Translations under genes and position numbers: made by a program
Assembly (NCBI GenBank): GCA_001643675.2
Contig: LSRY02000022.1
Span: 186,001 to 250,000, forward strand
DNA: 64,000 bases
Direction of reading: 5' to 3'
Origin: Monocercomonoides exilis PA203
Lineage: Eukaryota > Protista > Preaxostyla
Part shown: piece after piece, positions 1-64,000 of the stretch
Layout of the letters: each line of letters starts with the position of its first letter
Numbering within the stretch: the stretch's first letter is position 1
Notes under the pieces: model-generated
Databases searched by the model: none
What the model was told of the DNA's origin: nothing
The model's input: the letters and a program-made list of their open reading frames with translations, nothing else

Positions 1-272
1 TGATCAGTCGTTAAGTGCCTAATCGTGGCTTTCCTTCATTAACCGCGAACTTTATGATTGTCCCATAACTTCTTTCATTGAACTCTCAATCTTCTTTTGC
101 AATATTCCATAAGGGGAAAGCACACAGTTTCATTAAGCGCAATGGCTTCATTTGATGAATAACTTGTCGCTTAAATGCAATCAATGTTTAAGTGGTTCAT
201 TCCCAAATAACCTGTCACATTCCGCTAAATATCTCCCATTGCTTCTGGCAGTTGTGATTTTCTCTCAAAAAG

Positions 273-830
273 CTAATTCATCCCAATCACACTCACTGCC
301 TTCCCTTTCCCAACAACTGAAATCTTCTTTTCCCCAACACTGATTGTTGTCCCTTCGCTCACATGCCTTCCACTTAGCAACGTGATTGTCGAGCTCAGCT
401 GCACCATGCTCGACCCCACTGCATGCCCCACAGTCTTGCACGGTGCTGCCTCACTCATCCCACACAGATTGCTCGTGTCACTTCCACTCACTCCAACATA
501 TCTATCTTTCATCCCTTCCTTCAACCATTCCTTCTTTTCTGTATGCAGATATGTCCAACTGCCTGAATAATATCTATGGCACACTCTCGTATCATTTGTA
601 TTCGTTGTGTACGATTCGTAGAATGGGTTGTTCGAAGAAAAGTGATTGTAATAATCTTCAAAATACACATCATGGCCATAAGTCGTGGAAGTTGTTGTGC
701 AACTGCAATCATGGAAGAAGAAGAAATAGCAATAAATGTTGTTGCTTGGAGCAGCTGATTGAGCTGGATACAACTCCATTCCTCCACCATTCGACACCGC
801 TGAGCACGAAATGAACTGGAGACTTCTCAT
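273..830 (-). pseudogene. Fragment of the large surface-protein family (same family as 21247..29811)
   Basis: ORF has GGG...YGHDVYF...PFYESYTT...W...YVGVSGSDTSNLCGMSEAAPCKTVGHAV, which parallels GNDVFF...PFENCGST...W...VASNGTDADACGRPQQTPCATIEYAL in the large gene. It is truncated at both ends. Confidence 0.7.
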
Positions 831-1679
831 TTTAAAAGCAGATGGAACAGTTTAGCAAAACATCCCTCCACTCCACTTTGTCTTCAACAAACACAAAGTG
901 AATTTGCTCTTGAACACACAAGCACACTCCCCATTTCCACCTTCTGTTTTAACACAGCTTTTATTATTTTTAATTTTTCAAAAAGAAGTCCTTTTTAGCA
1001 AAGTGCTTAAAATGATGATTTGAACTTAATTCTTTTGTTCTAATAATCGAATAATTTTTAATGTTGTTCTACCAATTATCACTGAAATAACGATTCTTCA
1101 TTCTTTGAGAAACATGCTTCAGTTACAGCGAACAATCATACTCTTCTCATTTTCTGAAAAATTTTCCTTTTTTATTTGTTGTCTTTCTTATCGTTTTATC
1201 CGTTCCACATTCCCTTCATTAATAATTTCAGATATTGTTTTTATTTATTTGAGACCCTAACTGATTGATGGAACATCCAGAATTAATTTTCTTTTTCAAC
1301 ATAACGTTTGTTAATGCTAACATGTTTTAAATTTACGAGAATTCTAATTGATAACAAAGATTCAAAAAAAATAGCAGAGGGATTAACTGAAGTTAATTTT
1401 GTTTTTTCAAATTCAAATTTGGATCTCAATAAATGATCTTATTCTCATAAAATCTGTTGGATTGAAAGAGTTATTTATCATTTCTTCTTTAAGCAATATA
1501 AATCTTGAGTACAAATATTTTTATTAGAATATATTGCTTGTTTAGAAAAATATAAGAATTTATCTAATTAATATAATTGATTGATATTCAAAGATCATGA
1601 ATATAACTTATAAAAATTGAACCATATTTTCAAAATTTTGAATAATAATTAAAGGGTGTTTATTTCGTTTGATTCATTA

Positions 1680-4640
1680 ATGTCTCAACTTCTTCAGTTT
1701 GCAAATGAAACAAAACAACTCCAGAAAAGAAACTTTACTACAAAGGACACCTTTAAAATGATGAGAGATTTTATTAAGGAATGTAAAAAGTGTGTATTTT
1801 GTAAGCATTTGGCTATTTTCCTCGGAAAAAGTGGAACAGGCAAAAGCACAATGATAGATGCTTTATTGGGAATACCACTCAATGAAACATGGGACAAAAA
1901 AATCGTGAAAGTCAACGAATCGTCTGAAGGACCAGATATTGGAGATGGAAAATTAGCGAAAACACCGTTTCCAGAAGCTTATAAGCTGGATGATGGATAT
2001 TGGCTATTAGACACACGTGGATTTCATGGATCTGATATCGACACCGAAACAGACATTATCAGTACACTGATCTTGGAAGTGTATCTGAGAGTTAGCACAA
2101 AAGTTTCAGTTTTGTATCTCTCTGAATTTGGTAATTACTACAATTTCACGAATTTGAAAGTAGACATGCTGCTGGTGAACGATATATGTGAGGACATGAA
2201 TCTGCCCGTTTTATTTGTTGCCAACAAATGTTTTAGACTGAATGTCAAACAGGTGTCAAACAAAGATCCTGAAGAGAAAAAAATCGAACAAAAGAATCAA
2301 ATCAAGCAAATTGAGGAATATCTTTTCAAGCAGTTCGATGATATGCGCGAGGATCAAATGAAAAAAATCAAAAATAAATATTTCAAGCAAATTAATCTTT
2401 CAGATTCAGATGCACAATGTGATGAAAAGACTTTCAGAACACTCATTGAAAAAGCAAACGCTTCAACAGGGCTGGAAACTATCAATTTGGAGAAGTGCTT
2501 GAATCATTTTAAAATCCTCTATATGCTGAAAAAGGCACTTGATGAAAACCGATTTATATACTATGATGCAGTGAACAGTTACTCAGTTGATAGGATTAAA
2601 GGCATTGTGCGTGATGAACAATATTATGTGCATTCTAATCGTTTATCGCTTGGCCGCTGTACACCTGAATCCTCAATGTTCCTTAATTCAGTTTCTGAAA
2701 TGGCAATCAAACTGAGTTGGCTTGTGGAAGCAATGATTGGCAGAATGTTTTTTCCAAAAAATATGAAATCTATCAAAGAAGGATGCGAAAATTATGTGAA
2801 GGAATGGGAACAAAAATATGACAAGTTGAGTTCAAAAGAAAGGAACCTTCACGCTGAATTGGATGACTATGAACAAGAAATCATTAAGCTGAGTGAAGTC
2901 GAAAGGAAACTTAATGCTGAATTGAGGGAGTTGGAACTAAATAGCAGAAAGCTGAATGAAGATGAAATGAAACTTAATGCTGAATTGGAAGATAAGGAAC
3001 AAGACTTTATCCAGTTGAGTGGAGATGAAAAGAAACTTAAGGATGAATTGGAACACAAGAAACAAGACAACATAAAGCTGATTGGAGATGAAGATAGAAA
3101 TAACGATGAATTGAGAAACTTGGATATTGAAAACCCAGAACTTTTGGATTCCAGAATCAAAAATGAAGAAAATTCGATGAGGGAAATAGAACGACCTCTG
3201 AAAAGTTATTATAATCAAATAGAATCACTAGACACAGATGAGCCTGTTTTGTACGATAAATATCATTTTGAAAAAAAGAGTGGATTCTTTTCGAATGAAA
3301 TCGTGATAGAAAAACCTGTCAAAGTTCCGGGCTCAATGTTCAAATTTATTCCTGGAAATGACTATACTCATGCTAATGAAAACAAATTAAAGCCGAGAAT
3401 TGAAAGTGGATGGTTTCGAGGAGCGTTCAAGGCAGAAAAAAAAACGAAAGAATTTTTAGATAAAGGTATTTCATTGCTTTTACAGTTATTATCATTTAAT
3501 CAAATGCTTTCTGTAATTGGTTCTGTTGGGGCCGAAGTTATTGATCCTATTTTTAAATTCTTCATGCCAAATAAAATATGTGCTTGTGAAGGAACAATTG
3601 AATTTTATGCGCCATCGAGAGATATTCCAACGAATCAGCAAAAAATCGAACGATGCAGAATTCAAATTAGCGAGATACTAAAACAAACTCAAAAGGCAGA
3701 AAAAAACATTGAAATTTTGCGGCAAACAAAAGCGCGGCTTGAAAATACAAAAGCAAGGATAAATGAAACAAAAGCACAGCTTGAAATAACAAAAAAAAAG
3801 ATTGATGAAACAAAAGCAAAGCTTGAAATTACAAATCATCAGTTTGAACATGCAAAAAAACTGCTTGAAAATGCAAAAACGAAGCTCGAAAAAGTCAATG
3901 CACAGCTTGAAACAACAAAAGCAATGATCAATGGAACAAAAGCGATGATTGAAAACATGAAAACGAAGATTGAAATCACAGAAGCGAAGATTGAAATGAC
4001 AAAATTGAAGCACGAAGAAACAAAAATGATGAAGGAAGTTTGGCAGAAAAGAGTGGGAAAAATAGAAGAATTTATTCAATTTTGTGATGAATGCGACAAG
4101 CTGTATAAAGAAAATAGGGAAATGATTGAACAACTGTATTTATTTGCAAAGCTCTATCTTCCGAAGGCGTTTGTGAATAAATGCAGAACAGAGAAATTGA
4201 TGGCATCAACTTCATCTTCCTTTTTGCCATCTTCTTCTGTTGTGCCATCAATGTCCAGTTCTTTTGAAGGAACGCAGCAAAAATCATCTTCTTTAGCAGA
4301 ATCCTCATTTTTGCCCTGTGTTTGCGAATGCAAAGCAATTGAAGAAGAAGAAGAGAAGAAGGAAGAACAAGATATTCCACTTGAACAACAAGTTGATGAA
4401 AACAAAAAGATTTTTGCAAGGTTCATTGTTGCATTAGAGAAACTGGAAGAAACTCACAAACAGCAAAATGATATTTCTTTAAAAATTGAAGAAAAATATG
4501 ATGCAAAGCTTGTTGAAAGAGCTGTTGAAGAATGCGGAAGAATTTCGAATCAAACAGTCGGTTGCATGGGCTATCTTGAGCAATTTAAAAAAATGAATAT
4601 ATCAATCGATGAAAAAGAAATAAAATCGTTATCTTCTTAA
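1680..4640 (+). CDS. P-loop GTPase (AIG1/septin/dynamin-like TRAFAC type) with long coiled-coil hairpin, copy 1
   Basis: Intronless ORF, first ATG at 1680. G1 LGKSGTGKST, G2 region GDGKLAKT, G3 LLDTRGF, G4 VANKC. Heptad-rich regions flank a central non-coiled domain with a hydrophobic stretch. Paralog at 40765..43182. Confidence 0.85.
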   Translation: MSQLLQFANETKQLQKRNFTTKDTFKMMRDFIKECKKCVFCKHLAIFLGKSGTGKSTMIDALLGIPLNETWDKKIVKVNESSEGPDIGDGKLAKTPFPEAYKLDDGYWLLDTRGFHGSDIDTETDIISTLILEVYLRVSTKVSVLYLSEFGNYYNFTNLKVDMLLVNDICEDMNLPVLFVANKCFRLNVKQVSNKDPEEKKIEQKNQIKQIEEYLFKQFDDMREDQMKKIKNKYFKQINLSDSDAQCDEKTFRTLIEKANASTGLETINLEKCLNHFKILYMLKKALDENRFIYYDAVNSYSVDRIKGIVRDEQYYVHSNRLSLGRCTPESSMFLNSVSEMAIKLSWLVEAMIGRMFFPKNMKSIKEGCENYVKEWEQKYDKLSSKERNLHAELDDYEQEIIKLSEVERKLNAELRELELNSRKLNEDEMKLNAELEDKEQDFIQLSGDEKKLKDELEHKKQDNIKLIGDEDRNNDELRNLDIENPELLDSRIKNEENSMREIERPLKSYYNQIESLDTDEPVLYDKYHFEKKSGFFSNEIVIEKPVKVPGSMFKFIPGNDYTHANENKLKPRIESGWFRGAFKAEKKTKEFLDKGISLLLQLLSFNQMLSVIGSVGAEVIDPIFKFFMPNKICACEGTIEFYAPSRDIPTNQQKIERCRIQISEILKQTQKAEKNIEILRQTKARLENTKARINETKAQLEITKKKIDETKAKLEITNHQFEHAKKLLENAKTKLEKVNAQLETTKAMINGTKAMIENMKTKIEITEAKIEMTKLKHEETKMMKEVWQKRVGKIEEFIQFCDECDKLYKENREMIEQLYLFAKLYLPKAFVNKCRTEKLMASTSSSFLPSSSVVPSMSSSFEGTQQKSSSLAESSFLPCVCECKAIEEEEEKKEEQDIPLEQQVDENKKIFARFIVALEKLEETHKQQNDISLKIEEKYDAKLVERAVEECGRISNQTVGCMGYLEQFKKMNISIDEKEIKSLSS
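2823..3137 (+). repeat. Five degenerate 63-bp (21-aa) coding tandem repeats
   Basis: KLSSKERNLHAELDDYEQEII / KLSEVERKLNAELRELELNSR / KLNEDEMKLNAELEDKEQDFI / QLSGDEKKLKDELEHKKQDNI / KLIGDEDRNNDELRNLDIENP. Confidence 0.9.
3726..4019 (+). repeat. Fourteen degenerate 21-bp (heptad) coding tandem repeats
   Basis: TKARLEN TKARINE TKAQLEI TKKKIDE ... TEAKIEM TKLKHEE; DNA unit approximately ACAAAAGCRMRGMTTGAAAWN. Confidence 0.9.
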
Positions 4641-5199
4641 TCTTCTGTTGATTATTGAAAGATGTGCATTTGGTTGCACAACATTTTGTATTCTGTTTTG
4701 TTTTGTTTTTTGTTTTTGATTTGATAAGTCTTATCAAATGGACCCGTTTTGAAAAGGCTGATAACTGTGACGAGCATTGTTTTTTGACTTTTGAAAAGAT
4801 GTTGTTATTTTTTATTCACCGCAAAGACCATTTTTCTATTCACAGAAATTGGAATGTCTTATGAATCGCAAATGCCAACCGGCACTTGCGCAATTGGAAT
4901 TAACATCCATTTCACAATTTTATTTGCAATGATAACGCAATGCGTTCTTCGATATCGATATGAAATTTGACTTCATATCAAATACAGTTTTTTCTATTTC
5001 TTTTTTCTTTTTTTTAAAGAAATTTGAAAGTTCAAAAAAACAGACGCACTGCAATTTGTTTTTAAAAAAACCATCAAAATTATTGATCTTGGAAGTTCGT
5101 TGTGTCAAATTTTCATAAGTTCAATTGAGGAAAAACAACAAGGTAATGAAAATAGAATGAACACAAAAAAAGAATTATGTGTCATTTTGTGATCAACTT

Positions 5200-6180
5200 T
5201 GAAATTGTTTTTCTTGATGAGATTGCATCTGGAGTTTTTCATCATGATTGCCCATTGTCAAGATATTAGAAGAGCGAAATGCTTCTTGAGTTTTTGCATT
5301 GAAAAGTCCATTTCATTTTTCGAACACTCGTTTGAGCAGTATTTGTATTCACTGCATCTCATGTGGAGTGATTGACTTTGAGACTGCACAAATCAAGTTG
5401 ACATTTCCAGTTGTCTGTTTCATCGTTGATATTCAATGTTTGAAGGAAGCGCTGCCCCACAGCTTATGAAATAATCACGACAAGGAAACCATGCTTTATC
5501 GCTGCTTTTCCTGAAATTACACATGTCTGAATGGAGGACATGACATTGCCCTTCAAGGCTCAACAGCACATATCATTGAATTCACCTGCTGTTCCACAAG
5601 GGAACACATCAAACAGAGTGAGCATTGATTATTCAGAAATTGCTGATAAAAGCGGATGGCTTTGAAATGTTTCTGGAAGAATCAAATTTGTCTCCTCAGT
5701 GCCATCACAACCTAATTCCTTTGATGGATATTTCTGTGAAACGGATGAAAGCCATCTTTGCTGCGCTATCAGCCGCTGCCTCTCTCAGCTGATTCCAGAA
5801 TTTGTTGCTGATATAGAGATACACGAATGAACGATCACAAAAGCCAAAAGCGCGGGCTGTGGAGACAAGACTTACTCGATGTATGGCAAAAGTGATTTTT
5901 GTCAAACAATCCAAACAGAATTCGGAGCAGCGAGATTATCTCTTTTTTCAGTGTCCACATGTTGTCTATCAGAGACTTTCCATTTAATCATGAACCAATC
6001 CATGTCAATAATGGAGCTTCAAGGCTATTTGAGATAATTGGAGCAGGAGGAATGCACATTTGCAGACTGAATGTATCTTTTGGGAGTGGACAATCAACAG
6101 AAACAGCATTTACTACGGAGTTGATAAATGTTCAGAATGGGATGTTGCAAAAGGAAAATGAAAACAACGCAAGGACAATT
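5200..6180 (+). pseudogene. Heavily decayed remnant, probably of the surface-protein family
   Basis: Broken frames with family-like peptides (GCGDKT..., LFEIIGAGGMHICRLNVSFGSGQSTETAFTTELINVQNG). Many stops; boundaries approximate. Confidence 0.4.
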
Positions 6181-6529
6181 CTATCATTTGGTTGTTTTCG
6201 CTTTCTTCAACAAATGATATTTATTTGAAGCTTTCAGAATGCGTCTTTGATGGATTTGAGAGAACTCACAAAGCTGCGTGACTCCGCTGGAGAGAGACAG
6301 GAACAGGTTTGTGCAGAGGTACCAGCTGAGCTAGACGCCGGATGAGGAGATCTCTCTATGTATTTTTTCAACCTAGAAATGAGAGGTCGATCTGTGTGCT
6401 CAATTTGAAGAGCTCCGAGGCCGAGCAGATGCAGAATGCGCAGAATCAGAAGAGGGAGCATACACATACGAAGCAGCTGAGCCAGCGCGGCACGAAATGA
6501 AGCAGTTTCCAAACGCTATCTCGATGCAT

Positions 6530-8580
6530 TTAAATGGAAAATACAAATTTCACAGGAACGCTGATGATGCCGTCAGCTACTCCCACTCGTCCACAAACAC
6601 ATACACACGAAGCACTCAACATCCCAATCATCCCTTTCCAGTGGAACATTTGCCCGATCACGAACGCAGCATCCCGCAGAGCTATCGACGGCACACTTTC
6701 CTGCGGCACAACCGCCCCTATCGCAACAAACTCGTCCATCCTCTCTCTCTGCCTGTCCGAGCTCAAATGCAACGACACTTCATCTGATGCCAAACATCCA
6801 CCTCCACCCACCCCCATACCCCCACCTATACCCACACCCCCTTCTCTTCTCATCTCTCTCCTCCCAAACAGCCTCTCCCCAATGAACGTGACGCTCATCG
6901 TCCCGTCCGGCTGTATCATCCCTTCCACAACCGGCTTCCCCACAATCCGCTCCCGCTCCGCACACAGCTCCACCAGCGCCCCCGTCACCGTCATCGTCAC
7001 CAGATAGTCCCGCCGGTTCCCATACGCACTCTCGTCAATCAGCCTCAAAAACTTCAAATGTGGAGATTCCATATCCAGAATCTGCTCTTCCTTCTTCTTC
7101 TTCTTCGTCGTCGTCTTTTTCGTCTTCTTCCTCTTCCTCTTCCTCTTCCTCTTCCTCTTTATCTTCTTCTTCTTCTTCTTCTTCCTCTTCCTCTTCCTCT
7201 TCCTCTTCCTCTTCCTCTTCCTCTTCCTCTTCCTCTTCCTCTTCCTCTTCCTCTTCCTCTTCCTCTTCCTCTTCCTCTTCCTCTTCCTCTTCCTCTTCCT
7301 CTTCCTCTTCTTTCTCCAAATCTATCGAACTTCCCTCTCTCCCTGACTCCTCATTTGTTGCCAAATCATTGGAAAACATTTCCACATGTTTCTCATCTTT
7401 CCCCGCTCCATCTGAACTTCTATCTGAAGTTATGTCAAAAGACCCATCTGCTGCGCTTCTTCTGCTCTCCTGTTCTCCTGTTGGATGCTATCAGATGGAG
7501 AAGAACTGCACACTTTTGGTTCAACTGAATGCTGCTTGTCTGCACCATCCTCAGCCTCCGCCTCCATCCCCGCCTTCACAAACCTCAACCGACTCATTCC
7601 AAGCACCTCCACAACCAGCGGCGCCATCGCTTCTTCCAACTTCACCTGGTTCTCTTTGATTCTCTCCACAAACTCTCTGTGAGCTGTCGGATACGCTCCT
7701 TTCTCCTCATTTCCATCACCTCTCTCTCCTTCCATCTTCTTCTCCCTCTTCTTCTCCCCTTTGCCTCCCTCTTTGCCTCCCCTTTCTCCTTCCCTCTGCC
7801 TCTTCCTGCTCTTTCAGCACAGCCAGCGTAATCGATACTTGTGACAGAATAACATCCTCCATCCCCAGCCACGCCTCTGACAGCTCCTTCGAATCAATCT
7901 TCCCAACTTCACATCCGCACACCTCGACTGCTGTGACCTCCATATCAGCAGAGAAGGGTCAAACAGATCGTAGATCGAATGGAATGCTATTCACATCTGC
8001 TGCCACAAAGATCCGCTTGCCCCCCGACTTCGTGCCCACCGATGCTGCAAGCGACGGAAGCGGAGCCACAGGCGGAACAAAAAGCATCGTCAACAGCGCC
8101 ACATCGTATGCACACACAACACCTCCATATAGCACCTCCCGCCGCTCCACAACAAATCATTCGAAGCGTTTGTTGCTCCCTCAGTGATGACTGTCTGTGA
8201 TTTTCATTCACTTCAGCCGCCTCTCGATGTCGTCCATCGCTCCTGCCGACGCGTTTGACTCCGCCTCTGCCAAGGCATCAGAAAAGTCAATCGCAGGCGC
8301 TGATGAAGATGATGGCTGCTCATTCTCTGAAGATTTCTTCTCTTCACTTCTCCGCCTCCGGAATGGCGAAGTTGATCGGCGTGCTGCTCCTGTTGAAGAA
8401 GACGAAGAAGAAGAAGGTGCCGAGCGAAGAGACGACTGCCGAGCTGCACCAGCCACAAGAAGCTTTTTCAGATACTCCACCACGTCAGCCAGAAGCTCAG
8501 CCGGAGACACAAGCACAACATCCACATTCGGATCAGAAAGATCGACCGACCGCGAAAGCTCTCCGTTCTCGAGTAACAGT
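6530..8580 (-). pseudogene. GC-rich disrupted gene of unknown function with a poly-Glu tract
   Basis: Consecutive protein-like minus-strand ORFs (8208..8525, 7959..8150, 7716..7943, 7430..7735, 7035..7385, 6530..7072) separated by in-frame TGA codons and frameshifts. GC content is clearly above the flanks. Confidence 0.6.
7088..7311. repeat. (TCTTCC)n / (GAGGAA)n microsatellite, poly-Glu on the minus strand
   Basis: Long, near-perfect hexamer run. Confidence 0.95.
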
Positions 8581-10410
8581 AACAGATGGAATAGGGTTTA
8601 TTTATTTATTAATTTATTGTTTTTTTTTTTTTTTTTTTTTTTTTTTTGTAAAAAGATGAAAATGAAAGAAGAAGAAGAAGAAGAAGATAGAAATGATGGA
8701 TTGATACTGAAATACATAAATGATGATGAAATGAAGAGAAAAGGAGAAGAGGTGGAGGATGAAGAAGAAGGATAAAAAGAACGGAGATCTGTCATGGATT
8801 TGATTGTCATGTGGTAAGATAGAATGTTTCTTGAAATTGAAAGAAATCGATATCTTGAACTGAAATGGCAAATACAAATGTTTTTGAACAATTAGAACTT
8901 AACAAATACACTCTTTTAAATAGAATTTTTTTCTATTGCAATTTTTGATGCTCTTAACCTTCAAATTAGATATGTAAAAAAATATGAATAATAACTTTGA
9001 AGAATGAGGATTTGTGCAAACTCGAAAATAAAATGATCTTTTCTTTTGATAAGTTACTGATACATTTTGATCGATAAGTGTTGATATTTTGATATTTTCC
9101 TTCTTCATCGATTAATCGTTCATAAGAAAATCTTCAATGGAGTGCTTTCTTCCTATTCTCTTTAAAAAATGGAGTATTTGTTCACTTGCTTTTTCTTTAT
9201 TCCTTTCAGCTTTTTAAATGTTGTGGATATGAATATATAAAAGAGAAGATAATCAAAGATGAAACAAACTTGTTGAATTGCATTTAAACGATCACACATT
9301 CAAAGAATATCTTTTTCTCTCATGATAATATTCATCATCGAAATGACTCTTACAGAGCTAACTACGAAGTGAGTTGATGTTGCAGGTATCAGATACAGTC
9401 AAAAATGAATTTCTTATTAATCTTCAAATGATGAGCAAGCATTGTTGAATGTCTCTGTATTCTTGCAATAATTTTTGTGGAACAGCATTTCAAAAGAAAT
9501 CTGAAACTTATTTTGTGTTTCCACATTTTTCAAGATAAACAAATAAGCAATGCACTTTTTTCAATTAATTCAACTTTTTTCGAATGCATAAACCCTGAAA
9601 TATGTCATTAGAAATTAATCAAAATTCCAAAAAGAAGATCAAACTATGAAAACATTTGATAGGATGTTTTGCAGTCCTTCTTCAAGAGAAATACAATTAT
9701 TACCCATTGAATATTATTATGTGACACTGCTCGCCACTGATTCCATTGACGTTTTTTGATCAAAATTATCCACCTTCGTCAGTTCAGTCAGTTCCCCATA
9801 ATTAAAAAATCGATTGATAAATTTTCGAAAACTTCGACCAATAGTTTTTTAAGAGAAAGTGATTATTGTGAATTAATAAGCAAATTGAAAACATTCTGTT
9901 AATCAAAAATTAAACTATAATCGTTTATAATTTTTCTGACGGAACTTTTTTCCATCTCGTCAGTCAAATTTCGCTTTTTTTCAAATCAAAGTCAGTCAGT
10001 CACCCAGGCTTAATTTAAATTTCCATTTTATTTATATTTTTCTTTTTATGAATAAATTAATTTTATGTTAGTTGACCTTCAATATTTTATTTGATTGCAA
10101 AGTTATTTACTGAAAATTGCATTTATTATTTTCTTTTTCTTTTTCTTTTTCTTATTTGGATCAAATAATCATTTTGTGATTGTTAAGCATTTCAAATTGT
10201 AACTTTGAATTGAAAAAGATTGTTGGTTTTTTTCTTCTTGTTCAAAAATGATTATTTTTATTGCTATTTACACAATATTTTGAACACTATATTTTATTTG
10301 ATCGTGTTTATTTTTTTATGAAAATATATTGTTTGTTTTTCGCTCTTAAACATTTTCCTCATATTTTTAAAAGAGAAAATCAAAATTTCACATTTATTTT
10401 CTCCCCTTTT

Positions 10411-10467
10411 TCATCCTCTTCATCCTCTTCATCCTCTTCATCCTCTTCATCCTCTTCATCCTCTTCT
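10411..10467. repeat. (TCATCCTCT)n short tandem repeat
   Basis: About six 9-bp units. Confidence 0.85.
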
Positions 10468-12309
10468 TTTGTTTAAAATTTTTCTTTTTCCAGATTTTGA
10501 TTTATTGATTAATTTATTAAATTGTTATTGATTCCAGTCCATTTTGGTAATTCCAATGGTGCTTTTTCATTCTTCTTTGCGTTTGAAAGGTCAATTAAAA
10601 AAAAAAAGCTGTTTTTGCGAACGGCGTTGACTCATTATTCTGTCTTATGTATATCCTTCGTGTTGAGTAATATTTTATCCTCATCTCGTTGTTTTATTAA
10701 TTGAAAAATGAATAAAATATATGGAGAATTCGAAATTAGTTAATTATTTATTTTTATTTTTTGATCAAATTTTTATTCTTCAAAATTCAGGATTGAATAA
10801 ATAATAACAACTATTTGAGCGAGTTATTGTTCAAACATTTTTTGTTAACTTATACATCAAAAATAATTCAAAATCGAATAAGTTTCAAACATAGTCGTAA
10901 GTTCGATATTTTTCAAATTCTCAAAAAATTGACAAAAATCAATAAAAGTCAAAAAACATTATTTTTTGCAGAAATATTAACAAAACTTGTTATTTTAATA
11001 ATTTTTCATCGCTTTTTCAATATTTTCTTATGTTTCATTTTGAACAATTATGTTACTCAAATCAAAGAAGAATAATAAAAAAATTTAGACTTATCTCAAT
11101 TGAAAGCACACTTTTTCACAGAAATTTAACCGAAGTAAAATTTTGTTTTTATACCAATTTAGAAAAGTAAGATGAATACAGTGTTGGTTCTTTTATTTTA
11201 ATTCAATAGCAGAATACTCATTTCTTATTTAATGAAACAAATGTCAAAAGTTTTGTTGCGGGTGAATTTTTGAGTTTCTTATGATTTGAAATCTTCAAAA
11301 TTTGCAGGAAAAACAAAACAAACATTGCCGATAATATTCGCAAAAACAAAATTACAATATTTTTTTTCAATTGAATTAACTTTTGGAAATATATGTTTTT
11401 TATTATTAAAATTTCGATTTCGATTGAAAGTTTTTTGATTTCGTTTAAAATTTTTTCGAATTCGTTTGCAACTTTTTCGACTTTGAACAATTTTTGGTAG
11501 ATGTCACCTTTGGTGGACCTACTATTTTTTGCATATTTTTAATGATAGTTAAAAAAAGCAATTAATATATGGGTGATTTTTTTTGATTTCATTAAAAAAG
11601 ATCAAAAATTGAAAAGAAAAAATCTATTGTGGTATTTATTGATCAAAAAGTTTTAATGATTTATTTCAAGTTTTTTAGCTTTTATTGCTGTCATATATAT
11701 TTGTAAAATTCATAAGAACAAAAAACATACCTTTTTTATGTTTTAAGTGAAAAAGAAAATTTTGATCATATTTATAAAAATAAACCAAAAATAAATACTG
11801 AAACTTCTAAAAGGAAAATAGTCATATCATAATTGGAAAAACAAAACTTATAAAGAAAATTTATATTTATTGAACAATGTTGATGGATTTTAATGTACAA
11901 AATATAATTTCTTCAAATAACATGCATTGAATTTTGTTTTCATTGAGGTAAAACTTCATCACCAATTTCCTGCTACAGCTGAGCAGTTCAACGACTTATT
12001 AAAACAACGAAAGGAATGGAGGCGATACAATAATAGATGATCACAATAGAGTCAATCTCACTTTTCTCTCCTTTTTATTTTTATGAACAAATTTCTAACT
12101 TTCTTCTCCATCTGCTGCCCATCTTTCTTGCTTTTCTGCTCCACTTCATTAATATCCCCCATTTGAAAATGTTGCCTGTTGTTTTCTTTTATATATATTG
12201 TTTTCCTAATAAAAGTTTCATAACACTTCTTAATCACTTCTTTAACGAAAAAAGAACTTGTTAATTTTTTTCAGCGAATTTGCTTCGTTCATTTTCTTTA
12301 TTTTCTTCT

Positions 12310-13560
12310 CTTCTCAGCCATCTCCCTTTTCCTCGACCACACCTTCATCGCCGGTCTCACTTTCAGCAACCTCAGCATATTCCACCTCACCTCTCTCACA
12401 AACCCCTTCTCTTTCAACTCCTTTAACAGTTACAACAGTTCCATGAGCAGCATTATTTTGGTACACAGAAACCAGAAAACTTCCGAAGGCGATTTGTTTT
12501 CCTTGACACAAAGATCAGCAGGTTCCATATGATTGAAGAGGTGAATGAAGGAAGAGGAAGAGGAAGAAGAAGAAGAAGAAGAATTGAGGAGAAGAATGAG
12601 AAGTGGAGGTGCGTGTGTTTGAGCTGGTGTTTGAATTCTTTCTGGAGATGAAAGGGGAAGAAGAGGAGGAGGAGGAAGAAGAGGAAGGAGAGGAAGAAGA
12701 AGAAGAAGAGGAAGAAAAAAGAAGGAAGAAGGAGTTGCAAATGTTGAGGAGGCTGTGATTCATTGAGTGTGCTCTTGAACGAGAAAATTTTCTGTTATTC
12801 ATCTTCAATAACATCTCCTTTTGTTTCTTTCAGTTGCGACATGCACCAGCTTTATGTCAAAAGTGTCATTTTGCAATGTGCAAAACTCGTCTTTCTCATT
12901 TGTCTTCATCTTCGCTTCGGTTCTTCACGTGATTCCCTTTCCTCTGCTCTTCGCTCAACTTGCTTTTGTATATCTCTTTTTTTGCCTCTTCCATTTGAAC
13001 TCGCACTCCTCTCTCTTCGCTTCTAAGCGGTGCTGCAAAATGAGAGGATGAGTGCGATATTGCTGGCAGATCCTTCCCTCTTCCACCGCCATTTCTCATG
13101 CGATGCCCATTCAGTCCATTCAGCGCAGCTTGCGCACAGAAGCTGTATGAAGTGCTGAAGCAGAGTGGAACGTTCCGCTGCAGAAGGTATAGACAATAAC
13201 AACGTTGCATTTGAGAAAAAGCAAACTGAACGAAATAATTTTTGGCGAGCTTTATCAAGCTTCCAATTGAACAACGAACACACATTTGAATGTCGACGGC
13301 CTGATCCAATGAAAAATGAGGAAGATGATTGATTAAATGAAGGAAATTAAGAAGAATATGAGTTAGAAGAAGGTGAAGAAGGTGAAGGTGGAGAAGAAGG
13401 TGCATAAGAATGTTTAAAAATGATGTGACAGAGAAATGTGCTATCAGTCGATTGGCATTCTTGAGATAGATGATGAGAAGGCTTCATGTGATGTTGATTG
13501 GCTTAAACGTTTCGCTTGCTGTATAAATTTCAGATTTGTTCGAAAAAACTCGATCACAAT
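12310..13560 (-). pseudogene. Decayed intron-containing gene fragment (cargo 1 of the nested element)
   Basis: Protein-like segments (AVDIQMCVRCSIGSLIKLAKNYF...; MEPADLCVKENKSPSEVFWFL...) separated by pyrimidine-rich intron-like tracts and stops. Boundaries approximate. Confidence 0.45.
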
Positions 13561-13699
13561 ATTTGTCACTAACAGATTGTGGTAATCAATATTGCTGTAT
13601 TTTTCCAACGTCAATTCGCTTTCTTTCTGTGATTTCCCCTCCTTTCTCTTCAAAAATAGAAAATGATAATATCCCTCAATTTCCTTCTTCTTCCATTTT

Positions 13700-14640
13700 T
13701 CCATCTTCCATTCAACCCCAAAAATCATCAGAAAATATCAATCACTTCCTTTTCTTCATCTTTCGCAGTCTCTTCCATAAAATCTTTTCTCCTCTCATAA
13801 AAAAATACCCCTCTTCTGATCAAACATTTCTCAATTTCCTTCTTCTTTCCTGCTTTTGCCCTCTTTTCTTTCTCTTCAAAATCCATTTCTCCAATTTGTC
13901 TCAAATATCTTCCTCACCATCCTCAGCCACTTCTCTATATTTTTGCTATATTATCTTCTCCAAATCTCCATTTGCTCTTCTCAATCCCTCTGTCTCAAAA
14001 TTTCCTCCATTCCAAACCCACTTTCGAAACATCAACATTCCAAAAAACCACTCAACTCCCACACTCTCCCACAAATAATATTCTTCCATCTCTTCTCTGC
14101 CCCATATCCCTCATGTGCATGGTGTTGATGAGATAAACCTCAAATACTGTTTTGGATGGTTGAGAATATTATTAAAGGAGATGATCATGCCAAAAACAGA
14201 AAAAACACATCTGCACATCTACCACAATGTGTACAACCTGAGAAGACCCTCCAGTGAGATACACGATGTATTTTGTGGAGATGCATTCCATGCTGTATTT
14301 GACCATTCTGAGACTGAAATGGAGAGATTGAATTTTTGGAATGATGATGGCTGTGGAAATGAGGCTGTTTGGCAAAAAACAGTCGAAGGGCAGTTTGGTA
14401 TTATTTTATTTTTCTATATTTGAATATTTGCCTTTTGATGATTTTTGTATTGTTTTCAGGGCAGGAGGTGGAAAAGAATGAAAATGAATGAGAGCGGAAT
14501 ATCTCGTTGTGCAGGGTGAGTATGGAGTTCGGACCACGAATTTATAAGGAAAGTGCCCAGGATGAAGGGATTTGGAAGTGAATTAGAGATGATATTTTTG
14601 GAATAAGAAGTTTTTTGATGATGAGTGTGGAAATGAGTAA
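13700..14640 (+). pseudogene. Decayed gene fragment (cargo 2 of the nested element)
   Basis: C/T-rich lead-in, then ORF 14115..14423 (HGVDEINLKYCFGWLRILL...VWQKTVEGQF), a GT...TTTCAG intron at about 14398-14459, and a further exon-like stretch. Confidence 0.45.
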
Positions 14641-15222
14641 AATACATATATTTTACATTATTCAGAATAGAAAGATAACGAAACAGTTGAAAGAGAAGCG
14701 AACGTGGGTGAATCAACTATGAAAATTATTTATTGTCAAAAATTGATTGATTTTTTCTATTATTTGTTGATTTCGACCAATCAATTCTTTTTTCATTTTC
14801 AATAACATTTTTCTGCAAATTCTTAAAAAGAAATTTATTGAATACTTTATCAAAATTGTTGCATTCATATTTTATTTGCGGTTAATTAATAGTTTAATTC
14901 TGTTTATTAGAGTTTTGTAACTTTTTGGATATGTTTAATGAATTTTCTTCAAATTTTGAATCAAAAACAATTAGAAACAGATCAAAATTAATTTATAAAT
15001 AACAACAACTATATACAAAGCAATATATTTGTATGATCATCACTTTCATTTTCCTTTTTTAACCAACCCTTAACGAAATTAATTTTTGATCAAACGTCGG
15101 AATTATTTATGATATCAAAAAAATCACCCATATTATTAATTCTTGTTAAATGTGTGCGGAAAGTTGTTATAATCAAAAAAATGAAAGTAAATTTTTTTTT
15201 AAAAAAAATATAAATAAATTAA

Positions 15223-16254
15223 TTATTCTGTATATTCTGAAGCTGATGCACCATCACCAGCTCCAAATTCATCAGAACTCGAAAAAGAGTAGTTTTCAGA
15301 GTTGTTCTCAATAATGTCATCAATATCTGGCAAATTTGGTTCCTCGTTATTTTCCTCATTATCATTGTCTTCATCAATTTCTTCATGTTTTTTGTAAACT
15401 CACTCTACAAATTCAGAAAAAGTCAAATTGAAGCAGTTTTTGACAATGAATGAAGAAATAAAGTCTTGAACAAATGCATCATTCATTCCAGAAACAGGAA
15501 GAAACTCTCTGAAATGATGCCACATCCCTTCAACAGTGTTAGTGCATGCTCCAGTTGCAGGATCCACATAGTGTCGATCGTGTACAACAATTTTGTGCAT
15601 GTAGCCTTCTTTTGCCAATGTTGCATATGCTCTCCATGAATCACTCATTACAGTAGTTCCAGGCAATATATGCTGTTTTATTATTTGTAACAAAGAGTTT
15701 CTTGAACGATCTTTGAAGATCCATGGCATTTTTTCCCCAACTTGCTGACCCTCTCTTCTTTCTATTGCTCCAAAAATCCATTGCTGCCTCTTGTATCTTC
15801 CTCTTCGATATTTTCTTCGACGTAACAAGCATTCATCTATTTCTACTGTCTTGCCTTCACCTCCAAGTTGAATAAGCTTGTTAATAAGGTATTGTGTGCA
15901 AGCATATCTGTATGCACTGTACCAAAAACCGACTGAGTGCCTGTGAATATTGTGTAGAAGACTTCCATGTTTGATGGTCATTCCAATCCAAAAAAAGAGA
16001 ATAATCATCAGCACTTTTCCAATTTTGATGTGCATTTTGTGAAACTGACTTCCATGAAATAATGAACGTTTTACACTGCATTTTTGGCATCTCCAATACT
16101 TTTTCCCTGAATTCTCTCTGATTAAATTCATTGGAGTTCTGTGTCTCCTGCATCTAGGGACTTTTCCTTTCAGTAGGGTTCCAAACATATATTGCCAAGC
16201 TTTATATTCGTTTAGAAATGTCATAAATAGCTCATGAACTTCTTTTCGATTCAT
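15223..16254 (-). CDS. Merlin/ISXO2-like DDE transposase with one in-frame TGA before an acidic tail
   Basis: N-terminal Zn-ribbon-like C..H / WRCQKC; VEIDEC...RKYRRGR; WIFGAIER; ILPGTTVMSDSWRAY; H..YVDP.TGACTNTVEGMW. TGA at 15400-15402 is followed by 58 more open codons (VYKKHEEIDEDN...EYTE) to TAA at 15223-15225. Confidence 0.9.
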
Positions 16255-17218
16255 TTGAAGTTTCGATCATACAGAAGCAATAATGATCACATCCCATATA
16301 TTCAAAAAAAATTTCCATTATTTTTTTTTTTAAACACATTTCCGTACTTTAATTCACCTCAAATATCACATATTAACACTTTTTATTAATTAACAATGCA
16401 ATTCATCAAAAAAAAAATCGGTCCACCAAAGGTGACTTTTGCCCAATTTTTGGTGTATCTTTTATGCTTCAAGAAATTGATGAATTATCATCATTCCTTG
16501 GAAGGAAGAAAGAAAAAATAGAATAGATAACAAAGAAAAGTCACTTAAGGAATGCTATTTTTTATTGATGATATTTCAATTAGAAGAAGAACGGAGAGTT
16601 AAAAAATAAAGATAAATCATCAATGAAAAATCACTCAGACGCCATTATTTATTCAAGAAAATAGAAGAAATTATAATAACTTTCTAAATTAAGAGTGAAG
16701 ATCAAAAACAAGTGATTGAAAAAATTCGTTTGGAGGTGTTGTGATAAAAAAATATTCAAATTTTGAACATATTGATCAAAATTTGAATTTTCAAAAAAAA
16801 AAAAAAAAAAAACTCACAAAAAATTGATCTTTTGAAGTGGAATAAAAGTTCAGTAATTCTGAAATGCAATGAAGTTTCTAAACCAAAAATTTTTTGATAA
16901 AATGAAAAAGGTCTTTCAAAAATTAATAATTTCCAATCAAAATGGCTGTATAAATATCAAAACAGTTTCATTTTTAACAAAAGATAGAAAGCAAAGAAAT
17001 AATAAAAAACTATTCAACAAAACTGATAAACTTATAACTTTTCCAATGAAAAATAAATCATCGGCCTGACAAAAACAACAAAAACATCAAAAAATGTTTG
17101 AAATGAACCCTTCACTTCTTAAAGACTAATATAACTTTGACATACACATAAAAAACTTGAATTCTTTTTCAGTTATTCTTTTTTTTTTCTCTCTCCTTCT
17201 CTCCTTCTCTCCTTCTCT

Positions 17219-19113
17219 TCAAGCAAATGGCAAGCAGTTCGTTTCCAGCCAGTCTTCTTCTGTGGTCTTCGTAAATGGCGGAAGAGGAGGCAAATCTGGT
17301 CGCGAGGGGATTTTTGGCATTTTCCCCCCGACAGCGTGGATGATTGTGCTGTGCGAATTAGAATAGAGAATCTCACTCATCACCTGAAATGAATACACAA
17401 ATAAACAAACATAAGATAATGAGCAAATAAAATCAAATTAAACAAAATAAAAAATTAAATAAAAAAACATGTTTTTTCTCTAATTTCAATTTCCTCATTC
17501 AAAAAACAAAGCACAATTGAAAAAAACACAATCACACCAAATCTGCGTTGAATATCTCCATCATTGAGTTCGGAACCATTTCTCTTATTTGTCCCTTGGC
17601 TGTGTCCAGAACAGCCATCGCTGCTCTCATGAATGGCAGGTCGAGGATGCCATGCATCAGATTGAGGATGAGCTTCTGGGTGAGCACACGCGCATCGAAC
17701 TTGAAGCGCTGAATGAAAAAAAGAGAAGAGAAGAGAAGAGAAGAGAAGAGAAGAGAAGAGAAGAGAAGAGAAGAGAAGAGAAGAGAAGAGAAATGAATTA
17801 AATGATATGTATAAAAATAAATATAGATTCAAGATAAAAAGTCAAATTGAACAATTATGCATTGACGATGTATTCAAAAATGTACATTTCAAAAATAATA
17901 CAGAAAATAAGTGATAAAATATAAAATCAAACAAAATTATAAAAGATATGCTAATTATAACAAATAGCAATAATAACAATAACAATAACATCATCACAAT
18001 TTATTATCACACATCATAGACCGAGTCCAGCACCCTCCCCAGCGTCCTCGGCAGCCTGTCCGCGTCTCCCCTCGTCGGGTCCTCCTCCAGCGCCATCCCC
18101 AGCTCCACCTGCAGCGTCGTAAACCCCCTCACCACAAATATCGTCATCACATGTCTCAGTGTGAACGTGATTTCTTTCGTGCTCAGATGCGAAATCATCC
18201 CTTTTCGCAGCGTCTCGATGCGCAGCCCGACTTCTGCACATGCCTGCAGAAGAGGAGAGAGGGAGGAGGAGTCGATGGCTGTCTGGATGAGCGGCTCAAT
18301 CAGGTCAGCAGGGTCGCGGAGGCGGCCTGAAGGGAGGAAGGGAGGAGAAGAGAGGGAAATGGAAGAAAAAGAGAATGAAGAAGATAAAGAAAATAAGAAG
18401 AAAAAGAGGATGACGATAAAGATGATTAACAAGCGGATGAAGATAATGAATTGAATGAGGATGAAGAATAAAAAAGAAAAGAAAAGAAGAAAGAATGATG
18501 TAAGATAAAGAAATTGAGAAAGAAATTGAAAGAGATGAGAAACAAAAATATCAATGTTAAGTAATAAGGAGCAGAATTTCTAAATTTATACAAAAATTCA
18601 TCAAAATAACATATTTAAATTCTTTTCTTCAAAATTTAAACAAATGCTTTCCATCTTTCTTTCTTTCTTTCTTTCTCTCTCTCTCTTTCTCTCTCAAATT
18701 CATTCATTCATTCATTAATTTTCCCATTCATCCAACAATCCATCCACCCATCAATCAATCAATCATACGATCCCTCTTCTTCTTCTCCAGCTCTTCCTCA
18801 AGCAGCTCGCAGTGCTTCTTCAGCAGTCTGTCCGCCTCCACAAAGCACATCCGCACAGGCGGCTCAATCAGCCCAAAGACCATCTCGACATTCGGCAGAA
18901 GATGCGAAGTCACAAATCTCTTGATCAAATCAATATTTGCCTGCCCAACTTGATCCTTCACTGCTTTGTGGAGCGCCGCAATTTCAGCGAAATTGGCGAT
19001 GATTTGCGACTCGGCCTCTCTTTTCTTGTCTTTGATGCGGGCGAGCAGGTCGGCAGTGGACGTGCGGATCTCTTCACGCACTGGGGGGAATGGATGGAGA
19101 ATGGATGAATTAG

Positions 19114-19168
<55 letters not shown>

Positions 19169-19171
19169 GAT

Positions 19172-19207
<36 letters not shown>

Positions 19208-20857
19208 GTAATAAATGAATGAAAGAAAGAAAAGGGGAATAAGAAGAAGAAGAAAGAAAGAAAAGAAAAGAAAAGGAATTAAAAAATAGAGAGAAAGAGA
19301 TAAAAAGAAATATAAAAGAAAAAAAGAAAAAAGAAAGAGAAAAAAAGAAAAAAGAGAGAGAAAGAAAGAGAATGAGAAAGAAAGAAAGAATAAAGAAAAA
19401 AACAAAAAAAAAAGAGAGAGAGAGAGAGAAAGAAAGAAAGAGAAAGAGAAAGAGAAAGAGAAAGAGAAAGAGAAAGAGAAAGAGAAAGAGAAAGAGAAAG
19501 AGAAAGAGAAAGAAACAAAGAGAGTTAGAGAGCAAGAAATCAAGTGCGCAACGAGTGTACGTGAATGTTGAATGTGTTGGTAAAAAAGCAAGAAAAAAAG
19601 AAAAAGAAAAAAAGAAAAAAATAAATTCAAAAATATCAATATTAATATGGATATGAACACAAATCCACACACAATACGTATGGAACGCCACTCTAATCGC
19701 CTGGTACTGTGCGGCCTGCTCCGGAAACGACCCGCTGAGGCGCTTGTATTTGTCGTAGAACAAGTCTGGCTCGATCTGCTCAGTGGCGAACTGGAAGATC
19801 GACAGCTGCATATCGTCCAGCCAGATGGGCATCTTCGCCCGGCTGCTGGCGGCTTCCAGCGCATGCGCCATGGCCCGGTAGAAGCTCATCCCACAGGCGA
19901 AATCGGATTTGTATGCTAATAAGAAGAACGGTTATAGAAATAATAATAATAATAATAATCATAATTATAATGATAAAAATTGTTGTTTGGAAAAAAAGAT
20001 GATAATTTGAGAAAAACGAAAAAAATTATTTTTATATAAAGAATAAGTTAGATAGTAGAAGTTCAATAAAATAAATCATGTTGTTGTTTCCATTAAATGA
20101 AGTATTTCTTCCAGTAAAAAAAAAAATGTAAACTCAATCAAAAGCAAACAAGTAACTCGAATAAGTGCATTTCTCAAGCATTTCACCCATTCAATTTTTT
20201 CCGTAACCGAAAGGGGTGCAAAATGCCATAGTCGATCTTTGTGATGATATAGTTCAATTGTATTTGCGGGATATCTTGTAGGTTGGGGAATTGAAGTTTT
20301 ATCCTTCCATTCAATCTGAATTAAATTATGATGTAAATATACTATTAATTATTTTAATAAATTTATCATACCATTTCAGCTATTTTTTTATTTCGTTGTG
20401 TTTGGGCTGCTATTGGATCTGTTCTCAAATAAATTCTGTGAATGAAAAAGAATGATTTATGATTAAAAAAATTCAGACCCTCAACAATCTCATAACCTTC
20501 AAGAGAGAAACTTCCTTTTGATTCTCCTCTGTCTTTCGCTGATAAATCTGTGTAATAAAACATCTCTCTTTCGGGAGTTAAAACCATCCATCTTCGTTTC
20601 CATGTTTTAATAGCGCCTCCTTCTTTATCTACCCATCCACAAAAAGACCTAATTGGAACTGATAGCTTTCCAGAAACCATGAGAGGAGCTTCCTCTTTCT
20701 TTCGCTTTCTTAGAAGAACATTACGCCACAAAACATAATATTGAACTGACTCACTCATTTTTCGACCTAACGGTTGTAATATCCTTTTTAATTCCTTATT
20801 AATTGTCGTACATTCTTCAGGTGTTAATGAATATTGTTTTGCACCGCCAGGCCCCAT
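17219..20857 (-). CDS. Multi-exon PH-domain protein with a helical C-terminal region, Niban/FAM129-like
   Basis: Exon 20857-20479 carries the PH start (CGWVDKEGGAIKTWKRRWMVL...YY...KGSFSLEGY). Exon 20418-20372 follows. The exon from 20315 completes PH (RLWHFAPLSVTEKIEWVKCLRNAL). GC-rich exons at about 19915-19675, 19082-18770, 18327-18015, 17709-17537 and 17383-17219 (TGA). FKFDARVLTQKLILNLMHGILDLPF...EMVPNSMMEIFNADLVMSEIL recalls the Niban C-terminal helices (recognised from memory). Some internal exon limits are approximate. Confidence 0.75.
17725..17791. repeat. (GAAGA)n intronic microsatellite
   Basis: Pentamer run inside an intron of the PH gene. Confidence 0.9.
19112..19515. repeat. 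Compound (GATA)n / (GA)n / (GAAAGA)n intronic microsatellite
   Basis: Successive purine-rich simple repeats inside an intron. Confidence 0.9.
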
Positions 20858-21246
20858 GAAATGAAAAAAAACAATATTTTATACAAATTATATGAATCAA
20901 TAAAAAAATTAATTAATATTATAGTTTATCATTTTTCGATAATTGAGATATATTAGAAATTATGAACTTGTTATTTTTTGATCTAAAAATGAAAGATATT
21001 TTAAATTGTTACAATTTTTAGCTAATTAGATAAAAAAATTTAATTGAAAATTGATTCATAAATTGAACATAAAAACAAATGAATTTGGATCATATATTTT
21101 GTTAATTAATAATTCTTATTTATTTGTCATTTTTATCAAATATGGAATTTAAATTTCATATCATCAAATTTTCTTTAATTTTTGATCATTTGCATAATAT
21201 ATATTTCATTTTTGATTATGTTTGGAAGTCATATATCTTGAGGAAT

Positions 21247-24200
21247 ATGACAAGGAATCTGATGGCAGTATTTTTTCTGGTTATGATGTTAAGTGTGCTC
21301 GCGAAAGACATCGAAGCAAAAAATATTGTTCCGATTGGGCAAGCGGTGAACGTTCAGAATGCATTATTGGATCATATCGGATGCATTGAAACAAGCATCT
21401 CCATTATCAACACCTCCTTGTGTGTGAGCCATCTCAACATCGTCCCTCTCAATGGTTGTCCACTCCTCACTGCCCAACACCACTCAGCTGCCTCCATTCT
21501 CTCTTCCACGTGCCAAGCCCAACCAGCAACAAAATCTCCACTTTTCCTTTTCTCCCATGCATCTCTCACCCTCACAAACTTCTCCCTCACCACCCCTCAA
21601 CCTGCCATCTTCTCCTTCCCCCTCTTCTCCACCCCAAACAATCTCCTCCCACATGCCCACTCCCCAATCCCTGCCTCCTTCTCCATCTCCCACTCCTCAT
21701 TCTCCTCATTCATCTCCCTCACCCAGCCCTTCCTTTTTTCTCCTTCTTCTATCTCTTCCCCTTCCCCTTCCCCATCTCCATCACTTTCCTCTTCTATTTC
21801 CTCTTCCACTTCCCCTTCCCCTCTCCATATCCATCACCAATCCCATCCCCACCTCCAAATCCATCTCAATCTCCATCTCTCAAACACCCTCTTCTCCAAC
21901 ATCTCCTCTCCTCAATCCCATCCATCTCTTCCATCTCTTCCTTCAAACTCACTCAATTCATTCTCCTCAACGTCCAACACCAACACCAATACAATACCCT
22001 CTTTCTCCCTTCACTCATCCCTCTCCATCCACTCAACCATCTTCCTCCACACACACAACCCCATCGATGGAGCCATCCTCCCCAACCTCAACAGTCCATC
22101 CACTTCTCTCTCTGCCTTCAATACCTCTTTCCTTCACCAAACACGCTCTTCACAAAATGCTCCTGTTGAACATATTGGAAATGAAACTCACAGAGAGAAT
22201 TTAACTCGATTGTCCTTTACTGCATTGAATAGCTTCCTCTTTGAGTGGTGCGAATGGAATGATTCATATGGAGGAAGAGATTATGGTGGTGCACTTTCTG
22301 TTGTTTGCACAAATGCAAATCTCACAATCGCTTCTTGTTCATTCAACAACTGTTCAACAAGTGATCATGGAGGAGCGTTATATTGTTCGAATTTATTAAA
22401 TATCAACATTGCAAAATCAAATTTCACAAGTTGTTCAGCGTTGCATGGAGGAGCAATATGCATAGCTGGTTCTCAAACAAATTCTGTTTATGCATTTTCT
22501 GATAGCATGGTGGGAAATTGTTCAATAACAAATTGGTGTGGAACTGGATGGTTCTTTTATATCAGTGATTTTTCTTCAAACGGACAATTCTTGTTCACCA
22601 AATGCAAGTGCATTTCAAATTCTGGTGGTGATGCATCTGGTTCTATCTCATTCAATAATCCTCCAAGCAACAAACCAAGTCAGTTTTTGGTTGATGATTG
22701 CCAGTTTATAAACAATAAACTGATTGATTCAACAAATTATGGAGGTGCTGCAATGTTTTTCAGAGAAACATATTCCTGGATGAATGGAATAAAATTCATC
22801 ACTTTTTGTTTCTTCGACGGCAACACTGCCAAAAATGGCAGAGGAAACGATGTGTTCTTCAGTGGCAATGCAATCACCCAATCCCCATTTGAGAATTGTG
22901 GATCAACAACCCCAACAAAAAGAGTGTGGAATGCAGGAACAGCTGACAACGCTGTGTACAATGGATGGCTACCCCTCGTTGCCCAGAATAAAATCGTTGC
23001 CAGCAATGGAACTGATGCTGATGCCTGTGGCAGACCCCAACAGACCCCATGTGCCACCATCGAGTATGCCCTCACTGGCTTCATTTCCCTCCTCCACGAC
23101 GCCTCCCTCACACTCCTCACCTCAATATTTGTTCCAACTCAAACACTCACTTTCAGCGCGGTTGACACTAAAATCACAGGAAATGGCACAACTGCCACCA
23201 CCATCGCCTCCAGTGGCATTCCCCAACCATCAAACTCACATTCACAGTCATCACAATCAACATCATCAAATTCATCATTTTCATCATTTTCATCTGCATC
23301 TTCTTCACCAGATCCATCTGCCTCGTCTGCCCTCTTCCAACAGACCCAGGGCTCCCTCACAGTCTCTGCCCTTGCCATCGCCCACAACTCCTCAAATGAA
23401 ATCACCCCCATCCTCTTCCACCTCTCCCAAAACTCCCCTTCCCTCAACCTCAACACAACCACCATCACCGGAACAACCTCCATAACAATAAAAACTCCCC
23501 TCTTCTTCCTCACTGCTGGCTCCCTCGCGCTCAACCACACAGCAATCACCAGTCTCCTCCTCAACAGCCAAAGCATCTTCCACCTCACCTCCCTCACAGC
23601 TCCCCTCACCCTCAACTCCTCCAATATCACCGATATCACCTCCACAGCCACTCCCGCCAGCTGTGTCCTCTCCTCTGCCACCTCCCCTGCCCTCTCCCTC
23701 TCCCTCGCCAACTGCACCATCACCAACATCAACTCAGAACAGTTGAGCCAACAGACTGCCACCAATGGCGGGTGCATCTCATTCGCCTCATCTGCCCCAA
23801 CCAACTCCTTTTCAGTGAGGAACACAACCTTCTCCAGCTGCTCTGTGAGCGAAGATACAAGTTCTGGAGGAAGAGGCGGTGCTCTCATGATCGAGTACAA
23901 GGATGATTCACAAGTGTCAACCACAATCTTTTCCATCACCAATATTGTGTTTTCAGCAAACAAGGCCAGTATTGGAAGAGATATTTATTTTGTGTGTGAA
24001 TCACTTTTCGCTTCTGTGAAGGAACCCTTGTTCGCCTTCATGAGAAGCATCACTCAGAAAGACAACTCGATTGTTGGGCATGATAGAACAGAAGCATTCG
24101 GAGATTGGGATGTCAATTTATTCATATTTCTCAATGGATATAAAGCCGATTCTATTTATGTGGATGGAACATCTGGAGTTGAGGAGGTGTATTGTGGGTT

Positions 24201-27200
24201 GGAGAAAGCGCCATGTTTGAATGTGAATTATGGGATGGAGCGTTTGAAGAAAACTCTGAATGTTAAAGAGGAGATTGTTTTGTGCTCAAAATCGTCTTTA
24301 ACAGGATATGTGGATGTTGGTGGAGTGCGTATAAAGGCTAAAACTGAGACAATTGTCGAAATTGAATGCCAAAGGGAAGTGAGTGGATCTGAGGAATGTG
24401 TTCTGAAATCAGCATCTCTGACAGAAATGCAGTTCATTGGGATTATTATTCCATCAAGTTTCAGCAGAAATATTTCAGCAGTGATCGAATCAAGCACTCA
24501 AAATGGGGAGTTGCACATGAAGAATTGCGCGATGAGTGTGATTGGAGGGAAGGGAAGCACAATTGGATATTTCTTGATCAAATCGGCAGGAAAGATGGTT
24601 GAACTGGATTCTGTCACGATTTCAGATGTGAAATCAACAGTTTCATTGTTTTCAATTTCGCTTTCCTCAACAAATATGAATGGGCAGGACTACAAGATGA
24701 ACCTGTTGAATTGCACACTGGAAAGTCTGGAGATTGATAGCACAGCAGCAGTTGAGGGAAAGGCAGCAGTATTTGGAGGGAATATGGATGTTGGGATGAT
24801 GATGAATGGAAGCAAGATAGAAGGGGCATTGTCAGAAAAGAGTGAAGAAGGAGGAGCACTGAAGATAGTGTTAAGAGAAGGAGGATTTATGGCACTTGAA
24901 GAGAGCTCATTTACTGGATGTGTTTGTGAGAATATGAGTGGGGAAGGAAAAGGAGGAGGAATATATCTGGATTGCAGTTCAAATGAAGGAGGATTTCAGC
25001 TCTCATCGATATCGTTTTTTGGATGCTCAGCAACAGTTGGGAAGAACATGTTTGTGAAGAGTGGGAATCTGGTGAGCAGTGTGAAGACAGAGCGTTTTTC
25101 ATTTGATTGCACAAATTTCGAGGATGATGAGAATGCATTTGTTGGAGAAGATGAGATTTATGGAGAAATGGATCTTCGGGTGTTTCTTGTTTCTTTGAAG
25201 TGGGTGGTTGTGTCTGTATCGACTGGTGGGCATGACACTTTGGGGTGTGGAAATGAAAAATTCCCATGTGAATCGATGAAAAGTGGAATTGACCACATTG
25301 ACAGAAGTGGAACAGTTGGAGAACGGAGAGTGAAAGTGAAAGACGAAGGAAAAATTGAGTATATTTATTCCTTTACAGATGCTCTTGTGATCGATGGAGA
25401 AGCCGTTAAACATAAGACTGTTCATTTTAATGAGAGAATCAATGGAGATTCTGCATCATCATCGTCATCTGTTATTTCATCAATTAAGACACTCAGCTTT
25501 TTAGCTTTGAAATTGCAGATTCCAAGTCAATTTACACCAAGGATGAATTCATTGATCTCATCAAGCGAACATCTTCAACTCGAAAACTGTTTATTTGACA
25601 TCCAATCAACAACGGCCATTCAATACTCGTTGATAACCACAACCACTGGAAGTTGCACACTGAAAGGATGCAGTTTAAAAGGAACTTCATTTGTCAAATC
25701 GCCATTGGTGATGGCTTCTTCTGTTTTGATTGAAAACAGCAACTTTTCAAACGTTATGAACACTGGAAGCGGTGAAGGAGGTGTTGCAAGAGTAACATTG
25801 AAAGGGAATGAAAAACTGGAGATCAAATCAACAAATGCATCATCTTGCTCACTTTCATCGGGCAATGGAAAAGGAGGGTTTCTGTATTTAGATTGCCAAA
25901 ATTGTTTGATTGAAAAACCATTTGTTTTTGATGTGGGTATCACTTTTGAGAACAATGCAGTCATGGGAAAGAATGTGTTCATTTTGGGAAAGGATTTTAA
26001 TTATTCTGTGACAAATGAGTCATTCAAGTTTGATTACTCATCAATGATAAATGATGGAAATGTGTTTGTGGGAAGTGATGATTTTCATCAAGAAAAGGAT
26101 TTATTCATATTCCTCGTTACATACAGCTCATTTGAGATATTTATCTCATCGAATGGATTTGATGTGGCGCGTTGTGGAAGCGAGGAAGAGCCATGCTTCA
26201 CGATGTGGAAAGGGATGATGAACATGAAAAGAGAGATTGGAAAGAAAACAATTCAGATTGAAGGATCAACTGATATTCGAGATTCATTCAGCATGTCCAA
26301 TTATCAGATCAAAAAGGCTTCATCAATGGGAGAAGAAAATTTGAAAGCGATATTAAATTTTGAAAAGGTTGTTGGAAATCAATTGGAATATTTCATGGTG
26401 AATGATATTCATCTTGAATTGACAAATATCCAACTTCAACTGTCAACTGGATTTGACAATTCAGCCAAAACAATTATTTCAAACAAAGAAGGAACTTTGG
26501 TGATAAGTGAATGTTCATTCCGTTCAGAGGCTGGAATGAACAATGGATTTGATTGTGTATTTGTGGATGTGATTGGAGGAAGTGTGAAAGTGAATGATTT
26601 TTCGATTGAATTGTGCAATATTGGAAACAGCATGTTTGTCATTCATGATGCTGGAATTACTTGCCAATTGGTGAATGTTCGAGTGAAATCGTTGAATGAA
26701 AGTGGAGGATGTATTTTATTGATCAAAGAAACAAAAACATCGATTAAGAAAAATGAAGAAAAATTTGTTATTATTGAGATTGATAATTCATCATTTTCAG
26801 GAGTGAAGAGAAGTGACAATGGAGCAAGCATTTTGGAGTCAAAGAGTGAGAAAAGCATTTGTTTTGTTGTGAATGAGAGCAACATCACAGAAGACAAAGC
26901 AGAAATGAGTGAAAAAGGAGGGGCAATATTCTTCACATTGGGTGCATCTGGATCAATGAAGATGATTGACTCAACAATCAGCCATTGCAGCTGCAGTTCC
27001 AGTTCAGGGAGAGGAGGAGGGGTGTATCTGGCAACAAAGGAAAGAGGAGAATTGGATTTCACATTTACGGGAATGAAATTCAGTTCAAATACAGCAAAAG
27101 TGGGGAATGATATTTTCATTGAATGTTATAACATCACATCCCAGATCAATGAAAGACAATTTCTGTTTGATCTTCGAGAAGGATATTACACTCGCAACAA

Positions 27201-29811
27201 TGCAATATATGGAATTGATAGCTGTGATTATCCAATCGATACGGATCTGATTGTATTTGTGACGATCCATCAGAGTGACACAATCATTGTTTGCAGCGTG
27301 AATGGATCGAATGAGAAGCAATGTGGAACAAACGCACTTCCATGTTATTCAATTGAGCATGGACTAATACATCTGACTTCAGATTTCATGAGCCAAATGA
27401 TTGTTGTTGAAGAGAGTGTGATTGGGGAAGAGATTGATCTAAAGGAAATGAGCCTGAGTTCGAAGAGCAGAGAAAATTGCGAAGTTGAAGTGAAATCAGA
27501 TATTGAAATAACAAAGGAATCATTGGTGATAACAACGGGAACAGTCTCATTGCTGAGAGTGAACTTTGTGTTTGATTCGAATTTCATCTCTTCGCATGAA
27601 ACACTGATATCATTAGAGGGAGGGATTCTCGAAATTATGAATTGTTCATTCACCTCAAAACAATCGTCTGGAGAAGGAAATATAGAATTAGCAAACATTC
27701 CATTTCACATTATGGACATGGAAAAAGGAGAATTACAACTTGACGGATGCACAATATCAAATCTAATTCTTCAAGAATCTGCATTATATCTTTCATCACC
27801 ACTTCCATCAGTGATTTATTTATTAACGATTTGTAATTCAACAATAGAAACTTCTCTGATAGATATTAATGAATGTGAACAATTAACAATTAAGGATTTC
27901 AACATAGAAAATATCACAGTTGAAGGAAATGAAGAATCATTGATATATTGCCTGTCAATGAAAAAGACAATGCAATTGACAAATTGCACAATAGGTGGAG
28001 TCAATTCAAACAAAGCAAAAGGGAAATTAATGAAATTGGAGGATTGCACAAATGTGAAATTGGACAGTTGTGCTTTTGATGGGAGTTCAAAGGAAAGAAA
28101 TGAACAATATTTGAATGAAGGAGAAGAGATGTGCAGATGGAATGGATCCGTTGTGGATGTTGTGAAGAGTTCAGTGATGATGAAAGACACAACATTATCG
28201 AATTCACAAGAATGTGGAGTTACGATGAGTGAAGGAAGCGTTAGAATTGAAGCAGGGAATTTCTCAAATAACAATCCATCAATTGAAGGATATCCATCAT
28301 TGAGAAGAAACATCATCTGTTCAGATTCAGGAACATTGAATGTGATGAGTTTGAAAGGGGGAGATGGATTGGAAAGAAATACATCACTTTGGATGCTGAA
28401 TGATGGGTGCAGTTTTGAAGGGATTGTTTCTGAGAGGGATTCATCATTTTTCATTCCTGTACTGGAGAGTGTGGAAGCAAAAGAAACAACAGATAGAATG
28501 AAATTGATATTCAAAGGATTGCTTCTTTTTCCATGCAATCTGTCATTCTCAGTTGTGAAGAAGAAGGGAGAAGAGAAAGAGATTGAAAATTTTGAGTTTG
28601 ATTCAAATGGATTCTTATCGGAAAGAGAAGTTGAGGGAAGTGTTGCAAAAGATCTCATCAGCAGTTGTGGAGATGAAATAGAAGTGAATGTGTGTATTTT
28701 GTTTGGGGATGTAGAATCTCCATCATCAACAAATTCATTCGTTCTGAAGAACAAAAGTGAGACTGAACCAAAGGGGGATGAAATAATGTCAAAAGGAGAG
28801 GAACAAATTGAATGGAGTTTGTTTGCGTTTATTGGGTGCATTGTTGTTCTGGTGATTTTTGTTGGCTTGTTTGTGGTGGTGGTTGTGCTTCTGCGAAAGA
28901 AACTGAGAGAATCAGAAAAGAGGGTTGAGAAAGAGAGATTGGAAAACGAAGAGATAATGGGGAAGATAGAGAGGAGAAGAAGGGAAAACAATGGAGGGGG
29001 TTTTGAGATGAGTGAGATGCCATCCACACTGCTGGAAGGGATGACAAGCCAGATTCCACTTCTCATTGACAACGATGAAGAAGATCTTCCAGAGCCTCTT
29101 TCAATGAGCAATGATGAAATTCCGAGTGAAAATGATCTTCCAGATTTGGAATCTCCATTGTCATTTTCTGAGGGCGCTTCTGTTTGTGGAGCTTCACAAT
29201 CACATTCATTCAATGTGATATCAGCGAAGAAGCCATTTCGAGAGAAAGAGAAAAAAAACATCAAAACATTGTACTCAACAATTCATTCAGTTCAGGGTAA
29301 TTTCACACTGGGAACAAGAGCAATGGATGTTGTTGATGGGAAGGAAGTGGTGTTGGCAGTGGCAGAGCTGTTTGAGCATTTGATTTCTGTTGGAGAAGAA
29401 AGGGTTGAGATGATGGGGAAACAATTGTGCCCATATTCAATCTTTGTTGAGGAAGGAAACAATGAAATATATGTTTTGACAGAAGAATTGGAAGATGAAA
29501 AGGAGAAGGAAGAAATGAAGCGATGGAGTGCACCTGAAGCTGGAGAAGAGGATATAGAAAAAACAGTTGTTTTCACACTTGGACTGATTCTGCATGAGAT
29601 GACAACCGGGGAAGTGCCATTGAGCGAGTGTGAGGCAGAAGAAGCTCAGGAGATGATGAGGGATGGTGTGCGACCGCTGACAGAAGGAATCGAAGGAGAA
29701 GAGTTGATTGAACTGATGGAGAAGATGTGGGGAGACGAGCCGAATGACAGACCCAAATTGGCAGAAGTAATTCGATTGTTGATGGAAATGATGGAGAGTG
29801 ATGGAGAGTGA
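21247..29811 (+). CDS. Giant single-pass surface receptor: signal peptide, GGA/beta-helix (pectin-lyase/Pmp-like) repeats, TM helix, C-terminal kinase-like (pseudokinase) domain
   Basis: Intronless ORF. Likely start at ATG 21247 or 21262 (MAVFFLVMMLSVLAK, signal-like). Repeated GGAL/GGAI/GGGIYL motifs and five G.....CG....PC modules. TM WSLFAFIGCIVVLVIFVGLFVVVVVLL then RKK (28813-28893). Kinase C-lobe motifs RWSAPE, VFTLGLILHEMTTGEVPL, LMEKMW...PNDRP. Confidence 0.88.
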   Translation: MTRNLMAVFFLVMMLSVLAKDIEAKNIVPIGQAVNVQNALLDHIGCIETSISIINTSLCVSHLNIVPLNGCPLLTAQHHSAASILSSTCQAQPATKSPLFLFSHASLTLTNFSLTTPQPAIFSFPLFSTPNNLLPHAHSPIPASFSISHSSFSSFISLTQPFLFSPSSISSPSPSPSPSLSSSISSSTSPSPLHIHHQSHPHLQIHLNLHLSNTLFSNISSPQSHPSLPSLPSNSLNSFSSTSNTNTNTIPSFSLHSSLSIHSTIFLHTHNPIDGAILPNLNSPSTSLSAFNTSFLHQTRSSQNAPVEHIGNETHRENLTRLSFTALNSFLFEWCEWNDSYGGRDYGGALSVVCTNANLTIASCSFNNCSTSDHGGALYCSNLLNINIAKSNFTSCSALHGGAICIAGSQTNSVYAFSDSMVGNCSITNWCGTGWFFYISDFSSNGQFLFTKCKCISNSGGDASGSISFNNPPSNKPSQFLVDDCQFINNKLIDSTNYGGAAMFFRETYSWMNGIKFITFCFFDGNTAKNGRGNDVFFSGNAITQSPFENCGSTTPTKRVWNAGTADNAVYNGWLPLVAQNKIVASNGTDADACGRPQQTPCATIEYALTGFISLLHDASLTLLTSIFVPTQTLTFSAVDTKITGNGTTATTIASSGIPQPSNSHSQSSQSTSSNSSFSSFSSASSSPDPSASSALFQQTQGSLTVSALAIAHNSSNEITPILFHLSQNSPSLNLNTTTITGTTSITIKTPLFFLTAGSLALNHTAITSLLLNSQSIFHLTSLTAPLTLNSSNITDITSTATPASCVLSSATSPALSLSLANCTITNINSEQLSQQTATNGGCISFASSAPTNSFSVRNTTFSSCSVSEDTSSGGRGGALMIEYKDDSQVSTTIFSITNIVFSANKASIGRDIYFVCESLFASVKEPLFAFMRSITQKDNSIVGHDRTEAFGDWDVNLFIFLNGYKADSIYVDGTSGVEEVYCGLEKAPCLNVNYGMERLKKTLNVKEEIVLCSKSSLTGYVDVGGVRIKAKTETIVEIECQREVSGSEECVLKSASLTEMQFIGIIIPSSFSRNISAVIESSTQNGELHMKNCAMSVIGGKGSTIGYFLIKSAGKMVELDSVTISDVKSTVSLFSISLSSTNMNGQDYKMNLLNCTLESLEIDSTAAVEGKAAVFGGNMDVGMMMNGSKIEGALSEKSEEGGALKIVLREGGFMALEESSFTGCVCENMSGEGKGGGIYLDCSSNEGGFQLSSISFFGCSATVGKNMFVKSGNLVSSVKTERFSFDCTNFEDDENAFVGEDEIYGEMDLRVFLVSLKWVVVSVSTGGHDTLGCGNEKFPCESMKSGIDHIDRSGTVGERRVKVKDEGKIEYIYSFTDALVIDGEAVKHKTVHFNERINGDSASSSSSVISSIKTLSFLALKLQIPSQFTPRMNSLISSSEHLQLENCLFDIQSTTAIQYSLITTTTGSCTLKGCSLKGTSFVKSPLVMASSVLIENSNFSNVMNTGSGEGGVARVTLKGNEKLEIKSTNASSCSLSSGNGKGGFLYLDCQNCLIEKPFVFDVGITFENNAVMGKNVFILGKDFNYSVTNESFKFDYSSMINDGNVFVGSDDFHQEKDLFIFLVTYSSFEIFISSNGFDVARCGSEEEPCFTMWKGMMNMKREIGKKTIQIEGSTDIRDSFSMSNYQIKKASSMGEENLKAILNFEKVVGNQLEYFMVNDIHLELTNIQLQLSTGFDNSAKTIISNKEGTLVISECSFRSEAGMNNGFDCVFVDVIGGSVKVNDFSIELCNIGNSMFVIHDAGITCQLVNVRVKSLNESGGCILLIKETKTSIKKNEEKFVIIEIDNSSFSGVKRSDNGASILESKSEKSICFVVNESNITEDKAEMSEKGGAIFFTLGASGSMKMIDSTISHCSCSSSSGRGGGVYLATKERGELDFTFTGMKFSSNTAKVGNDIFIECYNITSQINERQFLFDLREGYYTRNNAIYGIDSCDYPIDTDLIVFVTIHQSDTIIVCSVNGSNEKQCGTNALPCYSIEHGLIHLTSDFMSQMIVVEESVIGEEIDLKEMSLSSKSRENCEVEVKSDIEITKESLVITTGTVSLLRVNFVFDSNFISSHETLISLEGGILEIMNCSFTSKQSSGEGNIELANIPFHIMDMEKGELQLDGCTISNLILQESALYLSSPLPSVIYLLTICNSTIETSLIDINECEQLTIKDFNIENITVEGNEESLIYCLSMKKTMQLTNCTIGGVNSNKAKGKLMKLEDCTNVKLDSCAFDGSSKERNEQYLNEGEEMCRWNGSVVDVVKSSVMMKDTTLSNSQECGVTMSEGSVRIEAGNFSNNNPSIEGYPSLRRNIICSDSGTLNVMSLKGGDGLERNTSLWMLNDGCSFEGIVSERDSSFFIPVLESVEAKETTDRMKLIFKGLLLFPCNLSFSVVKKKGEEKEIENFEFDSNGFLSEREVEGSVAKDLISSCGDEIEVNVCILFGDVESPSSTNSFVLKNKSETEPKGDEIMSKGEEQIEWSLFAFIGCIVVLVIFVGLFVVVVVLLRKKLRESEKRVEKERLENEEIMGKIERRRRENNGGGFEMSEMPSTLLEGMTSQIPLLIDNDEEDLPEPLSMSNDEIPSENDLPDLESPLSFSEGASVCGASQSHSFNVISAKKPFREKEKKNIKTLYSTIHSVQGNFTLGTRAMDVVDGKEVVLAVAELFEHLISVGEERVEMMGKQLCPYSIFVEEGNNEIYVLTEELEDEKEKEEMKRWSAPEAGEEDIEKTVVFTLGLILHEMTTGEVPLSECEAEEAQEMMRDGVRPLTEGIEGEELIELMEKMWGDEPNDRPKLAEVIRLLMEMMESDGE

Positions 29812-32800
29812 TGGAGAGTGAGAAGGAATGCGAACTCAACAGGCAACAACCAGAAAAGGCAGTGTGCATAAAGATAGCAATTGTTTTCTTGTTCTTCTCT
29901 TTTTATTCACTGAAGTTGTGAATTATATTGTGCTGAGCCAGAAATGTTTTATATCTCATTCATGTGACTTTTTTTATGAAAAGTCGAAACAAAACAAGAA
30001 AGACAAATCACAACAATTTCACATTTGTTTTGTTTTGTTCATTTGAAAATTGGCATTGAAAACAAGTTCAAAAGAACAATTATTGCATGTTGATCCGAAA
30101 GAAAGATCTCCATTTTCAGAAAAGTCAAATTATTATTTGTTGAATGGATTTCAACGTTTCAATCTCTTTTATTCCACTTGAAAATGATGAATTATTGATT
30201 GAACAATCAAAACAACAAAAAGAAAAAGGCGTTATCTTTGTTGGAGATAAACAATGAAAGCACATTCTATTTTGATTAAGCAAAGAACTTTTGAGAGAGA
30301 TGAGAAGAAGAATGAAAAGGAATAATGAAAAAGAGTTTTCGATATCAATTTGTAACATATTTTTTCCTTTTTCATATTTTCAATTATTCATACAACTTGA
30401 TTTCCAAAAGATAGTCTTCAAACAGTGAAAGAGATCAGAATAAGAAATTCATTTGTGTTTCATGAAATTAAGTTTGTGACTCTTGAAAACAAAGATGAAT
30501 TTGTCCAATACAAAACATCAAGATCAAGTGAGAGATTGGAATGCTTTAAAGTGTTCAAAGTCACAGCATCCATTCAGAAAAATCATTAACTCTAATTATT
30601 GTCGTAATTCTATTTCTATTGATATTCAATTTTCTGATTTATACTGATAAAAAAATGTCTTTGGTTTTCAAAATGGATAGGAATTGTTGAAAAAGAGGAA
30701 ACATCCAATGTTCACATTCTTTGACGAAAAAAACTCAAATACTATGGAATGGATAACTTCCATTGAATGTGTTGAAATATATAATATCACTAATGCATTC
30801 AATTCTGAATGATTCAATTGATGGAGTTGAAAGCACAGTTCTGACATTACTGGCGAAAAGAAAAGCAAAAATATCTTTCTAACAATTTAAAAAGCAAAAA
30901 AAAAAAAAAACAACTCTTGCTGATTGAAAAATTGACTTTTAAAGTGAGAGTGGATTCAAACGACAAACAAGATTATTAGTATCTTCAATCTTTTCGATTT
31001 TAGTTATTGTTCTTTTCTATGAATGTATTCTTTTCAAGGAAAGTGAAAAAATGAAGGAGCCATAACTTATCCATGGTTTCAAGATGGAGAAATCCAAAAA
31101 CAATATTCTAAACAAAAATAGAACAAACCAAAAAGTTTGGTCATTAAGCAGTTGGATGTTTCAATAATATGATTCATGAAGTCTTGGAAGTGAATGGCTG
31201 CTGAATTTCTTCTAAAATAAGATCAGTCCTTCTTTGATATTTAATGTGAGCTGATCTTCTTTGTCTGTGACTTCTTTTTTCAATTCCTTTGTTATTCGTC
31301 CTTCAAAAGAAAGAAAAGGAGAAATCAAACAAACTCAAAGACAGTGTAATTCTCCTCTTGTTGCAATATAAAATACATTTGGATGTCACTCTCATTGTTT
31401 TATTCAATGTCCATATGAAAACCTTCTCGAAGACTTGAAAGCATTTCCCATTTCAACTCTGGCCGTTCAATCAAGTTAAAATGGATTGTTGAACAATGAA
31501 ATCTTCATGAAAAATGTCTCTATCATTTTTTCACCTTCATCTGTCAAATGAAAAAACATTGTTGAACTGAAAATTGTAAAACGTTCTCAGTTCATCAATT
31601 CTCATCCTTAGTGTGAGTTCCTTCTTTTTTGGAAAGCTTTCAATAAATTCAACATTGAATTCATCACATTTATCCCTCTTATCACCTTGTTGTTCCACAT
31701 CTCAGCCGAGAAGTATTTTCAATACTCATAACTTTTCTTTCATCTTCCTCATCCTCCGTTTCATGAAAAATACTTGTCAATGTTCTTCCTCTTGCTGTTC
31801 AGTCTGCTTTCACTCCTAAAGTGATAAATAATAACTTTTGAATTAAAAAAAGAACGCTAAATTGCTCATTTGTTCCAGTTTTTCGAAACCTCCAAGGAAC
31901 ATGAAAATATTTATTTTGTTCTCACTATTGTTGTTTATCTCACTTTGAAATTTTGTTAACGAAAAATATGAAATAACAATTCTATTCATAACTTTCACAT
32001 TTTTTTCACTCCAACCCCATCGATACAACTTTTCTTTTGAACTTTTGAATATTTTTATAAATTGTTTGTGTGTAATATTTGAATAGAAAAACACTTAGTG
32101 TTTTCACCAATCATCTTTTTCCAAATTTCTCTTTTGCTTTATTTTCTCTTTTTTCGGAAATTAGATACAATCTATTAAACACCGCATCCCCATTTTTCGC
32201 TCCAGTTTTTCATCCTCTCGATCAACTTCTCATTGATTGAAATTTTCAAATGAAAAGAAATGAATGAGCATTCAATTAACTTTTCTGATACAAAAATCAT
32301 TATCATTTTTATTTTCAAGTCAATGGAAACTGTTTTCACACATAAGAAACTTCACATTTTTGTTTATTGTTTCATTGGATTCAAACCTAATTGTTAGTTA
32401 ACGAAGACTATTTCTTAATTTTTGTCTTCATTTTTGTCTTCAGTCCGAACACTCATTTTATTCGCAACAATAAAATCTGCAAAACGAATAATTGTGTGTC
32501 CAACAAATATAAACTCAAATCGATATACAAAGTCAAAATTAAATAAAATCAACTACGTTTAGAATCACGCTTTTCGATGCATCTTCAATTTTTGCCTATT
32601 TTTCACTTATTCTTCATCACATGCAAACACAGGGTCTCATGTTAACTATCGCATATTAAACTTTAATAAATGAATTTTCATTGAAAAATAGGTTTTTTTG
32701 ATCATATATCTCTCTTTTACGATTTTTCAGAAATTCGTTTTATACAGTCCAAATTATGAACACTAATGTCAAAAATTGTTTTCTCAAAAGAAAAATGTGC

Positions 32801-32869
32801 ATTTGTACCGTGCTTTCAAAAAAATAAAAAAATCGATCCAAAATTAGTTATTTCAAAAATTTATTTTTG

Positions 32870-35464
32870 ACTTTTTCTGTGAAAAGCATCATCGCTTATA
32901 GTCACAATCGGATATTGTCACAAAAAGTTGTGCAAAAACACGAAGTGATTGAATCCGCTTTTGTCAGTACTGATTTGATTTTATTTAGAGCTTGTCCATG
33001 ATGATATGATCTCCTTCTATATCAAGCTGATAGTGGGTGTCTTCTCATGTATTTTTCAATCCCTGGATGTGTTTCGCTTTCAATTCGAATTTCATTTTTT
33101 CATTCAATGTTCATATTCTTTTCAGATAGTGTCGATAATTCATTCTGACATTCCATCTGTTAGCATTGAATACAAAAGTTGAATTGTCCGTGAGTTGAAG
33201 CAAGTTTGTAATCTTATTCTCGATCAGGATTTGCGTGAAGTGTTTTTGCACAAATAATGCAACGTTTAACTCTCTTTTATTTGAAGATTGACTCTTTTTA
33301 AAAATAAGCGAAAACAGTAGTTCCATTCAATAGTTGTTTCGCTCATTCTAAAAGTTGCTCCCCAGGAGCTTTCTGATGCATCGGTAGTTAGAACTACTTC
33401 TGGAATAAACACTGAAGTTAGTCTGCGTCTGGGGTTCTTCATCAATGTCCATCTCCATCTTCTTATCTGCTGGAGGATTGAAGCATTCAGCCTCATCATT
33501 CCATCCCATCCGTTTGTTAAAACTCCTTTCTGCAACAATTTGAAGATTGATTGGAGGTGCAAAGATGCGTCTGAAAGAACGAAGCGTGTTGAACTGAGCT
33601 TTCCCACGAATGATGCAAATCCTTCACTCTGACAGTCTTTGCTCTAATTCACCTTGTCTCTCAAGAGCTACACAACTCTTGCAATGCCTTTTTTCTTTCC
33701 TCCGTTTGACATACTTCGAAGCTGGTTGTGTTCCATTCGAATCCCAGGAAGCTGAACTGCGAACTCGGTTTGAGGTTGCATTTCTTTAAGTTTATCAGAA
33801 GGCAAAGGCTTTCCAGAAACGAGATGATTTCTTGAATTATTTTCTTCAAGACTTCCTGATCTTGATGTTGAAAATGAAGATCGTCCATATAGGCAATGAC
33901 TATGACATCCCATCTTCTTTTAATCTCCGCTGTCACCTTCCTCATTATATGTGTGAACAGGCGCGGTGCATCTGCAAACCCGAAAGGCATGCCTTTGAAG
34001 GAGTAGTCTTTTTCCATGAATCTGAAGCGAAATAGGGAATCAGTTCTTTTGAAACTGGAATTAAATAATAAGCTTGTTCCATATCAAGGGATACAGCGTT
34101 ATCCTTCCGTCTTATCAGCCGTTCCACTGTTTTCTCTCCATCGTTCTAGAAATGTGTTCTCTTCACCGCTGCATTCAGTTTCCGACAATCTAGAATTTGC
34201 ATCCAGCTGCCTGACTTCTTTTGAATGAGAAATACATTGTTTCTGTGTTTGACCTCCCTCTGCTCCATTGGGATAACAACTCCTGTTCGTAACTGTTCTT
34301 CTAATATTTTCTTGAATTCCTCGATCTTTTGTTGGTTGAGAAGCAACGCTCCGTCTCTGAACTGGGCTCTGCTGAGAGCTTTCCTGGACTGCTTGCTTTT
34401 CCACATGGCCTGCACTCCATTGCTTATCAATTTCTCTCCTCCGATTCGCTTCCATGCCGAGATAAACAATGCTGTTCTTCCTCCTATCTGCCTCCTCTGC
34501 TCTGTCTCCTTGTGAACTGGACCAAAAATTGTTGATGCCCCCTTGGTCTCCTGCTTCAACTGCTTTGACTCCGTCTTCTTCCGAATTGCTGTCTTCTTGC
34601 GCGCACTGAGGACCGGGGGGATCTCCGAAAAAACCGCGGGTTAGGCCGAGGAAGGGGAAAACTCAATCTTCTTTGAAGCGTTCCTGGTTGTTCTCTAACA
34701 GGAGCCTGAACACGTGTAATAGGAAGTGCTGGTCTTTGGAAACCTCCTTCAAACTTAGCTTCTTGTCTTGCTTCTCTGAGAATCAGTTCCTGTCTCTCTG
34801 TGAGGATTCCCGTTGAAGCGTCTGTGCTCATCGCTGTGGCAGCCCTGAAACCAAACCTGCCTTGAATTCGAACCGTTCGTTCCTCTTTAAGAGCTTTGGC
34901 AATCATTATCAAGATGCCAGCCAGCTTTTGTTTTGCCCCTTCACTTGAATTTTATATCTCGGCTAAGCCTATGAGCGCATTTTTAATTGCCTGGAAAAGA
35001 AAAATCTCCACCTTGTTCCTAACCTGATCTAATGCGTCGTTAATCCAGTCTTCGATTCTCTTTGCAGCGGGTTGTTCAAGAGATAACAAAGGGCTTAAAT
35101 CCTGTGTTGAATACTCTTCAATAACATCTTGGAATGATCTTGGGGAAATCCTTAGATCAAAAATCGACAAATTCAATGCCTGTCTAAAAATGTCCTCAAA
35201 CTCCTGACAAATAAGTTGGGATATGTCTAAAACATCATCATTCTCCTTTCTGTCAGCTGAAGGGGTCAACTCCTGCGCTAAACGTTCCGGTAAAGAAGGT
35301 GAAAAAATTGAAGAGGAAGAAAAGATGTTCTGTTGTGATAAGGTCCCTGGTTGGCTTTGCGCCCCACTGTGCTGCATTGCAGAATCAGCCGACTGCGTAA
35401 GTCCAACAATCGGAGGGAATTGTGAAGGAGACGTCATTGATAAAAAATGAAACAACTGAACCAT
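32870..35464 (-). mobile_element. Decayed DIRS-type retrotransposon (gag-like, RT, RNase H; 3' part not recognisable)
   Basis: Minus-strand fragments: VFLIQKKSGSWMQILDCRKLN, SLDMEQAYYLIP, GMPFGFADAPRLF, AYMDD, FSFLGFEW, LTTDASESSWGA, SSNKRE, TDNST. Gag-like ORFs 34556..35464. Several frameshifts; no termini found. Confidence 0.85.
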
Positions 35465-36204
35465 TGATTGTGGCGTCTATCTCAAACAATAGAAGGAATT
35501 GATGAAACATTTTCTTGATTGTTAATGTACTTGTGCATGTGAATTCAGCTGCATGAGTTGGTTCATCTGATATCGGATATTGTGAAGTTGATAACATCGA
35601 TTAAATGTTGTCACTGTTGCGAAGATTGTGGAATCTTTCGAATTAAAAAAGGAATTGATGTGTTTCAATTAAATTAACTGCGGTTTGAATAAAAAAAATA
35701 TCTTTGAGATTTCATCTTTAAGAATTCTATTGGAATTTCACTGTTCTTCACATTTTTTGAGAATAAAAATGAAAAACTAGTTGTTTTGAAGAAAATGATG
35801 TTCCGTATCAGTTATTAGCTTGTGATTGGAAGTAACTGTCAAAAAAAACCATTTAAAAACAAATTAATAATAAATATCTAATGTTTTCCATTCAAAAAAT
35901 TTTTTACTCGTATGTTATTAATACTGTTATTTATTTATTTCCTTTTTTATTTTTATTTTTTTAATTTTTTTTTTAATTATTTAATTATTTATTTTTATTT
36001 ATTTTTATTTATTTTTATTTATTTTTATTTATTTTTATTTTTTTCAAGATTATCTGTTTCCTCTGAAGCGAAAAATTTCTTATCGTTAATCCTCAAATAA
36101 ATATTTGACTTTTATAAGTTTGTTTTAAAAAAAAATATACAATAATAGGTGTTATTCGAGAATTAATCTGATTAAGACAAAATATAAATATCACTCAGAT
36201 TATC

Positions 36205-36304
36205 AATTAAAATGCAAAGCCTTTAAATTCTTAAGAACAATCGTTGAACTTCAACACCTCCTTATTTTGGGAGTGAGCGCAGTATTAAGGGCTCAGTCGT
36301 TCAA
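36205..36304 (+). repeat. DIRS left ITR with left extension
   Basis: AATTAAAATGCAAAGCC...GAACTTCAACACCTCCTTATTTTGGGAGTGAGCGCAGTATTAAGGGCTCAGTCGTTCAA. Confidence 0.9.
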
Positions 36305-36743
36305 CAGATCAATGGAAATTGAAGCAACTAATTTTGGACGTGTGTCTGAACCAGGCAGTATATTCTCTGCGGTCAGACCAAGTGGCGGCTTGGATCTGTC
36401 TCAATCCAACTCCACAAGTAGCTCAACATCCCCCATCTCACAGACTCAATCTAACCAAAGTCACAACGTGTCACAGGTTATTCCGTCAACTAACAAACTT
36501 GCAACTTTGTCTGCAGAACTCTTCGGTGAAGCTGAGTCTGCTCCAATATTTAATTTTCCGTCTAATCGTTCAGACGTTCAGGAAACCAGGAATGCATGTG
36601 AATCTTTATCATTTGTCCCATTCATCCCATCGCAAACGCATGCCCATTCAAGATCTTCAAATTGGAAAAAGGATGCCTTGGACTCAAGCGGTTGGAGAAT
36701 GGAGCAATATTTATGGAAGGGAAAACAGTAAAAGGACAAACTG

Positions 36744-38522
36744 ATGAAAGAAGTTCAAATGAATAAGGGGTTTCTCGGAGGTCAGAAGGAAGAGTTTGCC
36801 TGTTCCGCTTGGATAAAAGAAGGTTTAGCAACAGGTGTCATATCAAAGATAGAAAGGAAGAAGGTTCGTTGTCTGAGCAAAATATTTTTCATACAGAAGA
36901 AGGATGGAAACTACCGACAAATACTAGACTGCCGTCCGTTGAATGCAGCTGTGAAGAACAAACATTTCAAGATGGAAGACCACAGGACAGTGGAAAGATT
37001 ATTAGAGCACAACGATTTCGCCACTACCTTAGATTTATCCCAAGCATACTTCCTCGTCCCAGTTCACGATTCGTTTGTTCCGTTTCTCGCCTTTTCCTTT
37101 CACGAAGAAACATACGCTTTTCGCGGCATGCCATTCGGGTACAAGGATGCTCCGCGGATCTTCACGCGACTGATGAGAAAGGTATTGCAAAGCATCAGAG
37201 AGGAATGGGATGTAAAATGCATGGCATACTTGGATGACGTTATCCTTATCCACCAAAACCCTATCTATCTTGCAGAAGTGACGAAGAAAGAGATAAAATA
37301 GTTTGCAGAGCTTGGACTCATTGTCAATGTGGAAAAGAGAAATGCAACTCCGAGACAAATCTTCAACTTCTTGGGTTGGACTTGGAGAACAACAAAGATG
37401 ACAGTTGCATTGGAAAGGAACAAAAGGAAGGTATTAAGCAAGGAGTGCAAGCGGTGGATGACAAAGGCAAAAATTGGAGCGATAGTGAAAACAAGAGACT
37501 ATGCCTCATTCATCGGTTCAATAAGTGCAGTGCGATTTGTGTGCAAAGACACAGGGCTTCAAATGAACACATTGGACGCTCTGCTAGACAGAATTGTTCG
37601 AAAATATGGATGGGATGGAGAATTCGCAATGAATTACGGAGTTTTCAAACAAGTCTCATACTGGGAATCGGGCTTGAGGAAGGAAGAAAGAAGAGATTTG
37701 GAGATTTTCTCAGTTCCAGATGCGGTATTAACAACAGATGCAGCTCCTCTGGCATGTGGAGCTATCTTAGAAGTCAACGGAACATGTTTCCATTATCATC
37801 AGCCATTCGATCGAAGATTCATTTCGCAAAGTTCAAATTTCAAAGAAACACCGACAGTTCTCCTTTCTCTCAATCTTTTCTAGCCCTATATCAAGAAATA
37901 CAACGTGAAGAATTTGCTTCAAAGATCAGACAACTCAAGCGTTGTCTTCGACATAAACCGCTGGGCTGCATGAAAAAACTTAATCTGCATCAAAAGAAAA
38001 ATCAGACGAGCAATTCTCCAGATGAGGATCAATGTGAAAGCGATTCATCTTCCAGGCGTTTTGAACAGTGCAGCAGATTCATTATCAAGACTAGAAAGAT
38101 CAGGAGACTACCAGATCACACGGAAGGGAATGGAGGAGGTTCAGAAGCAGTTGAATGTAGAAATAGAACAGGATGCATTCGCAAGTCAAGGAAACAACAA
38201 AGCGCAAATTTGGTTTGGATCAAGTAGTCTCTACGCAGAGGATGGATTGTCCGTAAGTTGGAAATACGCAGTGACTCTAGTTCATCCCCCTGTTCCGCTT
38301 ATCCTTCCGAGTATGAGGAAGATTTGGAGAGAGAAAGCAAGAGCAGTTATTCTAATACCAACCTGGAGAGATCAAATATGGACACCGCTGTTGAAAAGGA
38401 TGATAACACACTTCGAATATTGGAAGAATTCGCAAACTATTCTTCAACCAGGACCAGGCTTAAAGAGAACAGGAGCATCTCTTTCACCAGGAGGTTATAT
38501 TGCGGGGAGACTATATTGGTGA
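36744..38522 (+). pseudogene. DIRS pol: reverse transcriptase, RNase H, Dam-like methyltransferase (three in-frame stops)
   Basis: IFFIQKKDGNYRQILDCRPLN, LDLSQAYF, GMPFG, YLDD, FLGW; RNase H TTDAA, SSNFKE, SDNS, HLPGVLNSAADSLSRL; MT DAFAS...DGLSVSW...VHPPVPLI...LIPTW. ORFs 36744, 37329 and 38022 share one frame; stops are TAG 37299, TAG 37881, TGA 37971. Confidence 0.92.
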
Positions 38523-39730
38523 TGGAAATCGGGGAGGAATGGTGGACGGACGGGCTTAATAGGTTCAATGTTCCTGATCTCATTATCTTTGAGTCTCGAA
38601 ATAGTGTCGCTTCCGCAACTTGGTCTTCGTACACGTTCAGCTTTGCGCATTTTTCACAGGCGTTGGAGGAAGAGGGATATAGAGACTTTCCGAATGAATT
38701 CACCGATTGGTCCCAGATCTGTGCTAACATTTTCATAAAGTTGAGAGGCAAGGGTTTACCATATTCATGCCTTTGCACCACGAGATCCGCTGTCTCGTTA
38801 TTCACCAGAATCAGTAATGGAGAAAACCTGGGACAATTCCCATTGATAGAAACATTATTCCGCTCGTTTCATCGATCTCACATTCTAAGGAGACCTTACA
38901 CATCTATGTGGTCTCTTTCAATAGTATTTGACTATTAATATCGCATGACTCCAAATGAGGAATTATCGTTCTTCGACCTGACCATTAAATGCATCATCCT
39001 GTTAATTATTTTCACAGCATGTCGCTTCCGCGAGATGGAAAGAATATCCATGAACCAATCCGTGTTTCAAAAGGAAATGATCCATATATTCACAAATTTG
39101 AAAACATCTCCAACACTCTCAAATATAACAGTTCCATTTTTGAAAAGCACGGACGAAAAAGTTTGCCTATGAAGAGCTGTTAAATCACTTTGGGGCAGAG
39201 TTATGACAACTTATGAAAATAGAGATATATTTTTGCTCAACACGGTACAGCACACTCCGCTTAAAACAGAAGGAATACGTAAGTTAGCCCGCCTTGGAAT
39301 GACGCAGATTGGGATTCCAGCTGAATATCGACCTTACACTCTCAAGCATGCAGCAATTTCTGCACTATTGTTCAAGGGAGTACCAGAAGCAATGGTGGCG
39401 AGACACGCGCGTATGTCCCCAAGCTCACACACTCCAACTCGTTCATACTTCAAAGCAAATTTAGCTTCAAGGATGGCGGACACCTTGTTGTCAACAGTCG
39501 ACAATTGGAAACCTCAAAGCCAAATGTGCTTGCAGGATAGAAAGGATTATGCTCAGTCAGCGCAAACCACATCTTTGAATTTTCCAAAGACCTCTGAAGG
39601 AGAAACAATATACCCCAACAAGGTTGAAGAACCAGGAGAAGAAAACCGTGATTATGAAGAGATTCTTGTGGAAAGAAATCAGGAAGGAGCAGTTGCAATT
39701 CTGAATACAATGATTGGAGTCGGAGCTTAA
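38522..39730 (+). pseudogene. DIRS tyrosine recombinase (two in-frame stops)
   Basis: TWSSY...RSAVS...Y.SMW; LTIKCIILLIIFTACRFREM; YTLKHAAIS...ARHARMS...TRSYF. Stops TAA 38936 and TGA 39170, same frame throughout. Confidence 0.88.
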
Positions 39731-39758
39731 TTTTAAAGAAGGAAATCCCAACTACTTT

Positions 39759-39859
39759 ACTCCAAAAATAAGGAGGTGTTGAAGTTCAACGATTGTTCTT
39801 AAGAATTAATAGGTTTTGCATTTTAATTCGCTGAGAACAATCAAAAACTTCAACACCTC
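39759..39859 (+). repeat. DIRS internal complementary region (ICR)
   Basis: First part is the reverse complement of the left end (…GCATTTTAATT). Second part TTCGCTGAGAACAATCAAAAACTTCAACACCTC is the reverse complement of the right end. Junction near 39826. Confidence 0.9.
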
Positions 39860-39962
39860 TTTTCCCACCACGGGTAAAACTCTTCCAACCCTTAGGAAAT
39901 GATTTATTTTTTGTACAAATTTATCCAATTCATTCCCTTTTGCAATTGTTTATAGTAATTTC

Positions 39963-40491
39963 GGTAAAGTGTAACTTATTGGGTTCGAAAATTTTCATAG
40001 AAATCATCTTGAATAATTTTAAAAAAAATCTTCATTGTTGGAAATTCGATTAATAAATGTGTAATCAAGTTTCAACAATTAACTAATTAGTTGTGAATTT
40101 CAGTTTCATTACCAAAAATTAAACCAGAATTTTCAAATATTTAAAAAAACATTAAAAAATTTCTTCATTCTCCAACGTATTTTCTTCATAATTTAACTTT
40201 AATCTAAAAAACATTAAAAAAAGTTATTGTTATTAACAGAATCTGTACACATTTCATCATCTTTGAAGTTTTCTTTTCATTATCCATAAAAAATATTGAA
40301 TGGATCTGTTCAACCTATTGAGTGATTATGATTTACAAATAATAAACTGATAGGATTTTTCAGTAAAAATCACAATTTTCCAAAATAAAAAACATCATAA
40401 GAAAAATGATAATATTTAATTGTATCAAATTTGGTGAAATATTGGTTTTATTTCACGGAAAAAATCGGGACCCAATATGTTACGTCTTACC
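39963..40491. mobile_element. Merlin-type MITE (529 bp) inserted in the DIRS 3' region
   Basis: Perfect 8-bp TSD GTAATTTC (39955-39962, 40492-40499). Imperfect TIRs GGTAAAGTGTAACTTATTGGGT and reverse complement GGTAAGACGTAACATATTGGGT. AT-rich noncoding interior. Confidence 0.85.
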
Positions 40492-40604
40492 GTAATTTCT
40501 CAACACCATCTTGTGCACTTTGTTTTTGCACATCAATTGTTAATTTTTGATAACGATTATTTTTTTCCTTAATTTTTATTTTCCATTCACCGCTTGCACT
40601 TCAC

Positions 40605-40681
40605 TTGAACGACTGAGCCCTTAATACGGCGCTCACTCCCAAAATAAGGAGGTGTTGAAGTTCTTGATTGTTCTCGGCGAA
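40605..40681 (+). repeat. DIRS right ITR with right extension
   Basis: TTGAACGACTGAGCCCTTAATACGGCGCTCACTCCCAAAATAAGGAGGTGTTGAAGTTC followed by TTGATTGTTCTCGGCGAA. Confidence 0.9.
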
Positions 40682-40764
40682 AAATATCTTAAAACAAAAA
40701 TTTCAACCCATTTTTCCGATAGTGAAAAATTATATTAAGGGTGTCTCTTTTGATTGGAACATTT

Positions 40765-43182
40765 ATGTCTCAACTATTGCAATCAGAGAGTGAAATAAGG
40801 CAACGAAGAAGCATTAACATTTCCTCAAAGGAAGGGTATAGCATTATTAGACGATACAATGATCAATTCAATTCATATGGATCAAATAAACATTTGACAA
40901 TTATCCTTGGAAAATGTTCAACAGGAAAAAGCACGATGATAGATGCTTTGTTGGGAACTGAGCTCAATGAAACTGATGAAGGAAAAATCGTTAAAGTCAA
41001 CAAATTGTCTGAAGGGCCAAAAATTGGAAATGGGAGAATTGCTGAAACACAGCTTCCTAAAGTTTATAAGCTGGATGAACGTGTTTGCCTGTTGGATACA
41101 CGCGGATTTTATGGGACCAATATCGATGATGAAACAGATATACTCAATACACTGATATTAGAAGCGAATCTGAGAAAATGCAATAAAGTTTCAGTTTTGT
41201 ATCTCTCTGAATTTAATAATTACTGCAATTTATCAAGATTGGAAGAAGACATGCTGCTAGTGAACGATATATGTGAGGATATGAATCTGCCCGTTTTATT
41301 TGTTGCCAACAAGTGTTATGCACCACTATGTTACAGACTAAAGGGAAGCAGTGAACCAGAAAACATCAAAATTGATTAAATTGAAGGATATCTTCACGAA
41401 CAGTTCATGGAGATGTATAAGGGGCAAATGGATGAGATCAAAAATAAATATTTCAAGCAAATTAATCTTTCAGATTCAGATGCACAAAGTGATGAAAAGA
41501 CTATCAGAATACTCATTGAAAAAGCAAACGCTTCAACAGGGCTGGAAAAATCCAATTTGGTGAAGTGCTTGAATCAACTTAAAATTCTCGTTGTTCTGAA
41601 AAAGGCACTTGAAGAAGGACGATTCATATTCAATGATCCAGTTAACAGTTACTCAGTTGATAGACTTAAAAAAATTTTACATGATGAACAATATTATGTG
41701 CATTCTAATCGTTTATCGCTTGGCCGCTGTACACCAAAGTCCTTCATGTTCCTGAATTGGACTTCTGAAATGGCGATTAAACTGAGTTGGCTTGTGGAAG
41801 CAATGATCGGCAGAATGCATTTTCCAAAAAATTTGGCATCGACTAAAGAAGCATGCGAGTCATTCATAAGGATGCTGGAGCAAGACAGTTGCAAGCTGAG
41901 TTCAGATGAAACGAAACTTTTCGATGAATTGAGAAAATTGGACGTTGAAAGTCCAGAACTTGTGGATTCCAGAATCAAAAATGAAGAGAGAACAATTAAG
42001 AATAATCGGGAAATGATCAATTTCAGTGAAAAACTAATCGCTTCACTTGACACGGATGATCTTGTTTTGTACGATAAATATCATTTTGATAAAAAGAATG
42101 ATTTCTTTTCGAATGAAATCGAGATTGAAAAGCCTATAAATATTCCAAACTCAACGTTCAAATTTACTCCTGCGAATGAATATACTCATGCTGATGAGGA
42201 TAAATTAAAGCCGAGAATTGAAAGTGGATTGTTCCGAGGAGCATTCAAGGCAGAAAGCAAAATTCATAAAATGGCATCAAGTGGACTTTCATATGCTACA
42301 ACTTTAATTCCCTCTGAAAAAATTAAGATTGTTGCAGGCGCTGTTGTGTTCGGCTTAACTTCGCCTTTGTTGAAATTACTCGTTCCGAATAAAACATGTG
42401 TTTGCGAAGGAACAATTGAGTTTTCAGCCCCATCGAGAGACTTACCGACAAATGCGCAGAAAATCGGGAAGTTAAAAGCCAGAGTGGCAGACATGGGTGA
42501 ACAGATTGAAAAAGCGAGCAACAGCATCGCTTTTTTGCAGGAAACAAAGGAGAAAATAAAAATGGCAAAATCGAAGCTCGAAGAAGCGGAAATGATGAAA
42601 GATGTTTGGAAGAAAAGAGTGGAAAAATTAGAGGAAATTTTGAGATTTTGCGAAGAGTGCGACAAGATATATGAAGAAAATCGGAAAAAGGTAGATCAGC
42701 TGTACTTATTTACAAGGCAATATCTTCCACAGACATTTGTGAATCAGTTAAAAGCTGAGAAATTGATGGCATCAACTTCCTCTTCCCTTTCGCCATCTTC
42801 TTCTGCTGTGCCATCGACATCCAGTTCTTTTGAAGGAAAGCAGCAAAAATCATCATCTTCTTCAGCTGAATCCTCGTTTTTGCCAAGTGTATGTGAATGC
42901 AAAGCAATTGAAGAAGAAGAAGAAGAAGAAGACTTTTCACTTGTTCATCAAGCAGACGAAGACAAAAAGATTTTGGCAAGGTTCATTGTTGCAATGGAGA
43001 AACTGGAAGAAACTCACAAAAAGCAAAAAAGCGTTTCTTTGAAGTTTGAGGGGAGATATGATCCAACAGAAGTTGGAGAAGCCGTTGATGAAATCGGGAA
43101 CATTTCTGATCAAACAGTCGGTTGCATTGGCTATTTTGAGCAATTCAAAAAATGCATTGAAAACGATGAAAAAGAAATGTAA
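40765..43182 (+). pseudogene. P-loop GTPase/coiled-coil protein, copy 2 (short stalk; one in-frame TAA)
   Basis: LGKCSTGKST, LLDTRGF, VANKC. Colinear with 1680..4640. TAA at 41377-41379 aligns with CAA (Gln) of copy 1; the two ORF halves share a frame. Confidence 0.85.
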
Positions 43183-44183
43183 TCATTTTTCCAATTTAAT
43201 GTTCTTTCACAAAATGAAAGACGTGCATTTGGTTGCATTCTGTTTCAAATAAAATTTTTCTTTTATTTTTGTTCATGATAAATATGTTTTTTTTTTACAA
43301 GTTACACCGGTTTTAAAAAAGGAACGGGATTATTTTCTGTGTGTTTCATTTTCGTTTTAACCTCTGTATGTAAGCTTTGATGTTGCCTTTGATCTTTCTC
43401 ACCATTTATATGTATTTTTTCTTTCTCTTCTTATTTTCAATTTTTCTCTTAACAGTTCAGAGAATATGTTGAGCTGTATTTATTTTCTTTCGATGCGCGC
43501 AGACAATTATTTATTAAAGACATTCGCAAATAGATAAAAATATTTATACATTTTTATTTTTGTTTTGACTTTTGCGTTTCAATTAAACACATCGGAATAA
43601 CAATCAGTCTATTTCAAACGGAACAACACTTCTTAATCAAATTACTTGTTCTTCACGACCGACATTGATTTATTGCATTCAAAAAAGTGAAACAAACGAA
43701 GAATTTCCATATTTGTTTTTCACACAATATAGCAGGAGAGAAGTTTAATAAACTTGGTTGAAATCTGCACAAATGTTACAACTACGGTTATTACGATTAT
43801 CAAAAATTATTCATGTTATTTATCATTTTGCTATTGGTGAACGTTTCCGTGAACACATACGGAAATATCAACGAATCCTTCAAATGGGTTTTGGCTGTTG
43901 AAAATAGGTCAAGTTTGAGCAAAATTGTTATCCTTTTTAACACCATGATGCTTTTTTTGTAAGTTCTCATGTTGACAAAAAGAAAACAAAAATTCAACAT
44001 TTATCATACAAACAAACAAACTTATAATTAATCATTTAGAAGAAAAACAAACAAAAATAGAGATATCATATATTAACCAAGTGAAGTGATATTGAGAATT
44101 GAAAAACACCATCATTTCTCCGCTCCCAAAATTTTGTAATTGTTATTTTTAATGAAAAATTATTTCTCCTCTTTTTTTTCAAG

Positions 44184-45441
44184 TTACCATTTCTTATTTC
44201 TTGTCAAATCCAAAGATTCGCTTTCCCCCCATTCAAAATCCTTTTTCATTTCATCCATCATTGATCGAATGCATTTCTCGTTCTCTGCTTCTGTTTCATC
44301 TATTGTCTCATTTTCACTCAATTTTGATTTTTGCCCCAATTTTTGGTTTATGTTGGAAAAAGATGAAGAATTCCAATCAGAAGAAGAAAGAGGAGGAGGA
44401 GAAGAAGAAGAGGATGAAGAAGAAAAAGTTGAAAAGGCTGTTGTAGATGATCGTGATAAATCTTTTTCTTTTCTTCTTCTTTTTCTCTTTCTTTTTCTTT
44501 TCATCACAATTTCGATTCTTCTTTGTTTGTGAGTGAAGTCGAACTTGTGTCTTCCTTCACAAATTCATCAACAAATCAGCAATATCTTCTTTCTCTTTCT
44601 CTTCGTCGTCTTCTTCTTTTTCTGCATTTCCTTCTCTCTTTCCTCTCCTTCCTGTTGATGGTAAACATTTTTCACTTTATTTATCCATTCACAAGAAAAT
44701 ATCATATTCATCTTCTCAAAATAGCTTGCTCCTTCTTCTTTTTCATAAAATTCTTCCTCTTCCTCTTCTCCCTCTTTCCTTTCTTCCCTTTCTTCTCCCT
44801 CTTCCCTTTCTTTCCCTTTCTTCCCCTTCGTCTTTCATTTTTCCCTCATCACTTTCTTTTCCTTCGCATCTGTCAGCATACTCTCCTCACTGAAGCAGCA
44901 TTTCCATTCCGCTTAATGTCACTTTTCTCCATCCACATGCTGTTCAGAAGCAGCAGAATACCATCCGCTGCTATTCAAGCGACTAAACTGTGCTGGTCGA
45001 AGGAAAAGTGAAAAGATTCCTTTTAAAGAAGATGGCGCTAAAAAAAACAGGGAAAAAAGCAAATTGCGTGTGAGTGCTTATACAAGTGACTGCAAGTTTT
45101 CGTGGATGGAATTGGTGATAATCTGCAGTTAGAATTAGTTTTAGAGTGAAGTTATAAAGAAATTCAAAAAAGAAAAAGAAAAAAGAAAGAAAGAAAGAAA
45201 GAAAAAGAAAAAAGAAAAAGTGAAAACATGAAATTATCATTGCTGAAAAAGTTAAAAGAATTTTTATTTTTTGTAATTTCTTTTTTTCTTGTTTAAATAA
45301 AAATTGTACAAATGTTACATAAACTAGATAACACACCTCAATTTGATCAAATACTTCAATCGCAATCTGTTCTATCCTACCAGATTCGCTTCGTTCTCTC
45401 TTGTGCTGTTTCTGCGTTTGCCTCAAAATCCAGGCTGACAT
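44184..45441 (-). pseudogene. Decayed low-complexity (K/E/S-rich) gene fragment with intron-like structure
   Basis: Exon-like MSAWILRQTQKQHKRERSESGRIEQIAIEVFDQIE followed by GT, a CTAAC-TGCAG acceptor near 45123, then a broken purine-rich frame. Confidence 0.3.
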
Positions 45442-46459
45442 TGGTGTATTAATGATTATCAACAAAACAACCCAAAATGATGGCTTTCAACAAAATGCAA
45501 CAAGCAGCTTGAAGGAAAAATACAAATCAATTGGCAACACCATAACACGATTAATATGTTGAAATGAACTTAAAAATTTCTCATGTGCATGGTTTCGCAT
45601 GCTGCATCAATCTCCCTTCGCCTTCTCGAATTTTTTCATCTTCGCTCAGCCTCAAAGCCTTTTGGAACAAATTCTTTTTCAATGCCCGATCAACGATGTT
45701 GTCCATTGTTGTCTTTATTAGGTCCCTAAGGCGTTCAATTATCATGCGCCCAATCATCAAAAAAACTGCGAATTGTTGAAAGCTTGATTCCCTCCCAATC
45801 TTCATTCAGCTTGAACAACCCACTCAAGAAAGCATCTAATTATAAAAGAATCCCTTGTTTATTACTAAACTCATCACATCAAATTTCAGATGTCCACAGA
45901 AAAGCAAACAATTTGAAATAACAGAAAAAAATCATTTCTGACAAGGAAAGCTTCTAAATAACTCTAAAAATGAGTGCAAAAATTGAAATACTTAAGTTTG
46001 AATTTTATTTTAAAGGAACACTGAAGTGTATGCACAAAATAAATAAACAAACTGTTGCTTTTTTGTCACTTTTTTGAAAAGTTCAAAAAAGCACCAAATT
46101 TCCCCTTCTTTGTTCCACTCAGAATGTTAAAATAGATATTTTTTTTAACATTCAATTCCAGACATGTGGGATACTTCTCAATTCGTTCCAAATTTCATTC
46201 AAAATTCAATCCAGATCCTTGGAATAAATTATTGTTTATCTGATCAGAAAGAAGTTTAATTCTTTTGTTCTTGACTTGATATAGCCTGTACAGTTGGCTT
46301 CTTTGTGAATTCTATTTCATACTGATATTTACGAAGCAAAGCAATTCTTATTGGTCTGCAACATGTTAATTTTATCAATTACCAATTATATTTGTTGTTT
46401 TTGTTATTTTGTTTAAAATATGATGTTTCATGCAATTGATCATTCATTCAATAAACAGA

Positions 46460-47913
46460 ATGGAAATGCAGAACGAATACAAATCCAATGATGATGTTCA
46501 GAAGCTAACCCTCAGAGATAAGTTTTCGAGTTTGTGCTTTTCATATTATCTTGGAATCGCTCAACTTCACGTATTTTGTTGATGGTTGAAGGTATTTTTT
46601 CTGAGCTTGAACACTGCACTGAAAGCGAGCAGAAACAGAAAATTGAAGAAATGAATGAAATAGTTGATGAAATGAATAAAGAAGAATTCAAATCAGTTTT
46701 TTCACAAGAACTGTTCGACAGAATGGAAAAAATGATTGAAGAAGAGAAACTGACGATGGAAAATGCACTTTTGTTGATGAAGCGCATGGGATATTGGAAA
46801 GTGATGATGAACGTGTGGAGTTACAATAATTATCATTCTTCATTGAACAAAAGAATGGGAGAGATGATAATTGATGAAAATGAGAAGAATAAAGAAGAAA
46901 AGAACGAAAAGTTTCTGATTGATCTCTGTGAATGCATTGTTTCTTTAAGCTGTGCTTTCTCATCTGAATTGCTTTCAATCATTGTACCGTGCCTGATGAA
47001 AATTGCATTGAGCAAAGAGGAAAACGAAGAAGCTCAGAAAGAAGTGGAAATAGCTTTGCTTTCATTGAGTAACCTTGAATATTTTGTATGCACATTTCTA
47101 TTTCCTTTTGAAATATTTCTTTCTATCTTTTCTTTTCTTTTCTTTCAAAAGAGTTTTGAAAAAGGGATTTATTCAAAGGAATTGACAGAAATTATCAAAT
47201 ATCATCAGGAGCATCACAATCTTTCACGGCTTGCATATCAATCTGCATGGAAGTTTTTGATTTGCAGATTGAACGATGACGAAAGCTTGAAAAAAGTTAT
47301 TGCGAATGAACTACACTTTGAGAGAGAAGCAGCAAGAGAACTAGAAGAGCTGACAAGATGTGTCGATTGGAAGAGAAAAAAAGAAGAAAAAGAAAAAGGA
47401 AGAATAGAAGTGTTTGTTTTAAGGAGATGGATCCAAACGTTGACATCTTTTTTTGAATACCATCTGTTTTGGAATGAAGAAAATTTAGAACTTTTCAGCA
47501 GCATTGTGAGAGTATTTCGAGCAGCAAGAGGAAATAAAAGAGAAGTTAGCTACTGGTGCATTTATTCTCTGAGCAATGCAGCCGAAAACAGGGCTGTGAT
47601 GATTGATGACTTGTTTAAAAGTGGAGCTATTAATGTTTTTTTGGAGGAGATGCAGAGGCCAACATTGGATGACGAAATGGCATGCGAATGCTTCAAGTTT
47701 TTTATGAATGTTTCAAGAAGATTGAAAAGAAAGGCCGATAATGATACGAATGAAAAGAAAAGAAAAGCAACAAAAAAGGAGATATTTGAAAAGATGGAAG
47801 AAGAAGGATACGAAGATATCATTGAGAGTTTTCATGAAATATTTGATTTTCTCCACGAAAAAAACTGTTATGCATTTTTATTGAATACTTCTGATTATTT
47901 TATTAACGTTTAA
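46460..47913 (+). CDS. Lineage-specific all-helical (ARM-like) protein, paralog A
   Basis: ATG 46460; intron 46530-46591 joins in frame; probable second intron at about 47086-47151. Shares KEVE(I/M)ALL(S/A)LS, HHNL..LA.QSAWKFL, ELHF.REA.REL.EL and FEK.EEEGYED with paralog B. Confidence 0.75.
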
Positions 47914-50900
47914 CAAAATTCATTTCATTTTATTTTTTCGCTCAAAAACTATCTTTTTCAATTTCCGTCATTTCACAAAATTCCAAAAAAATTAATTGAA
48001 GTATTTTTATTAATGTTTTTTATTTCCTTTTTCAATAATAAAAACGAATAATCAAAAAAAAACTATTTTTATCTTTTCGATTATTTTCATCAAGAATCTT
48101 TTTTGAACGAATTGTCGCTTTCAATCTTTTTCAAATAGATTCATTTTTTCATGAAAATTCATCTGTTCAGTTATTTCCTCTGGAAGTCTCTGATTAATTT
48201 TGATTTTTCTCTTTTTCATCTCATTCTTGAAGATTCGAGAAGAAGAAGGCGAAACATGAAATGAAAATTTACGAGGAAGAATTCAAGAGTATCAATAAAG
48301 AAATGTTCGTTGAAGAATACAGATGTCAACTTTATGAGACCAAATGCAACAAACAAGGCCAAAAAAGAAGACAATCCAATGCTCCAATTCAGAATGGGAA
48401 TGGTTAAACAAATCAATCAGAATTTTTTGCTCTTCACATTCTTTTCATTTTTTGTTCAGTTTTTCATATCTCTGAATTCTTTTTCTTTCTTCTCTGTTTG
48501 TCTTCCTTCGCTTTTCTCTTCATTCCTTTTATCTCTTCTTCTTGAATAAGGACACTTGTCTCATTCGTTTCATCTCAAAATGCAATTCTTCATAATTTCA
48601 ATCAAATTCAATTTCTTTCTCTTCTTTTTTCTTTCTTCATTCTGTTTTCATCTGCTTTTTCCTGTTGATGGAGAAGAAGAAGATACCTCTTTCACATTCT
48701 TTTCTCACAATATCATCCAAAAGTTATTCTTCAATTGCATTTCCTCTTCAGCTGCTTTGCTATCACATAAATAAATACTTCTTCATTCATCAATCATTTT
48801 CTATCCTTATTCTCTTTCCTTAGCTGATATCCCTTAATCTCTGCTCAAAATTGTTCTTTTCCTCTCCATTTTTCTTCAATTCATGAAAATCTCCAAAAAT
48901 CTATTCTTCCAAATCCGCTTTTACCTCAAGCTCAATATAAAAGCAATGAATTCATGAAGATATTAAACCTTTCATTTTTGGTTGCTGAGGATAAATTGAA
49001 AAGACGAAGTAAATGAATTCACAGCTTTGATGCAAATGATTGATGTGTTCAATTGAAAAGTCTTCCTTTGCCTTTTCTTATTCGCTCTCCAACTTTTCTG
49101 TTTTCATATCCATTCAAAATGCAGAGGAAGAAGATATTTTAGATGAAGTTTATTTGCTTTCTTTGATGATGATAGAAGAATAAGAAGAACGAAGAAATAT
49201 CAGTTGTGGAGTGTTTCTTGTTTGTTGATGGTTTGTCGAGAAGAATTTGAAACAAAATGTGTTGTTTGGAAAATGATGATGAAGAAGGTGAATTATGATG
49301 ATTTTGATCGAAAGAGATGAGCCTCAAGAGAGATGAAGATTGAATGAGAAATCAGCAGCAGAATTGAAAGATGGATGAAATGTTGAAGTTTCAAATAAGT
49401 GAGTGGGACTGTTGATTGAATTGTCAATGAAGACGAAGAAGAAAGAGAAGAAGGAAGATATTGGGACAGAGGAACTTATTGAGAAAAATAAGAAGGAGGG
49501 GAAAGGAGTTGACACAGAAGAAGTTTGATTTGCTTGTTTTGATGGTGATCGTGATGGATAAGATGATAAAGGCAAAGGTGAAGACGAAGAAGAAGAAGAA
49601 AGAGAAGAAGAAGAATGCACAGGAGAATAAGAGTTGCGTGCAGAAAACGTCTATCAGAGAAATAGAAGTTTTCAGATCACATTTCTCCGAATGAGAATGT
49701 TCTAATAAGCTCATTTTGGAATTCATGGGAAGATGACGATGGGCTGAAGGATTAAATAGCAACGAAAAGAAGAGGAAGAATCAGAAGAATCCGAAAAATT
49801 CAAAAATGAAGAAAAAGAAGAAGGAGATGAAGAAGAAGAAGAAGAAGAAGAAGAAGTGTGCTATTTGAAGAATTATTTGGATGACGAAATGAAAACGATG
49901 ACGAAGGCGGTGGTGGAAGGATTTGATGTGCATAATTTGCAGAAAAAGTCGAAAAAGGAAGAAAAATCGGTTGCACTGCTGATGAAAGAATCCTTTCTGT
50001 TTTCGTGCTGACAGAAGAATCTGAATCAATTCAAAATGAAATCAGCTCCCATTTCTATGAAAAATATTTTTCTTCGAAGAAAACGACAACAGTTGAAGAG
50101 AAATGTGTGAGTGTTGGTTCGCTCAGCGAAGATGAAGATGATGATGCAGAAGACAATCATTCAGAGACTTGAAGTGTAATTTAATTAAATGAGTATTCCT
50201 TTTGAAAGGAAAATCTCCAAGAGAAAAAAGAAGGGCATTCAAGGTGTGTGAATGAATTCTCGATATCCTCACGTGCCTGAATGCACAATTGATATTGCTG
50301 AAATCAATGGAATTGTTTCATGACTGAAAAAGAAAAACTGCATTGGCTCGAAAAATTTCTTCAGAATGTGGATCAGAATGCCTTTTTCCTGCCTCTTCAT
50401 TCTATTGGATTTACAGCTTCCAATGCAAATTCAATATTGTTTTCGGTAGCAAGCAAAAAACATAAACTCTGAATGTTTCCTGTATGATTCTCAGTAGAAT
50501 TGGAATCTTCGATGTGTTTTTTTTCCACTTTCCTTTCATCTGATATCAAAATGGACTTTGAAAACAATTTTTTTTTTTGACATTTCTCAAAGAAATACGT
50601 AAATATCTTCTGTTGTAAGAGCTTCTCAAAACTTTGGCATCTGCATCTTTTCGGTGCTTGCTTGCTTTCTCGGTTTCTCTTCAAATAATCAATTTCTTCA
50701 TAAAAGATTGTAATACTGCATTTGACGCATTTAATTTCGATTTTTAACCACTCGACAGGTATTCCCTTTTTGTTTTTATTCGGTGATTGGTCAAGTTCCT
50801 CAATCCAGTCAATCCGAGCATATTATCAAATAGAACAATATTTTTCTCTTCTGCCATCTGGTGAGAAATTTTGAAATTGTGCAATTATTGGCAATTAACA

Positions 50901-51360
50901 AATTCATCCAATTCGGGAAGCATTCGCATGTTCCTGCTCTGAATAAGAATCCGCTTTGAAACGAATCAAACAGATTCTATTCATGCAAGTTTCTTGCCCG
51001 ATTTCTTTTTTCCAATCAATCAAACTCCATTTCTGTTTGAAAGATTTCTATTATTCTTCAATCAATGAATGGCATTCGAAAAGAAAAGGCGTTTGGATAA
51101 AAATGGCCTCATTCAAATAAACTGTTGGTTCGATCAAAAAGAATAAAAAAGGAAACGCCATTTCTTCCTTATATCGTTTAACCTGGTGGTTTGGTGGAAT
51201 TTCTCCTAGCATTTATTTTTTTTGCAAAGCAAAAGCAATTTGAGTTGACACGGATCCCTTTTCTTTTTGCAAGATAATCAAAGATGTTTGTGTTTTGTCA
51301 TTTGTTCTATAATCAGCAAAACTGTCGAACACTTTCTTCGTGACCTGCTGCAAAAATAGA

Positions 51361-52851
51361 ATGAGCTCGTGTGATTATGAGGATTGTGAAGATTATGTTC
51401 GGGATAAGTCCCAAATAGAGAAGTTTAATGGTGTGTTCATTTTCCCTTTTATTTGGAGTGTCATTGCTCATCTACTTGTGATGTTAAAAAAAGAACTGTT
51501 TGGCAAACTTAGATGTAGCGAAGAAATGGAACAAAGGCAGATTATTGAAGAAATGAACGAAGTTATGGAAGAAATGAATAAGGAAGAATTTAAAACCGTT
51601 TTCGCAACAAAATTGTTCAATAATTTCAGTTGCACCATCAAAGTGAGGAAGATACCGATGAAGAATGTTTTTTTGTTTCTGAAGCACATTGGATATTGCA
51701 GACTGATGAAATTTGTTGATTTAAATATTTCAGAGAATTGTTTGCTATACATGAGACTTGAGAAGATGATTGTCGATGAAGACAAGAAAAGAGAAAAGAA
51801 GAACGAAAATCTGATGATTGAACTCTGCGAAAGCTTTCTGATGCTTTTTTGTAATTCACATTCAGAAACAATTAAAAGGTGTGTTCGATTTCTTCTGGTT
51901 GTTGCGATGAACAAGGGAGAAAACGAAGATACGAAAAAGGAAGTGGAGATGGCATTGCTGGCTTTGAGTTGCAGCAGTAGAAGTCTTGTGTGAGAATTTT
52001 CATTTCTATTTTTATTTCAAATAGCTGTTATTTTAAATAAATGATTTTATTAATTTCCTAATTCATTTATTTAATTTATTTAACAGACACTTGGAAAAAA
52101 TCGATATTTGGATAAGATCGCAGAAATCATCCAATATGATCAAAAGCACCACAACTTGACGCAGCTTGCACAACAGTCTGCTTGGAAATTTTTGGTGGAC
52201 AGATTTTACAATGAAGCAAAAATTGTCCGAGAGCTTGTGAAAGAGCTTCATTTTGCAAGAGAAGCCACAAGAGAATTGAATGAGCTGACAAAACATGTGT
52301 TAGGGAAGAAAAAGGAAAGCGAATGGAAAAAAATGAAAGAAGCTTTGATTATTTGGGGATGGGTTTGCACAGTCAAAGAGGCGTTTTTCTTTGTCAGATC
52401 TTGGAAGAATGAACCAAATAGGCTGATCCGATACCTTGTCAGGCTGTGCAGGGCAGCAAGAGAAACAGAAAGAGACATATTCAGAAAATGCATTGAAGCG
52501 TTTATTGAAGTGTCACAAAACAGATCTGTAAGCATAGATGTGATGATAAAGGAAGCAGCATTTGATCCGTTGATGGAAGAAATTCATCAATCAACATTTA
52601 GCGACGCAATCATGATTTCTATCTTCAGATTGTTTTTGACTCATTTCGAAAGATTGAAAGAAAAGGAGCAAGATGAAGCGGAGAAAGAGAAAAGAAAGGC
52701 AACGAAAAAGATGACATTTGAAAAGTTGGAAGAAGAAGGATACGAAGATGCTATTGCAAGCTTTAGAGGGCTGTTCGATTTTCTTAACAAAAAATTTCGT
52801 AATTATGGCTCATTATCGCTGGATATTTCCAAATATTTTGTGTATGCTTAA
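51361..52851 (+). CDS. Lineage-specific all-helical (ARM-like) protein, paralog B
   Basis: ORFs 51340..51993 and 52108..52851 joined by an intron at about 51988-52085. First intron near 51431, in the same position as paralog A. Same conserved motifs. Confidence 0.75.
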
Positions 52852-53177
52852 GGAAATATGATTTTTTTTTTTTTTTTGAATTAAGTATATTTTTTTTTCC
52901 TTATTTGTCAATTTTCATTTTGCAGTTTAGCAATGTTCATGAATTATTTGTTTTTCTAATCAGAAATTTTTGTGTTGAATTTTCAATCTTTCTCTTTTTT
53001 TTTAATGATGTTTATGCTCGAGAAAATGAGGTGCATTTCGTTTTGTAACTCAAAAATTGTATTTTTATTTTTTTCATCATTTCACAAAATCGAAAATAAT
53101 TATTTGAATCTTTTTTTAAAAAAAATATTTTTTTCATTCCGCTTTATCAAAATGAAACAAAAATAATAAATTAATTT

Positions 53178-54660
53178 TTAAAAAATGAAACTTTTTGGCT
53201 TTATCATTTTCATCATAATTTTTTTTTTTTTTTGAATTTCCATTTTTCTTTTCTTTTTCACAAAATCATCCCACTCTTTCGGCAACTTTTCTTCAGCAAT
53301 TTCTTTGTTGTTTGAAAAGTCAAATTGATTTTTGTGTGAAGGAAGAGGATAAGTCGATGATAGAGGAAGCTTCATCAGAACTGTCCCAGACGAGTCTTTC
53401 AGCACGTCGATATATTTGAAAGCTCTTTTGATGACTGAGGGTGATAAATCTGAATGTGTTGATTGTCGAAGAGCTTCAACAAGAGCTGTTCTCTTCGCAG
53501 TTGAAGATGTTGATAAAAATGTTTCCAATGAAGAACCCTTCTCAGACATCGGAATAGCAAATTCACTTCAGAACAATGGCTGGCAGATGTGTGTGCTGTG
53601 AGGGACAAATGTCACAATATCCACATTTTCTATTTTGAACTCTCACCAGATTGTTGGATCTGCATGAGAAACGTGGAGTCGATAAGAAGCAAGCGGTGTG
53701 ATTCGTCGTATGAAATATGTTGTCTTCTTTCTTTGATCGAAAGGAGAAGAATTATCAGTGCACACATCCAAAACATAGAATATTTTATCGATACTCATAT
53801 TTTCAGCAATATCTCAAGATTTGAAGTAAGAAGAGGTTTCAAGTCATCAGGAAGTTTGAAACTCAGCCAAAGAATCACTGAAGGAAGTGATTGACCATCC
53901 ACTGCGACAGCTGCAATCAGTGTAGAATTCGCTTTTGCTCCATAGATTTGGTGAAACAGGATTTTGCATTTGCCGGATGAACAACATTTCGATTGGAGAA
54001 GTTGGGTGTTCTGAATGATTTCTCATCAACGTTGAAGATGATGGAGTTGTTGCAACAATTATTTGTTTGATGCAATCCATTGAGTATTTCACACCAGGGC
54101 TTTTTAACTTGTTGGCTTGATATCGCAAGTCTGTTCGCGTCAACAATTTTCGGTTTGGATGTTTTCAACTGGGGTTGTCTTTTGATGAAATCGTAGGCAA
54201 CTGACTCAGAAACTTTAATATCTTGCGTGTTTTCTGGTTTTTAATTATTTACAACATTTTCAATCTAATTAATATTAATAAATACATTTCAAAGAATATT
54301 TATGCATACCAGTTTACACATTTTTATGATGTTCAAACTTGCTCCAGTTTGTGATTTAATTTTTATTTCGTCCGGCACTATTTGCTCTTTTTCACGAATG
54401 ACCACAGCAGGTCTTCCAATTTTTGAAACTAATCTGCTATGCCGAACAGCCTTTACTGCACTCTTGAATCGAATTTTGCTGAATTATTTTCTGTAATATG
54501 TATCCACCATTCGCAAAGCTCTATCGCTAACAATATGCACCATTCGCTCCAGCAGATTCTGAAATTGCTATTATTTGAACGAAAGCATCTCCTCCAGCAG
54601 CTTCAGCTGACCCTCAGAAGAATTCCTTGCAACTTCCTTTTCATTTTTCATTTTTTTGGG
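53178..54660 (-). pseudogene. Decayed pogo-family (DDE_1) transposase
   Basis: Fragments KIGRPAV, an intron at about 54265-54309, AYDFIKRQPQL...IVDANRL, IFNVDEKS, RLLLID, FVPHSTHICQPL parallel the transposase at 57383..59537. Frameshifted; TIRs not found. Confidence 0.75.
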
Positions 54661-54824
54661 TTATGATCATATAGCTTATTTATTTGTTATACTATTACAA
54701 ATTTTTATGTTCATTTAAAAAAACTTTTTTCGAACATCAAATTCATATTTTGAAGCATTTTAACCTTTGTATTTTTTTTCAATCACTTTTTCAAATCATT
54801 ATTTTGTGTAAGAAGCATTCATAT

Positions 54825-55064
54825 GGGTGATTCGTTATGAAAAGTCACAAATGTTAAATTTTTTAATAAATCAAAAATTTCATATTTTGCTAAATATTTT
54901 GTTAACAAATATCAAACTTCACTTTAATGGAATCAATCACTTGATAATGTTATTTCAAACATTCTTGAGGAGATTTGAGAGCTGAAACAGAAATTTAAGC
55001 AAAATATGAAAAATTCGATTTTTTTGAAAATTAAACATTTGTGACTTTTCAAAAAGAATAACCC
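54825..55064. mobile_element. MITE type A (240 bp, GGG ends, ATAT TSD)
   Basis: GGGTGATTCGTTATGAAAAGTCACAAATGTT and reverse complement GGGTTATTCTTTTTGAAAAGTCACAAATGTT; ATAT at 54821-54824 and 55065-55068. Confidence 0.85.
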
Positions 55065-55068
55065 ATAT

Positions 55069-55333
55069 GGGGGAAAATACGGACTTTCAAGCTTTTTATG
55101 CACAAAGCACAAAATACTTGCTTCACTCATAACATTTTTAAACTTTTCCAGATTTCAAAACAAATTTGATTTTCACATTTGAAAACATACATCATTACGT
55201 AATAACCTTTTTTTGCGACCTCAAACGTATATCAAACAATAAACCTATTAATTTCAAATTTTTTGATCACAAAAGTTCATCGAAATTGCATTTTTTTTTC
55301 AATGAAAATGCCTGAAGTCTCATATTTTCCCCC
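55069..55333. mobile_element. MITE type B (265 bp, GGGGG ends, ATAT TSD), abutting MITE A
   Basis: GGGGGAAAATACGGACTTTCAAGC and reverse complement GGGGGAAAATATGAGACTTCAGGC; ATAT at 55065-55068 and 55334-55337; homologous copy at 57768..58035. Confidence 0.85.
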
Positions 55334-57382
55334 ATATGTGAAAGGAAAGTATCAACAAAACTAAATGTTCAATGCACTCATTCGATTTCCAAAGTAAGTT
55401 CTGAGCTTTGGGAAGACAGTGAACAAAAAATGAATAATGAAATATATCTGAAGGAATAAAACAAGTGTTTATTTGTTAAAAACAACAATAAAAGCTCTTG
55501 AAAAGGCTGAAAGATGAAACAATGTTGCTTCAACTTCGGAAAAACATTTAAGAAAAAAAAAAAAAAACAAAAAGGATGTTTTTCCATTGCAAAAAAGAAT
55601 CAAGATAATTTTTGTCTGAAATCGTTTTTGATTGAATGGACTTTCTGGAATCATTTGAGATACTTTGAATGAGAGAAGATGTGCTAACACACTCCAAGAT
55701 TATTGAGGGAAGATGGAATTGTCAGACAATCGAATTCTCCAAATTCAACTGTTTGAAGAAAGAATTGTCTCATTTTGTTCAGAAAGATGGACAGACTGTG
55801 GATCAAAACAAAATATAAAAGAATGAAGAAATTTCAAAGAACTAATTGATGATAACAGAGAAAATTGGAGTGGATTATTCCACGATTTTTGATGAGAGAA
55901 TCTGAACGTTGGTGATAAGAGATTTTAAGTGAAATGCAGGAAGATAAGATAATGAGATGAATTCAAACAGACATCTGAGTCAATTCAAAAACTTCAGATT
56001 GCATCTTCCAAAGATTCATCATGACCATGAATTTTGAAAAAACACTTAGAATGAGTTTTCAGTTTTTTTTTCAATTCTCGACTCTGCAGAGATCTGTTTT
56101 CCTAAAAAGAATGCAGTTATCTGAGGAATTAATCATATACCTGTTGAACTTTGAAATCTTTAAAAGGGAAAACATTTTCAGGTTGTGCATGAGTGATATG
56201 TTTGAAAAGATAGATATCTTATGTTGTATGAAAAATGATGGAATCGAAAATGGTGATAGAATGGAAATTGATGAAGATACCAAGGAAAAGTGTTCTTATT
56301 GAAAAACAATTCATATGAAATTTTCAATTATCTTGAAAAAGTTTTTTATCATTTTGTATTGAAATTGTTCGTGTCGTTAAAACACTCAAATAGAATTAAA
56401 AGATAATTGCAATTAAAGTGTGATATCAATTTCTTTTGTTTTTCTTCTGTTTTTCGTTCATTCTTTTGTGTTCAAAATGAGAAAGAGTTCACAAATGAGA
56501 ATTCATAAAATAACAAACCAAAATTTGTTTCTTTATAGTTTTTGATCAATTTCTTTGAATGTGTATTGACAAGATATCAAAAAAGAAATGATGAAGAAAT
56601 TTCAATCATTATTTGAGAAGTATCTGTCAGATGATTCGTGCACTTCAAAAGAGAAAACATTAATATCCTTAAAAGTTATCAATTCAACATTCTTAAAAAG
56701 AGAGAGAATTTGAAGAAAGAGGATGTTCAATATTTGGAACGTTATCGATTTGATTCAATGATGGATACAAGTTTGCAAACATTATCAAACAATAACATTT
56801 CAACATTGTTCCATTTCTTTCGCATTCAACATTGTTCTTCATAGTCTGCAATGGATGTTTCACACTGCAGAATAGTTGTGCAAGATTTTGAATGAAACAG
56901 TCTTTTTTTGAACGTCTTATTTCCTGTTCGTGTTCAGATATTTTGGAAATATTTATGACAATGAATAATGGATCATCATTCCATTTGTGTCCTCTTTTTG
57001 TTCCACTTTTCCAAAAGAATTGAATCCCTTCAGATTTCTGAAACATTACCATGGGTGCTTAACCCGCACCCTGGTGCCAAACCCGCCCCCTCAGATTTTT
57101 GCTAAACACATATATTTTTGTTATTATTTTTTCAGATTCCTTCATTTTAGCTTCAAAAAAAAATGAATATGTGATTTTAATGAAATGACTGTATACAAAC
57201 GCTGTGCAAATGTTAATAAACAGTTAAATATCCATCTTCAAATAAACTTGGAACAAAGTATTTTCCATTGTTGAAAGAAGTGAGAAAAGCAAAAACAATA
57301 TTCACTTGTATTTCTTTATTAATCTCAACGATTCGCGATTCCAAACTTATTCATTATTGAAAGAAAGATAGATAGAAAGAAA

Positions 57383-59537
57383 CTACAACGATAACGAAGA
57401 ATAATATTTCTTGCGAAATTCAATTTCTTTTTTACTAAAGGCAGGTGAAACTGCTCTTTGAATTGGTTTTTCGTTTTCCATATTTCTTCCTTTCTCTGAG
57501 TCGCTCCCTCCACTAACATCATCGTCTATAATTTCATAAATTTTCTTTTTCTTTTTCTGTTTTCTTTCTCTTTCATCTTCATTTGAAGAAGAGCTTGACA
57601 AAAGAATGTTAAATTCTTTTCGAGAATGCTTTGTTTTCAAAATTGAAGAAGTCGAAGAAACATTTGATTTTTCAATTTCTTTATATTTCAATCGAAGAAA
57701 TGCAAGATGCTTTTCAGCATCTTCAAGTTGCTTTTTCAATTCAAAGATGTCCAAATTTTCAATAACTTGGGGGAAATATTGAAATTCAAGTTTTGTTTGC
57801 TCAAAGAACAAAAATATTGCTTCACTCATGACTTTATTTCATTTTCTCTGATTTCAAAATAAATTTGATTCTCATGTTTGTAAACAAACATCATTGAAAT
57901 CAAAACAGAAAGAATAGTGATATTTCACGAACGTCAATAAATGAACCAATTTTATTCGTGTTTTTTGATCTCAAAAAGTTAGTGGAACGTGTATAATTTT
58001 TCAATGAAAATGCCTGAAGTGAAATATTTCACACCAACTGTTGTTGGATTTAATTTGTGATCATTAGACGGAGAAGAACAGATCGATTCGTTCGGCGAAG
58101 TTGATTTTGTTGAGTTTGCTTTATCTGCAGAATGAATATCTAATGATTTTGATGAAGCAGAAACGCTTTGACTTTTTTGTGGAGAATAGTCACCAAATAG
58201 TTCTTCACGCCAATCTTGAGACGAATAATAAAGATCTTCTTTCAATGTAGATGATTCCATTGGTGCTCTTGCCACTCTAGAGAGCACAGGAGCTGCTGCA
58301 ACTGGCCAAACCCCTGTCTTTATGAATGCTGCTTTTATTGTTGAAGGTGTACAAGCAGCTGCCAAGGCTTCAGGAAGAACTTCTGCGAGTTGTGTTCTAT
58401 AAGAAGGGAGGGAGAATGGAGATGGAATGATAAATTTGTTGTTCAATGCAGATTTTAGTCGAGAAAAGATACAGGAATCACATGGTTGAAGTAAGTGTGT
58501 CATGTTTGGTGGGAATCGTTTCAAAATGATGTTGTTTTTTTCTGCGGCTTCAATTACAAATTCATCGTTATGTGTTGAATGATTATCCATCAACAGAAGG
58601 GTGCGATGTGAGCTTGTTGGTTTGACTTTCTCTGCGATTAATGGAATCCAGTAATTAATCATGATGTGCTTGAAGATATCCTTAGTGATCCACACGGAAG
58701 ATGAAAAAATATATCTGATATCAAACGAAGAAAGAGTTCGAAACTCTTTCGGGAGTGTTTTCTTTGGCCAAAGAAGAAATCGTTGCAATGAGGATCCGTC
58801 GGCGCAGACACAGAGGCAAATTGTGGCATTCGGCACTTTTGGAGGTGCTGGAACAGCTGGAGGAGTTTGATCTTTGAAGCAAACAACCAATTTTGATGAA
58901 GATTCCCCGCAAGTGATCGAAGATTCGTCGAAATTGAAAATGTCGGATGATGTAATGTTATAGTCTGATATTATGTTTGAAAATTCAGTAAACCATCTGC
59001 TTATATTATCTGGTGACTGTGCTTTGATTTTTGCAACATCTGTTGGTCTTGCGATAGCGGCTTTCAATATTTCGCTTCGTTTTATTAATTTGTATGCATA
59101 TTTTTTATTGATCATTTTCAATTCATTCTTTGATTTTGGCTCATTTTCAATCAGATCGACACACTGAAACATTCAAAAAAAGTTAGAAAAAACATGAAAA
59201 AAATATAGCAAACCATGTTTTGCACATCACGAATTCGAACCATTGTTTGGTTTGATAAAAGAACCAAAACTTGGTTTTCAATTGTTTCCAACTGGTTGTC
59301 TGTAAATGTTTGTGGATGCCCACTCCTTCCGACCTCTCTTCCTGCTTTCTCCGCTCTTATCCCTCGTTTCCAAGCATCCTTTGAAATAACTTTGGCTTTC
59401 ATCGCAGTTGAATATTTAACTTTGAAACTTTGTCGAATTGCGAATAGCTTTTTTGACGGGGATTTGAACACGCGATATTCACTTGTTGCCAGAACTCTGT
59501 GCAATTGAGATGATGTCAATTCAGTTTTTTCTGTCAT
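57383..59537 (-). pseudogene. pogo DD35D transposase, one intron, 3' part split by MITE B
   Basis: ATG 59537; intron 59213-59164 (GTTTGC...CTAAC...TTTCAG) joins QNM|CVD. FNFDESS, LLMDNHSTH, PPNMTHLLQPCD (35 residues between D2 and D3). Removing the MITE and one TSD restores NPTTV|IENLDIFELKKQ in frame to the stop at 57383. Confidence 0.92.
57768..58035. mobile_element. MITE type B, second copy (268 bp, AACT TSD)
   Basis: Colinear with 55069..55333 (TTGCTTCACTCAT, GATTTCAAAA.AAATTTGATT, TTTTTCAATGAAAATGCCTGAAGT). AACT at 57764-57767 and 58036-58039. Excision restores the host ORF. Confidence 0.88.
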
Positions 59538-59637
59538 CAAAATAGGGAATGATCAATTTCTTCAGAATTATCAAAATTAATGTTTCTGTCATAGGCAATC
59601 CTTTTCAGATGCATGGTTTGATATTATGTTAATATAT

Positions 59638-59888
59638 GGGTAATTCTTTTTGAAAAGTCGCAAATGTTTAATATTTGAGTTTAAAAAAATGAACATTTTT
59701 TGATCATTTTTTGCTTTAAATGCAGAAAACCTTGTGATTTATTCAATTTGAATTCACAAACCTATTTGATGAGAGAAAAAGTGAATGTTGGAGAAATCTG
59801 ATTGATTTATCACAAAAAATAATCAAATAAGGAACATTTTTATTGAACAAAAAAATTTAACTTAGCGACTTTTCAAAAAGAATGACCC
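59638..59888. mobile_element. MITE type A, second copy (251 bp, ATAT TSD)
   Basis: GGGTAATTCTTTTTGAAAAGTCGCAAATGTT and reverse complement GGGTCATTCTTTTTGAAAAGTCGCTAAGTT; ATAT at 59634-59637 and 59889-59892. Confidence 0.85.
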
Positions 59889-60598
59889 ATATATCTTTAT
59901 TGAAACATTGAAATTATCAACTTTCCAAAATTCTGCAGTAAATCAAACATGTGAATAAAATAAAAAATAGCAACGTTCAGCTGGAAGAAGACATGATGAA
60001 GAAGAATAATGAATATTCTTTCATTATTTAACACAATTTCGATTGTTTTTGATATGTTTTTGTTTCAATTGTTCATTGTAATGAAAAACAAGAGAATGCT
60101 TCATTGAGAGGGGGCGTGTTTGGCACCAGGGTGCGGGTTAAGCACCCATGGTATATTCAGTGAAATTTTCAATCAACTTTTTATTTGAAAGACAAAGGAT
60201 TTCCATATTATTGCATTTTTGAAGTTGAAACCATTTCAATAACATTATTAGAAGAATAAAGCATTTCAATTTCAACCGTTTAAATCAATTTCTGTTTCTA
60301 TTGATTCAGTTATTGAACGATTCATCACTTTTGTTGTGAAAAATGAACTCGGATATCAAATTGGAAATTATTATTATCAAGGGTTTGTAGGAGAAGCCAA
60401 CTTATCAGAAGAACAGTTGGAAACAATATTGAACTTTTCTTAACTGTTTGATAAGTCTTAGAAAAACTCCTTTAAAAAGAATGTTAACAAAGCAAAAGAA
60501 ATTTAAAAAGAAACTGCAATTTCTTTTGATTTAATCCTAATAGCGAATTCAAGTTGTTTTTATTCTTCAGAATATTCAAAGAATCATCAAATGCAAAA

Positions 60599-60639
<41 letters not shown>

Positions 60640-61699
60640 TCAAGCAATGCCCGAAAATGCTTATTGGATGGATGAGCTCATGAGCAGACTTCAAAAATTA
60701 TCGATCCATACCATTCATGGACATTGACAAAAATTATGAGATATTTCGGTTCTGTGTTTTTTGATTGATTGAAGATGATATTTAATAAAATTGTTTGATA
60801 CACAACTGTTTTGTCAAATTTCTTCAATAACAATTATTTTTTCTTTGTTCCTGATTTTTTGGAACTAAAAATTGTATTTGATTGATAAAAAAAACAGGAT
60901 AAATGGATCATTTGGATTTATGTGGGTAATTATTTTTGGGATCATACTTTTTTTCGGGGGTAAGTTTAAGATTATGAAAAAACAGTTTTTAAACATCAAA
61001 AATGCTTTCAGACATCATGAATAATATCAGTCATCAACTTTCAAGTCAACAATTATAAAAAAAAATAGTTTTCTTAATGATTATTATTGGATGACCATTA
61101 TTAAAAACGTAACTTGTTTGATATTTGTCTTTTTTGATGAAAAACAACTTTTACGGTTCGCACTTATTGCATGAATGTTTATGATCTATTATGATAATGT
61201 TGCGCTATCCAATAGAAATGCAATCATTTCAATTTGGAAAAATTTTGTCAAATGCAACTGTTTCGTATAATCGTGAACAAAAATGAAAGACAAAATCGCT
61301 TTATTGTTTGTTTCAAATATGCAACAACACTATCCAACATTGTATCAAACTTTGCAATAAATTGAGTGTAAGTTGTTTAAAATCAAATAATTCTCTTTTT
61401 CAACCGAATATAATTGTTGTAATAAAAGTTTCATTGAATTCCATATATTTCTCGATTTCATTTTTTTCTTTTCTTCAAAACTGGCATTTTATTCTTCACA
61501 GTAATTATCGATTCGCAGTTAAAAAATGTTAATAATGTTTTTTAAAAATATAATCTGTCTGTGTTTCTAAGTCCAAAAAAAAAAATTGAAACAATATTGA
61601 ATTTGAGACTCATTTTATCCAATAAATTAACTGCAAACTGTTCTTTTCAAAGCGAGGCATTTTGAGATAATTTTTCTCCATAAACAGAAAAAAAAGTTC

Positions 61700-64000
61700 T
61701 CCTTCGGATTGCATTTCTTTTTATTTTCTTTTATCTCTCACTCCCTCTTTTTTTCTTCTCCTTCTTTTCTTCAGTGCCTTCTTTGGCCTTCTCTTCTTTT
61801 CAGTCTTTCGCTTCTTTCTCATGTTTCTCTTCTGGCTTTCCTTGCTTATCTTTTTCTTTTCCATCATTTGGGCTATTTCCTAAAATTCCTTATCTTTTTG
61901 CTCTTCTCTCTTCTATCTTCCTCTTCTCTTCCTTTTATTTTTCTGTTTTCTCTTTCTCTCTCTCTTTTCCAGCCGCTCCACAAAATTTCCTTGATGCACC
62001 TCCAGAAGCATCAATAACGATGATATTGAGTGCAGATCCTGGCAAGACGGCAGTTCAAGCCTCATTTCTTCTTCCTCACTTTCTCTCCCTGCATCTCTTT
62101 CATCCCTTCTTCTATGGTTTCCATGAATCATCACAGAAGGAAGTGGTGCATGTGGTGTGCTCATCTGCACCTGGAAAATGAATAGTTCTGGAGGCAGAAG
62201 GCCAAGAAGTGTTTGTTGAAAATTTTATTGTTTTCTATTTTTGGAGAAAAGAAGGAAGTGAAATTGTATCTTCGTTGGCAGGGCAGAGGAAGCGAATTTG
62301 CGCGATGAGAGCGGCTTGAATAGCTGAGATGTCACTCAGAAGATGAGATAGTGAAATTGCATATTCTGAAATGAGTCAAAAAAATACATTGATGAGAAAG
62401 AAGAAGAAGAAGAAGAAAAGATAAAACAACAAATATTTAAGTTATTTCATGAAAGTGCAAAATTACAAATTAGAAAAAAAAATATATTCCGACCCTTCAG
62501 TACAAATATATAAAAAAAATTACGAAAATCATTCAAAACAACTCCAAAAAAATGCTTATATAACCAGTCATACATATTTCACATTTCTGTTCATCTGCCT
62601 TTGCCATTTCTCCTCTTAAATCCAGCCATTATGAGAATTATGTGGAAACCGAAAAGTCAATCATGTTTTCAGAAAACTTTTGAAGATGTTTGTTCTTGAT
62701 GACCTTAAATTTGAAGCATCAACAGAAGAAAAAGGAGAAGAAGAAGACATTGGATATGCCTGAGAAGTTTTACTGTTCGGGGAGCTCACAAACTGTGGCA
62801 GCTTATCGTTCTGAACTAACCCTTTGCTCTACTCGTTCTCCTTCTTCAAAATCCACTTTTTCTCTTCTATGCGTCTCCTTAACTCCGATTTCCAATTCTT
62901 CTTCGCAGTCTTCTTTTCGCCTGTTTTTTCTCCTTCATTCAGCTTCCTCAGCTCCGCATGAAGTTTTTCCTTTTCTTTTTCTGTCTGCTCTTTCCTGAAC
63001 CTCTTCAACTTCCTTGTCACTTTTAATAACTCTCCAGTCTTCTTTGCCCTCTCCTGTTCCACAAATTTTATAGAATAGTATCAGGTACTGCTTCATAACG
63101 GACACAAGCTCGTCCACGTGGGAGATTATCTCTTGAAAGTTGACAAGTTGAATTTTGTTGAACAAACTGGTTTTTTCACTTTTAAGGAAAGAGGTTGCCT
63201 TGGCTGCTCATGGATGATATTGAAAATTGAAAAAGTGGATGGAAGCGAGGTTGGATATGAAACAGGGTTCACTTATATGTCTTGTGGGCTGCTTTCACCG
63301 TTTGTGACTTCTGAGACACATCTGCAAAAGGATGAGCTGTGATAATAATTTTTGAAGTGTTTGGCTTTTCTGCGTTCTTTGCTTTCTCCTCCTCCTCTCT
63401 CTGCATAATCTCTCGTTTGTGCTCCTCAATCATCATTCTCCTCTTTTCTTAGTTGTTCCATACCAGCTTTTTCATTTGCTCCTCAAAACGCTATTCCTCT
63501 TAGAATATCATCGTTAGCGATAGCATTGACAACAAGTGAGTCAAATGCAACGTAAGTTTCATTTTGGAAAGTGCAAAAATATAGTGCATAAACATAGGTT
63601 TACACATATAATGCTTCAGGTTCGTATCAATCTCCTTCTTCTCATGCATCTGCTGCTTTTCGGTCTTCAGCTTCTCCTCTCCATCATCCCCCGACAGCCA
63701 CAGTTAGAAAACAAGTTTCTTTTTTTTCACTTCTTGTTATGTTTGCTTCCACGAAGCCACTTCGATTGCCTTGTCGTCTTCTCTCCTTCAGCCTTCTTTC
63801 CATTCGCTTTGTACCGATTGCAGTGCCATCATCTCATTCGCTGCCTCGTGGTGTTGTAGCTCGATTTCTGAGTTCTTCTTCTTTTCTCTTTCTCTTCCTT
63901 TCTCATTCATTATTTCTCCTGAGTAATTTCTCAAATCGTATTGCACTCATCTCACGTTGTCGATCTCTGTGAATGTCTTTCCTAACAATCTGACAGAGAA
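61700..64000 (-). pseudogene. Decayed low-complexity (E/K/R-rich) gene remnants
   Basis: Short protein-like minus-strand ORFs (62935..63165, 62829..63062, 61913..62170) with stops and frameshifts. No family recognised; boundaries approximate. Confidence 0.3.

Follow-up and report, generated by a model that had tools for sequence, protein, structure and literature searches.

Two unlike tandem arrays of equal length gain in the predicted hairpin stalk of a Monocercomonoides exilis GTPase

One gene of the Monocercomonoides exilis genome encodes a putative large GTPase in which two segments, built of different tandem repeats, each exceed their counterparts in the closest paralogs by exactly 84 amino acids, and this gene alone in its family carries both expansions. 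The gene, referred to here as copy 1, lies at 1680-4640 of the window (the whole stretch of 64,000 nucleotides that was analysed, to which all coordinates refer), within an open reading frame at 1656-4640, and its product has 986 residues. The two segments are predicted to be the outgoing and the returning helix of a single antiparallel stalk, and the account that we regard as probable, taken as a whole, is that copy 1 is a long-stalk paralog that arose by matched amplification of two facing arrays. It would then stand alone as a long-stalk protein in a metamonad family of large GTPases, represented by about 25 loci in M. exilis (collected by a protein search with the tip domain) and by distant homologues in Tritrichomonas and in metagenome sequences. 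No published description of this GTPase family was found in a literature search, and our best guess at its role is that of a membrane-directed large GTPase. The parts of copy 1, several of them delimited by the AlphaFold2 (AF2) model, are the following.

1680..4640, + strand: copy 1, ATG at 1680 and stop codon TAA at 4638-4640; intact 986-aa gene (P0001), long-stalk GTPase paralog
1791..2234, + strand: G domain, about residues 38-185; P-loop GKSGTGKST, DTRG (G3) and NKC (G4 without the usual Asp)
2268..2744, + strand: helical middle domain, about residues 197-355; AF2 helices 197-235, 248-288 and 329-355
2763..3230, + strand: arm 1, predicted outgoing stalk helix, residues 362-517; 156 aa versus 72 aa in the short paralog (AF2)
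2823..3137, + strand: arm 1 array, five 21-aa (63-bp) units, residues 382-486; one unit in the short paralogs
3231..3626, + strand: tip domain, residues 518-649, predicted beta-rich; AF2 strands within 522-586 and 636-645
3444..3560, + strand: hydrophobic segment of the tip (Kyte-Doolittle), residues 589-627, of low model confidence
3627..4112, + strand: arm 2, predicted returning stalk helix, residues 650-811; 162 aa versus 78 aa in the short paralog (AF2)
3723..4037, + strand: arm 2 array, fifteen heptads (21-bp units, xTKAxLE), residues 682-786; three in the short paralogs
4197..4394, + strand: Ser-rich, acidic linker of low complexity, residues 840-905; predicted disordered, pLDDT about 25
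4398..4634, + strand: C-terminal helical domain, residues 907-985; AF2 helices 907-926, 942-958 and 960-985

The equality of the two gains does not depend on the method of comparison. Pairwise MAFFT alignment of copy 1 with a shorter paralog in the same window, copy 2 (ORF 40741-43182), gives 61.5% identity and two gaps, each of exactly 84 aa. Lengths taken between HMM anchors, a measure that is independent of gap placement, agree with this: arm 1, tip and arm 2 span 162, 119 and 152 aa in copy 1, and 78, 119 and 68 aa in the short paralogs of the same contig, a difference of 84, 0 and 84. A gain of 84 residues in both arms, as a sequence-only reading of this DNA had proposed, is therefore real. 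Relative to the closest paralogs, arm 1 has 4 additional 21-aa units and arm 2 has 12 additional heptads. The three short paralogs used as comparators, L031 (MONOS_5585), L032 and L033, are all intact and give the same result as the comparison with copy 2.

40765..43182, + strand: copy 2, paralog with a short stalk, interrupted in frame by a TAA at 41377-41379; 89% DNA identity to the intact L032

At the position of this in-frame TAA, copy 1 and L032 have CAA, and as both genes also terminate in TAA, copy 2 is, judged by its reading frame, a probable pseudogene. An alternative code in which TAA specifies Gln was considered and rejected; internal TAA or TAG codons number 0 of 986 in copy 1, and both genes end in TAA.

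Tandem Repeats Finder detects a 63-bp unit in 4.0 copies at 2838-3092 (73% matches) and a 21-bp unit in 13.3 copies at 3725-4004 (65% matches), and reading the repeats in frame extends these to 2823-3137, with unit identities of 0.54-0.78, and to 3723-4037, where 14-15 heptads of the type xTKAxLE are counted. Both methods bear out the earlier view that the arms use different repeat units, and the interval of 2823..4019 originally given for the expansions fits the in-frame arrays. Equal gains would follow trivially if both arms had added the same number of same-sized units. This was rejected, as the self-identity of the arm 2 array at shifts of 21, 42 and 63 (0.65, 0.66 and 0.61) reveals no 63-bp super-period, indicating that the arrays grew in different units. 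Within-array dS (about 0.4-0.5 in arm 1 and 0.37-0.40 in arm 2) is close to that separating copy 1 from its nearest paralog (0.52), so that both expansions are old and of similar age. The insert of arm 1 has a net charge of -9 (25 acidic, 16 basic residues) and that of arm 2 one of +7 (19 basic, 12 acidic), so that the previously suggested charge contrast between the arms is real but only modest. Logan contigs from four DNA runs of a single sample (three dating from 2016, one from 2022) contain both arrays at unchanged length, and a single unitig covers 2717-4270. The arrays are not an assembly artefact.

The predicted layout of the protein is a G domain, a helical domain, one helix of an antiparallel two-helix stalk, a tip, the returning helix, a Ser/Glu-rich linker and an end domain, the last being conserved in the paralogs and modelled at a pLDDT of about 90. 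The G domain of copy 1 yields weak Pfam GTPase matches. Invariant across the family alignment are G49, K55, G114, N182, K183 and C184. Set against the canonical motifs, G1 (GxxxxGK[ST], with G49 and K55) and G3 (DxxG, here DTRG, with G114) are present, whereas the position of G4 ([NT]KxD) is taken by N182-K183-C184, and its Asp is found in no paralog. At the other end of the stalk, a Kyte-Doolittle scan places the most hydrophobic 19-mer of copy 1 within the tip segment 589-627, and a hydrophobic maximum occurs at the matching tip position in most homologues scanned; this segment is probably membrane-seeking. No known fold could be assigned to the tip, an ESM Atlas feature search having returned no usable match and the structure rows reaching a TM of at most 0.32.

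That the two arms fold back on each other is a prediction read from structural matches together with model confidence. In the AF2 model of the short paralog the arms have a pLDDT of about 90, and in that of copy 1 repeat units 1-3 and heptads 5-15 have values of 84-94, with low confidence at mid-stalk (residues 444-483 of arm 1 and 689-716 of arm 2). Solved antiparallel hairpins align across both arms of the modelled stalks. The single-chain hairpin of EHBP1 aligns over 398..608 of the short paralog model (82/82 residues, rmsd 1.7), as does the MukB hinge with its arms over 346..628. The copy 1 model matches the dynein stalk with its microtubule-binding domain (8i3j, Z 14.0, 378..781), the Smc coiled coil 5xg2 (Z 13.5, 227 residues) and PspA (rmsd 2.0, 375..784). 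The register that these alignments imply differs by ~10 residues between proximal matches (i+j about 1160) and distal ones (about 1170). Within copy 1, 31 residues separate the end of the arm 1 array from the tip-side end of the arm 1 helix (486 to 517), and 32 separate the start of the arm 2 helix from the arm 2 array (650 to 682), which places the two arrays opposite one another. This 31/32 spacing is also that of the single unit (377-397) and three heptads (593-613) in the short paralog. A two-chain prediction of arm 1 (362-520) with arm 2 (648-812) counts neither way (score 0.06, mark 0.34). The arms are thus predicted to form an intramolecular antiparallel hairpin in which the new repeats pair together, in line with the hairpin that had been anticipated from the sequence and checked here by modelling both lengths. 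At about 1.5 Å per residue, 84 residues correspond to about 12.5 nm, matching the ~12-13 nm tip displacement first estimated, and the models support a stalk lengthened from about 11 nm to about 23 nm.

These observations suggest a scheme of two five-fold amplifications that were separate events. On the outgoing helix a single 21-residue stretch (one 63-bp unit) would have given rise to five such units, and on the returning helix the three heptads opposite it (three 21-bp units) to fifteen. Each strand would have gained 84 residues, or 12 heptads, with heptad phase retained, and the stalk would have grown from about 11 nm to about 23 nm. The most likely reason for the equality of the gains is that a hairpin disfavours extra residues left unpaired on one of its strands. 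We infer from this a selection for matched length, and perhaps a role of the stalk in setting the distance between head and membrane. Alternatively, two slippage-prone arrays may have expanded independently and neutrally, reaching the same 84 residues without any structural coupling. The dN/dS of about 1 inside the arrays would agree with such drift, as would the tolerance of the family for unmatched arm 2 differences of 18-33 aa, and the case is a single event found by inspection. Coincidence would, however, have to account for gains that are exactly equal despite different unit sizes, for both expansions affecting a single locus out of about 24, for arrays placed 31 and 32 residues from the tip and for the high confidence with which AF2 pairs the new repeats. 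By rough post-hoc estimates that concern a single event, the chance of obtaining exactly 12 extra heptads among ~20-25 plausible counts is about 4-5%, that of both sole large arm expansions sharing one of about 24 loci is about 4%, and the combined chance is a few in a thousand. We consider coincidence quite unlikely.

Equal gains could also be needed for assembly, if the arms paired between molecules, for instance in a domain-swapped rod or in a dimer forming a four-helix bundle. Many large GTPases (dynamins, GBPs, GIMAPs) and SMC-like rods use their helical parts to assemble, both repeats have only weakly hydrophobic core positions, and the confidence of the monomer model is low at mid-stalk. 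Against this, the monomer models already pair the arms at a pLDDT of about 90, and the arms are joined solely through the compact tip, which favours folding back; intermolecular pairing is, in our judgement, an unlikely arrangement. A broader proposal was that these proteins are molecular rulers, the stalk being tuned paralog by paralog while selection holds the arms in exact register. The genome does contain three stalk classes, none, standard and doubled (copy 1), and coiled-coil rulers are a known principle (PMC5082667). The paralogs give little sign of such tuning. Copy 1 is the only expanded one of about 24 loci that bear the tip, the other full-length loci sharing the standard stalk, so that the notion of a paralog family with adjustable reach is not borne out. 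Across distant homologues, arm 1 measures 77±3 aa, while arm 2 ranges from 63 to 101 aa, a variation of up to 33 aa for which arm 1 does not compensate; one M. exilis clade has gained 18 aa in arm 2 only. Unmatched changes of +18 and +33 aa in arm 2 indicate that strict register-keeping is no general rule in the family. Plotting arm 1 against arm 2, which was to yield a slope of 1, provides one large point, copy 1, and the weaker case of a degenerate paralog, P0013; without copy 1, the two lengths are uncorrelated (r = -0.13, n = 18).

In P0013 the stalk and the tip are both lost (residues 368-614 of the short form), and the cut points face each other, their sum of 368+614 = 982 comparing with a hairpin sum of 989-995. 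It may be regarded as a second, weaker case of both arms changing together. As its tip is gone and its G3 motif degenerate, it does not represent a shorter ruler. The idea of a ruler family is thus largely refuted for the M. exilis genome, and we hold it to be very improbable. Within the favoured account of a single long-stalk paralog, it is a tentative and still doubtful step to regard copy 1 as a functional protein of longer reach, belonging to a new family of membrane-directed large GTPases of metamonads, with its stalk doubled via two independent five-fold arrays.

The predicted order of G domain, helical hairpin stalk and membrane-seeking tip is the same as that in the dynamin superfamily and the bacterial dynamin-like proteins (BDLP, LeoA, IniA, DynA/B). 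The AF2 prediction and the hydrophobic maximum in the tip agree with such a layout, a hairpin stalk with a membrane element at its tip, and the top Foldseek matches of the whole model are LeoA (4aur, E 9e-4), IniA (6j72), DynA/B (5oxf) and BDLP (2j68). These matches are weak (E 9e-4 to 1e-2, TM 0.09-0.17). Dynamin_N scores 22.8 bits on copy 1, over residues 55-81 (the P-loop) only, and 22.3 bits on the paralog P0014, both below the cut-off of 27. In contrast to dynamins, the G domain here is small and nearer to Era/EngB/GIMAP, and the tip is predicted to be beta-rich, whereas the dynamin family has a helical paddle or a PH domain.

The nearest structures to the G domain are GIMAP7 (3zjc, Z 11.1, rmsd 3.5 over 180 residues) and GIMAP4 (Z 10.5), although GIMAP7 is practically level with EngB (Z 10.4), Era-like proteins (Z 10.2) and HflX (within Z 10.2-10.4). 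The Pfam family MMR_HSR1 (PF01926, TRAFAC class) exceeds its cut-off of 21.9 bits on the N-terminus of copy 2 (24.0), P0005 (22.1), P0006 (25.6) and P0014 (25.9); copy 1 itself falls below it. AIG1 (PF04548) gives no match on copy 1, and on distant homologues 17.7-18.6 bits versus a cut-off of 27, over the P-loop only. A whole-model Atlas search returned generic MMR_HSR1, Era and EngB clusters only. Unlike the GIMAP/AIG1 and Era/EngB families, the present proteins lack the Asp of G4 (NKC), and we know of no member of those families with a long hairpin stalk and a tip domain.

The stalk itself resembles the arms of SMC, MukB and Rad50 and the stalk of dynein, which are likewise antiparallel intramolecular coiled coils with a globular domain at the apex; this is an analogy and not a homology. 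In SMC proteins the lengths of both strands are constrained together, with natural lengths spaced about 100 aa apart (PMC5344682). Coiled-coil hairpins with matched arms are already known from SMC proteins and dynein. The heads are unrelated: SMC proteins have an ABC ATPase head formed from both termini and dynein an AAA+ ring, whereas the head here is a single N-terminal G domain, and the lengthening is visibly built of two tandem arrays. A further parallel is HsdS, the specificity subunit of Type I restriction-modification systems, where two domains are held apart by an antiparallel coiled coil (PMC5082667). The spacing in HsdS depends on how many copies of a short tandem repeat one helix contains (EcoR124I versus EcoR124II). 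The repeat change there is 4 aa and affects one helix only, and the protein and its function are unrelated. A search of the literature on matched-arm insertions found nothing relevant.

In hairpin coiled coils, such as SMC arms, Rad50 or the dynein stalk, a change in length must involve both strands together, and the evolution of such matched lengthening can seldom be observed, the divergence of the strands having usually erased its traces. In copy 1, both lengthenings can still be read as tandem arrays of unlike units with equal totals that face each other, beside intact short sister genes. If the more doubtful reading of copy 1 as a functional protein of longer reach is true, this would be a natural, sequence-readable case of the lengthening of an antiparallel coiled coil in matched steps, and the head of copy 1 would act at about 23 nm from the membrane or target bound by the tip, compared with about 11 nm for the standard stalk. 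Copy 1 and MONOS_5585 form a ready long/short pair for studying the effects of stalk length in such GTPases. The analysis also outlines, in amitochondriate gut protists, a GTPase family with a predicted head-stalk-tip layout.

Copy 1 looks alive as a gene, with an intact reading frame and a dN/dS of 0.40-0.52 versus its paralogs, although a search for RNA evidence of the gene returned none. Carriage by a segmental duplication or a mobile element was considered and rejected, as the flanks of copy 1 have only 60-70 nt downstream in common with two paralogs. A precomputed match of P0001 to PF24161 (CCDC39) was set aside as a generic coiled-coil match, the real CCDC39 gene residing elsewhere, on contig C29. 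The GTPase family is lineage-expanded and includes pseudogenes, as is also the case for the GIMAPs.

The window corresponds to C17:186001-250000 in the 82-Mb assembly of Monocercomonoides exilis, an amitochondriate oxymonad whose proteins MONOS_5585 and MONOS_9437 are among those recovered. Two genes of the window belong to a GTPase family with a predicted stalk, in which an outgoing helix (arm 1) and a returning helix (arm 2) flank a tip domain:

1680 (ATG) to 4640 (TAA), plus strand: copy 1, the long-stalk paralog, an uninterrupted ORF of 986 aa (P0001)
2823-3137, plus strand: arm 1 array of copy 1, five 21-aa units in frame
3723-4037, plus strand: arm 2 array of copy 1, fifteen heptads in frame
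40765-43182, plus strand: copy 2, the short-stalk paralog, with an in-frame TAA at 41377-41379

Pairwise alignment of the two copies (61.5% identity) contains two gaps, each of exactly 84 aa, and the equal gain on both arms claimed by the sequence-only reading is confirmed when lengths are taken between four anchors set by the family HMM (GR after the helical domain, LD before the tip, CxG after the tip, and Trp after arm 2). Arm 1, tip and arm 2 measure 162, 119 and 152 aa in copy 1 and 78, 119 and 68 aa in the short C17 paralogs, a difference of 84, 0 and 84 that is independent of gap placement. Tandem Repeats Finder detects arrays of 63-bp units (4 copies, 73% matches) and of 21-bp units (13.3 copies, 65%). 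As the short paralogs carry one 21-aa unit and three heptads, the earlier count of five units against one stands, and that of the heptads becomes fifteen against three rather than fourteen against two. The two arms do use different DNA units (63 bp and 21 bp), as had been noticed; a 63-bp super-period was looked for in the arm 2 array and is absent, so that the equal gain is not merely the same count of same-sized units. The contrast between an acidic arm 1 and a basic arm 2, on which their proposed pairing was based, is real and of moderate size (net charge −9 and +7 for the inserts). Both arrays are covered, without length difference, in contigs from four DNA runs of one sample (one run from 2022, three from 2016), and therefore assembly error as their source is excluded; a single unitig (2717-4270) spans both. 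A search for RNA runs found none. At 2418, 2433 and 2440, some short contigs from runs X3 and X4 differ by T>A, T>A and C>T; these are probably pieces of a paralog placed on copy 1 rather than alleles.

Copy 1 and the intact paralog L032 both have CAA where copy 2 has its internal TAA, and TAA is the terminal stop of both copy 1 and copy 2, which argues that copy 2 is a pseudogene and rules out an alternative-code gene. Its 89% DNA identity to L032 points to a recent duplicate, since dead. The annotation splits copy 2, its downstream ORF being P0004 (591 aa). Three intact short paralogs on C17, L031 (MONOS_5585), L032 and L033, are equally good comparators for copy 1.

Structures were predicted by AlphaFold2 with a 16-paralog alignment as input; pLDDT averages 76.4 over MONOS_5585 and 71.9 over copy 1. 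The MONOS_5585 model comprises, from N to C:

G domain
helical domain
residues 357-428: helix, kinked at the proline that closes the repeat unit
residues 433-556: tip, beta-rich, with a hydrophobic insert of low confidence
residues 561-638: helix

In VIA-align, single-chain antiparallel hairpins match across both helices of this model with the tip skipped, which argues that the modeled arms are packed against each other; among them are EHBP1 (model 398..608, all 82 of 82 residues at rmsd 1.7), moesin, prefoldin, and the MukB hinge with its arms (model 346..628). The best overall matches of the copy 1 model are likewise antiparallel stalks: the dynein stalk carrying its microtubule-binding domain (Z 14.0, model 378..781), a segment of Smc coiled coil (Z 13.5 over 227 aligned residues) and PspA (rmsd 2.0, model 375..784). 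The tip-proximal region (484..687/697) is matched separately, also by hairpins. With pLDDT at 84-94 for repeat units 1-3 and for heptads 5-15, the model sets the added repeats of the two arms against each other. Mid-stalk, the model is uncertain (444-483 of arm 1, 689-716 of arm 2), with a register mismatch of ~10 residues between its two sides, and one continuous rod is not shown by the model. The antiparallel hairpin suggested from the sequence is thus predicted for the short and the long protein.

Combining the AlphaFold2 helix limits with the repeat coordinates, 31 residues separate the arm 1 array from the tip-side end of its helix, and 32 residues lie between the start of the arm 2 helix and its array, in the long and the short protein alike. 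These offsets, together with the 105 residues in each copy 1 array (5x21; 15x7), would place the arrays exactly opposite each other in an antiparallel hairpin. The change in copy 1 can be summed up as one pair of 21-residue stretches, facing each other, having been multiplied five-fold. As 12 heptads were gained per arm, heptad phase is preserved, and at ~0.15 nm per residue the stalk would grow from ~11 nm to ~23 nm. A further data point comes from another paralog:

G000:C13:1575956-1577653, minus strand: L034, encoding P0013 (573 aa), with 28 residues in place of residues 368-614 of the short form MONOS_5585

The part replaced covers the tip with distal arm 1 and most of arm 2, and the opposed cut points (368+614 = 982, where the hairpin sum is 989-995) fit the predicted hairpin. 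The G3 motif DTRG has become EADN in P0013, a degenerate, stalk-less and probably inactive member. Supported by prediction and geometry, a hairpin with matched extension is the fairly probable account of copy 1.

Synonymous divergence bears on when this happened. Copy 1 differs from its sisters by a dS of 0.52-0.59 (dN/dS 0.40-0.52), and dS among repeat units is ~0.4-0.5 for arm 1 against 0.37-0.40 for arm 2; both expansions are old, of roughly equal age and near the origin of copy 1, and the arms have remained equal in length ever since. Within the arrays dN/dS is near 1, indicating little constraint beyond the helical pattern.

The idea of a paralog family with adjustable reach is not supported. 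Outside copy 1, arm 1 is of standard length at every full-length M. exilis locus (+10 aa in one pair), and throughout the clade L041-L048 arm 2 is 18 aa longer with arm 1 unchanged. Among homologues with reliable anchors, arm 1 measures 77±3 aa and arm 2 73±10 aa (63-101). A plot of one arm against the other had been expected to give a slope of 1; with copy 1 left out, r is −0.13 over 18 sequences that are not independent. Small and medium arm differences are therefore uncompensated, and no graded tuning is seen in the family, copy 1 alone being expanded. Clade members L041, L042 and L044-L048 lie on contigs C59, C22, C31 and C51; their tip is ~21 aa shorter, and L042 has only 14 aa extra in arm 2.

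A six-frame search finds ~25 loci genome-wide, and a search with the tip domain only finds 24, all among those previously listed. A further fifteen loci, of 746-1091 aa, are intact. Several of the others are pseudogenes, four of them near-identical dead copies (G000:C31:5236-7613, C59:464936-467313, C78:41475-43851 and C78:29091-31467), whose common stops and identical search scores suggest recent segmental duplication of an already dead gene. Of 1.84 billion proteins searched exhaustively with a profile, 86 match below 1e-10, full-length relatives of 680-830 aa among them; the sole named relative is the Tritrichomonas musculus "G domain-containing protein" KAK8895232.1, the rest being unnamed metagenome proteins. 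Pfam yields nothing beyond a marginal MMR_HSR1 G domain, and a literature search for the family found no paper. G1 and G3 are conserved. G4 reads N-K-C without the following Asp in any paralog (window 2215-2225; residues 182-184 of copy 1), so guanine specificity is not assured.

By structural match the G domain is nearest to GIMAP7, EngB and Era, and the bacterial dynamin-like proteins LeoA, IniA, DynA/B and BDLP head the whole-model Foldseek list, weakly. On the features tested, the likeness to the dynamin, AIG1 and SMC families is one of layout, not of membership. The tip holds the most hydrophobic segment in most of the family members scanned. The best reading is a hairpin spacer that keeps a nucleotide-gated head at a set distance from a tip binding a membrane or target, copy 1 being the putative long-reach variant of this design. 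Fast-evolving families such as GIMAPs and IRGs also typically show many paralogs, pseudogenes and raised dN/dS. What is new is narrow: an uncharacterised GTPase family with a head-stalk-tip layout, and a matched lengthening still readable as two independent, facing tandem arrays. In SMC arms both hairpin strands are jointly constrained, natural lengths differing in ~100-aa steps (PMC5344682), and coiled coils, HsdS included, have been reviewed as spacers or rulers (PMC5082667).

Elsewhere in the window, the ORF at 39203-39730 (plus strand, 175 aa) has no Pfam match at E ≤0.01; by eye we take it to resemble the C-terminal portion of a tyrosine recombinase. The ORF at 6530-7072 (minus strand), a probable exon of an IQCH-like gene, scores 31.5 bits with Pfam ATP-grasp_IQCH (cut-off 27, E 1.5e-7); a long Glu-rich and Ser-rich low-complexity run at 7035-7659 adjoins it.
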